A stretch of 64,000 nt of DNA, taken from positions 1 to 64,000 of IMG/VR virus record IMGVR_UViG_3300001683_000016; one strand, 5' to 3'. Each line of letters opens with the position of its first letter. Position 1 is the stretch's first letter. The position numbers were made by a program, and so were the translations under genes. Of the stretch, positions 1 through 64,000 are shown piece after piece. This DNA comes from a virus. The notes below the pieces were generated by a model. It made no database searches. It was not told where the DNA came from and saw nothing but the letters and a program-made list of their open reading frames with translations.

Positions 1-114
1 ATTGCTTGGTTCGATACTTGGCTTATTGATAACTCACTATCAATGAAAGAATACAACACATTAATGAATGATAAATACTCACCCTTTTGTAGTAGCATCG
101 GGGTGTGGAGTTGA
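1..114 (+). CDS. 3' end of a truncated CDS
   Basis: Frame 1 is open from position 1 (IAWFDTWLIDNSLSMKEY...GVWS) to TGA at 112-114, which overlaps the RBS of the next gene. Confidence 0.5.
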   Translation: MAWFDTWLIDNSLSMKEYNTLMNDKYSPFCSSIGVWS

Positions 115-118
115 TAAA

Positions 119-445
119 ATGGCACTAAAAATTGAATACAATACAAACTACGGTATAACCTGCGAAGATGCAATATGTGTAATTATAGACACACGATGTA
201 ATAAAGAAATACAAAAAGAAACGGATGAAAACGATGAAGAAGTAGTTACTAAAACATTTCCAATAGCCTACAATGGTAAAATATACGCATCACAAACCGC
301 TTATGATGATGCTGCTCCTATTGGTGGCTTCAATGGTCACTTTGAAATGACTGAATCTGCTGCTAAGACTCAGTACAATATAATCAAACAATGCTACCTT
401 GACTTAAAGACGCAAGATGGTTTTACAGACGGCGTAGATTGTTAA
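119..445 (+). CDS. hypothetical virion/tail-associated protein
   Basis: ORF 68..445; likely start ATG 119 after GGAGTTGA (MALKIEYNTNYG...); last gene of a plus-strand run that converges on the replication arm. Confidence 0.55.
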   Translation: MALKIEYNTNYGITCEDAICVIIDTRCNKEIQKETDENDEEVVTKTFPIAYNGKIYASQTAYDDAAPIGGFNGHFEMTESAAKTQYNIIKQCYLDLKTQDGFTDGVDC

Positions 446-502
446 TCTTCAATATCAACTGTGATAATTGAGTAAAGATACCTCATCCAAAAGGGCATGT
501 CG

Positions 503-784
503 TCATTCATTAGTCTGCCCCTGTAAATTCCTCGACATTTGCACACAATATCTTATTTTCTGTGTGCTGTGTAAAACCCAAAAAGAGTCTTGAGGCAAAT
601 CAAAAGTTTCCTCTACTCTCCGACATAAATCATATCGTGAACTAACCTTTAGGTCATCGTCAATAGGCACGCCGAGAACATTACTGACTTCTTCTTCAGT
701 ATATTTTACCCTTCTATCGAGCCATACATACGCGTTACCCATGATGCTCATAAGTTTGCGAGCGAGCCACGTGAATGCCGACAT
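503..784 (-). CDS. hypothetical protein
   Basis: 93-aa ORF collinear with the minus-strand operon. Confidence 0.6.
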   Translation of the reverse strand: MSAFTWLARKLMSIMGNAYVWLDRRVKYTEEEVSNVLGVPIDDDLKVSSRYDLCRRVEETFDLPQDSFWVLHSTQKIRYCVQMSRNLQGQTNE

Positions 785-819
785 GGTGTAAAAAATGCAC
801 CGCTTCTATATTGATGTTG

Positions 820-984
820 TTACTTAAAAACCGAATCTTGCCAAAAATGACCACATTCTTTACACTGCCATAATTGGATTCTTTTTGCAGTTTCGTTATG
901 AAAACGAGCAGATAGGCGATGAGGGATATGCTTGTGCTTACAATTACGGCACTCTACAATTAGCCTATCCATCAATCGTCCCAT
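820..984 (-). CDS. small Zn-ribbon protein (TFS/RpoM C-terminal-like); not in the ORF track
   Basis: Hand translation MGRLMDRLIVECRNCKHKHIPHRLSARFHNETAKRIQLWQCKECGHFWQDSVFK*; CxxC...CxxCGHxW; fills the gap after the thermosome gene. Confidence 0.65.
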   Translation of the reverse strand: MGRLMDRLIVECRNCKHKHIPHRLSARFHNETAKRIQLWQCKECGHFWQDSVFK

Positions 985-989
985 CTTTA

Positions 990-2489
990 TCAAGCGCCTT
1001 TCTTTGCTATCATATCATCAATCTTTAAGATTGCAGTAGTAACTTCTGTGGCACTCAAAATTGCTTGTTTAACTAAAGATGAAGGCTCGAATACTCCTAA
1101 GTCCCACATAGATGTAATTCCCCCATTTTCTAAGTCGGGGCCAGCGTGTAAGAAGCCTTGTTGTATCTCATGCCTTAGTGCTAATATACAGTCGAGTGGG
1201 TCTTGTCCACCGTTCTCTGCTATGGTAGCAGGTAGTATCTCTAAAGCGTCTGCAAATGCTTCGATAGCCATTTGACTCCTACCTTGGGTTGATGCCGCTT
1301 GTGAACGTAGGTGAGATGCCATTGCCGCATATGCACTACCCCCACCACTTACGAGTTTGTCACCATTCATACAAAGAGAGACTACCCCAAGAGCGTCATC
1401 AAATCCACGCTCTATTTCTTCTAGTGTAGTTATGGTTGCACCTCGTAGCACTAAAGTAGATTGGTCTGATTCAATAACACCATCTACAAATAGATAGTTT
1501 ACATCATAATGCCTTTGTCTACTTATCTTACCTATTGCAGCACATTCTATGTCAGAAGGTGTTTGTGCGATAGGTATACCAAGAGTAGAGGAAAGTGCCC
1601 TCATGGTACTCTCAGGTAATCTCCTAACCACGCTTATGTTATGTTTGTATAAAAACGCGCATACGTGGTCTAAAGCACCATCTCTTACGAACACTACACC
1701 ACCGTCGTCAGGCATTTGCTCTAAGATTAATTTTGCTTGTTCTAATAAATCATCATTAGCCGAACTCTTGAATTGAGTGTATCCTTGCATGTCTAGTTGT
1801 ACTTGTATATTTTCTTCAGTCTTTTGAGGCTCTAGCCCACTATTCAATAAAACGATGCTATGTTTTCCATCTATCTCTTTTTCAATAGTCAAGTCTTTAT
1901 TTACTATAGCGCCGTTAAATAAATACGAGTCTCTTAACCCGCCACCCGGTAGACTCATCACGCGTACCTTTTCTGCATCACCCGCTTTTTGTACAGATTG
2001 TACGCACAAAGATGCAACCGCATCAAGAGACGCGTCTACTGTTTTACCTGTTATTGCAGTACGTGCAATTGCTTCTAATAACTCATTGCTATCACAATCG
2101 TGACTAAGTGTATCTAGTAGATAGTCTATAGCCATGTTAGCGGCTTCATTGTAGCCTTTACATACCACATTAGGGTGTAATCCCTTATTCATCAATGCTT
2201 CACTATTAGATAATAATTCACCTGCTAATACAACAGCAGACGTAGTACCATCATAGCATAGCGCTTCTTGAGTTTGAGCACATTCTATTACCATTTTACC
2301 AGCAGGGTGAGAAACGTCTAGTTCGCGTAATATGGTAGCACCGTCGTTGGTTACTATGGTGTTTCCACCACCATCAACCATTAACTTATCACGGCCTAGT
2401 GGCCCTAGTGTAGTCTTGACTGTTCTTACTATCGTCTTTACAGCATCTATGTTATTTCTCAATGTTGTTTCACTATCTTTTTCAGTCAT
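990..2489 (-). CDS. ths: thermosome / group II chaperonin
   Basis: TLGPLGRDKLMVD, TNDGATIL, DGTT, LVLRG, GGG, FADALE, ATEVTTAILKIDD motifs. Confidence 0.96.
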   Translation of the reverse strand: MTEKDSETTLRNNIDAVKTIVRTVKTTLGPLGRDKLMVDGGGNTIVTNDGATILRELDVSHPAGKMVIECAQTQEALCYDGTTSAVVLAGELLSNSEALMNKGLHPNVVCKGYNEAANMAIDYLLDTLSHDCDSNELLEAIARTAITGKTVDASLDAVASLCVQSVQKAGDAEKVRVMSLPGGGLRDSYLFNGAIVNKDLTIEKEIDGKHSIVLLNSGLEPQKTEENIQVQLDMQGYTQFKSSANDDLLEQAKLILEQMPDDGGVVFVRDGALDHVCAFLYKHNISVVRRLPESTMRALSSTLGIPIAQTPSDIECAAIGKISRQRHYDVNYLFVDGVIESDQSTLVLRGATITTLEEIERGFDDALGVVSLCMNGDKLVSGGGSAYAAMASHLRSQAASTQGRSQMAIEAFADALEILPATIAENGGQDPLDCILALRHEIQQGFLHAGPDLENGGITSMWDLGVFEPSSLVKQAILSATEVTTAILKIDDMIAKKGA

Positions 2490-2692
2490 TCCTCTTCCTC
2501 CACTATATGAGGTGTGAATGGATATTGCACTTGTGACGCTAATCTATTCGCTACTCTTTGTATGTCGGCTAAATTATTACCTCTTTGTAACATACTAAAG
2601 AGCACGTCTAACGCCTTTTTCAATTTCCATATTTCTTCTTCTGTTGTATCATCCACTTTTATTTCTCCTTCTCTTGGGTTATATTCTACCAT
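2486..2692 (-). CDS. hypothetical protein
   Basis: 68-aa ORF overlapping both neighbours. Confidence 0.6.
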   Translation of the reverse strand: MVEYNPREGEIKVDDTTEEEIWKLKKALDVLFSMLQRGNNLADIQRVANRLASQVQYPFTPHIVEEEE

Positions 2693-3294
2693 TCTACTTC
2701 TACCTCCACTATGTCTCCGGTCTCAAAAGACCTTGACTTTAATACACCGTGTTCTTTACCGAACTGATATACGTCATATGTGAGTTGTGCATCTTTCACG
2801 CAATAGTCACACACCTCTTCAAATTTACCTGCTCTCCACCCTTTAGGTGCATCTTCGCTCTTCATACTCTTACTCTTTCCTAGAGTGTGTTGTACTAACG
2901 ATTGTAAGTTTGATTCTAATTTCCCATAAGACAACGATGCCTTTTGGAAAAGTAGTTTAGTATCAATAACATTATCGGCCTTTTGCATAATATCACCAAT
3001 AGCATAACAGTCTAAGGATTGCTTCAATACTGGGAAATCAAAACCTATGATGTTATGTCCTAGTATCTTGCCACCTTTTTGTACATGTGCGGTGATATGG
3101 TCTCCAAGCGCACGTGGGTGTAACTCGTGTGTGGTTACACCGTCTATCAACACATCTTCCTTGGTGAATATGTGTGCATCTGAGCCATCCCAAGTAGCGA
3201 CTACGGATACGTCGAATAACGCTTTGTTATTCCATCCGCCTATTTCCCATGAGTAATTACTCGTCTCTATATCTAATGCCATTATGTCCGTCAT
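2686..3294 (-). CDS. DEDD-family 3'-5' exonuclease (RNase H-like)
   Basis: ExoI DIET, ExoII HNIIGFD, ExoIII YCVKD. Confidence 0.85.
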   Translation of the reverse strand: MTDIMALDIETSNYSWEIGGWNNKALFDVSVVATWDGSDAHIFTKEDVLIDGVTTHELHPRALGDHITAHVQKGGKILGHNIIGFDFPVLKQSLDCYAIGDIMQKADNVIDTKLLFQKASLSYGKLESNLQSLVQHTLGKSKSMKSEDAPKGWRAGKFEEVCDYCVKDAQLTYDVYQFGKEHGVLKSRSFETGDIVEVEVEW

Positions 3295-3494
3295 TCTTTC
3301 ACCAACTTGTATTCCTTCTCAATGAGTGGTTGTCCGTGTATATTGTATGATTGAAGTTCATTCAAATGCGAGAGTAGTCCAACATAGTTCTGCACTATGG
3401 CGGGGTCATTCGTAATCGTCAATCCACGAAATATCTCCTGACGAATGTTTTGGCACATCTTTGCGATTTCTTCTTGGTGCTCCTTGTCTGTCAT
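3291..3494 (-). CDS. hypothetical protein
   Basis: ATGA-coupled short ORF. Confidence 0.55.
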   Translation of the reverse strand: MTDKEHQEEIAKMCQNIRQEIFRGLTITNDPAIVQNYVGLLSHLNELQSYNIHGQPLIEKEYKLVKE

Positions 3495-3694
3495 TCAAAC
3501 ACCTCAGTATAGTGCTTGAACACAACACCTTCGTCTGTACAACCACAGAAGTCCGGTTCTTCACATTGATATCCATCCCCATCCCAACACTTGGTTGTGC
3601 CTACTATTCCACTACCCCCGCAGATGTAGCAATCGCCATCATCATCCACCGGGTACACATTAGGTTCAAACTTTATCGTCATTTGAATCCACAC
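3491..3694 (-). CDS. small Cys-rich hypothetical protein
   Basis: CYICGGSG and CGCTDEG motifs. Confidence 0.5.
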   Translation of the reverse strand: MWIQMTIKFEPNVYPVDDDGDCYICGGSGIVGTTKCWDGDGYQCEEPDFCGCTDEGVVFKHYTEVFE

Positions 3695-3806
3695 TCCCCG
3701 AAATCACCACATGGACATCTCCATGTACCTCTATTGAGATTAGCGGAAGCATGACCCTTACATGAAGGGCATGGTATGGGCATAACCCACTCTTTGGGTT
3801 TCAGCA

Positions 3807-4001
3807 TCACGCCTCACCCCCGTAGCCCTTGCATCCCATCCTGTTCGGTCGGTGCTTCTTGGTAGTGACCTGCTTGCCGCATCTGCGGCATTCATAATCA
3901 CCAGCATTGGGGGCATCGGTATTACCAATCGTGCTGCACCACCATCGGTGTTCGCCCTCCGGCTGATTTCCTAAGTCGTAGTGGTAGGCGAAGGACATCA
4001 C
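3807..4001 (-). CDS. small Zn-finger hypothetical protein
   Basis: CRRCG motif, coupled to the upstream gene. Confidence 0.5.
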   Translation of the reverse strand: MMSFAYHYDLGNQPEGEHRWWCSTIGNTDAPNAGDYECRRCGKQVTTKKHRPNRMGCKGYGGEA

Positions 4002-4339
4002 TCATCACCTTCCACGCCTATCGTACCTGCTTCTACGTCGCAGTCCACATTACCATCTTCTATTGCTTCCCATTCTAGTTGCATATCGTGGAACTTCATC
4101 AGCACATCCCATGCCTTGTCGGTCTTGTCATGCTCCCAGTTGATTCGTTCTAGTTTCCAATAAGGCACGCGCTTTTCATTCATGCACCCTTCTACATACG
4201 TTGCGCCTTCAAGCGTCATTCTCAGATGAGTGATTAGTTCCATCAATTGCAATTCACTCAAACCTGAGTGCGGTAACACCACACCTGATGAGCCAATTAC
4301 ACCTCTCTCGCATTTCCATTCTTCTTCTTCATTTAACAA
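3998..4339 (-). CDS. hypothetical protein
   Basis: 113-aa acidic ORF in the operon. Confidence 0.55.
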   Translation of the reverse strand: MLNEEEEWKCERGVIGSSGVVLPHSGLSELQLMELITHLRMTLEGATYVEGCMNEKRVPYWKLERINWEHDKTDKAWDVLMKFHDMQLEWEAIEDGNVDCDVEAGTIGVEGDE

Positions 4340-4483
4340 TATACATCATCTCCTTCATATTCCTTTACAATAGCCTCGCGTTCTTCTTCTATACACGACA
4401 TACAAGGCTCACAATCATATTCACCATCAGCATTCTGAAAAAATACCGCGCCAGTACCTCTACATTCTAAACAGATTTTTATT

Positions 4484-5890
4484 TCATTTGACATCTTTCA
4501 CTTCCTCCTTTAGCCTTAGATACGCTATCGTACCATCTTTTGTGTTCTCGAACATTTTTGTTGCCCATTTTCCGAAGTGAGCATACGCTGTACCTCTAGT
4601 AACGCCCGTTTGCTTTCTGTAAACCTGTATTAGTTCTTGCTTCTTTATCCATTTGTCACCCTTGTTACCAAGTTCAAATGTTTCACATGTTTGCATAGAT
4701 ACAACCCATCTGTTTCTTTGTGTTATTCTTTCCGCAATTTTTGGTCCAATCTCCACTTCGCCTTCTAACCATGAGATTAAGTTACGGAATAAATCGAACA
4801 ATATTTCTGTTGCCATAGAAACGTGTTCTCCCGTAATCACCCATTTTTCATCTAACATAGCGAGGTGTGATGCAATAATTACTGTGTAATTTTCCATTGC
4901 AGGTATAAAAGACGCAACTACGTCGCTAATACCCGGTCCTAAACCATGCATTAGTTCATAGTATTCGTCTATTGCTTGAGCAAAAGCAGTATAGAATGTA
5001 TCTTCATCTGCCGTAAACATCTGTGTCATACTGTCTTGTAGCAATGTCTCTTGTTCATCTCTAGACATAGAATCCCATTCCACAAAAGATGTCTCGGTTA
5101 CATCTAATACTTTATCTCTTAATCTCTTCTCTAATTCGGTGAAGTAACTTACAATATTCTCGTATGTAATTTTCATTTTAGGCTTCTTTTTCAATGCTGA
5201 CTCTGAACGTATTAAACTTACATTTTTTCTTCTCTTCATATCCCAGTGCGACCAATACAGGAGCACTCTTTGAAAGATGCCCTTTGTTAATACGTATTCT
5301 TTCACTCCGGCAGGTGGATATGTTGTTATCCATAAAGACACCATCGACTCTATCTCTGCTCTACCACCCCTTTGTTGGAGAACTAACTTGTTGTTATTGC
5401 TCCCTACTGGGTTACAAGAAGATTGGAGATACAAAACGGTCTGCTGACTGTGTGTGCTAGGGTTGAGTATGATTGAACCTTCATCGAAGTTTAATGCTTT
5501 ACGACCTGATAGTAAACCTTCCTTGTGTATGTAATTCTCTTGACCGTTTTCATCTTTTTCTATGTGGAATGAGCCTAATAATCCAGCATCAGTACCTGAT
5601 GTATACATGTCAGATGGAACGTTTATGTCATCTAGTATGTCACCAACGAACTCCCATGCAATGCTCTTCCCTGTTCTACTCGATTGTATCCAAAACGAAT
5701 GTACTCTAGGGTCTAGGTGACTTGCGCCCCACGGTAATCTCACATAAGGGACTGCCAATTGTCCCTGTATGAAGAAAAACGACAACATTGCAGGTATGTC
5801 GTTATCTATAGATACGTTACCAAAATGCTTGATGTAACCATCAAATATCTCAAATTTCTTTATTGCCTCATATTCATTTGCTTGTTTCAT
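4484..5890 (-). CDS. divergent AAA+ ATPase, probable MCM-like replicative helicase
   Basis: Walker A SSRTGKS, SGTDAGLLG (MCM-like), Walker B LNFDE, GIFQR arginine-finger-like; replication context. Confidence 0.65.
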   Translation of the reverse strand: MKQANEYEAIKKFEIFDGYIKHFGNVSIDNDIPAMLSFFFIQGQLAVPYVRLPWGASHLDPRVHSFWIQSSRTGKSIAWEFVGDILDDINVPSDMYTSGTDAGLLGSFHIEKDENGQENYIHKEGLLSGRKALNFDEGSIILNPSTHSQQTVLYLQSSCNPVGSNNNKLVLQQRGGRAEIESMVSLWITTYPPAGVKEYVLTKGIFQRVLLYWSHWDMKRRKNVSLIRSESALKKKPKMKITYENIVSYFTELEKRLRDKVLDVTETSFVEWDSMSRDEQETLLQDSMTQMFTADEDTFYTAFAQAIDEYYELMHGLGPGISDVVASFIPAMENYTVIIASHLAMLDEKWVITGEHVSMATEILFDLFRNLISWLEGEVEIGPKIAERITQRNRWVVSMQTCETFELGNKGDKWIKKQELIQVYRKQTGVTRGTAYAHFGKWATKMFENTKDGTIAYLRLKEEVKDVK

Positions 5891-5915
5891 TTTTTCTTCT
5901 CTCCTTTCCTACCCT

Positions 5916-5987
5916 TCCGAGTATTCCTAATGTCCGTCTATACTAAGGTACATAATAGTAACTATGTATAGACAATACATCGGAATA
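5916..5987. repeat. palindromic element, copy 1 of 3
   Basis: TATTCC..ATGT..GTCTATAC (5936-43) pairs with GTATAGAC (5966-73)..ACAT..GGAATA; aligns with 55068-55135. Confidence 0.7.
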
Positions 5988-5995
5988 ACTGACAT

Positions 5996-6020
5996 TTCAT
6001 TCTTTGTTTAAGTAGTCAAT
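5996..6020 (-). promoter_or_regulatory. conserved early/middle promoter motif
   Basis: ATTGACTACTTAAACAAAGAATGAA on the minus strand, upstream of the helicase. Confidence 0.8.
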
Positions 6021-6697
6021 CATCGAAATACCGTCCGTTCAATATGAATCGCATCTTCGCTGGTCAACACTTCTGCAATTTTCTTTGCAGTTTTTCCTCC
6101 TAATCCTTTTACTTTCTTCAGGGAATCCTCATACATCATTTCTTCAATGGAGCCGCAAGTTTTCAATAATCTCTCAGCCATAATATTACCTACACCGGGT
6201 ATTGTGAGTAACACATCTTTACGCACATCGTTAGTGCTAACTCTGCGAATTGCTTGTGCACCATGTAATGATGCTGGCTTGTGTAGTTTGTTATGCAGTT
6301 TAACGACGAATAGAGCCGCTTCACTTACATTAGGGGTAAAGATTACCTGACAGTCAAAATCGGCCATTATACGGGCTATTAAACCCATGAATTTATTTTG
6401 TGTCCTACTATACGAAGTCTTAACCATTTTTACATATTGAGATATACTACCATGTATGAGTAAGAAGAAGCGTTCGTAGTTAGCATCCATATTATCTAAC
6501 TGCTTCCATAAGTGACCGCTATCACATGATTGGAGAAAATCACTAACAGACTTAGCCTCAACACACGCAGCACCTAGTAAGTAATCGCCTACTATTAACG
6601 GTTTTCTATCAACCCTCAATCCTTCTTTCTCGGCCTTACGAATGATTGATTCGCAAAGTTTACCTCTTTCGTTACTATCTATTATTAAATCAATCAT
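6020..6697 (-). CDS. xpf: XPF/ERCC4 endonuclease with HhH domain
   Basis: IIDSNE, VGDY, VEAKSVSDF, LLIHG and C-terminal IPGVG/VKGLG HhH pair. Confidence 0.9.
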   Translation of the reverse strand: MIDLIIDSNERGKLCESIIRKAEKEGLRVDRKPLIVGDYLLGAACVEAKSVSDFLQSCDSGHLWKQLDNMDANYERFFLLIHGSISQYVKMVKTSYSRTQNKFMGLIARIMADFDCQVIFTPNVSEAALFVVKLHNKLHKPASLHGAQAIRRVSTNDVRKDVLLTIPGVGNIMAERLLKTCGSIEEMMYEDSLKKVKGLGGKTAKKIAEVLTSEDAIHIERTVFR

Positions 6698-6926
6698 CTA
6701 TAATACTCCTCTTCGTTGAATGCATGGCACAATACTCACTACCATTTAATTTTCTCATTTTACATTTTCTTTTTTGATTCGTAAGAGATATACACTTATC
6801 TTCATCTTTGGGTTTGGAGTAACAAATGTGACAAAAATGTGTTATTTTACTTCCTCTTGAAGTATAATTTCTCGTTCCTAGTTTTCTTCCGCATTGTAAA
6901 CAATTTTCTATATATTTTTGTGTCAT
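6690..6926 (-). CDS. small Cys/His-rich protein
   Basis: CLQCG, CHIC, C...C...YCAMH. Confidence 0.6.
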   Translation of the reverse strand: MTQKYIENCLQCGRKLGTRNYTSRGSKITHFCHICYSKPKDEDKCISLTNQKRKCKMRKLNGSEYCAMHSTKRSIIDD

Positions 6927-8020
6927 AATAATTTATCCCCCGTTCCGTCATAGAATCTACATTTACCTGTGCATAATCCTTCTTCCATGAGCGTGCTACA
7001 TCTAGCATGTGCATAGCCTTTGTATACTATACTCTCAACTTGTACTGTCGTAACATCTTCATTATAATCAGCCCATCCTTGCTCTGAACATATCTGTACA
7101 ATTTGCTCTACGTGCTTTTCTAGTTCCTCTTCGGGAACTCTTTCAACAGGGAAGAACCATCTGAGTCTATCCGCTAGATAAGATGCTAGATGATATCTAG
7201 CCCTGTGAATAGGATTGCCTTCGCCTAGAGCCGCTTGCGCTAAACAAGGCAACACCTGTATTTTACCAAGAGAGACAGTTGGTAAATCTGCAACCTTCTT
7301 TTTATTTACTGCGAACACACCACCCCTTCTTTCAGGTAATGTGAGTTTAATTGGGATATTACCAAGTTGTAAATATCCGCCTCTTGGTTCTTGTGCTAAG
7401 TCTAAATAATCCTCATGTTCAAGAGTCATAATTTCTTCTGATGTAAGGGGTATAGACCAACACCCTCTTTTCATATTGTAAGAGTTAGGTATACGTATCA
7501 TACCCGCTAAGTCAAATGCTACGGTAGGGTCATTACATGATAAGTCCAAAGCATCGTGCCAATTCATCATAAGCATTTTACCAGCGCTCTTTAGTCTAGT
7601 TACTTCTAATCCATCTGTGGGTAGAAAAGTATCAGCAAAAGGAATCCATATATGAAAACCTCCGCCTGAAAAATACACATAGTGATGATAGTCGTTATCA
7701 AGTAAATGTCGATGCAGTCTTTTTACTTGACCATGCATGAAAGGAAAATCCACTCCAATACCTTTTTGTTTGAAGTCCTTACAATCGAAATCCATGACAA
7801 AGTGTCGTACTATCGCTGTGTTATATTCAGCCCTATGATGTCTAGGTGCTTGAGTACGTCTATATCCATAGGCTGTAAAATAAGCATTCCCTCTGCCGTT
7901 TTTACTTTCCCAATATTTTTCTAATTCATCCCAATTCTTGACAAGGTATCGACCGCCATGCCCGCCGTGAGCACTTAGTTCTAAGACTTCCCTAGGGAAA
8001 TCAAGAGGGATAAATGGCAC
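6923..8020 (-). CDS. archaeo-eukaryotic primase, PriS-PriL fusion
   Basis: MDFDC (DxD), SGGGFH, RIPNS; C-terminal PC...CSTL....LC...C Fe-S-like cysteines. Confidence 0.88.
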   Translation of the reverse strand: MPFIPLDFPREVLELSAHGGHGGRYLVKNWDELEKYWESKNGRGNAYFTAYGYRRTQAPRHHRAEYNTAIVRHFVMDFDCKDFKQKGIGVDFPFMHGQVKRLHRHLLDNDYHHYVYFSGGGFHIWIPFADTFLPTDGLEVTRLKSAGKMLMMNWHDALDLSCNDPTVAFDLAGMIRIPNSYNMKRGCWSIPLTSEEIMTLEHEDYLDLAQEPRGGYLQLGNIPIKLTLPERRGGVFAVNKKKVADLPTVSLGKIQVLPCLAQAALGEGNPIHRARYHLASYLADRLRWFFPVERVPEEELEKHVEQIVQICSEQGWADYNEDVTTVQVESIVYKGYAHARCSTLMEEGLCTGKCRFYDGTGDKLL

Positions 8021-8024
8021 GTAA

Positions 8025-8357
8025 TCACCCTAATTTATTTTTTATTGAATCATTATATATCGCTCGCGGAAATAACCATGAGTATATGTCTCCTTCTTTC
8101 GCTTCCCATTCTACTATTTCCTTTAGTTTATGTTTACTTATTGTAACAATAATAACAGGAAAGGATTGCACGCCGTCTTCTGTGGTATACGCCCTCAAAG
8201 TCATCTGTTCTCCCACATAAACTCTATATCTTTCATCCCCAATCATACCACATTCGACCTTTAACTCTAAGTCAGGTTTATCTATTAATTTCGTTAGGCT
8301 CGTCTTTATATCTCTTAATATCCGCTTGTGTTCATCACTCACTCTTTTAACTCTCAT
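8025..8357 (-). CDS. hypothetical protein
   Basis: 110-aa ORF in the operon. Confidence 0.6.
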   Translation of the reverse strand: MRVKRVSDEHKRILRDIKTSLTKLIDKPDLELKVECGMIGDERYRVYVGEQMTLRAYTTEDGVQSFPVIIVTISKHKLKEIVEWEAKEGDIYSWLFPRAIYNDSIKNKLG

Positions 8358-9368
8358 TTATTTGTCCTCCAATTTTATTTCTGTTTGACTGTCTATATTG
8401 TTGCCCCAAGCGGGGCATAGTTCCATGAAACTACACCATTGGCAACTAGATACTACGTTTCCTTGCCAGTCTGTGTAGTTAAACGGTTCAGGCTCAAAAG
8501 AGTCTGTTATGTGGGCTTTTACTAATTTTTTCAAATTATTTTGTACAGTCTTAGGTGCATACCTAGTTATCTTTGTACCTACTTCTTCTAATTCCCATTC
8601 GGCTTTTACTCCACCGTTTACCCAACCTCTAGGGAACTCCCAAGCCCAATGTGTAACGGGTAACCAGTCTGAAAACTCACCCTCATCTAACATTAATTTA
8701 TAGAACTGCATTTCTTCTCTCAACTTTTTAGCGGTCTTTTTTGGTTGCCACTTACCTGTCTTTAATTCCATTAAGACAAACCCTCCTTCCCCATCAGCGA
8801 AGATAGTATCTATGTACCCACGCAAGTGTACAGGGTAATCTACGCCATCCACATTAACATTAATCTTAGCATGAGCAGAAACCTCGTTACCCACCGCTGC
8901 CCAATTTACTCCTTTCGTTAATAAGAATCTATTCCATTGCCAATCAAACCATTGGCGTATAACTTCTTCTTCTCCTAGAAGATAAGACATAGGTGGTGTT
9001 GGTATTACACTATACATCAATTCTTTTGCTAGGATTAATTTATCATCTGCTATAAGCGTCAGGGTTTCATCAATCCGTGAAGGTGCTTCATCCCAAAAGT
9101 ATTCTACGATGTTATGTACATTAGTACCTCTTACCATATCATCAGTTTCTTCTTGCGAAAGTCTATACAGGTACTGCATTTTGTAAGAATAACCACACCA
9201 ACCGTGTGCATTAAGGGATGATTTACTGACTCTCAAATATTTATCCATACCCGGTTGCCATGCGTATGTGCTATTGTTATAGGACTCTAATAGTTCAGGA
9301 GTATGAGCCTCTGCCCCTCTATCTTGTAGACTCTCCTTGTTAGGATTAAACTTCATAAACTCGCTCAT
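8358..9368 (-). CDS. PD-(D/E)XK RecB/Cas4-like exonuclease
   Basis: SKSSL...C, RGTNVH, GYID, ELKTG, QFY, CQWC....C. Confidence 0.85.
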   Translation of the reverse strand: MSEFMKFNPNKESLQDRGAEAHTPELLESYNNSTYAWQPGMDKYLRVSKSSLNAHGWCGYSYKMQYLYRLSQEETDDMVRGTNVHNIVEYFWDEAPSRIDETLTLIADDKLILAKELMYSVIPTPPMSYLLGEEEVIRQWFDWQWNRFLLTKGVNWAAVGNEVSAHAKINVNVDGVDYPVHLRGYIDTIFADGEGGFVLMELKTGKWQPKKTAKKLREEMQFYKLMLDEGEFSDWLPVTHWAWEFPRGWVNGGVKAEWELEEVGTKITRYAPKTVQNNLKKLVKAHITDSFEPEPFNYTDWQGNVVSSCQWCSFMELCPAWGNNIDSQTEIKLEDK

Positions 9369-9479
9369 GATGAACATCCATCACATTTCAATTGAGATAA
9401 TTTACGACCACAAGCAGGACACACCGGATAACCTGATTCAATCATAGTTGATTTTAATCCTTGCCAGCCACAGAAACAT

Positions 9480-9674
9480 TCAGCAATCATTCTCTTCCTC
9501 CACCGTTATTACTTTTTCAATATAAACTAGAGCGTCCATTAGTTCCTCAGATAGATGTGTCATCCACTCTTTGAATGATAGGTCGCCTCTTTCCATTGTA
9601 ACACCATATTTTTTCTTTCCTACTTTCGTTCTCATCATAATTTTCTTGCACACGCTTTCTTCAATCTTACTCAT
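9480..9674 (-). CDS. small phage protein, possible MazG-like helical fold
   Basis: GKKKYGVTMER...EELMDALVY pattern. Confidence 0.5.
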   Translation of the reverse strand: MSKIEESVCKKIMMRTKVGKKKYGVTMERGDLSFKEWMTHLSEELMDALVYIEKVITVEEENDC

Positions 9675-10108
9675 TATACTTCACCTCTACATTTGATACA
9701 GGAGGCGCAATCCTCTTCGGCTGTCCATAGGTCATCCCAAGTAACATAATCCGATTGGTCATCACATCCAACACAGAAGGCATATTCTTCATAACTTGCC
9801 CAATCGTTGTGTGTTTGGTGCGTCTTTCCGACCAACCCCCACTTACGGTTTTCTTCGTTATCTACGAACTTTTTCGTGCAACCCGGAGAGCCAGTATTCC
9901 TGTAAGTTTTCCAGTCTTCAAAGACAGTCCTTTTGGTTACATTATCCCAGTTTATTTTTCTACCTTCTTGTCTTGATAAGTCTATTTCTACGCCTACGCA
10001 ATGTTGACATGCCGCACACGGACTATACTTATTGATACATTCAGGTCCGACACCTCGTTTGACGCTTTTTTCTGCGGTTAATTTAGCATTACAATATTTA
10101 CATTTCAT
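9674..10108 (-). CDS. Zn-finger protein (DUF6011-like N-terminus)
   Basis: CxxCxxxLTxxxSxxRGxGPxC. Confidence 0.6.
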   Translation of the reverse strand: MKCKYCNAKLTAEKSVKRGVGPECINKYSPCAACQHCVGVEIDLSRQEGRKINWDNVTKRTVFEDWKTYRNTGSPGCTKKFVDNEENRKWGLVGKTHQTHNDWASYEEYAFCVGCDDQSDYVTWDDLWTAEEDCASCIKCRGEV

Positions 10109-10112
10109 TTTA

Positions 10113-12542
10113 TCACCAATGCTTTTTGGGTATAGCCGCTCCTATGGCTGCTTCAATATCCCAATCTAATACGCTATATATGTTCTTAATTTTTCTTGTG
10201 ATGAATTTATCGACACATGTATGGTGGTCAATGACAAAATCATCAATCTCATCTACTGACCTAAAGCCCACTACGTTAGTATGAACCATACCGTCAGGTG
10301 ATGCTTTCGTGTAGACCCATTGTAGACTATCTCCCACCTTGAAAGGCTCTCTAGGGTTGATGTACTCGTTGTAATAGTAAGCACCTCTCACCGCCATAGG
10401 AGGTACACGTACGTAATCTTTCTTGCCTATACGACCATATGGTGCTAGTTCATCAACGCCTCTTTCGCCTTTCATTACGGAAAGTGCAATTGGTCTAATG
10501 AATGATGTAACTTCTTCTTCTTCAGAACCTGTACCTATCATCTTGAATATCTGTCCCTGTACTTCCTTTGTGATTGGAGAGACGCTTGACGCTTTATATG
10601 AAAAGCCAGTAACCTTCAACTGTCCCTTCTTTTCTTCAGGCCACACAAATATACCAAAGTTCTGATTCTTTACATCTGCGGTTAACCAATAGTCGAAATA
10701 TGCCTCTAGTTCAATTTCCATACTTGGTAAATCGTATTTATTACGTATCAGTTTATTCAGATTATCAATATGAGTTTCTGCTTCATCAAAAGGAATTTGA
10801 ATATAGCCTGAATCTGTATGTCCAGCAAGTGCTCTATAACCCGCTTTCTCGCTCTCAAGTAGTAGCGTGTTAATACACTCCCTACCATAATATGTAATTG
10901 TTGAGCCTATGTCGGGGTCAATCCAACCCCCACCAATTTTCTTTTGGGATACATACCCGTACGCGGCGTTGGTCGCCACTTTGATGGCAGTTTGCATCAT
11001 ATCATATTGCAATTTTTCTTCATCAGTTTTGGCTGCTTTTAATAGCCTTTTATATTCTGCTCTAAGTTCCAACATACTTGAAATGATAGTTGGTAACACC
11101 CCTTTCTCTCTAGTCCAATGTGTACCATTGGGGACACTACGAATATCATCACCACCATGTCTACGTTTGGTAGTAGGACATAGATTCCCGTCTACGATAA
11201 TTATAGGATACATGGCCTTAAAATCCACACAAGCCACACCTTTGTGCCTTCCACCAACAGTATCGGGTACAGTAGCAGCCTTGTAGTCGTCTCTTTGTCT
11301 ATGAAAAGTTGTTAGTGCCTTCAAATCAGTTTCACGTGAAATTAAACCTCTAATATAATTAGATACATTACACGTACTCCTGAAAGATACACCGCAATGT
11401 TTCTGCATAGCAAGATGATATGGTATTGCTTTTACCTTCTCAGTACATCTACGAAGAAGGGTAGTATCTCGTACACAGTAATCAACAAACTCATCGAAGT
11501 TATCAACCCACCAAGTAAATACATCAGCATCCATCTTAGAGCCTTCTTCACCAAACTCTTTGTCTAATTCCAAATCTTCTGCGATAGTAGCCAACTTCTT
11601 GTTTCTGAATTGCCCCCTACCGCTCTTTTGCCACATGGCTTCTAAGCCACTACCTTTCTCCCAAGAGAGTGCAGTATCGTAGCATAATCTACCTAGTATT
11701 GGCTGACTGTTCTCCCTGTATCCATTTTTCTTATGAGGTCTTATTACTTGTCTGACAGGACTAAGCCTCTCGGAATCATTACCCAACCTTCTAATTAACT
11801 GCGGTAAGTCAGCCCACATTAAGGCATGAGCAACTAACATATCGGGGTCACATTTCTCCAAGTGCTCTAGGAATCCAGTGAGCATGTCCTCCTCATTGCT
11901 GTAGACATAGAGCATGTATCCGCCTTCTCTATCTATGTGGTTGACGAAGGGATGCAAGTCTGTGTATTCTACACCATCCCGTTGGAGCACTTTACAAACA
12001 TCGTGGTTATTTTTAGACCAAGCGAAAATAACAGGTTCATCTGCATGAGTGTCGTCTATTGCAATCATGGTGATTGCACCTTCATGGGGACACCCTTCGG
12101 GTTGCCACTCCATATCGAAGTACCAAATTCTCGGCTCAAACAAAGGTATCTTGCTAGTATCAGGATACATATGTCTGATTAACACATCATTGTAATTTAT
12201 ATCGGCTTCATAAGTCTTTATTTCATTCCTAATATCGTACAATTGTGCAGGGTTAGGAACATCGAAGCGCATTAACTCGATACCGTCTAAACCGGTAGCG
12301 GTAATATCGTACCTGACTCTAGTGCCCGGATATCTAGCAGTAACTCTACTTAATCTTCTAGGATGTGTGTGGGCATTAACCCAACAATGAGACGTTATGT
12401 ATGTATTAAAATCAATATCTGTATCATTAGGGTCTATTGTTAATTCAACTAAAGCACCGTCAGCGCCTCTATGCCTCATATAGACATGAGGTTTGCCTAC
12501 TCCCTCCCATTCATCTTCAGGATAGTAGTAGTCGATTATCAT
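10113..12542 (-). CDS. polB: family B DNA polymerase
   Basis: Exonuclease FDMEW, YDT, YCVRD; polymerase DFKAMYP, KxxxNAAYG, GHTDS; likely start MIIDYY at 12542. Confidence 0.95.
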   Translation of the reverse strand: MIIDYYYPEDEWEGVGKPHVYMRHRGADGALVELTIDPNDTDIDFNTYITSHCWVNAHTHPRRLSRVTARYPGTRVRYDITATGLDGIELMRFDVPNPAQLYDIRNEIKTYEADINYNDVLIRHMYPDTSKIPLFEPRIWYFDMEWQPEGCPHEGAITMIAIDDTHADEPVIFAWSKNNHDVCKVLQRDGVEYTDLHPFVNHIDREGGYMLYVYSNEEDMLTGFLEHLEKCDPDMLVAHALMWADLPQLIRRLGNDSERLSPVRQVIRPHKKNGYRENSQPILGRLCYDTALSWEKGSGLEAMWQKSGRGQFRNKKLATIAEDLELDKEFGEEGSKMDADVFTWWVDNFDEFVDYCVRDTTLLRRCTEKVKAIPYHLAMQKHCGVSFRSTCNVSNYIRGLISRETDLKALTTFHRQRDDYKAATVPDTVGGRHKGVACVDFKAMYPIIIVDGNLCPTTKRRHGGDDIRSVPNGTHWTREKGVLPTIISSMLELRAEYKRLLKAAKTDEEKLQYDMMQTAIKVATNAAYGYVSQKKIGGGWIDPDIGSTITYYGRECINTLLLESEKAGYRALAGHTDSGYIQIPFDEAETHIDNLNKLIRNKYDLPSMEIELEAYFDYWLTADVKNQNFGIFVWPEEKKGQLKVTGFSYKASSVSPITKEVQGQIFKMIGTGSEEEEVTSFIRPIALSVMKGERGVDELAPYGRIGKKDYVRVPPMAVRGAYYYNEYINPREPFKVGDSLQWVYTKASPDGMVHTNVVGFRSVDEIDDFVIDHHTCVDKFITRKIKNIYSVLDWDIEAAIGAAIPKKHW

Positions 12543-12709
12543 GCCAATCCACCAGCCATGTATTCTTCGCAAAGCATTTCTTTCACCCATTCGTATTGTT
12601 CCATCACTGTTTCTGCCTCATCGTGTTCGTTGTTATCAGTCAAACGCTCATACTGTTTTCCAAGTTTGAACAACCGCTTTAGTGCCATGCTAAACGCTTG
12701 AGGTTTCAT
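12539..12709 (-). CDS. hypothetical 56-aa protein; not in the ORF track
   Basis: MKPQAFSMALKRLFKLG...GGLA*, ATGA overlap with polB. Confidence 0.55.
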   Translation of the reverse strand: MKPQAFSMALKRLFKLGKQYERLTDNNEHDEAETVMEQYEWVKEMLCEEYMAGGLA

Positions 12710-12714
12710 TCATC

Positions 12715-13482
12715 TCACTCCTGTTGGTCTATGATTATCAATAGTCGCTTTACCATGTTATCTGATTGTATTACTACTAGCCCTGTGGAATCACCAAAGT
12801 GTATCTTAGATACCATTTTTTGATTTACCAAGCCTAGACATGGTAGTAACCAAGCGCCGAAACTAGACGATACTGAATGTTTTGGCCCCTCGGTGTCTCT
12901 CATGCTACTTGTTGCAAATAACTTCACATCGTGTGCTTTACCTACAGATATCGTGAGTTCAGATGAGTCTGCATCAGCCGTCATCTTGAAGTCAGAATCT
13001 TTATTGATTATTGACTTTAATGTTGCTAATTTTAGTATGTCCGTCATTTGTGTCTTACCTTCAAACGTAAAGGTATCTTGACCAAAAGATTTCCAATCAG
13101 CCTCTTCTGCCTTCACTACTAACTTTTCAAAGGTAGGTACTAATTGACTACTTTTCATATCGGTAACAGGCAGATTCATTTTCATGTTACCACTTGTTAC
13201 ATACAGAGTCTTGCCACCTTTTACTTGCTTAATGGTGACGAGACCTGCACACTTGTTTATGAAAGCACAAGTCTTGCCTAAATCAGAGACATTTAGCATA
13301 CCTGCTTTTGCAGGTGCATCGGGATATTGATAATACACTTTCAAGAAATGTGTTTGATATGCGCTACTATAGCCTATACACGTAGGCTTCTCCATGATAT
13401 TAATACTCAAATCATTGATGTTAGCATCAAACTGACTCAAATGGGTTAACCATTCTTTCTTGTCAAGTGTAATCTGTGCCAT
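12715..13482 (-). CDS. pcn: probable PCNA-like sliding clamp
   Basis: 255 aa with a two-domain beta/alpha pattern; lies between polB and RFC; sequence divergent. Confidence 0.65.
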   Translation of the reverse strand: MAQITLDKKEWLTHLSQFDANINDLSINIMEKPTCIGYSSAYQTHFLKVYYQYPDAPAKAGMLNVSDLGKTCAFINKCAGLVTIKQVKGGKTLYVTSGNMKMNLPVTDMKSSQLVPTFEKLVVKAEEADWKSFGQDTFTFEGKTQMTDILKLATLKSIINKDSDFKMTADADSSELTISVGKAHDVKLFATSSMRDTEGPKHSVSSSFGAWLLPCLGLVNQKMVSKIHFGDSTGLVVIQSDNMVKRLLIIIDQQE

Positions 13483-13739
13483 TATTTATTCACTTCCTTC
13501 AACTTTAGCAATTCACGGTAATATTTTGTGGATATTCGGTGCCTTTCGCTTATGGCTCGGCGGGTGATGTTATTCCACAAAGCCCCGCACTCAATACAAA
13601 GGATAGCGGTTGATAACTCACGTTCAAGTCTATCATAAACAGGGTATTCTTCAACCATTTCAGAAGCACAATTGAAACAATTATCCATGCCCTCATCAAT
13701 GTTATTCTCTACATACAGATATTCCATTTTATCACTCAT
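13482..13739 (-). CDS. Zn-ribbon protein
   Basis: CFNC...CIECG. Confidence 0.6.
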   Translation of the reverse strand: MSDKMEYLYVENNIDEGMDNCFNCASEMVEEYPVYDRLERELSTAILCIECGALWNNITRRAISERHRISTKYYRELLKLKEVNK

Positions 13740-13743
13740 TCAA

Positions 13744-14469
13744 TCACAGCCTTTGTAGTTCAGGTAATCCAATCCAAGATGGTGCTTTACCTTGTTCTGT
13801 AATTAGTATAGTACTACGCTGTCCTTGTAATGTAGCATCCGTCTTAGACTTCTCAAAGGTAGCCGTAAACTCAGAACGTGTTGGTCTGCCATTATCGTCA
13901 AACGTATCCTCTCGCCTACAATGTACAATCTGATACATGTAGCCTGCACTAGTTTTCTCCCATGCAGGTTGCCCTTCACTAGATGTAATCTTACCATCTT
14001 TGCCGTATACGTCTTTCAAATGTGTTTCCCAAAAGACATTCACCCCTCTCTTTACAAGAGCACGTGATAATGCGGTTAGTTGATGGAATCTTGTTGCTCG
14101 TATACTCCAGTCCCATTTCGATTGAACTCTTTTGTTAACTCCTTGTCCGCGATTGTCTGCCGCTTCGATACCGTCTTTAGATAATCCCAAATCGCTGATA
14201 CGCATACAGTTGGTCGCCACGGAATCCCACAAATCTATACCTGTTACCAATACACCCCACAGTTCCTCATGAGAGTCTAAAGCGAATTGCATAATCTTAA
14301 TTGTACGGTCATGTGTAGCCGGATAATCATAGGCTGTTCTATCGCTTTTGTTCATCACCCAAGGTTCCCAACACTTGATATTATCATTATCAGGATAATA
14401 TGCTGACTTGGTAGCAGAGCCACCTGTATCAAAATCCACTATCCATAATTGTTTAGGCTTATCACTCAT
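13744..14469 (-). CDS. RecA/Sak4-like ATPase, C-terminal part
   Basis: WIVDFDTGG, VLVTGID (Walker B-like), WETH, FEKSKT; own RBS GGGGTGA. Confidence 0.65.
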   Translation of the reverse strand: MSDKPKQLWIVDFDTGGSATKSAYYPDNDNIKCWEPWVMNKSDRTAYDYPATHDRTIKIMQFALDSHEELWGVLVTGIDLWDSVATNCMRISDLGLSKDGIEAADNRGQGVNKRVQSKWDWSIRATRFHQLTALSRALVKRGVNVFWETHLKDVYGKDGKITSSEGQPAWEKTSAGYMYQIVHCRREDTFDDNGRPTRSEFTATFEKSKTDATLQGQRSTILITEQGKAPSWIGLPELQRL

Positions 14470-14726
14470 TCTTTCACCCCTGTAAAGTCTGTTAATTTCG
14501 TCTGTTTACTTGTTTCAAAAGTATCGCAGTATCTCTGATAGAAATCAAAAATTATTGCACTCTTACCGGTATTTTCATGACCTATTAAGGCCATGAATAT
14601 ATGTGTCTTAGGTTGATTAGCGTTCACATCAGCCAATTCAGTCCTTAAGTCAGCAAACGGGTCAGCCGCAGGGGCTTCCGCTAACTTCTCAACTTTCTTA
14701 CTCTCTCCAAATCCAGCCATACTCAA
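14466..14726 (-). CDS. RecA/Sak4-like ATPase, N-terminal part (Walker A)
   Basis: ALIGHENTGKS P-loop; stop about 30 codons later, overlapping the next ATG. Confidence 0.65.
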   Translation of the reverse strand: MSMAGFGESKKVEKLAEAPAADPFADLRTELADVNANQPKTHIFMALIGHENTGKSAIIFDFYQRYCDTFETSKQTKLTDFTGVKE

Positions 14727-15004
14727 ACTTCCTCTTCAGCCGCATCTGCTTCTGCTTGTGCTTCTGATTGTGTAGACCTGTTAACTTCGGCTACATCACT
14801 ACGCAATTTGTTTAGAGCCATATTAACTTCGTTAGCAAATGACTCTAGTAGTCTAATACTAACTAATCTCTCACTCGACACCTTTTGTACCTGCATAGCC
14901 TCTGCGTAAAGCGTATTGTATTGCTCTACAAGGCTCACATTGTTCGATGTAACTGTCTCCAATTCTTCTTCTAATTCTTTTTTCGTTTTCTTTTTATCTG
15001 TCAT
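14723..15004 (-). CDS. coiled-coil hypothetical protein
   Basis: Heptad-rich 93-aa ORF. Confidence 0.6.
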   Translation of the reverse strand: MTDKKKTKKELEEELETVTSNNVSLVEQYNTLYAEAMQVQKVSSERLVSIRLLESFANEVNMALNKLRSDVAEVNRSTQSEAQAEADAAEEEV

Positions 15005-15015
15005 TTTTATTCACC

Positions 15016-16341
15016 TTATTCAAATTGTGAAGAATCGGTATCCCCACCACCGACTCTTCTAATTGCTCTTGATGGATTTGTATATACTCCGAATACACTG
15101 AGTTGCGGTTGACTTATTCCGTCTTGCACTCTCATCTTCAATCGTCCATATACTAATACAGAACTCTTTTCTCCGTATCCCCATAATTCATCATCTATAT
15201 CCTTGAAGTGGAAAGGGCTTGCTATATCATTACAAGAGCCGCTAACCCAACATGGAATTTCACTCATTCTTCCTTTACCGTGTTGATTTTGTAGGTTTAA
15301 GGAAGAAACTGCGAGGCTAAAGTTCCGTCCAGTCTCATCCCAATCACTAGGTTTACCTTCAGTAGACATTCTCATCACGCTTCCACGTACAATTATATCA
15401 GGTCCAACCGTACCATCATTACCATCTCTACCTGTGAAGTGTCTCTTACCAGCATTGTATGCTTCTTCTAGGTCTGTTAGGTTAACATATGCATCGCCCA
15501 TGTAGTCTTCATTAGTCCACATTTTGAAAGGTTGTAGATGATGTCTAAGATGTTCAGGACACCAATCATCGGTGTATTTAATCGTCTCAGAAAAATTGTA
15601 GTTAGTGCTGAGTACATCTTGGAATGCTTCACTCTTGGTATTAGGTAGTCTTACTTGTATAGATACAGGTACACCCACGTTTATCTTCATATTTCTATTA
15701 TCATTAGTTAGGTCTACTCTCCAAAATTGTAAGTCACCATCTAAGAACTTCTTTGGTTCGTTACCGAAGAATCTGTAATATCTACCAATTCTTTCAGGTG
15801 GATAAGGTCTACCTGCTTTACTTAGTAAACAAATCCAGTCGTCTCCTACTTCAATACCCATAGTTGGGTCTTCGTCAGCCTTATCTGTTGTCACTAAAGC
15901 GCCATTAGACGTATTGATTGCCCACACGCCATCTTCTGTGTAATAATGTCCTACAACGCCGTCTGACATAGCGGAATTAGGGTCTTCTGTCCATTTTGAG
16001 GTTGCATTTCTAACCGACCAGCCGTTTCTGTCTGCTGATTTATCTTCTACACCCATCCAGTGCCCTACTAAAGTAACTGTATCTCCGCCACCACCGCTTA
16101 TGTTTGTACTCCTATCTTCAATGTACATTCCTTCTGCCCAATCCACGAGTAAGTCTGCATCTTCAGCAGTCCAATCAGTACAACTCCATGTGTCAGCAAT
16201 GTGTTTGATGTATGCTTCAATAACTTTCTCCACAGTTTCACCGGTTCTCTTCGCTTGCATTTTGAAGCGTAACATTACTTCCTCAGGCCATTCGTCTTTC
16301 TTTTCTTCCCGTTTCTTAAACGGATTTTGTTCTTCATTCAT
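15016..16341 (-). CDS. probable RPA-like ssDNA-binding protein (OB folds)
   Basis: OB-like strands (IIVRGSV, VLVYGRLK, SVFGVY), acidic tail; lies between RFC and the recombinase. Confidence 0.55.
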   Translation of the reverse strand: MNEEQNPFKKREEKKDEWPEEVMLRFKMQAKRTGETVEKVIEAYIKHIADTWSCTDWTAEDADLLVDWAEGMYIEDRSTNISGGGGDTVTLVGHWMGVEDKSADRNGWSVRNATSKWTEDPNSAMSDGVVGHYYTEDGVWAINTSNGALVTTDKADEDPTMGIEVGDDWICLLSKAGRPYPPERIGRYYRFFGNEPKKFLDGDLQFWRVDLTNDNRNMKINVGVPVSIQVRLPNTKSEAFQDVLSTNYNFSETIKYTDDWCPEHLRHHLQPFKMWTNEDYMGDAYVNLTDLEEAYNAGKRHFTGRDGNDGTVGPDIIVRGSVMRMSTEGKPSDWDETGRNFSLAVSSLNLQNQHGKGRMSEIPCWVSGSCNDIASPFHFKDIDDELWGYGEKSSVLVYGRLKMRVQDGISQPQLSVFGVYTNPSRAIRRVGGGDTDSSQFE

Positions 16342-17362
16342 TTTTATTACCTCTGTTTACTTGTTTTCTCATTTTTGATACCATCCAATCTAGGAAGGAG
16401 TAATCGTCACCCGGCCATGTGTATCTGTGTGTCATAGAATCTCCGTATACCGCCATGATGTCCCATATCATTTCCAATGTATCCTCATCTTCAAAATGAG
16501 AATAAATGTTGCTATAAAAGCCATTGAGTACTGCTGGGAGTGTTCTGCCGGATTTGAGTTGTCCATGAAGGTTTCGTCTTAAATTGAACCATTCGTTGTT
16601 AATTGCATATGCTATCGAATCTTCTGCACTAGATGCTTCAAATATGTTCACACGCTCTTCTAGGTCAGCGAGGTCTATTGAATCGAGGAACATGATAGTC
16701 GCTCTCATATCACCGTTCATGAGTTCGACAAGGGTTTCTAACAACGGCATTAGTGCTTCATCGTGGGGAACTATTCCTATTGTCAGTCTATACTTAGGCG
16801 CGAATATCGCTCGTAATCTATTTGCAGCGGCTTCCGGTGACACAGGGGGGAATGCATAGACGGTACATCGTGAGCGTATAGCAGGTCGTATCTTCTCAAT
16901 CTCATTACACGTGAGTATGACCATTGCATTGTCAGCATACTTCTCTATCAACTGGCGCATAGCATCTTGTGCTGCCGGTGTAAGGCCGTCTGCCTCATCT
17001 AGTAGGATTATCTTCCTATTAGCACCTATTCCAGCACTAGTTAAATTTTTAGTTCTCATAGCAGTCTTGAACGAGCCTCTAATGAAATCAATACCTCTAT
17101 CATCACTTGCATTACTTTCAATAAAGTTATGACAGTTGAAGTCGTTACCAAGAAATGTGCGTGCTATTACATAAGCAGCACTAGTCTTACCTGTACCGGG
17201 AGGTCCATGAAACAATAATGCCTGTGGTAATGCAGCCTGCGGCTGACCCGATTGCCCAGTTTGGTATTCGTGGGAATACCAAGAATTTATATCTGCCTTG
17301 AGGTCATCTAGCCCCACCATCTCGTCCATTGTTGTTGGTCGAGCCGACTCTACGAATTTCAT
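16334..17362 (-). CDS. rfcS: replication factor C small subunit (clamp loader)
   Basis: RP...E, GPPGTGKT, NASDDRGID, LDEAD, AQDAMR, SRC, GDMR. Confidence 0.93.
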   Translation of the reverse strand: MKFVESARPTTMDEMVGLDDLKADINSWYSHEYQTGQSGQPQAALPQALLFHGPPGTGKTSAAYVIARTFLGNDFNCHNFIESNASDDRGIDFIRGSFKTAMRTKNLTSAGIGANRKIILLDEADGLTPAAQDAMRQLIEKYADNAMVILTCNEIEKIRPAIRSRCTVYAFPPVSPEAAANRLRAIFAPKYRLTIGIVPHDEALMPLLETLVELMNGDMRATIMFLDSIDLADLEERVNIFEASSAEDSIAYAINNEWFNLRRNLHGQLKSGRTLPAVLNGFYSNIYSHFEDEDTLEMIWDIMAVYGDSMTHRYTWPGDDYSFLDWMVSKMRKQVNRGNKNE

Positions 17363-17371
17363 GGCTCATAT

Positions 17372-17396
17372 TTCATTCTTTGTTTAAGTAGTCAAT
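17372..17396 (-). promoter_or_regulatory. conserved promoter motif
   Basis: Exact copy; rfcS ATG follows closely (leaderless-type spacing). Confidence 0.8.
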
Positions 17397-17829
17397 CCGT
17401 TTTATCGTACGAGAGCATGTCTCTTTCTGTATCATAAGCCTCTACCCACAATAGAAAATTATCCCAATCCTTAGGTAACGTATTATCAACAACCCAAGAC
17501 AGCATATGCCAGCCCATGCGGTCAGACAGTGCAGAACGTATACCATACATATTCTCTAATTTATCTAATAGAACTAGCCACTTGAAAATATCATCTTGAC
17601 TGTAATAATTTTCCTTTAGTTCCATACCAAAGGGAGAAAGAAACTTCTCCACACAAGATTGTTGGATGTATGTACCGCTAGAGAATAGAGAGCGCCAACC
17701 TATTTGTTTCTTCACTCGCATACCTAATTTAGAATCACTTCTATTTTCCACCCACGTTTTCATACGTAGTTCAGATACTATAATGCCTAAACCCATCCAC
17801 TCTTCTCTTCTATCCACTTCACTATTCAT
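17392..17829 (-). CDS. hypothetical protein
   Basis: 145-aa ORF coupled to the ligase-like gene. Confidence 0.6.
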   Translation of the reverse strand: MNSEVDRREEWMGLGIIVSELRMKTWVENRSDSKLGMRVKKQIGWRSLFSSGTYIQQSCVEKFLSPFGMELKENYYSQDDIFKWLVLLDKLENMYGIRSALSDRMGWHMLSWVVDNTLPKDWDNFLLWVEAYDTERDMLSYDKTD

Positions 17830-19090
17830 TTACTACACCTACCAAATCTACATACTGTGCTATATCCGATATACCCATATCGTTATCTATTTCTACAAAC
17901 GATGAGGCGCTTAAAGTATCAGTACGTCTGTCCATAAATGGTGAAGATACACGTATAACTATACAAATATCTTCAGGTATTTCTTTCCACCTATTTACTT
18001 CTTCTGTATTAGCACCAAGTATTCTTTCAATATCGTATGTTATAGAACCTTTTTCTGAGGGTATATGAACTCCACAGAAACCTACGTCCACAAACTCGTC
18101 TATTCCATCTATTGCTTGTAGTTTTATATCTAATACATCACCATGCCTATACGCCGCTAACCTAAGATTATGAATGTGAGATTGTTTTACTAAAACATAA
18201 CCTCCGTATTCTGTTGGAGAGAAAGCGCCGGTATTTGGAAAGCGTACAGTATCCTTCTGTTTGATTATTGCATCCCAAGATGGGGTAGTCATAGGCCACG
18301 CCATTTCGTCGCTATGCGTTTCAGCATACTTACTGAATCTTTTCTTTAGAGACAGTTGCGGGTGATTCGGATAGGCAACATCGGTTATGACATTACCTGC
18401 CCTTTCTATTATGATGTTTTCTTCTTTATTATATTCAACACTCACCGCGCCGCCGTTAGGTATAGATTGGTAAACTTCTATGTCTACGGATTTATGTTTA
18501 CTCCATGGTATCCATCTACGTTTCCTTAACGCTGCCGTAGGTTTCTGATACCACAACTTAGGATTATACAATAGATTCTCGTCAGTATATATCGCATTAA
18601 TGATTTCTCTATCAGTAAGGAATCTTCTACTCGCCGCTATGATGTCGGGACTAATATTAGTGTCTAAATTTTTTAGAAACTTAAGAGTGGATATGGGGTA
18701 CTGCTCACCTATAGTAGATGCCCAAAAGAGTTTAGCGTCTATCTCACTCATCTGTTTACTCAACGCTAAGAAAGAATAATCACCCGCTATAACAGCGTCT
18801 CGCGTCTTGAGTATATCTTCTAAACTCCACAAACATGGATTAGATGCACTACTCTCTGATGCTAACAGTAGTGACACCCTTCTGTCTAATAATTCTAAAA
18901 GAATCTCATAAGGCACTTCTAATTCAATTGCCACTTTAGATAATACTTTTCTTTCGGTCAAGGTTTCTTTAGGGAATAACACATCATATGCTTGTTGTGC
19001 GGTCGCTTTGTCCTCAAACTGTAAAGCACTTAGGCATCTATTTCCTAAGCGACTTCTTTCCCAAGCGTTCGCTAAATCCGTATACCGCAT
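17822..19090 (-). CDS. degenerate ATP-dependent DNA ligase-like protein
   Basis: Ligase-like helical N-terminus (MRYTDLANAWE...LFP) and OB-like C-terminus; no KxDG motif seen. Confidence 0.4.
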   Translation of the reverse strand: MRYTDLANAWERSRLGNRCLSALQFEDKATAQQAYDVLFPKETLTERKVLSKVAIELEVPYEILLELLDRRVSLLLASESSASNPCLWSLEDILKTRDAVIAGDYSFLALSKQMSEIDAKLFWASTIGEQYPISTLKFLKNLDTNISPDIIAASRRFLTDREIINAIYTDENLLYNPKLWYQKPTAALRKRRWIPWSKHKSVDIEVYQSIPNGGAVSVEYNKEENIIIERAGNVITDVAYPNHPQLSLKKRFSKYAETHSDEMAWPMTTPSWDAIIKQKDTVRFPNTGAFSPTEYGGYVLVKQSHIHNLRLAAYRHGDVLDIKLQAIDGIDEFVDVGFCGVHIPSEKGSITYDIERILGANTEEVNRWKEIPEDICIVIRVSSPFMDRRTDTLSASSFVEIDNDMGISDIAQYVDLVGVVNE

Positions 19091-19383
19091 TAAACCAGTA
19101 AGTGACCGTGGGCGGCTATCCACTTATTTGGGTTTGGTTTTGTGCCAACGCCAAATAACTCCATAGTTATCTTTTCTACTTTCTCCACGCTGATACCTGT
19201 GTGTCCTTTCTTGGCATACAAATAGAGGCAGTCGATAATCAATCTTTTATCTCCTCTGACATTAGACCAATCAGAGTCTAATCTTATTTTAGTATAAGAA
19301 ATAATTGCTTTGTTTATGTCTAAAGGTTTCATTCCAAATGATATTCCGAGAGCAAATATGTCTTTCTCTCTCATTCCACTCAC
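19090..19383 (-). CDS. single cyclin-fold protein resembling one TFB/TFIIB repeat
   Basis: KAIISY...VRGDKRLIIDCLYLYAK..GISVEKV resembles the TFB repeat RGRS...AACLYIACR..RTL.EI. Confidence 0.45.
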   Translation of the reverse strand: MSGMREKDIFALGISFGMKPLDINKAIISYTKIRLDSDWSNVRGDKRLIIDCLYLYAKKGHTGISVEKVEKITMELFGVGTKPNPNKWIAAHGHLLV

Positions 19384-19694
19384 CTTTCATCATAAAAGAA
19401 ATGGTATACTTCACTCCATATGTTTGTATATACGCTATGTAATTTTTTATCTACTACCGAGTTTTTGAAATTAGGATAACTAATTTCCATTAATCTTTCT
19501 GATATCACGTTTGCTACATGTTCTCTTTCTATGTAAGCACGATAAGGATAATCTGCTGTCTCAATCTTAAATAAATCACATTCAGGAAACACATTCAACA
19601 GATGCTTCTCTGACCTAGCCCTCACTAACAGCGTTTCCTCATCGTTCAAATTCTCTACTATACTTAACCATCCATCGTTAAATGCTATCCACAT
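19380..19694 (-). CDS. conserved phage hypothetical protein
   Basis: MWIAFNDGWLSIV...LLVRAR...DYPYRAYI...YPNFK; start moved downstream of the promoter. Confidence 0.65.
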   Translation of the reverse strand: MWIAFNDGWLSIVENLNDEETLLVRARSEKHLLNVFPECDLFKIETADYPYRAYIEREHVANVISERLMEISYPNFKNSVVDKKLHSVYTNIWSEVYHFFYDER

Positions 19695-19716
19695 TTTATT
19701 CACTTCCTCTTCCTTT

Positions 19717-19740
19717 TTCATTCTTTGTTTAAGTAGTCAA
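19717..19740 (-). promoter_or_regulatory. conserved promoter motif
   Basis: TTGACTACTTAAACAAAGAATGAA. Confidence 0.8.
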
Positions 19741-19747
19741 GTTGCTT

Positions 19748-20416
19748 TTACGCCACTTGTCTAGCAACATCGCCTATTCGTTGTTGCATGATATCTCTTG
19801 TTTGATTGTTCCTAAGCACAGACAGGGCTGCATTCATAGCATCGCTACCACCGTGTTTATCGTATGACTGTCCCATTTCTTCAGGTGTCATCTGCCCATA
19901 GACTTCTTCTGTATGTGGCGGCTTATATTGCATTGATTGTAATTCAGACACTTCCGACCCCCAACCTTGTCCTTTAGGTGCTCCTTGTGCTCTATACGGT
20001 CCAGCGCCACCTACATCAACATAGGTGGGTGTTCCATCAGGTCTCATCAATACGTTGTCCATATCCGCACCTAACGCATCCCAATTACCAATCAACGCCT
20101 GAGGTACGAAATCTTCTCTTAGCCTCTTCTTATCATCATAAGATACATTTCTAGCCCCTTCTTCAAAATCTGTGAGCATAGTGGGTCTACCTCTTTCTTC
20201 TACCATTTCAGCATTAGGTACGGCCAAACCTAATTTATTCAGGTAGCGATTCATATCGAACTCATTATTGATATGTGCTGCGGGGTTACCGCCAGCAAAC
20301 CCTCCTCGCTTTACCACAACTCTCTTTCCGTTAGGTAATGTGCGTAAACCTGCACCAGTAGAGCCTCTGAGTCTGACTTCTTCTTTAAGAAAAGCCCATG
20401 CATCATGTATTGTCAT
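19748..20416 (-). CDS. tagged PI3K/HipA-like kinase-fold protein
   Basis: N-terminal DAWAFLK tag; VVVK, NEF, LG.AVP, IGNWD....DNV, YVDVG. Confidence 0.6.
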   Translation of the reverse strand: MTIHDAWAFLKEEVRLRGSTGAGLRTLPNGKRVVVKRGGFAGGNPAAHINNEFDMNRYLNKLGLAVPNAEMVEERGRPTMLTDFEEGARNVSYDDKKRLREDFVPQALIGNWDALGADMDNVLMRPDGTPTYVDVGGAGPYRAQGAPKGQGWGSEVSELQSMQYKPPHTEEVYGQMTPEEMGQSYDKHGGSDAMNAALSVLRNNQTRDIMQQRIGDVARQVA

Positions 20417-20933
20417 TCTTTTTGCTCCGTTGTTTAAGATATTTAGTGAATACTTCTAACCCCTTTAACCTGTTCTTCTTAATTACGCTTGCAAAGTTCT
20501 TAACTAATAAATTAATCTCTGTATCCAACCTAAACATACGGGTATTCAGTATCGCTAACTGTGTGGTAAATTTAACATTCAATTTATCAAACTCACTTGA
20601 TACATGTTCTTCCACATTTTTCTCTATATTAATATAAGCCTTATCAATAACATCAGTTATTGCCTTTCCTATAGTTATAGCCATTTCTTCTTTCATAGTT
20701 TCGCCCATAGTTTCAATGTAAGTATCAAAAATATGTTTTAAATCTTTTAAATCTTCTTCGATTGTACGTATTCTCATTTCTTCCAAACTTTCATCTTTCC
20801 GTTTTGTTCTATTGTATATGTTCTTCCTGTTAATCCCGTATGTCCAGCAACTGTCACAATATGACTTAGAGTCTTTCATACTAAATTTTGTAAAATTGCT
20901 TTTACACTTTAAACAAACAGATACATAACTCAC
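20403..20933 (-). CDS. Zn-finger plus coiled-coil protein
   Basis: CLKC...CDSC followed by a helical region. Confidence 0.55.
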   Translation of the reverse strand: MSYVSVCLKCKSNFTKFSMKDSKSYCDSCWTYGINRKNIYNRTKRKDESLEEMRIRTIEEDLKDLKHIFDTYIETMGETMKEEMAITIGKAITDVIDKAYINIEKNVEEHVSSEFDKLNVKFTTQLAILNTRMFRLDTEINLLVKNFASVIKKNRLKGLEVFTKYLKQRSKKNDNT

Positions 20934-21659
20934 TCACTCACCTAACATTGATTTCCACATATCTATTGCATCTTTTTGTTCTTGACTTAAGGTTTCAAGT
21001 AACTCTTGAGCAGCACTCTTGGTCTTTGGTGTAGGCTTACTCACACAATCAGTACATTGAACTCGTAGTTTTCCTCTCCCCTCTTGCTCGTGTTCTTTCT
21101 CACACAGCCTACAAGTAAACTTTCTAACTACGGGTTTGTAGTTTGTCTTAGCGGATTCTCTAGCAATCTTAGCGTGATTCTTTTTCTGACATTCAACACA
21201 ACGTAGTTTCATCTTACCTCTACCAGTCATAGTTTCTAATTGACAATTACAATCTATACATGCCCCTACTCTCTGTAAAGGTACGAAAGTTTTAGCCCTG
21301 TACTCTGCATTTTGTTTTTGTCTGAGTATAACTTGACAATCTTCACAGCGTGTAATAGTTCTCCCTTTACCTTTCTGCACAATAACATTCTCACATTCAT
21401 TGCCTGCACAAACATTCGTACGGATTACTTTCGGTTTAGGTTTCCTTATGTTTCGTCTATGTGTCTTTCTACATTCTTCTGATTGACAAAGAGTCGGTGC
21501 TTTACCCTTCTTTACTTCGTAAGTAAACTCTTCTTCACATATTCTACATGTGGATTGTTTATGTGTCTCTTTCTTTTTCTTCTCTTTAACAATCAATATG
21601 CTATCGTCTCCGAGCATCTTCGCTAACATTTTCCTTGCATCTTCATCTGTTATATTCAT
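20934..21659 (-). CDS. protein with four Zn-finger-like repeats
   Basis: Four C(x2-5)C..(KG)KGR/K..CxxC units. Confidence 0.7.
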   Translation of the reverse strand: MNITDEDARKMLAKMLGDDSILIVKEKKKKETHKQSTCRICEEEFTYEVKKGKAPTLCQSEECRKTHRRNIRKPKPKVIRTNVCAGNECENVIVQKGKGRTITRCEDCQVILRQKQNAEYRAKTFVPLQRVGACIDCNCQLETMTGRGKMKLRCVECQKKNHAKIARESAKTNYKPVVRKFTCRLCEKEHEQEGRGKLRVQCTDCVSKPTPKTKSAAQELLETLSQEQKDAIDMWKSMLGE

Positions 21660-21898
21660 ATTTTCCTTCTCCTTCTTATGTCGTCTAAGTATTCAAACAT
21701 CATACCCATACCTGCGAATGACCAAAACCAATCACTATCTATATCTGCGTAACCTAGTACGTTTGCTAGGCTTCCGCTTGTAATTAATATACCTGCCACG
21801 AATAACCATTCGTGTCTAACAAGCAAGAATCTAATATCGTCTAGGTCTAGTTCGCCATCGTTATTGGCATCTAATATTTTCACTAGAGTACGCTTCAT
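21656..21898 (-). CDS. small membrane protein with EF-hand-like motif
   Basis: DANNDGELDLDD plus two hydrophobic segments. Confidence 0.6.
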   Translation of the reverse strand: MKRTLVKILDANNDGELDLDDIRFLLVRHEWLFVAGILITSGSLANVLGYADIDSDWFWSFAGMGMMFEYLDDIRRRRKI

Positions 21899-21923
21899 TC
21901 ATTCATCTCCTTGTTTGTTCTTC

Positions 21924-22421
21924 TCATAATAAGTCCGCCATTTCATCCCATGCATGTTCGTTCATAGTAAAGGAATCCTTTGTATATTGTTCATTTCGTA
22001 TTCTAATAGGTGTGTAGAATGTAAAATATATTACCTTCAATTCATCTCCTAATTTATAGGTTAAATCTGACGGCATAGTTGTTAATAATTCTTCAGTAAT
22101 ATCAATAATTTTACTGCGATATGAAACATCACAATCCATATATTGACCACCACTGATTATAATAGCATTATGTCGAAACAAATCATTCTCATGTTCTTTC
22201 TTAAGTAATAACATCTCATCACAGCACCATTCTAACCAATCACTATATATTGTATGTTCTTCAATTATCATTAGTGGTTTTTCATATTGATGTGGACAAG
22301 TTGCCCAATCACCTTTGCGATAAGCATCATTATCTGTTAAATTCCAATTACACCATGAACTCATGCTGTCAACTCCACGCCTTTGTGGAACACACGGTAT
22401 AGTGTACCGTTGATTGTCCAA
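21924..22421 (-). CDS. hypothetical protein
   Basis: 165-aa ORF; start uncertain. Confidence 0.5.
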   Translation of the reverse strand: MDNQRYTIPCVPQRRGVDSMSSWCNWNLTDNDAYRKGDWATCPHQYEKPLMIIEEHTIYSDWLEWCCDEMLLLKKEHENDLFRHNAIIISGGQYMDCDVSYRSKIIDITEELLTTMPSDLTYKLGDELKVIYFTFYTPIRIRNEQYTKDSFTMNEHAWDEMADLL

Positions 22422-22510
22422 TGAGGAATTGCTACCATTTCTGTTTCATCACAAACATATACTTTTTGACCTTTTATCATTTCCATTCTCCATCCTTTGT
22501 AATTTTTCAT

Positions 22511-22750
22511 TCAATCCACCCTAGTCTCCCACGCTAATACTTGGGTAGTATCCCGACACTCTTTTGCCAAGTAGTCATACGCATCAGTCCACGCTTCTAT
22601 GTAATGCCGACAAGTCTCCATTCGTCTTTTCAAATCCCTAATGGTCTCCTTCTTCGAGTGTTCTTCGCCTTTCTTATAGTGGTAAATCTCATCACTATCT
22701 GTAATTCCTGATGTATGATGTTCTTCGCCTTTCTTATATTCGAGATTCAT
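22511..22750 (-). CDS. hypothetical protein with duplicated YKKGEEH
   Basis: 20-bp direct repeat at about 22660 and 22720. Confidence 0.55.
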   Translation of the reverse strand: MNLEYKKGEEHHTSGITDSDEIYHYKKGEEHSKKETIRDLKRRMETCRHYIEAWTDAYDYLAKECRDTTQVLAWETRVD

Positions 22751-22751
22751 T

Positions 22752-23048
22752 CTAATTCACCATTTCTTTCAGAACCGATGTTTCATGTGCATCCCACGCT
22801 ATAGTACCGCTTGGGTCTATTTGTCCTGAATCTAAAAGTCCATTACATCTTGTACATAATAAACTAATAGTCCACACATTCCATAAGTCTGAGCCGACCG
22901 TAGTTAAAGTCCAAACGTGCCCATCCTCTGCACAGGATTTGAGACTTTTCTCCACATCTTTCATCCTTACTAGGTCATTCATTCTTGCTGCTAACTTCGC
23001 TCTTTGCTCGGTTATATCTTCAATCTCTTGTTCATATTTTGTCTTCAT
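22752..23048 (-). CDS. hypothetical protein
   Basis: First gene after a promoter copy. Confidence 0.6.
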   Translation of the reverse strand: MKTKYEQEIEDITEQRAKLAARMNDLVRMKDVEKSLKSCAEDGHVWTLTTVGSDLWNVWTISLLCTRCNGLLDSGQIDPSGTIAWDAHETSVLKEMVN

Positions 23049-23065
23049 TTTAATTCACTCCTTCT

Positions 23066-23089
23066 TTCATTCTTTGTTTAAGTAGTCAA
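23066..23089 (-). promoter_or_regulatory. conserved promoter motif
   Basis: Exact core copy. Confidence 0.8.
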
Positions 23090-24207
23090 GTAGTCTTTCA
23101 GGTACAGTCCCTCGGCATTACCCCTCTCAAGATGACTATCATCTATAGAAACCGCATCACCCTTTGCAATTACTCTTGCTTTCCTAATATAAGCCATCAA
23201 CGTGTTCCTTCTATACTGCTCTTTCCACATCATATTAACACAATCATCGCACAGCCTACCATCTTTCGCAGCCTTCTTGCTAGGCTCGGTGTACTCTGCA
23301 CCACACAGGGTATCATCACGTATACGAAAGTGAATCATAACCCGTACACCTCATTGTAGACATCACCTTCAGCAATTGACGATTTCATTTCCTTAATACT
23401 CAACTGATATGTTTCAGGTGAGCAGTGTTTTTTTACAACCCAACTTTCATACTCAGAAACACAACAAGAACTCACAAATGGAGTCCAACCTTCTCCTTTA
23501 CCAATCACAACATGACGACGCTTCACAGAAGTAAAGCGACCACAACTCAGACACCTGTGTTCACTCATTCAGTCGCCCCCGTAATTTCTTTTCTGCTGGT
23601 GAATCTGAGCCTCTCATTTCTATCTCCCATCCACAATTAACACAGACAAAAGAAACAATCACGACAGTGCGGGGTATCTGACCCATTTTTCGCTGAATAT
23701 ATTGAGGTTGTTGAAAGTTATGTTTAGCAATATCACAACCATAGAACTCAAGTTTCATTCAAACCCACTCCACTTCACCATTATTCCAATGAATAACATG
23801 CTCAACTCTAATCTCCTTACATCCATGTTCATTTGAGTGTGATTCACACCACTCATGAACTTCTTGGATGGTGGTTAGTTCAACGCTTCCATCAATGTGT
23901 TTACATTGAGGGTAGTAAGCGTGTGAGAACCAATACTCACCATTATGTGCAACAGGAACACTCATGCCTTCACCTCATATTCAACATGGTCTTTTGGTAG
24001 AAAACGTCTACGTGTTTCCATTTTATTATGTAACATCTCGGCTATATTATCAGCAGCGCTATCGAATCTCTTAGCGGCATACTTCGCCGCTTTAGCATCC
24101 TTACCTATTACCATTTGTTCCCTTAGCGATTTCAAATTTATATCACTCATTATATGCCAAAGTATTTCATACTCAGCATGTTGTTTATTCTTTGCTCTTC
24201 CTTTCAT
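23078..24207 (-). CDS. run of five small coupled hypothetical ORFs (23078-23338, 23335-23568, 23561-23758, 23759-23965, 23962-24207)
   Basis: Abutting or overlapping start-stop pairs, GAGGTGA RBSs, several CxxC motifs. Confidence 0.55.
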
Positions 24208-24454
24208 CTTCTTCCCTCTTGTTTTTCATGTCCACTAACATGTCTCTCAGTATAGGTAACAACTCTTCCAACTGTTGCTCATTCAACCTTATACCGTGTC
24301 TAGTAAAATTAGGTGGAGTGTTAGACATATTCATGATTCGCATGTCTATCCAGTCCTTACCGTAATACTCAATAGCGCGTAGGTGAATAACGCCCTTACC
24401 GTCCTTCCACTTACCTTCCATGCTAGGAGATTGCCACTTGATTTCATCACTCAT
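24185..24454 (-). CDS. PC4/KELP-family ssDNA-binding protein
   Basis: IEYYGKDWIDMR...TRHGIRL..QQLEEL matches the PC4 pattern (F/Y.GK..IDIR....P.KKGI.L). Confidence 0.75.
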   Translation of the reverse strand: MSDEIKWQSPSMEGKWKDGKGVIHLRAIEYYGKDWIDMRIMNMSNTPPNFTRHGIRLNEQQLEELLPILRDMLVDMKNKREEDERKSKE

Positions 24455-24574
24455 CTCTTCACCGCCCCTCGTAATGTTGCATTGCATTTTTTACATCGAA
24501 ATTTTAACGTACTAGTTTGAATTATATCCTTCGCACTTTCAATTTGTTCAAGTTCCCAATCATGGCTTGGTGGG

Positions 24575-25198
24575 TTACACAACATTTTCTTTCACCTTCT
24601 CTAAGTCTAATTCTGCATAATCGAAAGGTGCAAGTAATTGTTTGACTTTCTCATCGTCTGTAGTTTCAAGTATCCGAGAGACTACGGAATGTAAGTTTAA
24701 TAATTCTGCACATAATTTAGGTATCATCGTTATCACTTTACCTTCAGCAGTTAGTAATAACTTATCGCAATCAATTTTACTATGAATACCGGATTCCACT
24801 CTCATCTGTATAGTTATGGATTTAGTATCAACAGTCCCAATAGTTAATCCTTTAATGTCAGTTGATAACGGGTGAGGTTCTAATGTTTTTATATTCTTTA
24901 ATATCTCTACACCACCGACCGGATTCCACTCTCTAGTATAGGGAGTTGTCGTTAAAGGGTCGAAACCAGTAGCACCATGTTTTTCTGCTAACATGGGTAA
25001 CATTAATGTATATTTTAGAGCATTCATTTTATCTAAAAAATACATACCTGTATCAATCTGAGTTTCCTTCTCTATTATTGGAAATAAATCACCAGTGAGA
25101 GATAGGCCACTGTTTGTAAAAGACCAACTCTTATCTGTGATATAACTTGTAGATACGGCCTTTATTATATCTAACTCATCCTTACTTAGTGCATTCAT
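24575..25198 (-). CDS. hypothetical protein
   Basis: 207-aa ORF. Confidence 0.6.
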   Translation of the reverse strand: MNALSKDELDIIKAVSTSYITDKSWSFTNSGLSLTGDLFPIIEKETQIDTGMYFLDKMNALKYTLMLPMLAEKHGATGFDPLTTTPYTREWNPVGGVEILKNIKTLEPHPLSTDIKGLTIGTVDTKSITIQMRVESGIHSKIDCDKLLLTAEGKVITMIPKLCAELLNLHSVVSRILETTDDEKVKQLLAPFDYAELDLEKVKENVV

Positions 25199-25470
25199 AA
25201 TGTCACATCCTTATGCGCTCTCATACTACTGCTAATTATTCTCAGTACATCTTCTTTTGAGAACATCATCTCTTCATTCATTTTATTACATCTATCCTGA
25301 CATTCTTTTCTTGTTGTACCCCAATAGTACGGAAGTGAACCCGCTTTCTCTCCACTTTTACATAGGGTATACCCATGAATATTCTCAAAAACAATAACTG
25401 GAATATAATGATTTACTCCATCTATAACGTCATACTCATTTACGTCTGTATATACAAAAATATTACTCAT
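25195..25470 (-). CDS. hypothetical protein
   Basis: Coupled ORF. Confidence 0.6.
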   Translation of the reverse strand: MSNIFVYTDVNEYDVIDGVNHYIPVIVFENIHGYTLCKSGEKAGSLPYYWGTTRKECQDRCNKMNEEMMFSKEDVLRIISSSMRAHKDVTL

Positions 25471-26240
25471 TCTTCTTCGCTCCTATCAGTAAACATACAG
25501 TATGTACCCCACATCCATGGAGGTATTCTTACAGGTATAGTTCCGTCATTTGTATGCAACTTATCACCAAGTCCTTGAATGGACGTGCTACCTACTGCAC
25601 AACCTTGGTCAGTACCTATGTTAGAGTCTACGTATTCTATCATTTCTTCACGACTCAATGCATGATATTCATAATTCATCTCGCTTTCGTTAAACTTACT
25701 GGAACGTAATCTAAATCGCATGAAGTATTTGTCACCCATAAGTAGGTGGTAATCATCGGGGTCTATGCTAATCTCCTCATCATTATTTGGATTTGTAAGA
25801 ACGTAAGCCCACACTTCTAGAGTAGTAGTGTCACCGTTGTCGAGTAGTATCTCTCTATCTTCTATGTAACTAGGCCATATATCTTCTAGCCCCATGTCTT
25901 TGAGTAATGTGCCATCACTAGCAGCCCAATTCTGTGCTATGTCTCGCTTCATGTGTATCTCCATCATCCTTGCTTCTTCTGCGCTTGTAGGTTCAGGTAA
26001 TACTTGGGTGGTGTCCTCTAAGAGAGTAAAACCAACATCAAACATTAATACTTTCATACGTTGAAGATTATCTTCTGCTTCCGCGTTCTCCACTTTAGAC
26101 TTCAAAGACCAAGTGTTCTCACTTACCTTTACGAAAGTTAATCCGCTACCATCAGGCATCCATATTCCACCTATTTGCATCTCTGCAAAATGTTTCATTG
26201 CCCACTCTTTTAATTTTCTATCAGGTTTCCATTCATTCAT
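25467..26240 (-). CDS. hypothetical protein
   Basis: 257-aa ORF. Confidence 0.65.
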   Translation of the reverse strand: MNEWKPDRKLKEWAMKHFAEMQIGGIWMPDGSGLTFVKVSENTWSLKSKVENAEAEDNLQRMKVLMFDVGFTLLEDTTQVLPEPTSAEEARMMEIHMKRDIAQNWAASDGTLLKDMGLEDIWPSYIEDREILLDNGDTTTLEVWAYVLTNPNNDEEISIDPDDYHLLMGDKYFMRFRLRSSKFNESEMNYEYHALSREEMIEYVDSNIGTDQGCAVGSTSIQGLGDKLHTNDGTIPVRIPPWMWGTYCMFTDRSEEE

Positions 26241-26529
26241 TTTTTATATCTCCATTTATTTCTATATCATCTGCATACATAACGTACTTATCACAATTTA
26301 TACAAGCAAATACATCTCCGGTGTCCGTCTTTAACACAAGACAACTCTTACACCCTTGGTTACACATAGGACAGACTATATTAGTACCGCTAGACCACAG
26401 CAGGACTTCAGCATCTCCCCATGCAAATGTAAATGTCCTACCCTCTATATTTACAGTGTTTGCCTCCGCTATTACTGACATCATATAAGGTGTAATTGAT
26501 ACCTCATCCGGTAACAATTTTTTCCACAT
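26233..26529 (-). CDS. Zn-finger protein
   Basis: CPMC...CINC. Confidence 0.55.
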   Translation of the reverse strand: MWKKLLPDEVSITPYMMSVIAEANTVNIEGRTFTFAWGDAEVLLWSSGTNIVCPMCNQGCKSCLVLKTDTGDVFACINCDKYVMYADDIEINGDIKNE

Positions 26530-28156
26530 CCTCTTTAGTTTCTTCTTGATTCAAAATTTGAGGTCTTTTGTAAAATTTCGCTGTTTTCTCATTCAGATAA
26601 GCAATATGTTTGTCATAGTCTTGTGGTGTGCCCCAAAAGAGCGCATGTAGAACTTCCTTTGGTGTAGGTATTATTTCAGGTTCTTTATCCGCATCCATTT
26701 CTAAAATATGTGTTGTAGTTGTTAATTTCATGTTTTCCGAAGGTTCTATTGAATCTAAACCTGCTGTAGCATCCCACGTTCTACCATCTTTATTTACTGC
26801 ACCTAGTTTACACGCTAGTTGATTAGCCATATTTTTGAAATTTGCTGCTGATTTCAAATCAGGAAATCTATATGGTAATGTTACTCCGTCTCGCCATCCA
26901 TATTTTTGTTTTATGTGATAAGTTTTTATTGATTCTTTGTCACAATATGACTTAGGTACTGTATTATTATTATCCACATGATAATCCGTATTCTCTTTAC
27001 CCGGAATCCATTTGAATTTAGCAATCTCGTGTCCAAAAGATTTGCGTGATTCATATTTTGTATATTTCCAACCATTGACTAAATCATGCTCTTTCCTATT
27101 TTTCTTACTAGTTTGTGTTATCCAATTTTGTAAACTAAATAACCAATCCCAATTCTTCCAAGTGTATCTAGCCTTATTCCTCAAACCTTCCTTGCGTACA
27201 ACATTAAAGTTCCTAGCAGACATACGCCTCAAAGCACCATTAATCTCTTTGATGACTCTCTTTTCTTCCATAATATTACCAAGACTTCTAGCATTTTTAT
27301 TCCATAAAATAACTCTTTCAGGTGAGATATTTTTGTAACCGTTGTATCCAAAATAACCTTGAATTTGGTCGATATGCCACCCATTTTCTACAACTGCCTC
27401 TCCTCTTTCTCTGCTCCACAATTGTGTGAATCCGTCTCCATTTTCTGTTTTTACCATTACCCAGTCTGTAATATACGACCCATCATGATGTCCACACTTT
27501 TGTTCAGGGTCGTCTTTCCACCCACATACACCTTGAGTATTTTTCATCTCGTATAGGTTGGCGCTAGAGTTAGATGGTGTAGCCCATTTGGTGCTACCTA
27601 ATTTCTTCTCAATTGCCAACCTAAGAGGCTTGTATTTATTACTCAATAGCATACCTATAAGGGCAGAAATATCATTATTAATGAGTGTAGCATAATGGCT
27701 GGTAGTTCTAAATTTTCCATACGAATCAAGTCCTGTGATTTTGTTTTTCATTAACCAATTTACTAAAGTAGTCTTACCTTCCATGTAGATTATATCATTA
27801 ACTAGTATAGGGGCTTTAAACGTACAAACCAAACCATTAACCATATCTTTTTCACATGATTTAGTTTCAGGGTTAGGCACTTTACCATATGCAACTGTCT
27901 GCGACATCATCGCTGTTGCTGCTCTTGTATATTGATTAACTAAATCTTTAGCGCTCAAGTCTGCATTTGGTCCAGCGGATGCTAATGAATAAGCAACTGC
28001 GGCATCAATAGGATAACACTTACCTATTGTTTGTTTAGTCTTTCCAATTGCGTGGTCTATTATAATTTGATTATCTGTAAACATTATCGTGTCATCTACT
28101 ATACCTGCTTTCATGTATCTATTCCATGTATTCCATCCTTGTCTTTCTGCCGCCAT
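26504..28156 (-). CDS. large hypothetical protein
   Basis: 550-aa ORF; no motif recognised. Confidence 0.7.
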   Translation of the reverse strand: MAAERQGWNTWNRYMKAGIVDDTIMFTDNQIIIDHAIGKTKQTIGKCYPIDAAVAYSLASAGPNADLSAKDLVNQYTRAATAMMSQTVAYGKVPNPETKSCEKDMVNGLVCTFKAPILVNDIIYMEGKTTLVNWLMKNKITGLDSYGKFRTTSHYATLINNDISALIGMLLSNKYKPLRLAIEKKLGSTKWATPSNSSANLYEMKNTQGVCGWKDDPEQKCGHHDGSYITDWVMVKTENGDGFTQLWSRERGEAVVENGWHIDQIQGYFGYNGYKNISPERVILWNKNARSLGNIMEEKRVIKEINGALRRMSARNFNVVRKEGLRNKARYTWKNWDWLFSLQNWITQTSKKNRKEHDLVNGWKYTKYESRKSFGHEIAKFKWIPGKENTDYHVDNNNTVPKSYCDKESIKTYHIKQKYGWRDGVTLPYRFPDLKSAANFKNMANQLACKLGAVNKDGRTWDATAGLDSIEPSENMKLTTTTHILEMDADKEPEIIPTPKEVLHALFWGTPQDYDKHIAYLNEKTAKFYKRPQILNQEETKEDVEKIVTG

Positions 28157-28157
28157 C

Positions 28158-28775
28158 TCATACCACCTCTATTTTTATTTCTTTCACTTTATTTTCTACT
28201 TCAACATTATTTGATATACCTTCTATATTCTCGGTCAAAACATATATCTGTTTAACACAATTTAATTGGGTACGTGACAACGGTGATGGACCCATATAAT
28301 TCACAGTATAATTACCACAATTACCGGTAAAATATGGTAAACTGCGCAGTTTATCTGATAATTCTATCACCACTAGATTATAGTCACCTAGATTCTTACG
28401 AAACCTAGTTTTCAAAGCATGTTTAATATAACCAATACTGTAAGCAGTCCATGTTTGTGATATATATCCCTTCATAACACTAGTATCAAAATATTTTACT
28501 GATTCTGATATTTTAAAAGTATTATAATATCCTGTGTAAGGATACAGACTTATACAATGTAACTCATTTGTTTCTTTGTCTTGTAGGGCATAATAACCGG
28601 TATGCTCTTGGGGATATAATTTAGTACCATCTGCTAATGTTACTGCCTGATTGTGGCTCCCATACTGGTATTCATCACTCAAAAAGTATCTATTTGATAA
28701 TCCCATTGGCTTTCGATACCCTGATATTTGCACACTTTCTCCGTTTAGTATTGTCATTTTATCTTCTTCTGTCAT
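28158..28775 (-). CDS. hypothetical protein
   Basis: Start MTEEDK after the promoter and GGAG RBS. Confidence 0.65.
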   Translation of the reverse strand: MTEEDKMTILNGESVQISGYRKPMGLSNRYFLSDEYQYGSHNQAVTLADGTKLYPQEHTGYYALQDKETNELHCISLYPYTGYYNTFKISESVKYFDTSVMKGYISQTWTAYSIGYIKHALKTRFRKNLGDYNLVVIELSDKLRSLPYFTGNCGNYTVNYMGPSPLSRTQLNCVKQIYVLTENIEGISNNVEVENKVKEIKIEVV

Positions 28776-28791
28776 ATTTCTCTCTCCTTCT

Positions 28792-28816
28792 TTCATTCTT
28801 TGTTTAAGTAGTCAAT
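28792..28816 (-). promoter_or_regulatory. conserved promoter motif (about 50 bp identical with the 35.5-kb copy)
   Basis: catatttctctctccttctttcattctttgtttaagtagtcaatcattctt at about 28773-28823 and 35517-35567. Confidence 0.85.
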
Positions 28817-28823
28817 CATTCTT

Positions 28824-30063
28824 CTACGCGAACTCGACCTCTATCCCTACTCGTTCTGCATGTTTAAGCGCAATTTCAGGGGAATAGTTTACTGTTTTTG
28901 GTAACATCATTATCGCCTCAACGTCCCAGTAATTGCCTGATAATGCACCATCCCATGCCGCTCTCATGAGTGAAGGTGTTGAGTAAACAGCCTCGTCTAA
29001 ATTTATTGTAGGGCATCCACTTTTATCTATTAAGAAAGGGTCAAAACCTCTTATTCTGATGTCCATAAACGATGGGTCTGTACGTATGTAATATACTAGA
29101 CTAGAAAAGAATCCAACAGGTACGTCGTGCATTTCTGATAACTCTTTCCATAGAGAGAGCATAATCGGCGTATCTAAAATATCGCAAGGTGCGAGCGATG
29201 CCCAACCTGTATGATTAACGAGACTATCATCAATTAGCATTGTGTGTGCCTGAGTTAGTTTTCTCCTCTCAGATATCATTGCTGCTGTACGAGATGGTAT
29301 AGGAAATGTAGTACCTATCTCACTTATGAGTAAACTAAGAGTACCCCAAATATCATTCAACACATGTTCCGCAGGCTTAAACGGTAACTTATTCATAATT
29401 CCACCATCTTTCCATCGTGAATGTACCCCGGTGAACCCTTCCAATTCTCTCGGTTGAACATTTCCCACATATTCATCATGGCTTTGAAGTTCGACTCACT
29501 GTAATCTAAGACAACGAATATTGAGCCGCTCTTCATGTGTATGTCCACGTTGACGTTCTTATACGCACTTCTTTTCATTGCCTTGTTGTGAGGACGGCGA
29601 ACAATCGCTACTACCTCGGTCATTACTATGTATGCTTCTCCTGTCTGTGTGTTACATCTCATGTATGTCATACTTTCACCCCATCTGTAGTGTAAGGTTC
29701 TTCGTCTGAATCTTCTATGAAGCCTGCTTTTTCAGCAAACAGAAGTAGATTTTTGACTCCAACAGAAAGAGGGTGCATGTTTAGCACAGCCCCGCTTGGG
29801 TGATTTCCGGGCGTACCGGGGATGAATATCTGAGGCACTTTATTTGTGTATCTAATAATCTGAAATGGTGTGTAAGCAAGTGTATTAGATGCCGCAGATA
29901 GATTCACAGCCGGCTGCTCTCTCAACCACATGCTAACTTCGGTAGTAGTACGTACCTTTGTAGCAAAGCCATATTCTCGACCTTGATTTACACTCTTAGA
30001 TACACCTTGTATGTGCATCACCCCTTCGTCATAATTGCATTTTACTTGTAATCTTTCTTCCAT
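28824..30063 (-). CDS. three hypothetical ORFs (28824-29468, 29393-29671, 29668-30063)
   Basis: Coupled ORFs; start of 28824 ORF probably nearer 29396. Confidence 0.55.
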
Positions 30064-30065
30064 AT

Positions 30066-31259
30066 TTATTTCTCCATGTTTATTTTTCTTTGCCCCGTAA
30101 ATTCTATACCTTGTATTGCACTACGGGATTGTTTATACGCTGGAGATTTCATAGAAACTATTTCATCTCCTATAGTTTTTAGTAAATGAACGGGTATGTA
30201 TCTGTTACCTATCTTTATCGTTTCATAACCATTCTTATCTCTTCTAATGTTCATCTCTCTTCTCATTGCTTCACCTACATAAGATACATTTTCATCATAC
30301 ATTTCTATTTGATGATACATATCATTTGTTACTAAACAGTATTTTGTTTTATTACCATTGAGAAATTCTTGGTCTACTTGTAGAAAACCATTATCACAGT
30401 CACATATACCACACGGTGTAGTAAATGTATGAGCATTTGCTTTACGCCATTGTTGGTGGTAGCAATCACTACACTCTATAATAGTCCAACCTTTTTCTAT
30501 AGGTGTGTTAATCTTGGGTACTTCCTTTCCAAACGGTGTAAAATCATCTAGTGTATGTTTCTTTGGTTTACCGTTCTTTCTATCATTAGCCTTACGCCTA
30601 GACTTGGATTTCTTCTCTTCTTTAATCATCAATATTTCTTCTGCTTTTAGTTCATCATCTGTGAGTAAACTTTCATCATTATAATCAAAGTTAGACCACT
30701 GTGTTTGTGTTACTGCTATAACAGACTCTCCCACAGGTATACCACATATATCAGCAACATATGTTTGCTGTGATTTAGCCTCTACTGCATGGTTACAAAA
30801 ATTATCACGTACCCATGTAATAAGTTCAGCAGCAGTAGTCCATGTGTGTTGTTTTTTAGGTATTAATAAGTGTGCTAATATAGCCAACTGAACGCCAGTA
30901 CGACCATGACCACCCATACATTGTGTTGATATTGTTTTGATATTGTTATCCTTTATGTCTTGTATTAATGCCTTCCACCAAGATGAGCCTAAGTTACTAG
31001 GTATACTATAATCAGGCCAATCTATTTCTATAACAGTAGGTGTGTTGCCACCTATAATAGACGATGATGACTTCCAACCTACGGGTAAAATATCAATCAT
31101 TCTAGCACTTTGTATAACGCCTATTGGACCCATAGCCAAGTCAGGCACAGGCTTCATTTTATGCCACCCACCTTTTCTATTCGTTCCGCCAGCATATACT
31201 TTTATTTTACCAGTGTCAAACACTAGTGGGTTTCCTTCGTGACATCCTTGTTTGTTCAT
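30066..31259 (-). CDS. CX5R (PTP/dual-specificity) phosphatase with Zn-binding C-terminus
   Basis: WPDY acid loop, QCMGGHGRTG P-loop, AVE...Q. Confidence 0.85.
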   Translation of the reverse strand: MNKQGCHEGNPLVFDTGKIKVYAGGTNRKGGWHKMKPVPDLAMGPIGVIQSARMIDILPVGWKSSSSIIGGNTPTVIEIDWPDYSIPSNLGSSWWKALIQDIKDNNIKTISTQCMGGHGRTGVQLAILAHLLIPKKQHTWTTAAELITWVRDNFCNHAVEAKSQQTYVADICGIPVGESVIAVTQTQWSNFDYNDESLLTDDELKAEEILMIKEEKKSKSRRKANDRKNGKPKKHTLDDFTPFGKEVPKINTPIEKGWTIIECSDCYHQQWRKANAHTFTTPCGICDCDNGFLQVDQEFLNGNKTKYCLVTNDMYHQIEMYDENVSYVGEAMRREMNIRRDKNGYETIKIGNRYIPVHLLKTIGDEIVSMKSPAYKQSRSAIQGIEFTGQRKINMEK

Positions 31260-33793
31260 TGTACTTCCTCTTTTAATACTTTTAATACTTCATCTGTCCA
31301 AGTGTTATTATCAGACATTTGATTTCGCAAAAACTTTTGAAGTAATTCAGATAATAACGGGTATGTGACATCTAATTTATTTAATCCATTCCACCCATTT
31401 ATCCACATCTGAGGTGTTACATCTTGATACTTCTTCTCTCTTAATAATGATGCTACTGCATAACTTTCTAATGAAGAGACATCCTTACCGCTTGCCATAA
31501 ACACCTCAGGGTATGAATTAGTTAGTAGTTGAGAACTAACACTACCATACTTTAAGTCCATTACAAGCACATCATTCTCTTTACATAACTTACATGTAGA
31601 CATTCCACAAGGTATGAATCCTTCGGCGGTTGAGTATTTATTATTCCAGTGCATATATTTAGGTCCACACGCAACTGCTGCATCCCTAAGAGCCTCAGGT
31701 ATTTCGAGACTATTTGCTATAAATTGTTGACGAAAATAACTCGCCCCTTTACCTCTCAAGAAGTTGAACAAAGTTATCCAGTCTGCATTGGGTACTGCAT
31801 TTTTCTCATTTACATCTCCATCCATAAACTCAGATGCTAACTCATATGTTCTAAACATATATGCTAATGAATCAGGTGAGTGAGAAAATAGACCTTTCTG
31901 ATTATCTGTACCGCTTGAATGTAGGCTACTATAATCAAACGCTTTTTGTGAAAGGAACTTATCGTATAAGAAGCCCCCGTTATGCTCAAGATTCTTTGCA
32001 AGATTTACTTCCCCTATCAATTCATTTAATGTTTCTTGATTTGGATTTACTAAAAAGGCATTAACTGATTTACATACGTTAGCGCCTCTTGATGCACACT
32101 CAGCCCAATTAGTACCACCAAAACTAGTGCTAGTACCCCAACCAGTAGAGAATTGCTTCTTACACCATGTGAGAGCAAGAGCAATTTCTATTGTATCTAC
32201 ATTCATTTGTTCGACTAAAGCATAGTAATGTTGACGAACAGTACTAGCGTGTTTATTACCACTCACTTCTCTCCACTTAGTTTCACCCATCATTGTTGTT
32301 AATGTAGGCCACAAATCCACCATCATATTCTTTTTATAATCTTTACAATATCTCATCTCACCTAGTGAGACAGCGAGGATTGCTTTAGTCATCCAACCAA
32401 CAAAAGCCCCTGATAAGTAAGCATCGTTTATACCATTGTAATTCATGCCACCTGCCCATTGATGAAAGAAGTGGGCAAACCATCCTTGCTGTCTCTGCCA
32501 GTGTGTTTGTGAACGTAGTAAACCAGCCTTGAACGCCTCTATATATTCAGGGGCACAAGCATTGTATGGTTGTGGTATAATATCCCAATTAGGGTCAAGT
32601 GCAAGCCATGTGGGTGTGCCTTCTGTAAATCTATCCCCAACATTAACTTCACCAACCACGTAGGGTATACCGTGTTGTCTAGCATGAGCGCAAATATGAG
32701 ACATCAGAGAACCTGTTGGATGTGATATAACAAAACCTTTAGGACACTTCTCTCTTGTAATATTCTCTTCTAACCACGCTACTTCTTCTAATCCTGATGC
32801 TACCCATACTGCACCTAGTGATGCTATACCCGACGTGCTTAGGAACTCTGTCATATCTTTTACTTCACATCGACCAGTTGTGCCAGCACTACCAGTAATT
32901 TTTGCTACTTTCAAACAGGTATTATCAGGACAATCAAGTTCTTCGTTTACGTTTTCGACCTTATAGTTAGGACAACTCACATTTGTGTGCCATGTAAAAG
33001 GGGACGCTCTAGGTGGATTAGGTGGTGAAGCACGTATCTGTGTGATATATGGTTCATTACCACCGCCCATTTTCTTCTTGTATTCTTCATCTCTTTTGTA
33101 TACAAACTCTAACTCGTAATTAGTTGTACCAGTTTTAATATCAAATTCATGACTATTATTTATCATGTTAATATCATTACTCATGTAAGTTTGAGTAGGA
33201 TTCAAAGCGAAGTATAGTGTTCTTTCATTACCTGCTGTGATACCATCGTGTCCTTTACCGATAGTAGCAAACTGCTGGGGTGCTAGTACAGCACTAGATG
33301 TCGCATGAACAAAGGGTTGTAATATCATACAACCTCTTGGGTCTTCTTTCTTCATAGTCTCAGTCAATGAAATCCAATTTTCTTGTAGGTTTTCTTTAGT
33401 AACTTTGATTGATTCAAGCACACCATGCCTAGCAAACTCAGGGCAAGCACGAAGGAAGGCAGTTTCTCCATCTTCACATTCAGGTAGTATTCTACCGAAC
33501 GCTGCATTCACTACATCAATTGTATCATCTAATAGAATTAGTTCTAAGGGTAAAGGTTTCCATCGTATTGAACCTCCCTTATACGCCATATCAACTTTTA
33601 TTAAATCATCTGCTTTCTGTGCACTTACAAACGACAAGCGTTCTTTTTGTGTCGTTGATTGTTTGTATGCACCATCTTTTATTATTGCGTCCTTCTCGTC
33701 TGTTAATTCATTATATATGTTTGCAAATAAATCTTCGGCGGTTAACTCACCTATGTCATCGTAAGATTTACTGTCGTCTTTAGTTATAGTCAT
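31256..33793 (-). CDS. PEP-synthase/PPDK-like dikinase (ATP-grasp, His swivel domain, unknown C-terminal domain)
   Basis: FLRA, LQPFV...SAV, GHDGITAG, ELEF, ITQIRA (ATP-grasp); TGSLMSHICAHARQHGIPYVVG (phospho-His domain). Confidence 0.75.
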   Translation of the reverse strand: MTITKDDSKSYDDIGELTAEDLFANIYNELTDEKDAIIKDGAYKQSTTQKERLSFVSAQKADDLIKVDMAYKGGSIRWKPLPLELILLDDTIDVVNAAFGRILPECEDGETAFLRACPEFARHGVLESIKVTKENLQENWISLTETMKKEDPRGCMILQPFVHATSSAVLAPQQFATIGKGHDGITAGNERTLYFALNPTQTYMSNDINMINNSHEFDIKTGTTNYELEFVYKRDEEYKKKMGGGNEPYITQIRASPPNPPRASPFTWHTNVSCPNYKVENVNEELDCPDNTCLKVAKITGSAGTTGRCEVKDMTEFLSTSGIASLGAVWVASGLEEVAWLEENITREKCPKGFVISHPTGSLMSHICAHARQHGIPYVVGEVNVGDRFTEGTPTWLALDPNWDIIPQPYNACAPEYIEAFKAGLLRSQTHWQRQQGWFAHFFHQWAGGMNYNGINDAYLSGAFVGWMTKAILAVSLGEMRYCKDYKKNMMVDLWPTLTTMMGETKWREVSGNKHASTVRQHYYALVEQMNVDTIEIALALTWCKKQFSTGWGTSTSFGGTNWAECASRGANVCKSVNAFLVNPNQETLNELIGEVNLAKNLEHNGGFLYDKFLSQKAFDYSSLHSSGTDNQKGLFSHSPDSLAYMFRTYELASEFMDGDVNEKNAVPNADWITLFNFLRGKGASYFRQQFIANSLEIPEALRDAAVACGPKYMHWNNKYSTAEGFIPCGMSTCKLCKENDVLVMDLKYGSVSSQLLTNSYPEVFMASGKDVSSLESYAVASLLREKKYQDVTPQMWINGWNGLNKLDVTYPLLSELLQKFLRNQMSDNNTWTDEVLKVLKEEVQ

Positions 33794-33810
33794 TTTAATT
33801 CCTTCCTTCT

Positions 33811-33835
33811 TTCATTCTTTGTTTAAGTAGTCAAT
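33811..33835 (-). promoter_or_regulatory. conserved promoter motif
   Basis: Exact copy upstream of the dikinase. Confidence 0.8.
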
Positions 33836-33859
33836 AGGTTTCATCTCGTCTGTATACAT

Positions 33860-35519
33860 TCAGTCCTCTTGGACTTGACCGCTAAAAGTAGTTCCGCACT
33901 TCTTACATTCAATTACTATATCAAATTGACATTGATAAGTATTGTAATGATACTCATTAATACAAACATCTTCGTGTTCACAATCCGGCGCACCATCAAG
34001 GTATGCGTGGTCTGCCGCCGTCATACTGTCAGGGTAGTTGTTCATTCAACCAACTCCTTTTCCTTCCTCAACCTGACTGTTTCATAGATAGCAACTTCTG
34101 CCTTTATTGCATCGAAGGCCGCTACTAAATCACCGATATTTGCGGCTTCCTTTTTGTCAAATCTCTTGATGATATTTCTAATTCTTCGCATTCTATAATC
34201 CACGCTCATGCTCTCACCTTCTCCAATTCAGTATCGGAAAAATCACTACTTCTTTTTAGACTACATTTCTCACAAGTTATTTCAACGCAGATAGTATCTC
34301 CATGTGGGTTTTCATATCCCGCATAGAGATATGCTTCAGTTATTTTCCAAATGTGGTAAGCCTCACCTATCGCTGGCACTCTTGCTGGACATTCCTCGGT
34401 CACTTGCTCACCTCTAAGTGGTCGGTGTATTGTTGATATGCTTCAGTAAAGGATTCACCACACAGATTACATCTCCATTTCACAGATGCTATATTTTCTT
34501 CAAAGTTCACCCTTCCGGCAATTGGTTGAAAATTGTGCTCGTATATTGAACTACAACTCATTCAATCGCCTCATCTGTTTTTACTAAGCCTATATGCTGA
34601 CGAATTGATATTGGTTTATCTTTGGCATGAAATTCAACCACTCCTAACCAACCACAATCGTAGCATTCTCCTTGTAAATATACTTCTAATTTGGATAAAT
34701 AAAACTCAAAATCAACACCACTTGCGCTAAAGTGTATAGTGTTTTTACAGTTAGGACAATCGTGGTTTAATGTAGTATCTATAATCTCGTAGTTTTCATG
34801 TTCTTTGTTCACATAATCCCAAGCCATTTCAAGTCTTTCATAGTCTTGACTTCTGAGTTTTTGTCCTTCAAACATATACTCAAATGTTCCACCTACATTA
34901 TCATCCCATACATCTTCAAACTGCTGTGTATCTATCAAGGGGTCGTTTTTAGCGCACTCAATGAGCGCATCTGCTACTCTCCCCATCGCGTCATAGAAAG
35001 CCTTCAAGTCTCTCTCTGTTACAACATATAATTTCTCTTCACTCATTCCTCTTCCTCCGTTACTATCCATTCACCTAAGATACCCATACATTGGAAACAA
35101 TGAACAGTCTTTGTCAACTGATTGTGGGTGATGTGATTGTATATGTGCCAGCCCAAACTGAGTGATGTTTCAGGACAATGCCATGTCCTCATGCCCTTTG
35201 AATTAGGACAGGCTATTCCCCTACCATTCTCATGTTTCTCACCATTGGGTAATAACAAGTAACCTGTTTTATCAGGGTACTTTGCATAATACTCACTACC
35301 GCTTACGCCGGGTGTTATGCTCTCGCTCATTCACTCTTCCTCCTGTTTTGCTAGTATCATATCAATATCATATAATTTACCTACAAATTGCACACCATCT
35401 AGTGTCATATCTATTAGTAATTCACCTGCTTCTTCATCTAACTTACATTTAATAATTCTACCCTTACCTATTGGTGGGCTACTATACCTTGCAAAATTAA
35501 TCCAACTCTTTTGTTTCAT
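33860..35519 (-). CDS. cluster of small early hypothetical ORFs (33860-34045, 34206-34403, 34558-35046, 35043-35330, 35331-35519)
   Basis: Short ORFs with frequent CxxC motifs and archaeal RBSs. Confidence 0.5.
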
Positions 35520-35535
35520 ATTTCTCTCTCCTTCT

Positions 35536-35560
35536 TTCATTCTTTGTTTAAGTAGTCAAT
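35536..35560 (-). promoter_or_regulatory. conserved promoter motif
   Basis: Exact copy. Confidence 0.85.
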
Positions 35561-35773
35561 CATTCTTTATTGTACACTCTCATATATTCAACGACTATCA
35601 TCATTACGCATGAGAACATATAAACTAATCATGGTATACACCTAACCTCGCAGGTATTACCTTCGTAAAATTGCATTTATCACAACATTTATCAGGCAAA
35701 TTCCCCAAAGGCGCAGGGTTATTTCCCCATTCTTTTATGTCTTTTTTACCACATAATATGCAATCAAACGGAC

Positions 35774-36439
35774 TCATAACATCACCATTCTATTTCGATG
35801 ATGTATTAAATCATGACCCACATAGTATGCTGACACGAAGAATACCAATGAATGTAGTGAGACTAAAACCATTGTACTGAAAGCCTCTTCAGTATATGCT
35901 ACACCTATTTCTGTTAAATGTAGTAAGCCCTCACCTAGTAAGAATAACTGTGTTAATCTGCCTGTATTATTTCTAATCTTCATTCAATCACACCCTCAAC
36001 GCAAGTTCTGATACATTCCCATTGACTTTGACATCCTTCATCACATACACAAGCACAAGGGATTCCACAGGTATTCATGTGTCCTAAGAATGGGTCAATA
36101 TCAGGCTCACACACTAAACATCTATCGCATTTTTCACAGTAGCGACAACGCTCTGCTACGGGAACATACTGACTCATTCATCATCGCCCCTTTCATATTC
36201 TAACAGAACATCGCCATCATTTCTTTTTTCATTCTTCTTCACTTCCTTTAGCCGAAGTAAATACTTCGGGTGGGATTTCTCCAATTTACCGTATAAGATT
36301 TGGCTTTTACCTTTCTTTGTTCGGAAGGCTTCTTGATACTATCAATCTGCGCTTCGCACTTCTTACAAGTCCAAATAGAACTAAACTTGGTGGGGTGGTT
36401 TCCCCACCATGTTTTCTCCCAATTGTGTTCGCAATTCAT
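35774..36439 (-). CDS. small early ORFs (35774-35983 membrane-like, 35980-36177 Cys-rich, 36248-36439)
   Basis: Coupled short ORFs. Confidence 0.5.
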
Positions 36440-36796
36440 TCAATCATCTCCAAATGGGCAACCGCCCGTAACATCATTTTCTGTATGGTATCGAATATGT
36501 TCTTCAATACTCAATCCGCATTCATAACAAATTAGGAAATCAATCTTCTTCTGCACTTCACGCAACCGCTTGACTTCTGCTAAGAGAAGTGGTGAGTCTG
36601 CTATGAGTTTAGTATCAGGCATATCATCAGTCAATTCACCAACCCACAATGGCCCAAGTATTCGCTCACCATCTGTATATCCAAAATTACTTTCATCTTC
36701 ATCATTCACTACACATGACCCTTCCACTTGAGGGTGGTTGAACAATGCCTTCCACGGTGCAGGTGTGTGTCCTTCATAGTCGTCTGTGTCAATCAT
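36440..36796 (-). CDS. phage HTPGPW...LIAAAP-type protein, paralog A
   Basis: MIDTDDYEGHTPAPW...LIADSPLLLAEVKRL. Confidence 0.7.
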   Translation of the reverse strand: MIDTDDYEGHTPAPWKALFNHPQVEGSCVVNDEDESNFGYTDGERILGPLWVGELTDDMPDTKLIADSPLLLAEVKRLREVQKKIDFLICYECGLSIEEHIRYHTENDVTGGCPFGDD

Positions 36797-37125
36797 TCAC
36801 CCACCACCTCATGTATGTTAAGGAGAGCCTCATTACCCCGTTCCTCGCTCTCAACCACTTCATAGGCAAGGTCGGAAATACGGGTGAGTTTGTCTTGCAA
36901 TCGTTTGACTTCTGCTAAGAGAAGTGGTGAGTCTGCTATGAGTTGTGCGTCTGCTTCATTCTTGAAGTAGCAACTACCTTCCAATTGCCTCATAGGTAGG
37001 GGTCTTACTTGCCATAGATGAAGTCGTTTGCCTCTGCGGATTCCCCAATATGCACCATTATTAAACAAATCTTCTGCCTTCCACGGCCCTTCTGTGTGTC
37101 CTTCATAGTCGTCTGTATCAATCAT
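36793..37125 (-). CDS. phage HTPGPW...LIAAAP-type protein, paralog B
   Basis: MIDTDDYEGHTEGPW...LIADSPLLLAEVKRL. Confidence 0.7.
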   Translation of the reverse strand: MIDTDDYEGHTEGPWKAEDLFNNGAYWGIRRGKRLHLWQVRPLPMRQLEGSCYFKNEADAQLIADSPLLLAEVKRLQDKLTRISDLAYEVVESEERGNEALLNIHEVVGE

Positions 37126-37346
37126 TCAATCACCAAATCATCACCATACACATTACATTCGTATCGCTCTCTACAAAACCCGTCGTGGTCTGCACCTTGA
37201 TAGCCTAAGTGTTCAAGTGCTATGTTCAAAGCACCGTCATATTTATCTCTCTCTTGACGTAGGTTGTCTAATTTCTTCTGTAAGTCCTTGATTTCGTCTT
37301 CCAATTCTTCTAATCTTTCTAATTTATTTTTTATTTCTTCAATCAT
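37122..37346 (-). CDS. coiled-coil hypothetical protein
   Basis: Heptad pattern. Confidence 0.6.
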   Translation of the reverse strand: MIEEIKNKLERLEELEDEIKDLQKKLDNLRQERDKYDGALNIALEHLGYQGADHDGFCRERYECNVYGDDLVIE

Positions 37347-40054
37347 TCTTCATCTTCTCCTGTGTGTGTCTTAGGTTTGGCTACACCTATATCATTCATC
37401 ATACCTGCTGGTATATCTCCGGCATCCACCATCGCTTGTAGTAGTGCCTTTGCTACACCTGATTTCGTTCCCTCTTCATGTGTAGTACCATCTAAGATAG
37501 CACTCACTACCTCTCTCTTTTCTTCCACTATTCTATCGAACTTCTCATCAATAGTACCAACAACTGATAGATATACTGCGTGAACTAAATCTGCATCCTG
37601 TCCTATACGATTGACTCTATCTTCTGCTTGTTCTTCCCAACCTGATACCCACTCTCTTTCTATGAACACTACTGTGTCCGCTTCTGTAAGAGTCAAGCCT
37701 TCTTTCGCTGCTATTGTTGAGCAGATTAAACCATCTAACTCACCTGCTTGGAATGCCTCAACCCTTGCAAACCTCTTCTCTGCTGATACAGAACCGTTGA
37801 TTGTACCCCATTTCTTACCTTGAAACCTCTTGTCGGTGCGTAATAGTTTAACTAATTCTTCTCCTACATCTCGGTGATGGTGGAATACTATGATAGGTTT
37901 GTCTGTGTTTTGGTCTTGATATTCTGCTATCCAATTAGCAGCAGCAGGTACTTTCATTTGTCCGGCAGCGTGTCTTAATGCTGTTAGCATATTCAATACA
38001 AATCCAGCGGGCATCCCGCCTGTGGTCTTGTAGTAATCATACTCACTGAGCCATTGTCTCGCCATTCTTCTATAATCTGCTAAGTATTTTGTGCTAGGTA
38101 CTATCGGTATGAATTGCCTAATCTTATCAGGCAACTCGTCTAACACATCTTTCTTCATTCTGCGTATCATGGTATCCCTTAATTTCTCATGTAGTTCTTC
38201 CACATTAGAAGAGCCGGTAAAATCCCAACCCCAACCATTGTTATGTGCGTCACAATATCTCTTAGCATAAGGAAAGAAGTTACCCTTGTATTCAGCAGGT
38301 TTTATCATTTCTAATGTAGTAAATAATTCGATAGGTCTGTTAGTAATAGGTGTACCACTAAGACACAAGACTGACTCTACATGCTCTGCTAACTCTACAC
38401 AGGCTACTGTTCTCTTGATTGGTTTGCTTGTTGTACCCTTATTCTTTAGGTAATGTGATTCATCAAAGATGATTAGGTTAGCATCAAGAGCATGAAGATT
38501 ATCTTGCTGTTTTGCTACTAAATCATAGTTAATCACAGTAAAATCACAGCCTTCTAAGTCAACTTTACCATTCTTTACTACTTGAAGTGTTGATTTAGGT
38601 AGCCAAGTGCTTATCTCTCTGCCCCAATTGTATTTTACATTTGCAGGTGTTACTACTAACACAGGCCAATACTCTTGATGAAGTGCGGCGTATGCGATGG
38701 CTTGGATAGTCTTGCCCACACCCATGTCATCACCTATGAGGGCACGACCTTCTGCTAACTCAGCAAACCTTACACCAGCATACTGAAAGGGATACAACTC
38801 ATGACCTGCTGGGAACATTACTGCTAATCTCTCCTTCATATCATCCACTAATTCATCATCATGTAGTGCAGTAGCATCGCTGATTGCTATTCTCTCAGCC
38901 TTACCAAGTAAGTATGTCTTAACCTTCTCAATCTTGTTTATTTCTGTGAGTAGTGATGCACATTTCTCATCTCCTTGTTCAGTATTTGCAACAAAGTTTG
39001 TTAATTTCTTAATCAATGAACTTGCTTCTGATATGGGTACAGACCATGCCTTATCATCAGGTTGCCACTTTCTTCCATTGACTTGCTTAATTACATACCT
39101 TGAATCAGTATCATCATATGGAACTTTGAGCATTATAGCATCTGCTTTTAATGTGGCACTATAACCACTACTGTTAGTTGTTACAGGTGCGCTCTTCTTG
39201 AGTGTCTCTAGGTATGCGTCTATGTTTTGTGTGTAGTAACCCTCGTCCTGTAAGATAACTATTGCATCTTGAATAACCCTTTCATCAATAGATATAGACA
39301 TACGAGTACCATCCCATTTGAATGAAGGGAATGATATACTATTTTTGAGTCTATTATACAATCCTCTATTCCTTGAACCCCAATCTAATGCTAATCTCTT
39401 ACTTTTTCGCGGGTATCTTTGTGAAGGGTCATTCCTGCTGAACCACACCTCTTCATACTCTTCTATTTTGACTACCTTACTGTTATTATCAGAGACTATC
39501 ATCCGTGTGTACTTGTTTAGCCATTCAATAACTAGAGCCATGGCTTCCGCCTTATCCATTCCGAGTTCTTCTAGGCTATTCCATATCAAAGACGCATCCC
39601 CGTCAGGTAATGTTTTTCCATACTTTTCATCAAAGATGGGGTTTGCATTTATGTATAATTTCTTAAACATAGCACGAAACTTGGCCTCTATTACATTTCT
39701 TTGCCGCCTAAACTCTGCTAGTATAACTGCGGCTTTATCCTTCTCTTCTCTTGCTTTCATACCTACTTCTTTCAATAGTATTAGAGCCTGTGACCAGTCA
39801 GTTTCAGGTGGATAACCTGCTATGTGTTGAATAAGAGGTAACTGTGTTCTTGTGTATTTGTGAAATCTATCAGTCATCTCTATGTAATCTTCTTCATCAA
39901 CTTCATCTGCTTCAGCCATCTTTACAAAGAATGGTGCGTCGGGCTTATTTGGGCCGATGTCATCTAATGCACCATCAACATGCACAGAGGCAAAGGCTTT
40001 GATGAGTTTGTGCATATCTTCTTTGGTTGGTATAAACTTACTACTACCTATCAT
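37343..40054 (-). CDS. SNF2-family helicase (SMARCAL1/HARP-like)
   Basis: LYPFQ, DDMGVGKT, DESH, SGTP, EGLTL, QAEDRVNRIGQ; upstream RKW.PDDKAWSVP HARP-like motif. Confidence 0.9.
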   Translation of the reverse strand: MIGSSKFIPTKEDMHKLIKAFASVHVDGALDDIGPNKPDAPFFVKMAEADEVDEEDYIEMTDRFHKYTRTQLPLIQHIAGYPPETDWSQALILLKEVGMKAREEKDKAAVILAEFRRQRNVIEAKFRAMFKKLYINANPIFDEKYGKTLPDGDASLIWNSLEELGMDKAEAMALVIEWLNKYTRMIVSDNNSKVVKIEEYEEVWFSRNDPSQRYPRKSKRLALDWGSRNRGLYNRLKNSISFPSFKWDGTRMSISIDERVIQDAIVILQDEGYYTQNIDAYLETLKKSAPVTTNSSGYSATLKADAIMLKVPYDDTDSRYVIKQVNGRKWQPDDKAWSVPISEASSLIKKLTNFVANTEQGDEKCASLLTEINKIEKVKTYLLGKAERIAISDATALHDDELVDDMKERLAVMFPAGHELYPFQYAGVRFAELAEGRALIGDDMGVGKTIQAIAYAALHQEYWPVLVVTPANVKYNWGREISTWLPKSTLQVVKNGKVDLEGCDFTVINYDLVAKQQDNLHALDANLIIFDESHYLKNKGTTSKPIKRTVACVELAEHVESVLCLSGTPITNRPIELFTTLEMIKPAEYKGNFFPYAKRYCDAHNNGWGWDFTGSSNVEELHEKLRDTMIRRMKKDVLDELPDKIRQFIPIVPSTKYLADYRRMARQWLSEYDYYKTTGGMPAGFVLNMLTALRHAAGQMKVPAAANWIAEYQDQNTDKPIIVFHHHRDVGEELVKLLRTDKRFQGKKWGTINGSVSAEKRFARVEAFQAGELDGLICSTIAAKEGLTLTEADTVVFIEREWVSGWEEQAEDRVNRIGQDADLVHAVYLSVVGTIDEKFDRIVEEKREVVSAILDGTTHEEGTKSGVAKALLQAMVDAGDIPAGMMNDIGVAKPKTHTGEDEE

Positions 40055-40365
40055 TCAACCATCTCCTTTAGGTGAGTTTCTTTCCACACTATCCTTAAAG
40101 CAGTAACAATAGCATCGTGGTATGATTTCTTACCCGTCAATTCCATTAAGAAACTGATGAGGTCATCCCCTTCACAGGGTTCACACACACCACATTCAAC
40201 ACATTTCATTACTACACAATCAATCGTGTGATGCTCAGGTTCAGCCCAAGGCTGGTGCATTCTTCCCATCTCTAAAGCCATACCTTTCTCACCACAAAAC
40301 TCACAAGTAAATAGCATACCACTCACTGTCTCGTCATCATTGTTTTCATTATCAATACTATTCAT
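40051..40365 (-). CDS. Zn-finger hypothetical protein
   Basis: CEFCG, CVECG. Confidence 0.6.
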   Translation of the reverse strand: MNSIDNENNDDETVSGMLFTCEFCGEKGMALEMGRMHQPWAEPEHHTIDCVVMKCVECGVCEPCEGDDLISFLMELTGKKSYHDAIVTALRIVWKETHLKEMVE

Positions 40366-40387
40366 TTCATTTCATCTCCCTTACTAC

Positions 40388-40410
40388 TTCGTTCATTGTT
40401 TAAGTAGTCA
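40388..40410 (-). promoter_or_regulatory. promoter motif variant
   Basis: TGACTACTTAAACAATGAACGAA. Confidence 0.75.
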
Positions 40411-40593
40411 TGCGCTCACTTCCTCGTAGTGTGATTCAGAATAGAGTCCGAGCATGATTTGGTCGCCGTTATCCACGGTGATACCACCATCGGGTTCAAG
40501 GATGGGGCGCGAAAGTTCGTGCTTGTTCCAATCAGGGAAGAGCGCATCGCGTATCATCTCAAACAATTCATCAGGGATGACAATGTCAGTCAT
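40408..40593 (-). CDS. hypothetical protein
   Basis: Coupled to ardC. Confidence 0.55.
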   Translation of the reverse strand: MTDIVIPDELFEMIRDALFPDWNKHELSRPILEPDGGITVDNGDQIMLGLYSESHYEEVSA

Positions 40594-41528
40594 GCGTCCA
40601 CCCCCATGAGGGATTTGAGTATGTAATCTGCGGCTGTCTGAGCACTACTAAACGCTTGACTGAGAGCCTTATCTTTATCTTTACACGCAGCCAACCATGA
40701 CTTAAGGTAGGCTTGACTGTTAGCATTATCCTCAACTACTGAGTCAGGTTTGAACTCTCCGCCTAGTGTGAGTGTCACGATTAACTGCCCCATTTCAGCA
40801 ATCAATTCTTCATAGGCATACTCAGGTGAACCAAAGGCAGACTTGAGTGGCCTCTCAACTCTGTTGACATGACCTGTACTATGAATAGCCTCATGGAATG
40901 CGGTCATTACTTCACCAATAGGTGAGATGAATGATTCATGTGGTGGCATTACAATATCATCTTTCTCTGACGAGTAGTATGCACGTACACCTTTGCGATG
41001 CAGGACAAGTGTATCCTGTGATGCTATGTAATCGTTGAAGTGAACCATCATCTCAGACTCAGGCACTACCTCAACCTCTTCTACATCAGGTGCTACATAA
41101 TCGACACATTGTTCAACACAAAATACAGTGTACCATCGTGTTAGCCATCTGCTGCGTGTCTCTTCTTCTCCGTCATCGTTCTCAACAATGAACTTACTAC
41201 GCTTGAAGAACTGTATGTTCACGCCATCACCATTAGTCAAGCCTTCTATTGAGTAACCTTTGCTTAATAATTGTTTACGAGTAGCAAAACGAAGGTCAGT
41301 CCATCCTCGTACCATACCCTCTATCCATAGTTGTACTATATTTCCACCTCGATATGCTTTCTTGCTAACCAAGTTATGTGGCATACTACCTGTACCACCA
41401 ACCCAAGGCTTGCGCCAAGGTAAGTTGTTGTCCGTTATAGCAGTGCTTAGGTTAGCAAACCATCGCTCTTGATTTTCCTGCTGCTTCATCTCTCCGTATG
41501 CCCTTTTCTGTTCTTTGTTCATTGTCAT
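40590..41528 (-). CDS. ardC: ArdC-like antirestriction protein (ssDNA-binding plus zincin)
   Basis: PWRKPW, YRGGN, T.KQ, VF.VEQ, AYY, HEAIHSTGH, YAYEELIAE, Y..SWL. Confidence 0.9.
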   Translation of the reverse strand: MTMNKEQKRAYGEMKQQENQERWFANLSTAITDNNLPWRKPWVGGTGSMPHNLVSKKAYRGGNIVQLWIEGMVRGWTDLRFATRKQLLSKGYSIEGLTNGDGVNIQFFKRSKFIVENDDGEEETRSRWLTRWYTVFCVEQCVDYVAPDVEEVEVVPESEMMVHFNDYIASQDTLVLHRKGVRAYYSSEKDDIVMPPHESFISPIGEVMTAFHEAIHSTGHVNRVERPLKSAFGSPEYAYEELIAEMGQLIVTLTLGGEFKPDSVVEDNANSQAYLKSWLAACKDKDKALSQAFSSAQTAADYILKSLMGVDA

Positions 41529-41548
41529 CTTTTCATCTCCCTTCTTAT

Positions 41549-41571
41549 TTCATTCATTGTTTAAGTAGTCA
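41549..41571 (-). promoter_or_regulatory. promoter motif variant
   Basis: TGACTACTTAAACAATGAATGAA upstream of ardC. Confidence 0.8.
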
Positions 41572-41661
41572 TTTATTTAACGACTATCATATCATCTACT
41601 CGTAGTCGTTTAATTTCTGCAATCAACAAACTGCTTAGGTATCTTATTGCATCTTTTACTC

Positions 41662-41862
41662 TCATTCAATCACCTCGTAGTCTGTTGAGTCAAGTAAGAA
41701 ACCTAACTCAGTAGTGTCACCTTCTGCATTTTGTATGAACACAAGTCCTCTACTCTCCCAATTTGGTTGGTTAGTAGCATGAACAGCATCGTATATTTTA
41801 TCCTTAGACACCTGTATTCCTGAGCCTAGCATCTTGAAATCATTCAATGGTCTTACTCTCAT
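41662..41862 (-). CDS. hypothetical protein
   Basis: Coupled ORF. Confidence 0.55.
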   Translation of the reverse strand: MRVRPLNDFKMLGSGIQVSKDKIYDAVHATNQPNWESRGLVFIQNAEGDTTELGFLLDSTDYEVIE

Positions 41863-42287
41863 TCAATCATCTCCTTCTCATATACTTGAGGGTACTTTGG
41901 ATGTGTACTATACAACATCACTCTGTTGTCATTGTGAATCCAATACACATCACCGAAAGGATATACTGTTGCTTCATCAGCATTTGTATTCATATCCTGT
42001 ATGAACCATTCCCAATTCTTTTGGAACACATAGAATCCTTGTGGTAAGTGTTCATTCAGTCGTGCCTTCGTGGTGACTGTTCTCCAACCACCATCCAACA
42101 GTTCAATCCTATCTTTGTGGATAATCATAATCAAATTACCATGTAACCTGATTTCATAGGCACAGTAACAGATGTTTCCAATATATGTGCACGTGCCTCT
42201 ATGCAACCGTGTGTTGTTTCCAATGGGCTTACCCTTCTTCTTGTCTCTCGCTGTTTCCATCAGTCTTTGTGCTGTATTCCAATTCAT
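41859..42287 (-). CDS. conserved phage early protein
   Basis: LHGNLI...DGGWRTVTTKARLN...VFQKNWEWF pattern. Confidence 0.7.
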   Translation of the reverse strand: MNWNTAQRLMETARDKKKGKPIGNNTRLHRGTCTYIGNICYCAYEIRLHGNLIMIIHKDRIELLDGGWRTVTTKARLNEHLPQGFYVFQKNWEWFIQDMNTNADEATVYPFGDVYWIHNDNRVMLYSTHPKYPQVYEKEMIE

Positions 42288-42308
42288 TCATCATCACTCC
42301 TTTCCTAT

Positions 42309-42333
42309 TTCATTCTTTGTTTAAGTAGTCAAT
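42309..42333 (-). promoter_or_regulatory. conserved promoter motif
   Basis: Exact copy. Confidence 0.8.
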
Positions 42334-42668
42334 GTTTATTCTCCGATGGTTATGCGTTCCATGCTAACATTCGTAGTCCATCTATCTCATCACAAAGACT
42401 GATGATTTCATCTTCATGTGTTTGTTTGTATTCATCCGTGAGAGCGATAGCATCCTTGAGGGCTTGCTTAAGCGCATGGTTCTCCTTCTTCAATCTCCAA
42501 TATCCTGCTTGAAACTTATTCATTCATCATCACCTATCTCTCGACCTCTAATCCAGTCACCAGTGTCGCTACATTCAAAACATACATTACATTCACCGTG
42601 TATTGTATGGTCGTGCCATCCTTCATCATCACCATCTACTAATCTATTACATTCATCACATCTTTCAA

Positions 42669-43111
42669 TCATTCATCATCACCTGCAATCATCTTGTAAA
42701 CATCAGGTGCAAATTCACGCATCCATGTTTTGTATCTTTGTAGTTCATGTACTTCTGTGAGCAGGTCATCGTAAATCTCTAAGTTGCGTTTCCATTGAGG
42801 CTCATCTTCTCCTATGTCTATGAAGTCAAGGAATAGTTGCCTCATGTTTTGCGCGGGAGAAAGCATCCATTCGTATATACCGCCTTCAACTAACATGACG
42901 ACACCACCGTAAGCACAAGGTTAGGCACATCACCCTCGTGTATTTCACAGTCACATTGAATGTTGAAGTTGGCAATCGGTATGCCATTATCACGCCCCGT
43001 CCATAAGTAGGACAAGTCAATGGGGCAGCAGCACGTTAAGCACTCCACACCAACATTGGCTAGAATGTCGTTCGTCGTTATGGCAAAGTCTGAGGTTACT
43101 ATTTCAGTCAT
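42669..43111 (-). CDS. two small early ORFs (42669-42896, 42890-43111)
   Basis: Directly downstream of the 43121 promoter copy. Confidence 0.55.
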
Positions 43112-43120
43112 GGTACTACA

Positions 43121-43145
43121 TTCATTCTTTGTTTAAGTAGTCAAT
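43121..43145 (-). promoter_or_regulatory. conserved promoter motif
   Basis: Exact copy; ATG 10 nt past the motif. Confidence 0.8.
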
Positions 43146-43188
43146 GTTTATTCTATCGCTCCTGTGAGAGCATGAGGGTAAAGGGTTG

Positions 43189-43304
43189 CTGTCCGAAGAT
43201 TCCGATTATTCGTTTATACGATTAGACAATTGTATTAGTACGGTAGTCTCTCTTCTATATATAATATTCTTAATGTATAGATAATACATTAGACAAGTCG
43301 GAAT
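43189..43304. repeat. palindromic element, copy 2 of 3
   Basis: ctgtccgaagattccgatt...tatataatattcttaatgtatagataatacattaga..gtcggaat; aligns with 55065-55136. Confidence 0.65.
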
Positions 43305-43595
43305 ATTGCTTTCAATTATGTGAATCTGTTCTGTCCTCACGTGTGTATGTGCATATGAGCAGAATCCATACAGACTGTGCAGATTCACGGTGTGTGAATT
43401 GAAACCACCAAAATCAGTAGGCTCGCTTATGTGTGAGTGGACTGGTTGGCTGTCGCTCTCGTAGAAGAAGCAGTTTATTTTCTGAGTAGCACAGACTTAC
43501 CACCCGTATGGTTGGAGAGGATTCCGAGAGATACGCAAGGCGTATTCGAGATAAAGAATCCGAATCCAAGCCACGCGTAACGCTTACGCTAGACC

Positions 43596-43671
43596 AAAAA
43601 AAATGCCCACCCCGCGAGTGCAGGGTGAGCGTAATGGGTGCTGACCCCCTGCGAGTGTACCCGCAGAGGGC
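43596..43671 (-). terminator. double GC hairpin plus T8 tract
   Basis: Minus strand GCCCTCTGCGGGTACACTCGCAGGGGGT and GCTCACCCTGCACTCGCGGGGTGGGC, then ATTTTTTTT; downstream of the 43714-44496 gene. Confidence 0.7.
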
Positions 43672-43713
43672 TTGTGTAATGCTACGAATCTCGTGTACTC
43701 GTGTGCTACTTGT

Positions 43714-44496
43714 TCACGATAGGAACTTAGCCATGTACGCCTTAGCGCCCTTGACTGTGCTTGCTTTGCTACCTAGTTGACGAGCCGCCGCGATGATTGC
43801 GTCGTCTGCACTCATGGCTGCATCACTTGTGATGGTGGTGTCTGCATCCACTTTCACGTATGTGCCTTGATACACGATTGCAAGTGCTAGTCTCTTTGCT
43901 TTCGTTTCTTTGTTCATCTTAAGGGTTGGCTGTCCGGTGTTCCACCAGTTAGCGCCAAAGTTGCATTTCTGAGCGCACCATAACTTTCGTGCTTTCTTCT
44001 CAGATACACATGCTCGACCTGCTCCTTCTTTGTCGGTTACGCCCTCTGCAAACCATACTCCGCCGTCTGCTTGTGCCTTAGCCAAGTCAACCTCACGCTT
44101 TGCGCTTTTGATGGCACGCTTGTCCTCTCTGCGTGCTCTGTTCAACCCGTATGCAAAGACGTTCACTTCGTTGCCTTTGTTCTTGCCACTCGTTAGAATG
44201 TGGGTCAGTTCCATGCCGTGAGCACTAGGTGTAAGACCTGATGCCGGTGACCAACCTGTACCTATGGTAGTTTGGCAAAAGCGTGCTAGTATGGCTAATG
44301 CTTGCTTAGGTGTGAGCGTGGTGTCTGCCACCTTCTCATCGTAGATGGGGTTAGGGTATGCACCTGTTACATCCCATCGCCCTATGCTCACCTTGGCTTT
44401 GCCTTTTCCTTTGCTGACAGCCATTAGGCTGCGCAAGAGCGTGGCAATACGCTCAATCATCGTTGTTTTCGCTACTGTATCATCAGTTGTCGTCAT
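43714..44496 (-). CDS. first gene of the early arm, basic Ala/Lys-rich hypothetical protein
   Basis: Own promoter, GGAGG RBS and terminator; start MTTTDD. Confidence 0.75.
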   Translation of the reverse strand: MTTTDDTVAKTTMIERIATLLRSLMAVSKGKGKAKVSIGRWDVTGAYPNPIYDEKVADTTLTPKQALAILARFCQTTIGTGWSPASGLTPSAHGMELTHILTSGKNKGNEVNVFAYGLNRARREDKRAIKSAKREVDLAKAQADGGVWFAEGVTDKEGAGRACVSEKKARKLWCAQKCNFGANWWNTGQPTLKMNKETKAKRLALAIVYQGTYVKVDADTTITSDAAMSADDAIIAAARQLGSKASTVKGAKAYMAKFLS

Positions 44497-44518
44497 TTCA
44501 GATTCCTCCACACCCTCT

Positions 44519-44543
44519 TTCATTCATTGTTTAAGTAGTCAAT
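44519..44543 (-). promoter_or_regulatory. conserved promoter motif (outermost copy)
   Basis: ATTGACTACTTAAACAATGAATGAA. Confidence 0.8.
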
Positions 44544-44577
44544 GTGGATTGAAGCCAAGAAAGAAAGAAATGGTTAG

Positions 44578-45058
44578 CATTACGCGGGTGTGCATTATGC
44601 AAAGCATTACGCCTTGTGTATAAGAAGAGGCATTTTTGCCCCAACCATACGGGTGGGGAATCCAAAGCGGTGCAAAGGGCTGGCGCTAAAGCGTGCTAAG
44701 TGTGAGGCGCGTTATGCCTAGCAGTACAGCGTTTATAGTGCCGCGACTTAGGTGCTTACGTGCATAGGTAAACGTACAAGCGTTACGCAAGGCGTAACGT
44801 GCGTTAGTCAAGCATTACGCTAGATTAACATGGCATTACGCTAAGAGCGTAATGTCCGACAGGCTCGCAGTACCCCATTACGCTAGAGCATTACGCTGGC
44901 TTAGCCGGAGCATTAGCATTACGCTATTAGCATTACGCTCTTATAGCCACACACAGCGCTTGAGCAAAAAAAATATTTTTGGTAAAAAAGCCCCTGCGTG
45001 TCTCATATATACAACAGTCAAGGTTTTAACATTACGCCAACTAAATATAACATTACGC
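44578..45058. repeat. CATTACGC octamer cluster at the strand switch (candidate origin or packaging/terminus region)
   Basis: 10 direct copies, 1 inverted copy, and an A/T tract at about 44966-44989. Confidence 0.75.
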
Positions 45059-45070
45059 TGTCCGCTAATC

Positions 45071-45451
45071 ATGTCGGCGGCATTCGGTAATGCATGGAAT
45101 GTGCTCAAAGCGTTACCAAATCAGCAAGTTGAGATACCCGGTGCACGATATACTTCTCATGGGCCGCAGCCAGTAAAAACTATGCATCCGGGGATTGCTT
45201 CGTTGTTGGCGAGGAAGCCGGGTGCCAATATACAAAATCCTGATATGATTGATTCGCAAAATATGGAAATGCACATGAGTGGGGAAGAAAGGGGTGGTCC
45301 AGCGCAACTTTGGGACCCCGTTAATGAAAAAATGATAACATTACCTATGAGTGAATCGTCTATGTCTGATGTTCATATGAATGATTATGGCAAAAAGCCA
45401 AATTGGGCGCTTAACTCAGTAGGAAGATTGGCTAACGATGGTCAATCATAA
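45071..45451 (+). CDS. tagged protein (AFGNAWNVLK)
   Basis: ATG at 45071 gives the shared N-terminal tag. Confidence 0.7.
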   Translation: MSAAFGNAWNVLKALPNQQVEIPGARYTSHGPQPVKTMHPGIASLLARKPGANIQNPDMIDSQNMEMHMSGEERGGPAQLWDPVNEKMITLPMSESSMSDVHMNDYGKKPNWALNSVGRLANDGQS

Positions 45452-45539
45452 GGTCCTAGATTCATTGGCGACTCATTTTTGTTCCATGTTAAAGAGTAAC
45501 GGGCGGCAGTTCAAAATAGAGTAACGCTATGTGAGGAGC

Positions 45540-46286
45540 ATGGTGGCAGCGTTCGACCAAGCGTGGGCTTTGCTGAAGGCAGTAGAGTTCGACCCTTATG
45601 CTAAGGACATAAAGGAGGCTCGCCCCTTCAAAGCATATCGTAGTATTCCGACGAAGTTCCTCGATGAGGTGCTTTCCGAAGGCATACAGCCAAGAAGTGT
45701 AGAGCCATGGACGGAAAGGATGCAGAGAAGCGGCCTCAAGCCTGAAACGAGCGCCAGCAAAGCCCATGTTTGGTCACCGAGTGACAAAGGAGTGTGGTCG
45801 TTCATGCATAAAAGAGGTGCTTTACCCAATACCAAAGGGCAACAAGAACTGAGAGAATCATGGCCTTATGCCCCTGTGAGTCATCCTGCTCTGTCTGCGC
45901 GGTATTTTGCTGATAACTTTAGTCGTCGGGCGGCAGAAATAGCAGAGACACCTGAACATATTAAAAGCAAAAAAATGCTTGATGGGGTAAAATCATCATC
46001 GACTATGCCCCCTCAGTCATTTTGGGACGAATATGCGAAACTGAATGACAATCTCCAACACTCGATAGTAGGTTCCACTATATTACCTCCGGGCAAGAGA
46101 TTCGAGGACTTGGATTGGCACAAGGGTCGTGACTATGCGACAAAACCTATACTAACGACAGACCCAATACCAGCGAGATATTTAGATGAGGCTATCCCGT
46201 TAGACTTTCAAGGAAACGAAATCCGTTATACACAAGGTAGTCGCATACCAGATAATTTTCGTAATGAATGGGGGTTTAACGAATGA
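45540..46286 (+). CDS. tagged protein, ADP-ribosyltransferase-like
   Basis: AFDQAWALLK tag; AYRS...VLSEGIQP, GVWSF, DPIPARYL. Confidence 0.5.
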   Translation: MVAAFDQAWALLKAVEFDPYAKDIKEARPFKAYRSIPTKFLDEVLSEGIQPRSVEPWTERMQRSGLKPETSASKAHVWSPSDKGVWSFMHKRGALPNTKGQQELRESWPYAPVSHPALSARYFADNFSRRAAEIAETPEHIKSKKMLDGVKSSSTMPPQSFWDEYAKLNDNLQHSIVGSTILPPGKRFEDLDWHKGRDYATKPILTTDPIPARYLDEAIPLDFQGNEIRYTQGSRIPDNFRNEWGFNE

Positions 46287-46927
46287 ACCCCTTCAACCAA
46301 GCGTGGCTTTTGCTGAAGTCCGAAATGCTGTTGTGGCCCAAACAACTCAACAATTACCGCAGCCCCGACTCTGCCAAGAGCAAGCCTGAATTGAGAATGC
46401 CGGGGCAGTTCAAGAAGCCGAGCGCAGCCGGATTCACTCAATTGTATCAGAAACCCGGTTTGGCTCGTTCATACGTGTCTCTTCCCAATATGGAACAACC
46501 GGGAAGTAGGATTGGTCTGAATAGCACTCTTAATGACCCCGCTATATCGGATAAGGACAAGGCAGGAGTCCAAGGAAGATATGATGAGCGTTTAGCCCAC
46601 AATGTGATGGGAACTGATGTACACGAGGATACGCATGTTGCGATGGATAGGATTGGGGAGACTTCGGACAATCCTTACCACAATGAGTTACCAGCCCACA
46701 TAGCAGAGACGCTTCAATTCACGAGAAGGCCGAGAGAAACGATAAACTCCAATGATGTGGTGCTTCAAGACCTCGATAGCGGCATGTCCCCTACTGAAGT
46801 CGCAGTCAAACGTGGAAAACAAGGAGCGATGATGCATCAACAGGTTAGTGGAACTGGACCCGATAATGGGATGTACACAACTGTAGGGCCGCAGAAGTTC
46901 ACCTATACGGGGGAACAGGGACAATGA
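46283..46927 (+). CDS. tagged protein, zincin metallopeptidase-like
   Basis: MNPFNQAWLLLK tag; HEDTH followed by NELPAH. Confidence 0.55.
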   Translation: MNPFNQAWLLLKSEMLLWPKQLNNYRSPDSAKSKPELRMPGQFKKPSAAGFTQLYQKPGLARSYVSLPNMEQPGSRIGLNSTLNDPAISDKDKAGVQGRYDERLAHNVMGTDVHEDTHVAMDRIGETSDNPYHNELPAHIAETLQFTRRPRETINSNDVVLQDLDSGMSPTEVAVKRGKQGAMMHQQVSGTGPDNGMYTTVGPQKFTYTGEQGQ

Positions 46928-47982
46928 ACCCCTTCGACCAAGCGTGGGTTTTGCTGAAACAAGAAGATAATAGAGATGAGATGATTGAAGGTGCATACCC
47001 TCACGAAACTCATTTGTGCAAACATTGTGGCTATCCCATCTATCACCATTGGCAACAAGGGCAAGGTGATGGAAGTCACCCACCGCAAGAGGTGTGGAGT
47101 GGTGAAGATGATGAAGGCGGAAACTGTTCAAGCCCAAGTGGATTTTGTGAGCCGGGAGAATCTCTCGGTAGGACATATCAAAGTGGTGAACCAATTGAGG
47201 CCACACCCGAATCGCACCCGAATCAAATCTACTTGAATGGGCGATTGGTTGATGCGAATGATTGGACAGACGAGCATGAAGCAGAAGTGAATGCTAACAA
47301 AGACCCGGAATCGGGCCAGCCGCTAGTCAATTGGAATGATACTTGGGATTGGAATAAGGATATTCAAACAGGCGAACCTATGGAAGTCGCTATGCGGTTG
47401 TTGAAGGATGATGACCCTCTGCAACATGTTGGGACATTTCTCAATCAATTAACACCGGATGATACGGGGGTTGAAAGATTAGGCGACCATACTGTTCACT
47501 TTGAAGGATTTACTGATATGTGCAATCTGTCAATCACACCTAATTGCCCTGCTGAACAATTACACCAAGAAGTGTGGGATGACTTTGATAAGCGACAAGG
47601 GCAAGAAGCCATCCATAGAGGTAAATGGGGTACGGAAGAAAACCCTACTATTTATTCTGTATATCATACACCGCAAGATGAGGTCAAAACAGGCGAACCT
47701 ATGGACATCGCCATGCGGTTGTTGAAGGGGCGTAACCTTTCACCAGCAGCACGTAAACACAAGTTGGAATACGATACAAAATACGAGTCTAACCCTAAAA
47801 GGGTCAAATATAGAGTTGACCTGAATCGTGAAAGACGGCGCAGGGGCATCTATGGTTCGGGCAACCGTAAAGATGTGAGTCATACCGAAGGTGGTAAACT
47901 CACCTTAGAAAACGAACACGATAATAGGGCTAGGCACTTTAAGGGTAAAGGCACACTTCGCAGAGTTAAGGTGAAGAAATGA
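46924..47982 (+). CDS. tagged polyprotein (Zn finger / unknown / HNH-like)
   Basis: N-terminal tag plus two internal TGEPMxxAMRLLK; CKHCG; C-terminal DVSH...NRAR. Confidence 0.7.
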   Translation: MNPFDQAWVLLKQEDNRDEMIEGAYPHETHLCKHCGYPIYHHWQQGQGDGSHPPQEVWSGEDDEGGNCSSPSGFCEPGESLGRTYQSGEPIEATPESHPNQIYLNGRLVDANDWTDEHEAEVNANKDPESGQPLVNWNDTWDWNKDIQTGEPMEVAMRLLKDDDPLQHVGTFLNQLTPDDTGVERLGDHTVHFEGFTDMCNLSITPNCPAEQLHQEVWDDFDKRQGQEAIHRGKWGTEENPTIYSVYHTPQDEVKTGEPMDIAMRLLKGRNLSPAARKHKLEYDTKYESNPKRVKYRVDLNRERRRRGIYGSGNRKDVSHTEGGKLTLENEHDNRARHFKGKGTLRRVKVKK

Positions 47983-48476
47983 ACCCCTTCAACCAAGCGT
48001 GGCTTTTGCTGAAGGCACCCATTTATGAAACAGGTATTCCCAACATCAATTTTGTTACACAAGGCCCATTTCCAGACCCTTTTTGGAGGGAAGAGGAAAA
48101 TGTATACGGCTACGTTCCTGATGACCCAAAAGGGAATGCGTATGGCTATTATGATGAAGGAAATGAGGTTGGGGAGATTCAACATATGACACCCGGTGAA
48201 TACGGAAAAATGACTACTGGTGAGGAAAAGGGTGGTATGTATGTTGACGCATTGGGAAGAAAAAAGTCTCCAAGAGAGTCAGATGACACTTTCTATCAAG
48301 AGTTGATGGATAGGGCACAAGCGGGAGAGAACGTCAAGTTCGGTATGCCGTATGTTTTTCCCGATTTTGAGCCTGAAACATATCATGATGGGAGACATAG
48401 AATGGCTGAACTCTTCGCTCGTGGTCATGGTGATACACCCTTACCAGTCAAAGTCATGAGGGGGACTCACGGATGA
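47979..48476 (+). CDS. tagged protein, ParB/Srx-like
   Basis: MNPFNQAWLLLK tag; MTPGEY, HDGRHR...G...LPV. Confidence 0.55.
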   Translation: MNPFNQAWLLLKAPIYETGIPNINFVTQGPFPDPFWREEENVYGYVPDDPKGNAYGYYDEGNEVGEIQHMTPGEYGKMTTGEEKGGMYVDALGRKKSPRESDDTFYQELMDRAQAGENVKFGMPYVFPDFEPETYHDGRHRMAELFARGHGDTPLPVKVMRGTHG

Positions 48477-48946
48477 ACCCCTTTGACCGAGCGTGGGCTT
48501 TGCTCAAACAAGATACGCGTCAAAGTACGTTAGGTGAGTATCATCCTGATTTTCCTTCCCCATATGGCGATGTGAAGTATTACCATGGGACAACAGTAGA
48601 GCCAGCGTCGAGAATTAACTTTGAAGGGTTGAAGCCGACGGAACCTTCCACGCTAGGGTGGAATCGAAAACTAAGTGGAATGTTTCCTAAAGGTGTATAT
48701 GCAACCGATAATAAAGATGTAGCAGCCGATTATGCCCACACGAGAGGGCAAAATAGGAATCAACAGGGTCGAATATTTGGAATAAGGGAAGGGGCACCCC
48801 AACAAGCAAATCCTACAACGCCGTTAACGCCGAATGCGCCCGATAACGTATTTCGATATGACGAAAAAATACCGAGACAGTATCTTACTCCGGTAGATTA
48901 CCCAAGTGAGAAACTTGTCCCATATTTTAGGTACGGAGATGAGTGA
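48473..48946 (+). CDS. tagged protein, ADP-ribosyltransferase (H-Y type, Tpt1/Arr-like)
   Basis: MNPFDRAWALLK tag; YYHGT, I..EGL, GVYAT, A..YA, IPRQYL. Confidence 0.65.
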   Translation: MNPFDRAWALLKQDTRQSTLGEYHPDFPSPYGDVKYYHGTTVEPASRINFEGLKPTEPSTLGWNRKLSGMFPKGVYATDNKDVAADYAHTRGQNRNQQGRIFGIREGAPQQANPTTPLTPNAPDNVFRYDEKIPRQYLTPVDYPSEKLVPYFRYGDE

Positions 48947-49795
48947 ATGAGTGACTTCTCCATTTACGAAGTTGGTCCACGCGACGGTCTACAGAGCGCC
49001 GACACAATAACATCAACATATGACAAAGTAACCCTGATACGAAAAATTGCTAAGGCCGGTATCAAAAATATCGAAGTTGGCTCAATGGTCAATCCTGACA
49101 GAGTTCCTAATATGGCCGATAGCGATGTGGTTTTTCTCAAGGTTCAAGATTTAGCGCCTGAGCACAATCTCGGTGTCTTAGTGCCTAATCGCAGGGGAGT
49201 TGAGAGAGGAAAGGCTGTAGGTGTGGAAAAGTTCAATATTTTTTTCTCGCCGTCCAACTTTTTCAATGTCAATAACTTCGGAAAGAGCCTAAATACGATT
49301 TTTGCTGAATATTGTGGTGCATTAGACGGAATCCGACCCGAAAACGTTAGAGTATACCTTTCTACAGCCTTTGGATGTCCCATAATAGGTGAAATACCGC
49401 AAGAAGATATGTTAAAAACCATGGAATGGGCTAATACGCTGGGTGATACTATCGTTTTGTCTGATACAATTGGCAATGCTAACCCGTCCTTAATTCGTAA
49501 AGTGATGCGTTTAACTGACAGAAAAATAGATGCTAAGATAGCACTACATCTACATCATGGATTTAGAGAGGGTAGAATGTATGATAACTTGTCTGCTGGC
49601 TTTGATTGTGGGATAACTCAGTTCGATTCAAGCATTGGTGGGATGGGCGGATGTCCGTTTATACCGGGTTCAGGGGGCAATTTAGCCACTGAACAATTAG
49701 TACGCTGGGGTAGTAAAGAGAATCTTGATTGTGGTGTTACGATTAAAGATTTAGAACCGCTAATGAAGTTTGTAAATACTAGAATAAAAGTATAG
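48947..49795 (+). CDS. hmgL: hydroxymethylglutaryl-CoA lyase (DRE-TIM)
   Basis: EVGPRDGLQ, VPNMAD, AFGCP, DTIG, HLH, GGCPF..G..GNLATE. Confidence 0.92.
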   Translation: MSDFSIYEVGPRDGLQSADTITSTYDKVTLIRKIAKAGIKNIEVGSMVNPDRVPNMADSDVVFLKVQDLAPEHNLGVLVPNRRGVERGKAVGVEKFNIFFSPSNFFNVNNFGKSLNTIFAEYCGALDGIRPENVRVYLSTAFGCPIIGEIPQEDMLKTMEWANTLGDTIVLSDTIGNANPSLIRKVMRLTDRKIDAKIALHLHHGFREGRMYDNLSAGFDCGITQFDSSIGGMGGCPFIPGSGGNLATEQLVRWGSKENLDCGVTIKDLEPLMKFVNTRIKV

Positions 49796-49807
49796 CGTTA
49801 ATAGCAA

Positions 49808-50629
49808 TCATGCTACGGCGACCTGCCCGCCAGTTCCTGTACTGGCTTTTGCTCGACCTGCTGATGACAAATCTTCAATTCTTTTCATTTCGGCTTGTTG
49901 TTTGGCTTGATTTTGCTGTTTATGCTGTTCTAGTTGATTAAAACCGTATGCGCCTGTTGCTGACGCTACGCCAATTGGAGTGTTAGTTTTTTGACTATCG
50001 TCGTAATTTTTCTGCGCATCTTGCAATTTTTCATTCATTTTATCGCTTTGTGATTGAGCGGCATTGACATTTTGTTGAGCGATATTTTCGGTTTCATAAG
50101 CATCCATTACTTCGGGTGTAAAAGAGGTTTGACCAGTATCAAAGCCTGTACCTTCTGTTAGTTTGGTAGTTTCCATACTCGGTGTTTCTGTCGCTGCATC
50201 TTCTGCTCTTTGTGATAATTGTCCAAACGGATTATTTTCACCCGATTGAGATTCAAAGCCTGTACCACCATATTGTGTTAAGTCTGCATCTTCACCGGGC
50301 AAATCCGCAAATCTTTTCTTTGCTGCTCCACTTTTATAATTAGGACCGCGAGAATAGGAAACACGCCCTGCTTGTCCAGTCGTCATTGATGCTGTTTGTG
50401 CAGCCTTACTTGCATCGCGTGCAGCCTTCAAACCTTTCCCCGCTTGCGCTGCTTTTCTCCCAGCCAATAATGCTCTACCACCTTGAACTCCGACCATAGC
50501 ACCTCTTGCCGCAGCACCTGCTGCTAGTGAAGCGCCACCCGTAAAAGGTGCAGCCAGTATAGAGGCTGCTGTTAATGCAGTTCCTAATTTACCTTTCACC
50601 ACTAAAACAGAAGGTGTGGCGGCTCCCAT
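49808..50629 (-). CDS. Ala/Gly-rich protein with hydrophobic N-terminal segment
   Basis: Lone minus-strand gene in the plus arm; AAPFTGGASLA segment; start MGAATPSVLVVKG. Confidence 0.65.
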   Translation of the reverse strand: MGAATPSVLVVKGKLGTALTAASILAAPFTGGASLAAGAAARGAMVGVQGGRALLAGRKAAQAGKGLKAARDASKAAQTASMTTGQAGRVSYSRGPNYKSGAAKKRFADLPGEDADLTQYGGTGFESQSGENNPFGQLSQRAEDAATETPSMETTKLTEGTGFDTGQTSFTPEVMDAYETENIAQQNVNAAQSQSDKMNEKLQDAQKNYDDSQKTNTPIGVASATGAYGFNQLEQHKQQNQAKQQAEMKRIEDLSSAGRAKASTGTGGQVAVA

Positions 50630-50789
50630 ACTCCCACCTGTATTGCGGTGATGATGAGTGGTATGGAAAGAAGAAGTTGCAACAACTTGAACCTGCGGAA
50701 AGGGAACCACCACGAATACAGCACGAAGCGTAACATATTAGAAGTATCGCACTAGTAGAGAAGGTGTTAGCAGTACGGCGGAGAGCAAA

Positions 50790-51053
50790 ATGAAACCAAT
50801 AGATGCAGCAATAAAACTTCTAAAATCTACCCCTTCTTCTCAAGTCGCTATGCAACACGATATGCCTTCTTACATGGAAGAAGCGCTAAATCAAAGCGGT
50901 AAAACTCGTTCTGATAGCCGAAAAAAGAAAGACAAGGCTACAAAGTTACGTCAAAAAATAGACGACCATGAAGAAGATTCGCAAATAATTGATTTCTATA
51001 GACAGAATCACCCTGAGTGGTTTGATTCATTTAGAGGTGGCGAAGGTGAGTAA
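50790..51053 (+). CDS. tagged small protein (PIDAAIKLLK)
   Basis: Tag variant at the N-terminus. Confidence 0.65.
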   Translation: MKPIDAAIKLLKSTPSSQVAMQHDMPSYMEEALNQSGKTRSDSRKKKDKATKLRQKIDDHEEDSQIIDFYRQNHPEWFDSFRGGEGE

Positions 51054-51579
51054 ATTGAATAAAAGACCAAAGAAAGGTGTTGCAGTAGTTATTAGCATCG
51101 GTCCTAAAATGAAAACTAAGCCAACGGATGCTGCTACTCCTGAAATGCCAATAAAGAAGTATGGTTCAATGCCAATGAAAAAGGCAATGGCTGTTCTAAA
51201 ACAAAGGGGTAAATATGTACCCACAACTGCTGAAGATGAATATGTTGCATCAAATTCTGAAAATCGACATCATCCTATGAGTAATAGAGAAAAGGATGAG
51301 GCGTGGAAAGAGGCGCAGTTAGATGGAAGATATGATGAAGATTACTATCCCGATGAGGATGAAACACCTATATGGAATGATAATCGACAACCAATCGGTA
51401 AACCTGAGTTTGGTAATGAAGGTGCACGTGAAGCAGAAATGAATCAAGCAGAGCGTGCTGCAATAATGGCAGAAGGTATGCCTGAGGGGCGTAGACCTCG
51501 TATTCCACCTCGAACAGAAGGTTTTGACCCTAATAAGCAAGGTCGAGTGCCAAGAGATATTTTTCAAAATAGAAGGTAA
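51046..51579 (+). CDS. protein with internal tag variant (PMKKAMAVLK)
   Basis: GTG start overlapping the upstream stop. Confidence 0.6.
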   Translation: MSKLNKRPKKGVAVVISIGPKMKTKPTDAATPEMPIKKYGSMPMKKAMAVLKQRGKYVPTTAEDEYVASNSENRHHPMSNREKDEAWKEAQLDGRYDEDYYPDEDETPIWNDNRQPIGKPEFGNEGAREAEMNQAERAAIMAEGMPEGRRPRIPPRTEGFDPNKQGRVPRDIFQNRR

Positions 51580-51583
51580 GTGA

Positions 51584-51811
51584 ATGAGTGCTTTCACAAA
51601 ATCTTGGCTATTTCTCAAAACCGAGCCAATTGATATGCAGCAAGGCTCAGATGGAACTTGGCGTGCACCTCAGGAAGATATAACACCAGAAAAAAAATTG
51701 TGGCAACAAATCCAAGCAAGAAACGCACAGGCTAGGCAAAACTTGCAGAAACCTGCACAAGTAGCACAACCTAAACCTACACCACAACCGGGGTATTCAG
51801 GATGGATGTAA
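51584..51811 (+). CDS. tagged small protein (AFTKSWLFLK)
   Basis: Tag variant. Confidence 0.65.
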   Translation: MSAFTKSWLFLKTEPIDMQQGSDGTWRAPQEDITPEKKLWQQIQARNAQARQNLQKPAQVAQPKPTPQPGYSGWM

Positions 51812-51812
51812 A

Positions 51813-54695
51813 ATGGTATTCAATAAATCTTGGAACTATTTGAAATCAATAAGCGATTGGTCGTCTACTGATAGTTTATATGGTAATGAGTATGAAGATG
51901 AACCTAGTATAGAAAGAAGAAATACTCCAACTATGGATAACTCGTATCAAAAAATCTTACCTCAAGATGACCCAAGATTAGATTATAGAACTGGTTGGAA
52001 AGGTGTAGAACCCGTTAGGGCTATTCGTGTACAATCAAATCATCGAAAGGCAGGTCAACCCGTACCTCAAGACGGCTCTAATATAAATTATGAACAAGGT
52101 GACCCAAAGTTACCGCCAAAGATTCCTGAGATACCTGATGACGATGACCCTGTTTGGGATGACCCCGACTCACGATGGAGTAAAGACCCCAAATCGGGTT
52201 CAAGATATTATATGTCGGGTAAATATGAAGATGGTAAGTATATTTCTCGTAAAAACAAGCATTTTGTTGATTTGAAAAATGCAAAGGCTGGAACTTGGGC
52301 TGCAAACAATACTGTTGGGGATATTAATAATTTATATACTCATAACCAACCTGATAAGTTGGTCTATATTCGTGGGAGTCCCGATAAATATGGTAAAGTA
52401 CACAGAAGGGATAGTGACGAAGCGGATGAAGGTTTAGCAGAAATGTTTATCGAACATAAAAAAGATATTTCACCTGAAAACCTTGTTGAAGTACCGTTAA
52501 AGACTCATTATAGAAACCAAACAAAAGATATGGGTACTCCTGACCTTGGGCATAATAGACGCTCAAAAAGTGATAAAAGCGGGCGAGTTAGTCGTTGGAG
52601 TGATAAACCTGTACCTTGGGGCTACAGCCACAAGAAAAAGGGCGAACCAATGGACATAGCCTTCCAGTTGCTCAAGATGTCTGCTGATGAAGCAGATGAG
52701 TTGGAAGAGCAAATGCTTTCTGATATGGAAAGAGGGACCAGTAATCCACGCTCACGAAGAAAACAGCGAAGTATGGGCGAAAGGGAATCAAAGGCATCTA
52801 TCCATAATTTTCCCGGTTCATCATCTCGTAGAGAAATGTGGGATGAAAAGCAGAAAGAAAGAGACTGGGAACGATGGGGAAAGAGACATGCTGAAGATAA
52901 AGCAATTGCAGGAAAAGACCTACCCTCATATCATGGGTTTGGTAGCGATAGGCTAAGAGAAATCCATCCGGGTGATAGAGGGAACGATTTCTCATCTATG
53001 AAACCGGGAAAATATGAGTTTGACGGTGTAGGTAGGGAAGAAAGACCCATACCTTTTGAGCCGGGTGATAACCTTATGGAGTGGTTACAGCCCGGATACA
53101 ACGAATCTAACAACCTAAGACTATTCAGGGATAAGGATGACTCTAAACATGAGTGGCAACCAAAACCGTGGACAACAAGTGGCCCTATCAATCATGTTCC
53201 CGAAACCCAAGAATGGGTAAACAACCCTTTTGATGAAGAACCAACTTTTCACGGGATACCATTCAATGAAGATACGGGTTTCACAACAGGTGAACCAATG
53301 GACATAGCCTTCCAGTTGCTCAAGGGAAAGACAAGGCAATCTACTCTTTGGGGTTACGACCCAAAAATGGTAGAGAACTTACTCGCAGAAGATAACAGTA
53401 ATATTTTCATCGCCGCTAAACCCGGAAACGATGATATGCCCGATGATGAACAAAATGAGCGTTCGGATAAAATGCTACAAGACCTCGCCGCACTCAAAGA
53501 GGAACATGGTCACTTCGATATAACCAGTGCCACAGGTAGAGCGCAGTGGGACGCAGAACCATCTTTCATGCTCACTAACGTGCCTGATAGTGCAAGGGAT
53601 TCCATTAATGAGATAGCGGAAAGATACGGTCAGGAATCCATGGGAATCTCGGAAAAGGGGGAGAAAGGGGTGAACTACGTTACACCGGAGGGGGAGGTAA
53701 AGGACAAGTTCAGTAGTATGGAGATGCAGGAAAAACCGGAGTACTCTACAGATTTTCCGAGTAGTCAGAGGCTGGCTTTTACGGGTTGGCAGGAAGCAAA
53801 TAAGGCTAATCCAATGCACATAGCCTTCCAGTTGCTCAAGGGTTGGGCAGGTGGTGTTAGAGGTATAGGTAATAATGCCACGGACAACATTTATCATTAT
53901 CCACACGAATTAGATTACGGCGCGATAGACGAATATATGGGTGAGAATCCTGATGCTACTCTCGGTAGTATGGTAACGCCGTATCTACAAGGACAGTTTA
54001 CAAATAATCCTCCTCTCTTTCCAGAATTAAGCACAAATCCGCCAACCTATCAAAGTGAAAGACCTACTCAATTACAAAGCACAGTTCCGGCACCTTTTCC
54101 ACAAACCCCCGAACAATCTAAAGGTGTTCAAAATCTCATTGATGATGGATTTGAAAACTATGAATCTAGAGATAGAACGAGAAAACCCCATTACGATAGC
54201 ATGAATAATGCAGTCAGAGTATTATCTAGAAATTTAAGAAGAAACCCTGCATACAATTTTACGCCGCCGGGACGATTACGAGGCACTAAGGGACAGGGCG
54301 GTAGAAGTAGGCAAATGCAGAACATGAAACTAAGAAGTTTGTTAGATACTCCTGTATCTCAAAGTATGGCAGAGATGAACATACCGAAACAAGGAATACC
54401 AATTGCGGCAGGCGAACCAATGAACATAGCCTTCCAATTGCTCAAAGAGCGCAAGTCACCAGCAGCATTTGCTCACAAGTTAGAGTATGACAAGCAATAT
54501 CAAAAGACACCTAAGCGCGTAAAGTACCGTGAGCAATTAAACGCAGAGCGTAGGAAGCGTGGCATATACGGTAAGGGTGGTGCGGATGTTAGCCACACAC
54601 AAGGTGGTAAACTCACTCTTGAAAGCGCACATGCTAATAGAGCAAGACATTTCAAAAACAAAGGCACTCTCCGCAGGGTCAAGGTGAAAAAATGA
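51813..54695 (+). CDS. tagged five-segment polyprotein (ART-like / unknown / SAM-lyase-like / unknown / HNH-like)
   Basis: N-terminal FNKSWNYLK; internal PMxIAFQLLK at 52641, 53289, 53811 and 54411. Confidence 0.8.
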   Translation: MVFNKSWNYLKSISDWSSTDSLYGNEYEDEPSIERRNTPTMDNSYQKILPQDDPRLDYRTGWKGVEPVRAIRVQSNHRKAGQPVPQDGSNINYEQGDPKLPPKIPEIPDDDDPVWDDPDSRWSKDPKSGSRYYMSGKYEDGKYISRKNKHFVDLKNAKAGTWAANNTVGDINNLYTHNQPDKLVYIRGSPDKYGKVHRRDSDEADEGLAEMFIEHKKDISPENLVEVPLKTHYRNQTKDMGTPDLGHNRRSKSDKSGRVSRWSDKPVPWGYSHKKKGEPMDIAFQLLKMSADEADELEEQMLSDMERGTSNPRSRRKQRSMGERESKASIHNFPGSSSRREMWDEKQKERDWERWGKRHAEDKAIAGKDLPSYHGFGSDRLREIHPGDRGNDFSSMKPGKYEFDGVGREERPIPFEPGDNLMEWLQPGYNESNNLRLFRDKDDSKHEWQPKPWTTSGPINHVPETQEWVNNPFDEEPTFHGIPFNEDTGFTTGEPMDIAFQLLKGKTRQSTLWGYDPKMVENLLAEDNSNIFIAAKPGNDDMPDDEQNERSDKMLQDLAALKEEHGHFDITSATGRAQWDAEPSFMLTNVPDSARDSINEIAERYGQESMGISEKGEKGVNYVTPEGEVKDKFSSMEMQEKPEYSTDFPSSQRLAFTGWQEANKANPMHIAFQLLKGWAGGVRGIGNNATDNIYHYPHELDYGAIDEYMGENPDATLGSMVTPYLQGQFTNNPPLFPELSTNPPTYQSERPTQLQSTVPAPFPQTPEQSKGVQNLIDDGFENYESRDRTRKPHYDSMNNAVRVLSRNLRRNPAYNFTPPGRLRGTKGQGGRSRQMQNMKLRSLLDTPVSQSMAEMNIPKQGIPIAAGEPMNIAFQLLKERKSPAAFAHKLEYDKQYQKTPKRVKYREQLNAERRKRGIYGKGGADVSHTQGGKLTLESAHANRARHFKNKGTLRRVKVKK

Positions 54696-55063
54696 GTAAT
54701 TATCCGTCATACCCAACGACACCTCCTAAAAAATGTGAATATTGTAATGGTGCTGGAATTATTGACCCTTATGGTGATGAAGAGGATGTGGCTCAGGCTG
54801 ACCCAAGATATCCACATGAAACATGTTGGAAGTGCAAAGGAACAGGTATACAGACAGAATGGTCATTTAACCCATATATGCCTTCTTTCCACCCCCCTTC
54901 TTTCCCCCCCCCTTCTTTCCACCCCCCTTCTTACCACGCCCCTCCCCCGTCCAAAATGGAATTAGGAGAGCCAACAATTAATTTTGACCCTGAATGGCAA
55001 GAAATGAATAAAAGTTCTAGTGTTGCATTTTCATTAGCGTGGAACTTACTTAAATCAGAATAA
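54692..55063 (+). CDS. Zn-finger/Pro-repeat protein with C-terminal tag (AFSLAWNLLK)
   Basis: CEYCNGAG, CWKCKGTG; PSFHP repeats. Confidence 0.65.
   Translation: MSNYPSYPTTPPKKCEYCNGAGIIDPYGDEEDVAQADPRYPHETCWKCKGTGIQTEWSFNPYMPSFHPPSFPPPSFHPPSYHAPPPSKMELGEPTINFDPEWQEMNKSSSVAFSLAWNLLKSE
54881..54937 (+). repeat. 15-bp tandem repeat with poly-C (PSFHP, about 4 units)
   Basis: ccttctttccacccc units. Confidence 0.8.
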
Positions 55064-55064
55064 A

Positions 55065-55148
55065 CTGTCCGATAATTCCGATTGTACGTCTATACAAATA
55101 TACATAATATTACTTGTATATAGACAATACATTAGATTATTCGGACAG
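55065..55148. repeat. palindromic element, copy 3 of 3
   Basis: CTGTCCGA..TGTA.GTCTATA...TATAGAC..TACA..TCGGACAG, followed by a TATA-like AACCCTTAAG. Confidence 0.8.
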
Positions 55149-55195
55149 CCAACCCTTAAGATGACCCCCACTGTGGGCTAACACGAGGTCACAGC

Positions 55196-55852
55196 ATGAG
55201 CAGAGATGTAGGGGATACAAACGAAATGAAAATGACAGGGTTGATTTTATCTCAATCGGCCTTAGTTGGATTAGCAATAGGAGTATATAGTTCGGGTTTA
55301 TGGATGCCCGCAGGTTCAAGTGCAAGTTCAACAATAGATGGTATGACTTATGCGATGGGTGCGCTTGCAGTTCAAACAATAGCATATTATTTGTTTAAGA
55401 TGTTCTTTGAACAGTCTATGAAAGAGAAAGTGGAAGTTGCAGAATTACAAAGAAACAGGCAGAATATGTATAGACAGCAGCAAATGGGCTTTGACCAACG
55501 TAGAGTAGATTTAGAATTGAGACAAATGGAACTGCAATTAGAAAACGAATTACGTATGATGCATGAAGACCCTAACAGAGTATTAGATAATAATTTTAAT
55601 AGCGGTGCAGTTAGTGCTGGTGTTCAAGGTGACTATCATAATACCTTCAACCCCGGACTTGTACCTGTGCATGGTGCAAAAAATGAGGTACCAATGAATC
55701 TTGGACTTACTAGTACACAGGAAGCAGTTGACTCAATGGCTCACTCCAATTTACCGCCACGCAGTTTACCTATACCGCCAAGAGACGGACAACCTACAAC
55801 ACAGCGTTTGAAGAAAGATGGTACGCCGGATTTAAGATATAGAGCATCGTGA
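55196..55852 (+). CDS. membrane protein (2 TM plus coiled coil)
   Basis: Two hydrophobic segments, Q/E-rich coil, C-terminal LKKDGTPDLRY. Confidence 0.7.
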   Translation: MSRDVGDTNEMKMTGLILSQSALVGLAIGVYSSGLWMPAGSSASSTIDGMTYAMGALAVQTIAYYLFKMFFEQSMKEKVEVAELQRNRQNMYRQQQMGFDQRRVDLELRQMELQLENELRMMHEDPNRVLDNNFNSGAVSAGVQGDYHNTFNPGLVPVHGAKNEVPMNLGLTSTQEAVDSMAHSNLPPRSLPIPPRDGQPTTQRLKKDGTPDLRYRAS

Positions 55853-55863
55853 GGTAGACCGAT

Positions 55864-56151
55864 ATGGTACTACCCGGACAACTAATTCCCTCTCCGTTGC
55901 GTATATTTCGTAATATTGGTGATGATTCGGTCGAAGAAACTCTTAGAGCAATGCATTTAGCAAATACTGTAGATAATACTTATGAATGGGGACTTGGTTG
56001 GATTAGAACAATAGTCGTATCTATTGTTGCTGTTATGTCTGTGTCTGCTATGGAAGCGAACTCAGATTGGAATCTTTGGGAATTAACAGTAGAATGGTGG
56101 TATCAAAAAGTAGCAGATTTTGGTTCTTGGATTACTAATAAGTTTAGTTGA
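55864..56151 (+). CDS. small membrane protein
   Basis: IRTIVVSIVAVMSVSAM segment and Trp-rich amphipathic tail. Confidence 0.65.
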   Translation: MVLPGQLIPSPLRIFRNIGDDSVEETLRAMHLANTVDNTYEWGLGWIRTIVVSIVAVMSVSAMEANSDWNLWELTVEWWYQKVADFGSWITNKFS

Positions 56152-56162
56152 GTTGATGCTTA

Positions 56163-56879
56163 GTGGTCGCTGCGAGTGGTAGTGTATTAGTAGGCGTGGC
56201 CTTGTATGGTAAACAAGCATACAATAATTGGAAATCTCGAAGAGTAGGGATTTATGGTGCAACTATGGTTGGTAAGACAACTTTAGACAAATATATGACT
56301 ACTCCGGGCGAAATGGAAGAAATACCTGAACATGAAAGAACCACGCATTTTAAGTTGGTTACTCGCTATATACTTCCTAAACCTACTCGTAAAAGAGTTC
56401 GCTGGGAAGGTGAAAGGAGGGTTATTCATTCTGCCGACATAGGTGGCGAAGAGCGTTTTTGGAATCTTTGGATTGATGATATGGTAACTAGACAATGTGA
56501 ATACGTTATATTCATGTTTGATGATAGAGCGTTTCAAGGAGGGGATGAGGCTTTACAGCAAGTAGGAGGTTTTAGATTCTTAGTTGATAGTATAATAAAT
56601 AGAAATTATAGGTATAGAAACTGGAAGAGTTGGAGAAGGGGTAAGAGGTATGTGCCTAAGATGATATTACTAGTTGCAAATAAAGCAGATAGATATTTTG
56701 ATGCTAAAGCGGCACAGTTATGGAGAGAGGGTAGAATTGGAGAACATAAGATATTTGACCCTTTTAGAGAAGACCTAATTAGATTACAAAAAGCAGGTGT
56801 ACCAACGCGCCGTTCATTCATGGCAACACGTATAGGGTGGAACGTTGAGAACACATTATTAGAGATGATAGATTACTGA
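56163..56879 (+). CDS. Ras-superfamily (Arf/Rab-like) small GTPase
   Basis: G1 GATMVGKTT, G2-like RTT, G3 DIGG, VIFMFD, G4 NKAD, G5-like MATR.G.NV. Confidence 0.85.
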   Translation: MVAASGSVLVGVALYGKQAYNNWKSRRVGIYGATMVGKTTLDKYMTTPGEMEEIPEHERTTHFKLVTRYILPKPTRKRVRWEGERRVIHSADIGGEERFWNLWIDDMVTRQCEYVIFMFDDRAFQGGDEALQQVGGFRFLVDSIINRNYRYRNWKSWRRGKRYVPKMILLVANKADRYFDAKAAQLWREGRIGEHKIFDPFREDLIRLQKAGVPTRRSFMATRIGWNVENTLLEMIDY

Positions 56880-56922
56880 CCTCAAAAGTGACCTTTTTAA
56901 TGTGGTAGGGTGTGGGAACGAC

Positions 56923-57102
56923 ATGGCGAAGGGGGCGACGACGACTGCATTAGTTTCCACAGGAGGCTCTAGTAATTCACTTAGAACTACTATACCTATG
57001 TGGATTGTGGAACAATTTGGTTTGTCTGCTGGCTCTAAAATAGAATGGACTTTAGAAGTTAAAAATGGGGAAATGTCTATTTCAGTATGCCCACAGGAGT
57101 GA
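56923..57102 (+). CDS. AbrB/SpoVT-type DNA-binding protein
   Basis: SLRTTIPMWIVEQFGLSAGSKIEW. Confidence 0.8.
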   Translation: MAKGATTTALVSTGGSSNSLRTTIPMWIVEQFGLSAGSKIEWTLEVKNGEMSISVCPQE

Positions 57103-57107
57103 TATAT

Positions 57108-58076
57108 ATGGTAATGGGTATGAATCCTTTTAATAATTCGCAACAACCAAATCTTGGGCAAGTAAACGACGCTACATTAATGGCATTATCTCAACAAGGA
57201 AATCCGAATTTCTCTCATGCTGCCCTATTAGAACAAGCATCAGCACAACAGCAAATGCAAAGGATGGCAACAGAAAAAAATATAGAAGTACCTAAGGTAA
57301 ACTTTTATCCTTCTCGTCATGCTAATCCATATAAAGCAAGAAAACAAGATATTAATCAAGCATACAAACTCTTGGCTCCTACAAAACGTGCTTTTTTTGA
57401 CCCTAGGAGATTATTTCGCCATAGTAAATATATGTATAATAAAGATACTGCTGTGTGTTGTGTAGATGGTTGTAATGTAAAACAATTAATACAACACGAT
57501 AATCTGTATGCTAGAATAACTGATGAAGAAAGTGGTAGAACACTTTGGGATATGTATTGGCAGAATCCAGTTACTGGAGAGCCTGAAGCGTTTATTGCTA
57601 GAGAGGGCGTAACTAGCGGTCGTAAAATGAGGGCTACATATTGTCCTGAGCATTTACATTTGTATCATTTGTTATGTAGGTGGGAGGACCAACAAGATGT
57701 TGAAGATGAAATGAAACCTAGTCGCTTCCGTGATAAAATAAAAAGAGGAGTTAGTATAGTCACAGTACCGATATCCACTGTCACTGGTGTTGATACAGGA
57801 CCATCTCACCCCATGATTACAAAATACGAAAGTTTCTTTGCTGAAATATCAGCAGATGCTAGAGGTAGTAACGGTATTAGTATGCAACATTATACTAATC
57901 CGGTTACTGGAGATAACGATATAACAACTATAACATTTGATATGAGAATGTTCCAAAAAGAATTAATGGAAATGAATCAGCCAAATCCAGCGTTTCAGGA
58001 TATTCTAAACCAACAGGCTCAAGTTCTCGCCCCCGCTCCGACGATACCGGAAGCAGTAATGGAGGGTATGCAATGA
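57108..58076 (+). CDS. hypothetical protein (Cys/His motifs, Q-rich ends)
   Basis: CCVDGC...YCPEHLH. Confidence 0.7.
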   Translation: MVMGMNPFNNSQQPNLGQVNDATLMALSQQGNPNFSHAALLEQASAQQQMQRMATEKNIEVPKVNFYPSRHANPYKARKQDINQAYKLLAPTKRAFFDPRRLFRHSKYMYNKDTAVCCVDGCNVKQLIQHDNLYARITDEESGRTLWDMYWQNPVTGEPEAFIAREGVTSGRKMRATYCPEHLHLYHLLCRWEDQQDVEDEMKPSRFRDKIKRGVSIVTVPISTVTGVDTGPSHPMITKYESFFAEISADARGSNGISMQHYTNPVTGDNDITTITFDMRMFQKELMEMNQPNPAFQDILNQQAQVLAPAPTIPEAVMEGMQ

Positions 58077-58726
58077 CTATGGGATGGAACAATCAACAAC
58101 CTGCTTCTAATGCATTAAATCTTAGTCAAACGGGTGCACCGAGTATGCAATATGGTAGTCCACAACCTAATTATTTACCGCCACAACAAGGTTGGTATGG
58201 TCAACAACAACAACCTTCATTTTTTAATTCTATGTTTGCTGGTGCTACTGGACAAGACCCATATAATCAACAAGCGATATTACCTCCGAGTGAAACTGAG
58301 ATTTTGATGACTATGTTGAATACCTCTTATCCGGTAGAAAGATTTCTTCAAAGTTCAATCTTCCCTATGTTATTAGAGGTTATTAGTCAAATTACTACAT
58401 TTTCATTACTGAATGTAATTAAAAATGCAAGTTATAACTTTGATGAAGAGAATGGTGTTTTTACATTAGATACTGCTAGTTTACCAACTGAATTACAAAC
58501 TATGAGTTCAGAAAATATAATGTCACAAATGAACTCTATGACTAATATGATTAATCAAACAGTTTCAAATGCAGATACACAAAGACAGCAAACAATGCAA
58601 AATGCTCAACAAAGTATGTTACAAAGTCAATTGACTAATGCGCTTGCTGACCCCGGTATGTTAAATAATGTAGCACAAGGTAGTGGTACTTTCTTCCGTA
58701 ATTTTATAACTGGGGGTAGAACATAA
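58073..58726 (+). CDS. Q/N/M-rich hypothetical protein
   Basis: Low-complexity N-terminus, helical core. Confidence 0.7.
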   Translation: MTMGWNNQQPASNALNLSQTGAPSMQYGSPQPNYLPPQQGWYGQQQQPSFFNSMFAGATGQDPYNQQAILPPSETEILMTMLNTSYPVERFLQSSIFPMLLEVISQITTFSLLNVIKNASYNFDEENGVFTLDTASLPTELQTMSSENIMSQMNSMTNMINQTVSNADTQRQQTMQNAQQSMLQSQLTNALADPGMLNNVAQGSGTFFRNFITGGRT

Positions 58727-58995
58727 TGTTAGGTAGTAATGGTTCTAGTAATTTTGGTATGCCTGTACCAAAACAATTAGCAGATATGTCAATACATATG
58801 CTTGCTCCAAAGAGAGAAGTAATTGTAGATATGGTGATGGTACAATTAATTAGCGCTATACTTATTTTTATGGGTATTCTAATATTCAAAAATAACGATA
58901 TTAACCAAGGGGAAATGTCTATGTATATGGTAGGAGTATTTTTATCCTTTATTCTCTTGACATCTATATATCAGCGAATAACGCGGTTTGTATAA
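58726..58995 (+). CDS. small 2-TM membrane protein
   Basis: Two hydrophobic segments. Confidence 0.7.
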   Translation: MLGSNGSSNFGMPVPKQLADMSIHMLAPKREVIVDMVMVQLISAILIFMGILIFKNNDINQGEMSMYMVGVFLSFILLTSIYQRITRFV

Positions 58996-59031
58996 GCAAG
59001 GCTGATTAACCATATGGTATTCGGGTTATAT

Positions 59032-59715
59032 ATGGTTGAGCGAGAGCCAGTTATGAAACGTTCCTGTGCTTTCTGTCAAAATGATGACAGAAAGGGTTTG
59101 GAAGAGACCATAAAAAATGGTGAATTATCTTGTGCTCAATTGGATAAAGATATGAGTTGGAGGGCCAATACCGCCGACCGTCATTATCGTAATCACATGG
59201 GTCAATATCACATGGCTGCAAACCCGTCTTGCCTTATTTGTTCAAGTGAGAACAGAGCAGAGTATGAAAGTAGATTCTTCTCTGATGGCACAGAATCTGA
59301 ATTAATAGCAGAAGAATTAGAAATTAAAGAAACTACGGTATATCACCATATGAAACATCACTTTCAGCCACTGGTTCAACGCTCGGCAGTAACCGAGGTT
59401 GCAATTACAGTTGGGAATGAAATAACTGTATTACGAAATAATGTTGAGAAACTTAATACTAAATTAGCAGAATTATTAGATGAAGGTAGTGTACACGAAG
59501 AGGGCTTTGTGAGAAATGCAGTAACTTTACATAAAGAAGTTAGAGAGTCAATAAAAGATTTAACTGGCTTCCAAGATAAATGGGGTACTACAACAGACGG
59601 TACACAAGTGAATCAAACTATTAATATACTCAAAATAGAATTAGCAAAAGAAAGTCCCGATAGTTGGAAGAGAATCAAAAGTAAGTTACAAGCGGAAATG
59701 GAGGAAGTTATATGA
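59032..59715 (+). CDS. tandem Zn-HTH protein, possible terminase small subunit
   Basis: Two CxxC...HTH...HxxxH repeats plus a coiled coil. Confidence 0.5.
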   Translation: MVEREPVMKRSCAFCQNDDRKGLEETIKNGELSCAQLDKDMSWRANTADRHYRNHMGQYHMAANPSCLICSSENRAEYESRFFSDGTESELIAEELEIKETTVYHHMKHHFQPLVQRSAVTEVAITVGNEITVLRNNVEKLNTKLAELLDEGSVHEEGFVRNAVTLHKEVRESIKDLTGFQDKWGTTTDGTQVNQTINILKIELAKESPDSWKRIKSKLQAEMEEVI

Positions 59716-60116
59716 TACCTGTATCGGATTTAATGCAAGTTCAACATCCGGGTTATCGTACTTTTATACAATCTAATACTATGTCCGCTATGCATTATCC
59801 TTTATTTTTTGATTATTGTATATGTGTATCAGAAAGATTTAGACATTATGCATATCAAGAGGCTAATGTACTAATTAATGAAAATAGTCTTATGCATATA
59901 ATAGATTGCATAAAACAATTAGATGATACCGATGAGCCTGAAATAGTATTACCGTTGAGAGAACAGATAAGACATTCATGTTACGAGTTCTTAGAACATT
60001 GTAATGATATGTCTACTAAATTCAAAAGCCCAACCAGTATTTCTTTATTTTATAATGAGTTAGGACAACTCGTGATGCAGACCGCTTTTGAGTTTGCGGG
60101 GGTACAACATGAGTAA
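59712..60116 (+). CDS. hypothetical protein
   Basis: 134-aa coupled ORF. Confidence 0.6.
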   Translation: MIPVSDLMQVQHPGYRTFIQSNTMSAMHYPLFFDYCICVSERFRHYAYQEANVLINENSLMHIIDCIKQLDDTDEPEIVLPLREQIRHSCYEFLEHCNDMSTKFKSPTSISLFYNELGQLVMQTAFEFAGVQHE

Positions 60117-61509
60117 GCCAGTAAAGATTTTGAAGTCAGGTATGACTAGTACTGGTAGCGATACTCGTATGTATGGACCGAGAAGTGAATCCTCTCACAT
60201 GTTCCATGGTAATCACGAAGATGAAGGGGATGTTTACGGTGGAGAAGGGGGTGAATATCGTGATGCAAGAATTGACCGCAAAAAGAAAGAACGTAAAGAA
60301 AGAGAATCTGAAATGAAGAAGTTAAGACATATTTCAGTAACTACAGCAGATTTACCTCCTGAAGATGAGGAAGAAAAAGATAAAGACTTAGAACCGACAA
60401 AATTCGATAATGAACTTGAGCCTTCTTTAATGACCGGTACTCCGGGTAATTTTGGTGCTATGACTAGTATGGCTAATCAAGCAAGGGGGCCGGGTTTTGC
60501 CGGTGGGCATAATTTTGCTATGGGAGAACCAATGAATATAGCGTTCCAGTTATTGAAAGGCGGGAGAGCCGGTTTTATAGGTAAAAAACCAAAGAGGGCG
60601 AAGGGTGCTAAAGCAGCAAGAGCGCATAAAGAAAGGCAGAAGAAATGGAGGCCATCTACTGGTGAGTTCAAAAGGCCGCCGGGTGGTATGACACCGGCTA
60701 GTGCTACATCTAGAAGAGCAAAGGCAAGAATGCGAGGTATTGCCGGTAGCAAGAAAACAGGGTTAGGTAGAGCACATCTTGCTGTCGAAATGTCTCACAG
60801 AGGTGTAAAAACTAAACAGCCTATGTCGAAAGATGTAAAGAGATATAGACAATACCTAGGACAGTCTGAAGCAAGAAAGCGTTTAGGTAACATACGAACT
60901 ATTTCTTCTACACCTTCTAGATTTGGTGCACGTTCATACAAAGCGGGGTTAACTGGCGGTGGTACACTACAAAGTCTACTCCCCGGACAAGCCCAACAAA
61001 TGAGAAGACCATCACTTAGGTCAATTAGACCTCCACCGTTAATGCCACCTTCTGCACCTAGTAGAGCCACTTTACCTTCACCTTCCATACCGAGTCCTCC
61101 TGTAATGTCCCAACCAAGAATGGGAGTTGGGGTGCAAAGCATGTCCAACCAAAGTCCAACTTATAGACCTAAGTTACCTAGTTCTTCAATACAAGGTGCA
61201 CCTGTAATGACTGGTGAGATTGGAGAAGGTAGTGAACTACAAAAAAGGGGACTATCATACTATGACACCACAGAATTAAGACAATTACTCCTTGATGCTA
61301 AAAGAGCCTTGAACCGTAAAGAGAATAAGAAAAAGGGTAAAGGAGAGAGAAGTACAGATGCTGCTAGTCATTTACCCGCCCATACAGAAGCAGGCCCGAA
61401 ACAGACCACAAGACCTGAAGGCGCTACAGAAGATGCAAATAATGAGCCTCGCACATTTGGTATTAATCCTCTAGACCATCTTACAAGTAGAGGCGGTAGA
61501 ACACCTTGA
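60109..61509 (+). CDS. acidic/basic low-complexity protein with internal tag (GEPMNIAFQLLK)
   Basis: Tag at 60523-60558 separates an acidic segment from an R/K-rich segment. Confidence 0.75.
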   Translation: MSKPVKILKSGMTSTGSDTRMYGPRSESSHMFHGNHEDEGDVYGGEGGEYRDARIDRKKKERKERESEMKKLRHISVTTADLPPEDEEEKDKDLEPTKFDNELEPSLMTGTPGNFGAMTSMANQARGPGFAGGHNFAMGEPMNIAFQLLKGGRAGFIGKKPKRAKGAKAARAHKERQKKWRPSTGEFKRPPGGMTPASATSRRAKARMRGIAGSKKTGLGRAHLAVEMSHRGVKTKQPMSKDVKRYRQYLGQSEARKRLGNIRTISSTPSRFGARSYKAGLTGGGTLQSLLPGQAQQMRRPSLRSIRPPPLMPPSAPSRATLPSPSIPSPPVMSQPRMGVGVQSMSNQSPTYRPKLPSSSIQGAPVMTGEIGEGSELQKRGLSYYDTTELRQLLLDAKRALNRKENKKKGKGERSTDAASHLPAHTEAGPKQTTRPEGATEDANNEPRTFGINPLDHLTSRGGRTP

Positions 61510-63923
61510 TTGACTCATTCATCATAATGAAATCTCTTTTACTTAGAAAGGGAGACGGTAATTACAACCTGTTTGCAGGCCAATTACAAGCCTTGAGATA
61601 CCCTCCACCTGATTCTCATAATCCTGACCCTGACGGAATGGATATTCCAGCATTCGCACACACCGGAGCACATGGTGAAAAAGAATCAGGTATTCCCGGC
61701 GTAGGTCAGGTATATCCCGGTCAATGGAAAAAAGGAATGCATGGAGAAAATGTCTACGGTGATGAATCGGGCGGAGAACACATGCATGGTATTGACGGCA
61801 TTATACGAGCAGTTGGTGATTCTCTTTTACAACACGGTATTAAAGTACCTGCTAAAGATGTAATACAAAAAGCCATAGACATGCATAATCAAGACCATAA
61901 AGAAAATAATCATTTACCAAATGTAGATGACGTTGCTTGGAGAAAAATATATTTATCGCCATTAACAGAACAAGACCATAGAGTTAGAGGTAACTATGAC
62001 CAAGATGGTAATTTAACAACAACATATACTAACAGGCATGGTGATGACCATAGAAATGGTACTTATTTAGAATCTTATGCAGTACCGTTCAATAATCAAC
62101 TTGGTCAAGTTATGGGTGAGTTAGGTCATCCTACACCCCAACAACATAGTTGGATAAAGAAACCTTACGTTAAACCACATAGATTACATTTAGTTCCTGA
62201 TGGAGAGGGCGGAATGGAATTTGGCGCACAAGCGGTTGACACAGGTAAAGTAACTGATGGGAGAATACAACCGAGTCAAGCAGCAAAATGGGGAGGTAGA
62301 ATGCCTGATAGTAGAGCCTTTCAAAATATATCATCTTGGGGTATTGCACATCATTACCCAAACACATATTACATTCCTCAAAGAGACGCAGCCCCCGGAC
62401 AAAAAAGCCAACCAAGAACACAAACAATTAATAGTTTTCTTCATCATATGGCTTTAACGACTGGGAAAGACAGAGATGGTATTCTGAGTAATCTGATAGT
62501 TGATAGTTCAGGTGCTATGAAACATTTAGCAAACATACCGGGAGAAATAAACGGTAAACCGATAAAAGCGTTATTACAAACCCCTGAAGGACAATTAGAG
62601 GCAGCAAAATATTTCTCTCAGTTTCCAGCATTTCAAGCAGTTTATGGAGAAAATAGAAATCCTAAATTTAATGAAGACGGTAGTGTGAAACAACCGGGTC
62701 AAACTGTTGGAAGAATGAATCATTTTTATGGTCAAAGATATGGTGATACAGCAGAAGAAGGAAAAGGATTCGACCACTTTATGAGCCATAGTAGTAAAAT
62801 TGGTGTTGAACACCAATTAACTGGTAAAATAGGCCATCATAATAGAGCAAAAGATGCTTGGAGTAATGTTGTGCTTGCAGCATCGCAAGGAATTAACCAC
62901 ATGGATGATGAAATATCTCCTGAGGATTTACAGGCCGCTAATATTAATTTGCACGATACTCCTGAAACTAGGGCTAATGCTCCAAATATAAAAGCAATAC
63001 TAGACCATTTGTTTCACACCCACACTATAGCAGGTGGACACGAAAGAAAAGAAATACCTACACAAGAAGAATTACAACAACTACAACCTATTGTAGATAA
63101 TATAATTCAAGGTGGAACACATGAAGATAGAACTCAACTTGGCGTACCTGACTATATTAGATATTCAGAGATGCCTAATTCTATGACACCTGTGGGTGCA
63201 TCTATGCAGCCTGAAGAAAGTTCGTTAAAACCTAGAGATGGAAACGCAAAGGGTCAAGGCGGTGCACCTCTTCCGATTACCGGCGGGGCGGCGACGGCTG
63301 CAACTAATGCCGCACCACCACCTCAAACTCCACCACCTCAAACTCCACCTCAACAAATTGGTGTTATGCAAGGCCAACCTGCTAATGCTCCAAATTATCC
63401 TCCCCAAATGACATATGATAGAGGTCAAAGATTATCACAACCTGAATCTATGAACTTAACGCCACAACAAAGACAAAGGTTACAATTTGCAAACGCTCCT
63501 CAAAATGAAGTAGCACAAACAATGAGACAATCGGGCGCTGCGCCACAGAGAGCACCTTTAACTCCTGATAGAATGCAACAATTTCAACAAAATGTAGGAG
63601 ACCCTTATCAGAGATTCATATCGCAATATGCTAAAAGTTCTGATAATCCTAATGCTGCTAAAGAAAGATTAATCAAAGCGGTTGAAATATTACAAATAGA
63701 AGATGCAAGAAATGATAATGAAATAATCAAACACATGCCTTCAACACAATTAAGTGTAAATTCAATTACAGATATTCTATATTTAGCGAAAATGTTAGAG
63801 ATTACATCTATGGATGTTAGTACAATCTTAAACACTAAAGGCGATTGGCAAAGAATATCCAAGACATACGGTTATTCAGATAGAGTAGTTAAAGTAGTCA
63901 AGGTTTCATTCGGAGGTATCTAA
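61506..63923 (+). CDS. large His/Gln/Pro-rich protein, probably virion-associated
   Basis: 805 aa; PPPQT repeats at about 63315-63353. Confidence 0.7.
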   Translation: MIDSFIIMKSLLLRKGDGNYNLFAGQLQALRYPPPDSHNPDPDGMDIPAFAHTGAHGEKESGIPGVGQVYPGQWKKGMHGENVYGDESGGEHMHGIDGIIRAVGDSLLQHGIKVPAKDVIQKAIDMHNQDHKENNHLPNVDDVAWRKIYLSPLTEQDHRVRGNYDQDGNLTTTYTNRHGDDHRNGTYLESYAVPFNNQLGQVMGELGHPTPQQHSWIKKPYVKPHRLHLVPDGEGGMEFGAQAVDTGKVTDGRIQPSQAAKWGGRMPDSRAFQNISSWGIAHHYPNTYYIPQRDAAPGQKSQPRTQTINSFLHHMALTTGKDRDGILSNLIVDSSGAMKHLANIPGEINGKPIKALLQTPEGQLEAAKYFSQFPAFQAVYGENRNPKFNEDGSVKQPGQTVGRMNHFYGQRYGDTAEEGKGFDHFMSHSSKIGVEHQLTGKIGHHNRAKDAWSNVVLAASQGINHMDDEISPEDLQAANINLHDTPETRANAPNIKAILDHLFHTHTIAGGHERKEIPTQEELQQLQPIVDNIIQGGTHEDRTQLGVPDYIRYSEMPNSMTPVGASMQPEESSLKPRDGNAKGQGGAPLPITGGAATAATNAAPPPQTPPPQTPPQQIGVMQGQPANAPNYPPQMTYDRGQRLSQPESMNLTPQQRQRLQFANAPQNEVAQTMRQSGAAPQRAPLTPDRMQQFQQNVGDPYQRFISQYAKSSDNPNAAKERLIKAVEILQIEDARNDNEIIKHMPSTQLSVNSITDILYLAKMLEITSMDVSTILNTKGDWQRISKTYGYSDRVVKVVKVSFGGI

Positions 63924-64000
63924 ATGGGTAAGGTTTACGTTATTAGAAAAGAAGGTACACAACCGGGATTTACTAATTCAACTGCTGGTATAGTCGCAGG
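63924..64000 (+). CDS. 5' end of a truncated CDS (MGKVYVIRKE...)
   Basis: ATG directly after the upstream stop; GGAGG RBS. Confidence 0.55.
   Translation, partial: MGKVYVIRKEGTQPGFTNSTAGIVA

Follow-up and report, generated by a model that had tools for sequence, protein, structure and literature searches.

What does a small GTPase do in a tailed virus of archaea, encoded among small membrane proteins and upstream of the terminase, portal and capsid genes? The question is raised by a gene cassette of a 115-kb tailed virus (magrovirus) of Marine Group II, abundant archaea of the ocean. Magroviruses are among the most abundant archaeal viruses of the surface ocean. Their host is uncultivated. 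The stretch of DNA analysed here, hereafter the window, comprises 64,000 nucleotides of the IMG/VR record IMGVR_UViG_3300001683_000016. A review describes the machinery by which tailed archaeal viruses exit as uncharacterised (PMC10791045). In Haloferax, an Arf-like GTPase, ArvA, drives vesicle budding (PMC10927574). As for the present cassette, the literature search found no searchable paper describing it.

Organization and conservation of the cassette

The seven open reading frames of a preliminary description of this DNA are all found at the coordinates given there (Table 1). The spacer ahead of them is one of only two gaps longer than 30 nt on the + strand between 51.8 and 66 kb, the other one being a gap of 233 nt before position 51813. 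It carries palindromes (TATACAAATA/TACTTGTATA and CCCAC.GTGGG), and its mean column identity reaches 85% across five loci, for a dS of 0.45-1.9 in the flanking genes. Such sequence features make it likely to be the promoter/operator of a transcription unit headed by the cassette. Downstream, the terminase (64540), portal (67258), protease (75967) and capsid (77364) genes are also carried by the + strand. The terminase, portal and capsid genes start about 8 kb after the cassette, in the same orientation and with almost no intergenic gaps.

Table 1. Features of the GTPase cassette and its borders (positions in the window).
Feature	Positions	Strand	Basis
AT-rich spacer with palindromes	55064..55195	.	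conserved, inverted repeats
p218, 218 aa, 2-TM coiled-coil membrane protein	55196..55852	+	ORF, hydropathy, alignment
p95, 95 aa, single-pass membrane protein	55864..56151	+	ORF, hydropathy
Arf-like small GTPase (predicted), 238 aa, GTG start	56163..56879	+	motifs, model, homologs
SpoVT/AbrB-type small DNA-binding protein, 66 aa	56902..57102	+	Pfam PF04014
p329, 329 aa, orphan soluble Cys/His protein	57087..58076	+	ORF, alignment
p217, 217 aa, Q/N-rich protein	58073..58726	+	ORF, composition, alignment
p89, 89 aa, 2-TM small membrane protein	58726..58995	+	ORF, hydropathy
p233, CxxC/HTH/coiled-coil protein, downstream cassette border	59014..59715	+	weak HTH match, co-conservation

The gene order is the same in all of the 80 loci (80/80): the 2-TM coiled-coil protein is first, then come the 1-TM protein, the GTPase, AbrB where present, the Cys/His protein, the Q-rich protein, the second 2-TM protein and the HTH protein. 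In lineages at 31-38% identity, including one on a 106-kb contig from a Poseidoniales single-cell genome, the GTPase-p329 pair is kept, together with the two upstream TM genes in those lineages whose reading frames were read. Two of these lineages keep the whole order; the Q-rich and HTH genes are retained in L084 and L085. The preliminary description had made its reading depend on this linkage, and the neighbours are indeed syntenic in every relative examined. With dN/dS values of about 0.04 for the GTPase and 0.05-0.20 for the neighbour genes, all of them are real genes under purifying selection.

The cassette is virus-specific. Relatives of the GTPase number at least 539 and are all found on magrovirus-type contigs. 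When 1.84 billion cluster representatives were searched with the single sequence, only 76 unnamed clusters came back, mostly pieces of the same family. The rarity of such GTPases in tailed prokaryotic viruses, already pointed out in the preliminary description, is borne out by the lack of any PHROG match and of any tblastn match in 50,697 GenBank phage records. On the host side, PF00025 has no match in 61 genomes of Poseidoniales, the host order, and PF00071 gives marginal matches only, in frames of 374 and 670 aa. Because no Arf/Ras-type small GTPase shows up in these 61 genomes, the module looks virus-autonomous.

A viral GTPase family with a predicted Arf-like shape

The G motifs occur in the expected order (GATMVGKTT, residues 32-40; DIGGEERFWNLW, 92-103; VIFMFD, 115-120; LVANKAD, 170-176; MATRIGWNV, 220-228). 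The G1 P-loop pattern GxxxxGK[ST] is satisfied by GATMVGKT (32-39), and G3, G4 and G5 correspond to DIGGE (92-96), NKAD (173-176) and MAT (220-222). GKTT is present in 152 and NKAD in 151 of the 162 full-length homologs; D92 and G95 never vary, not even where identity drops to 26-45%. Thr60 is the candidate G2 residue, in a loop that has an insertion: R59-T60 is invariant in near relatives, and a (R/S)T.H motif is found again in distant ones. The insertion, of about 25 aa, separates switch I from strand 2 and contains the basic patch KPTRKR. It had been claimed that Glu replaces the catalytic Gln. Glu is present in DIGGE, but the replacement is not peculiar to this protein, the catalytic position having switched several times among Q, E, H and D within the family. 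Judging from the alignment, Glu is not the sign of a dead site here, because the four residues interchange repeatedly.

The AlphaFold model (pLDDT 86.6) has a Ras-like alpha/beta fold, and Foldseek retrieves Ras, Rab and Rac with E about 1e-8 and a probability of 1.0. After re-alignment of the PDB matches, the top 21 rows are all Arf, Arl or Asgard ArfR (Z 16.1-17.9; for most, rmsd 2.2-2.8 A over about 160 residues), against scores of at most 15.6 for Rab5 and Ras. An independent wide structure search ranks Arf6, Sar1 and SR-beta first, and the lead of the Atlas search is also on the Arf side. On the basis of the model, the closest folds are best taken to be those of Arf, Arl and Sar1. The Arf-like shape is read from a predicted model.

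At the sequence level, the family profile finds Asgard GerdArfR1 (E 2.8e-5), then Arl8, as best PDB sequences, and the family HMM gives 24-27 bits to Asgard Arf-like proteins vs. at most 8.6 bits to Rab-like ones. With hhalign, the probabilities are 95.4% for Asgard Arf over 83 columns and 96.0% for Asgard Rab-like proteins over 163 columns; the longer alignment also speaks for the Ras-superfamily fold. The window protein has no match to Arf (PF00025), a PF00025 search of the genome (G000) is likewise empty, and 4 of 33 family members match this model at E 0.0048 or weaker, all under the cut-off. Single members weakly match Roc, MMR_HSR1, Gtr1/RagA and EF-Tu type models. Since the protein passes no curated family threshold, it belongs to a distinct viral family. 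The earlier designation "Arf/Rab-like" is thus retained as regards a small GTPase of Arf-like shape, but sequence profiles do not split Arf from Rab/Ras, and the Pfam Arf threshold is failed. With at least 539 homologs, conserved motifs, a low dN/dS and a Ras-like model, the resemblance goes well past what chance would give. As far as motifs and model can tell, the protein of 238 aa truly belongs to the small GTPases of the Ras superfamily and is predicted to bind and hydrolyse GTP.

Comparison with the Arf family (eukaryotic Arf1/Arf6, Arl1, Arl8 and Sar1; Asgard ArfR, e.g., GerdArfR1, PDB 8OUM/8OUN) shows common features beyond the best-scoring G-domain fold (Z 16.1-17.9). These are an N-terminal helix before strand 1, a switch II of the DxGG(Q/H)....LW type with the Trp at the Arf position, the G4 NKxD, and a G5 "xAT" equivalent to the CAT of Arf. 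Both Q, as in Arf, and H, as in Sar1, are found at the catalytic position of the viral family. In contrast, identity is below 20% and the Pfam Arf threshold is missed, switch I is followed by about 25 additional residues that include a basic patch, a Trp replaces Arg in switch II, no GEF or GAP partner is known, and the gene belongs to a tailed virus, in whose host order no such GTPases are seen. SR-beta, the beta subunit of the signal recognition particle receptor, also has an Arf-like G domain (Z 16.1) and an N-terminal hydrophobic membrane segment, and recruits a soluble partner in its GTP state. One member of the viral family even matches Pfam SRPRB (E 5.6e-5). However, SR-beta is only eukaryotic, whereas here no SR-alpha/SRX-like partner is present and the context is a viral cassette of putative late genes. 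Finally, Ras/Rab/Ran GTPases of giant viruses (e.g., mimivirus Rab, PDB 5XC5; Z 15.2) are virus-encoded as well. They make up nearly all top BFVD structural matches, and those of the top 50 that carry an organism name come from giant eukaryotic viruses. Giant viruses infect eukaryotes and captured these Rab/Ran genes from their hosts recently, whereas the magrovirus GTPase forms an old, self-contained family in archaeal viruses, with no host counterpart.

In the model, the N-terminal helix spans residues 2-23, ahead of strand 1. The N-terminus is hydrophobic by hydropathy, as first described, though under the TM threshold. Across the family, an extension of 22-27 aa keeps its length and its hydrophobic/amphipathic character, and in most members the amphipathic part of the helix beats at least 90% of shuffles. 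In the window protein, amphipathicity is modest (moment 0.45, reached by 10% of shuffles), and the helix is hydrophobic more than amphipathic as compared with a classic Arf.

The neighbouring proteins

Three of the neighbours are membrane proteins, with the numbers of TM helices noticed at the outset: two in p218, one in p95 and two in p89. In p218, one TM helix is clear and the second is weaker but conserved (hydropathy, alignment); the protein also has a coiled coil on the cytoplasmic side, a linker that varies and, at its C-terminus, the conserved motif RLKKDGTPDLRYK. The protein is found in 79 of 80 loci (dN/dS 0.06-0.14) and has no match in Pfam, PHROG or other family searches; the distant L085 encodes a 149-aa analogue with the same layout. 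The p95 gene, 11 nt upstream of the GTPase gene, is present in all 80 loci (dN/dS 0.07-0.12). Its product has a TM helix at about residues 44-62 and a GW(I/V)RT motif, and analogues of 75 aa and 72 aa occur in L085 and L095, respectively. The p89 protein, with two TM helices by hydropathy, is also found in 80/80 loci, and an 81-aa 2-TM analogue is encoded in L085.

Turning to the soluble proteins, the first conserved gene downstream of the GTPase is invariably p329, in 80/80 loci and in all distant lineages (dN/dS 0.07-0.10). Its true start is probably Met8 (57108). The invariant residues Cys124, Cys186-Pro-x-His189 and His194 would form a putative zinc site; KAR (83-85) and FDxR (284-287) are invariant as well. 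No relative of p329 was found in PDB, Pfam, PHROG, NCBIfam or Atlas. The start of p217 overlaps the p329 stop (ATGA), and its conserved core reads PPSETEIL...FSLLNVLKN...SLP..LQT.SAENI. Both proteins had been called Q-rich, a term that suits p217 (12.9% Q) but not p329 (7.6% Q, concentrated at both ends). In p233, two CxxC pairs accompany a weak HTH of the LuxR/GerE type, and the C-terminal part is a coiled coil; the protein could be a regulator or bind DNA in the manner of a small terminase. p217 and p233 are each present in 80/80 loci and in L084/L085.

The 66-aa protein had been correctly assigned to the AbrB type, since it passes the Pfam SpoVT/AbrB (MazE_antitoxin) model (E 1.7e-5; 25.1 bits vs. 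a cut-off of 24.7). Its gene occurs in 74 of the 80 near loci. Because it is absent in distant lineages (between GTPase and p329 in L084-L086 and L092-L095), it is an accessory rather than a core member. Family searches revealed no resemblance of the cassette neighbours to a known GAP, GEF, coat or holin family.

Possible roles of the cassette

Our best guess, which we put forward tentatively, is a GTP-switched membrane module for late-stage virion release. The 238-aa protein would be a working guanine-specific small GTPase of Arf/Sar-like architecture, with predicted nucleotide binding, and its conserved N-terminal helix would either keep it bound to the host membrane, on the cytoplasmic side, or let it switch into this bound state. 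At the membrane, it would work together with the co-inherited p218, p95 and p89 and with p329 and p217 as presumed soluble partners, so that the cassette proteins together would form a virus-autonomous, GTP-timed membrane module. Late synthesis is proposed because of the promoter-like spacer, the orientation shared with the terminase, portal, protease and capsid genes and the near-gapless arrangement. The late timing is deduced from gene position only. The module would then control or perform the step that disrupts or remodels the host membrane to let virions out, as a GTPase-gated functional counterpart of a holin cassette.

In lambdoid phages, lysis genes head the late operon, directly ahead of the terminase genes. 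The magrovirus cassette resembles holin-type lysis cassettes by its place at the head of a putative late operon, just upstream of packaging genes, and by several small proteins with one or two TM helices and charged cytoplasmic tails (p218, p95, p89), features that are not holin-specific. Small TM proteins are frequent among viral gene products and do not mark lysis in particular. The magrovirus cassette differs by the absence of an endolysin and by the GTPase and two soluble orphans embedded in it. The cassette contains no hydrolase, amidase or protease family and shows no relation to any holin family, and no lytic enzyme, S-layer protease or lipase adjoins it (Pfam, PHROG). A cellular parallel is the ArvA-ArvB-ArvC system of Haloferax volcanii, where the GTPase is archaeal and Arf-like, has an amphipathic helix at its N-terminus and acts on the cell membrane, and where its gene shares an operon with that of a Zn-type protein (PMC10927574). 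Here, however, the partners are small TM proteins and the system is viral, not cellular; no cassette neighbour matches ArvB (DUF2073) or ArvC (DUF2072) in Pfam, even at E up to 1. Similarly, none shows a Roadblock/LC7 (MglB) type match that would recall the MglA-MglB module. It is doubtful that the cassette represents the first GTPase-driven egress/vesiculation system of a prokaryotic virus, a self-contained Arf-like membrane machine in a host without small GTPases.

The main rival of the release reading is a membrane-bound assembly or packaging platform. In phage T4, portal-initiated head assembly takes place on the inner membrane, helped by gp40. By analogy, the GTPase and TM proteins would mark a site of prohead initiation or DNA packaging, with GTP hydrolysis as a checkpoint. 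The genes of the HTH/Zn protein, terminase, portal, protease and capsid come directly after the cassette and share its orientation, and distant p329 orthologs carry an SFQLLK-type piece, like a tag on many proteins of the genome, that could reflect capsid association. We nevertheless judge this platform unlikely: none of the cassette proteins resembles a known assembly factor, assembly of tailed viruses generally does without a module of this kind, and we know of no GTPase in membrane-linked head assembly.

A host-takeover or exclusion device at the membrane, reprogramming division, transport or S-layer or blocking superinfection, appears quite unlikely. Since the 61 host-order genomes show no small Ras/Arf GTPases, the virus would import a new regulatory principle, and the membrane proteins have short conserved motifs on the cytoplasmic side, RLKKDGTPDLRYK of p218 for example, that would suit docking to host factors. 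However, takeover and exclusion genes are usually variable and early, whereas the cassette ranks with the best-conserved regions of the genome and is placed with morphogenetic genes. Moreover, it gave no match to a PADLOC or anti-defence family.

Very unlikely is a builder of intracellular membrane compartments or vesicles, in which the GTPase would, like Arf and Sar1, bud or tubulate the host membrane inward, either into a compartment for replication or assembly or into vesicles that would export virions without lysis. This proposal is purely an analogy, and to our knowledge tailed viruses of archaea do not use such compartments. No coat-like or ArvB/ArvC-like partner was found among the neighbours. 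In its favour, the N-terminal helix is conserved, the structures nearest to the model are those of Arf, Arl and Sar1 in the GTP-bound form, among them Arf1 on membrane tubules (8s5c, Z 17.4), and Asgard Arfs (PMC11914678) and haloarchaeal ArvA (PMC10927574) associate with or bud membranes. Equally improbable is a soluble GTPase regulating translation, the packaging ATPase or, with AbrB/HTH proteins, transcription, its TM neighbours being linked by gene order only: the weak matches of single members to Roc, MMR_HSR1, Gtr1/RagA and EF-Tu type models and the DNA-binding proteins AbrB and p233 within the block would suit it, but the TM-TM-GTPase order (with 11-nt gaps here) is retained down to 31-38% identity, the hydrophobic N-terminal helix is conserved and AbrB is dispensable in distant lineages.

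If true, the reading as a self-contained GTPase-driven egress or vesiculation system would explain how tailed archaeal viruses devoid of holin and endolysin exit from cells bounded by a membrane and an S-layer only. A conserved, virus-specific, predicted Arf-like GTPase and its small membrane proteins offer a concrete, clonable candidate for this step. Finally, the family is one more example of Arf-type GTPases occurring beyond eukaryotes and Asgard archaea: an old, virus-carried GTPase family with both the Arf-type Gln and the Sar1-type His at its catalytic site.

Genome setting

The window covers the initial 64 kb of one viral contig of 115,554 bp. An archaeal-type replication set lies in the minus-strand half and is made up of a family B polymerase, a clamp loader, a primase, an exonuclease, a thymidylate-synthase-like protein, a SNF2 helicase and a thermosome subunit. 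The plus-strand half begins at about 44.8 kb and extends past the window. Group A magroviruses are tailed viruses of Marine Group II archaea, and the genome fits their published description because the thermosome, the SNF2 helicase and the LAGLIDADG insert are all present (PMC5434244).

Some further genes may be mentioned. The 282-aa protein contains a clear HMGL-like (pyruvate carboxyltransferase) domain (E 1.5e-25); no auxiliary metabolic genes were reported in the founding magrovirus paper (PMC5434244). The 312-aa protein strongly matches phrog_7245, annotated as an anti-restriction protein (E 1e-47), and a single open frame of 5,516 aa in the structural half presumably encodes a very large tail or adhesin protein. 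Over their last 70 or so residues, the 352-aa and the 960-aa proteins both match phrog_6437, of unknown function (E 2e-16 and 9e-19, respectively), so that the two proteins have a common terminal module. Finally, a 12-residue tag, GEPM(D/N)IAFQLLK, is found in four copies in the 960-aa protein and in one copy in the 473-aa protein, and the 123-aa protein ends with AFSLAWNLLK.

Positions of the genes and of the spacer discussed in the text
Feature	Position	Strand	Location
312-aa protein	40590-41528	-	window
352-aa protein	46924-47982		window
282-aa protein	48947-49795		window
960-aa protein	51813-54695		window
123-aa protein	54692-55063		window
132-nt spacer	55064-55195		window
p218, membrane protein with coiled coil	55196-55852		window
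p95, membrane protein	55864-56151		window
GTPase, 238 aa	56163-56879	+	window
AbrB, 66 aa	56902-57102		window
p329, Cys/His protein	57087-58076		window
p217, Q-rich protein	58073-58726		window
p89, membrane protein	58726-58995		window
p233, HTH/Zn protein	59014-59715		window
473-aa protein	60088-61509		window
Large terminase	64540-66033	+	outside window
LAGLIDADG-like gene	between large terminase and portal	+	outside window
Portal	67258-69006	+	outside window
Prohead protease	75967-77334	+	outside window
SU10-type capsid protein	77364-78533	+	outside window
5,516-aa frame	G000:C1:88525-105075 (full genome)		outside window

A predicted small GTPase of Arf-like shape

The seven ORFs of the preliminary description were confirmed at their positions, and the five G motifs occur in the order proposed for the 238-aa protein. 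Family searches with this single sequence gave sub-threshold matches only (Roc, E 0.002; MMR_HSR1, 0.027; TIGR small_GTP, 0.009), and a PDB search gave nothing but a chance match. At least 539 homologs of 233-238 aa were found at 67-95% identity, many of them on contigs of 80-125 kb. The GKTT motif is retained by 152 of 162 full-length homologs and NKAD by 151; even at 26% identity D92, G95 and R110 do not vary, and D120 and R122 hardly do. The dN/dS ratio against close relatives, 0.04, is the lowest of the cassette genes. An AlphaFold model calculated with a diverse alignment of 33 sequences (pLDDT 86.6, pTM 0.85), which supersedes one made with 20 close sequences (pLDDT only 56.7), displays a Ras-like core that is preceded by a helix (residues 2-23). 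With this model, Foldseek retrieves Ras, Rab and Rac at E values of about 1e-8, and hhalign of the family against Asgard small GTPases yields 95-96% probability. Since homologs, kept motifs, dN/dS, model, Foldseek and hhalign agree, the protein is, as predicted from sequence and model, a guanine-specific small GTPase, with nucleotide binding and hydrolysis expected. No longer, fused forms were found, in a search that is weak evidence, and a locus search with P0156 as query found nothing.

Structural comparisons point to the Arf side of the superfamily. When the 1000 best Foldseek chains were re-aligned, the top 21 were all of the Arf family, with scores of 17.9 for Arl8b, 17.8 for Arf6, 17.7 for Arl1, 17.5 for Arf1, 17.1 for GerdArfR1 and 16.7 for HodArfR1, most of the 21 having an rmsd of 2.2-2.8 Å over about 160 residues; Rab5 and Ras begin at 15.6. 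A wide structure search independent of Foldseek also placed Arf6, Sar1 and SR-beta in the lead. At the sequence level, the best PDB match of the family profile is Asgard GerdArfR1 (8OUN, E 2.8e-5; identity confirmed in bioRxiv 10.1101/2024.02.28.582541), followed by Arl8. The family HMM gives 24-27 bits to two canonical Asgard Arf-like proteins vs. at most 8.6 bits to three Rab/Ras-like proteins of the same genome. In the protein-language Atlas, the family's own viral clusters rank first and bacterial clusters with PF00025 come next, which is taken as a lead only. Switch II reads DxGG(Q/E/H)....LW, with the Trp at the Arf/Sar position. Nevertheless, three findings speak against assigning the protein simply to Arf: no family member tested passes the Pfam Arf cut-off, the full domain matches Rab-like proteins in hhalign no worse than its first half matches Arf, and switch I is followed by an insertion of about 25 residues that contains a conserved basic patch. 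It is therefore treated as a distinct viral family presumably working like a GTPase of the Arf/Sar/SR-beta type, outside the curated Arf family.

At the catalytic position, Arf and Ras use Gln and Sar1 uses His, and the Ras Q61E mutant retains GTP hydrolysis. In the 162 homologs, DxGG is followed by Q (94 sequences), E (64), H (2), D (1) or A (1). In a tree of 88 locus-encoded GTPases, E characterizes one large clade that includes the window protein and an apparent reversal to Q, and arises independently at least two further times; H appears in two places, including the whole distant clade, and D once. Q, E, H and D are all polar and can position a water molecule. The Glu noticed in the window protein is present, but it would not make a dead site, and the idea that it marks a dead GTPase was rejected since the four residues alternate on the tree. 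This polar, alternating pattern argues for hydrolysis being retained, as a sequence-based prediction, with a relaxed choice of residue rather than for a dead switch.

The N-terminal segment had been described as hydrophobic. It is so by hydropathy, but remains below the TM threshold. All full-length family members have 22-27 residues before strand 1, laid out as a hydrophobic run of small residues and then an aromatic/basic amphipathic stretch. The hydrophobic moment of this extension exceeds that of at least 90% of shuffles in most members; in the window protein it is 0.45, a value reached by 10% of shuffles. Membrane association of the helix is plausible and would be conserved.

The cassette and its upstream spacer

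In 80 IMG/VR loci, the genes follow one another on one strand in the order p218, p95, GTPase, AbrB, p329, p217, p89, p233, (p134), p473, p805, each being present in 79-80 loci except AbrB (74) and p134 (57). Distant lineages, with GTPases at 31-38% identity, keep the core arrangement, including a 106-kb contig from a Poseidoniales single-amplified genome. In 7/7 distant loci the p329 gene directly follows the GTPase gene, without an intervening AbrB. Reading of the ORFs in two of them, L085 and L095, showed a TM-plus-coiled-coil or TM protein and a small 1-TM protein upstream of the GTPase; the Q-rich and HTH genes are kept in L084 and L085, and the 2-TM gene in L085. The neighbours are therefore syntenic across the 80 loci and the distant lineages, and refutation through a lack of synteny, envisaged in the preliminary description, fails. 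A toxin-antitoxin pairing of AbrB with the GTPase was rejected, AbrB being absent in the distant lineages.

Cassette genes overlap or are separated by 11-22 nt, and all are under purifying selection. Hydropathy and alignment indicate two TM helices in p218, the second weaker but conserved, and hydropathy indicates one in p95 and two in p89; p218 ends with a conserved motif, RLKKDGTPDLRYK. The 66-aa protein scores above the cut-off of the Pfam SpoVT/AbrB model, in agreement with its first assignment. Of the two proteins called Q-rich, p217 deserves the name (12.9% Q), whereas p329 has Q-rich ends but only 7.6% Q overall. Invariant residues of p329 are Cys124, Cys186-Pro-x-His189, His194, KAR and FDxR. 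Its ortholog in distant lineages (e.g., L085:4151-5137) has SFQLLK/SYELLK where the window protein has HAALLEQ. AbrB excepted, p218, p329 and the other partners have no family match in Pfam, PHROG, NCBIfam, PADLOC or PDB; for the GTPase or any neighbour, PHROGs and PADLOC gave no match and NCBIfam none above cut-offs. The PDB contained no meaningful match to the profiles of p329, p218 or p233, and an Atlas search with p329 came back empty. The p233 ortholog at L029:8922-9605 shows an in-frame stop in the coordinates used, which may be due to disruption of the gene, to an error in sequencing or to a wrongly placed boundary.

Between 51.8 and 66 kb there are only two sizeable gaps, and one of them is the non-coding spacer preceding p218. 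It contains two palindromes and reaches 85% conservation among loci with dS values of 0.45-1.9 in the neighbouring genes; it is more conserved than the synonymous sites of flanking genes. As this conservation fits, it may be a promoter/operator, perhaps for AbrB or the HTH protein. From the spacer to the terminase, genes follow almost without gaps, a position from which we infer that the cassette is co-expressed late with the morphogenetic genes.

Possible role and origin

An Arf/Sar/SR-beta-like switch with a membrane helix would act at the cytoplasmic membrane. It always comes after two membrane proteins; the genes for a Cys/His protein, a Q-rich protein and a further membrane protein follow, and the block lies upstream of the late genes. 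Switch, helix, flanking membrane proteins and position thus suggest that, late in infection, GTP gates an event at the cytoplasmic membrane. In lambdoid phages, the lysis genes head the late operon, ahead of the terminase, and this placement is one reason why virion release would be the need that best fits such an event. Others come from published work: a review describes the egress machinery of archaeal tailed viruses as uncharacterised (PMC10791045), a holin-like system is reported only for Vyasavirus, of the separate order Adrikavirales, with no magrovirus egress gene named (PMC11706807; Poseidoniales virus egress genes), and outward budding in Haloferax is driven by an Arf-like GTPase (PMC10927574). 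We therefore propose, tentatively, that the cassette serves virion release. The same membrane setting could instead belong to a membrane-bound assembly or packaging site, which we regard as unlikely, and a device for host takeover or exclusion appears less likely again. It is quite improbable that the cassette builds an internal compartment or vesicle, and just as improbable that the GTPase is a soluble regulator, its conserved neighbours being a coincidence.

On the host side, PF00025 (Arf) had no match in 61 Poseidoniales genomes, the same search being positive in 12 of 14 control genomes. With PF00071 (Ras), the only matches were marginal (20-24 bits) and lay inside frames of 374 and 670 aa, which most likely belong to other GTPase classes. 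Hence, no small Ras/Arf GTPase of the host order was found in these 61 genomes, and only 76 clusters were retrieved from 1.84 billion representatives, most of them fragments of the GTPase's own family. With no Arf/Ras-type gene found in the 61 genomes, recent capture from the host was rejected, and the cassette probably brings its own partners. Cassette contigs L082, L083, L084 and L086 were binned in MAGs labelled Maricaulis, Promethearchaeati (Asgard), Parvibaculum and Flavobacteriales, and are most likely mis-binned viral contigs; the credible host link is L085, the match in a Poseidoniales single-cell genome.

Such a GTPase had been considered unusual in tailed prokaryotic viruses; indeed, no homolog was found in any GenBank phage record. 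The literature search found no paper joining magroviruses with a GTPase, and the only prior annotation found is the automatic JGI label “GTPase SAR1 family protein” carried by some homologs. The virus-encoded small GTPases nearest in fold are from giant viruses of eukaryotes. What is new here is the viral family and the genetic setting in which a small-GTPase switch occurs.
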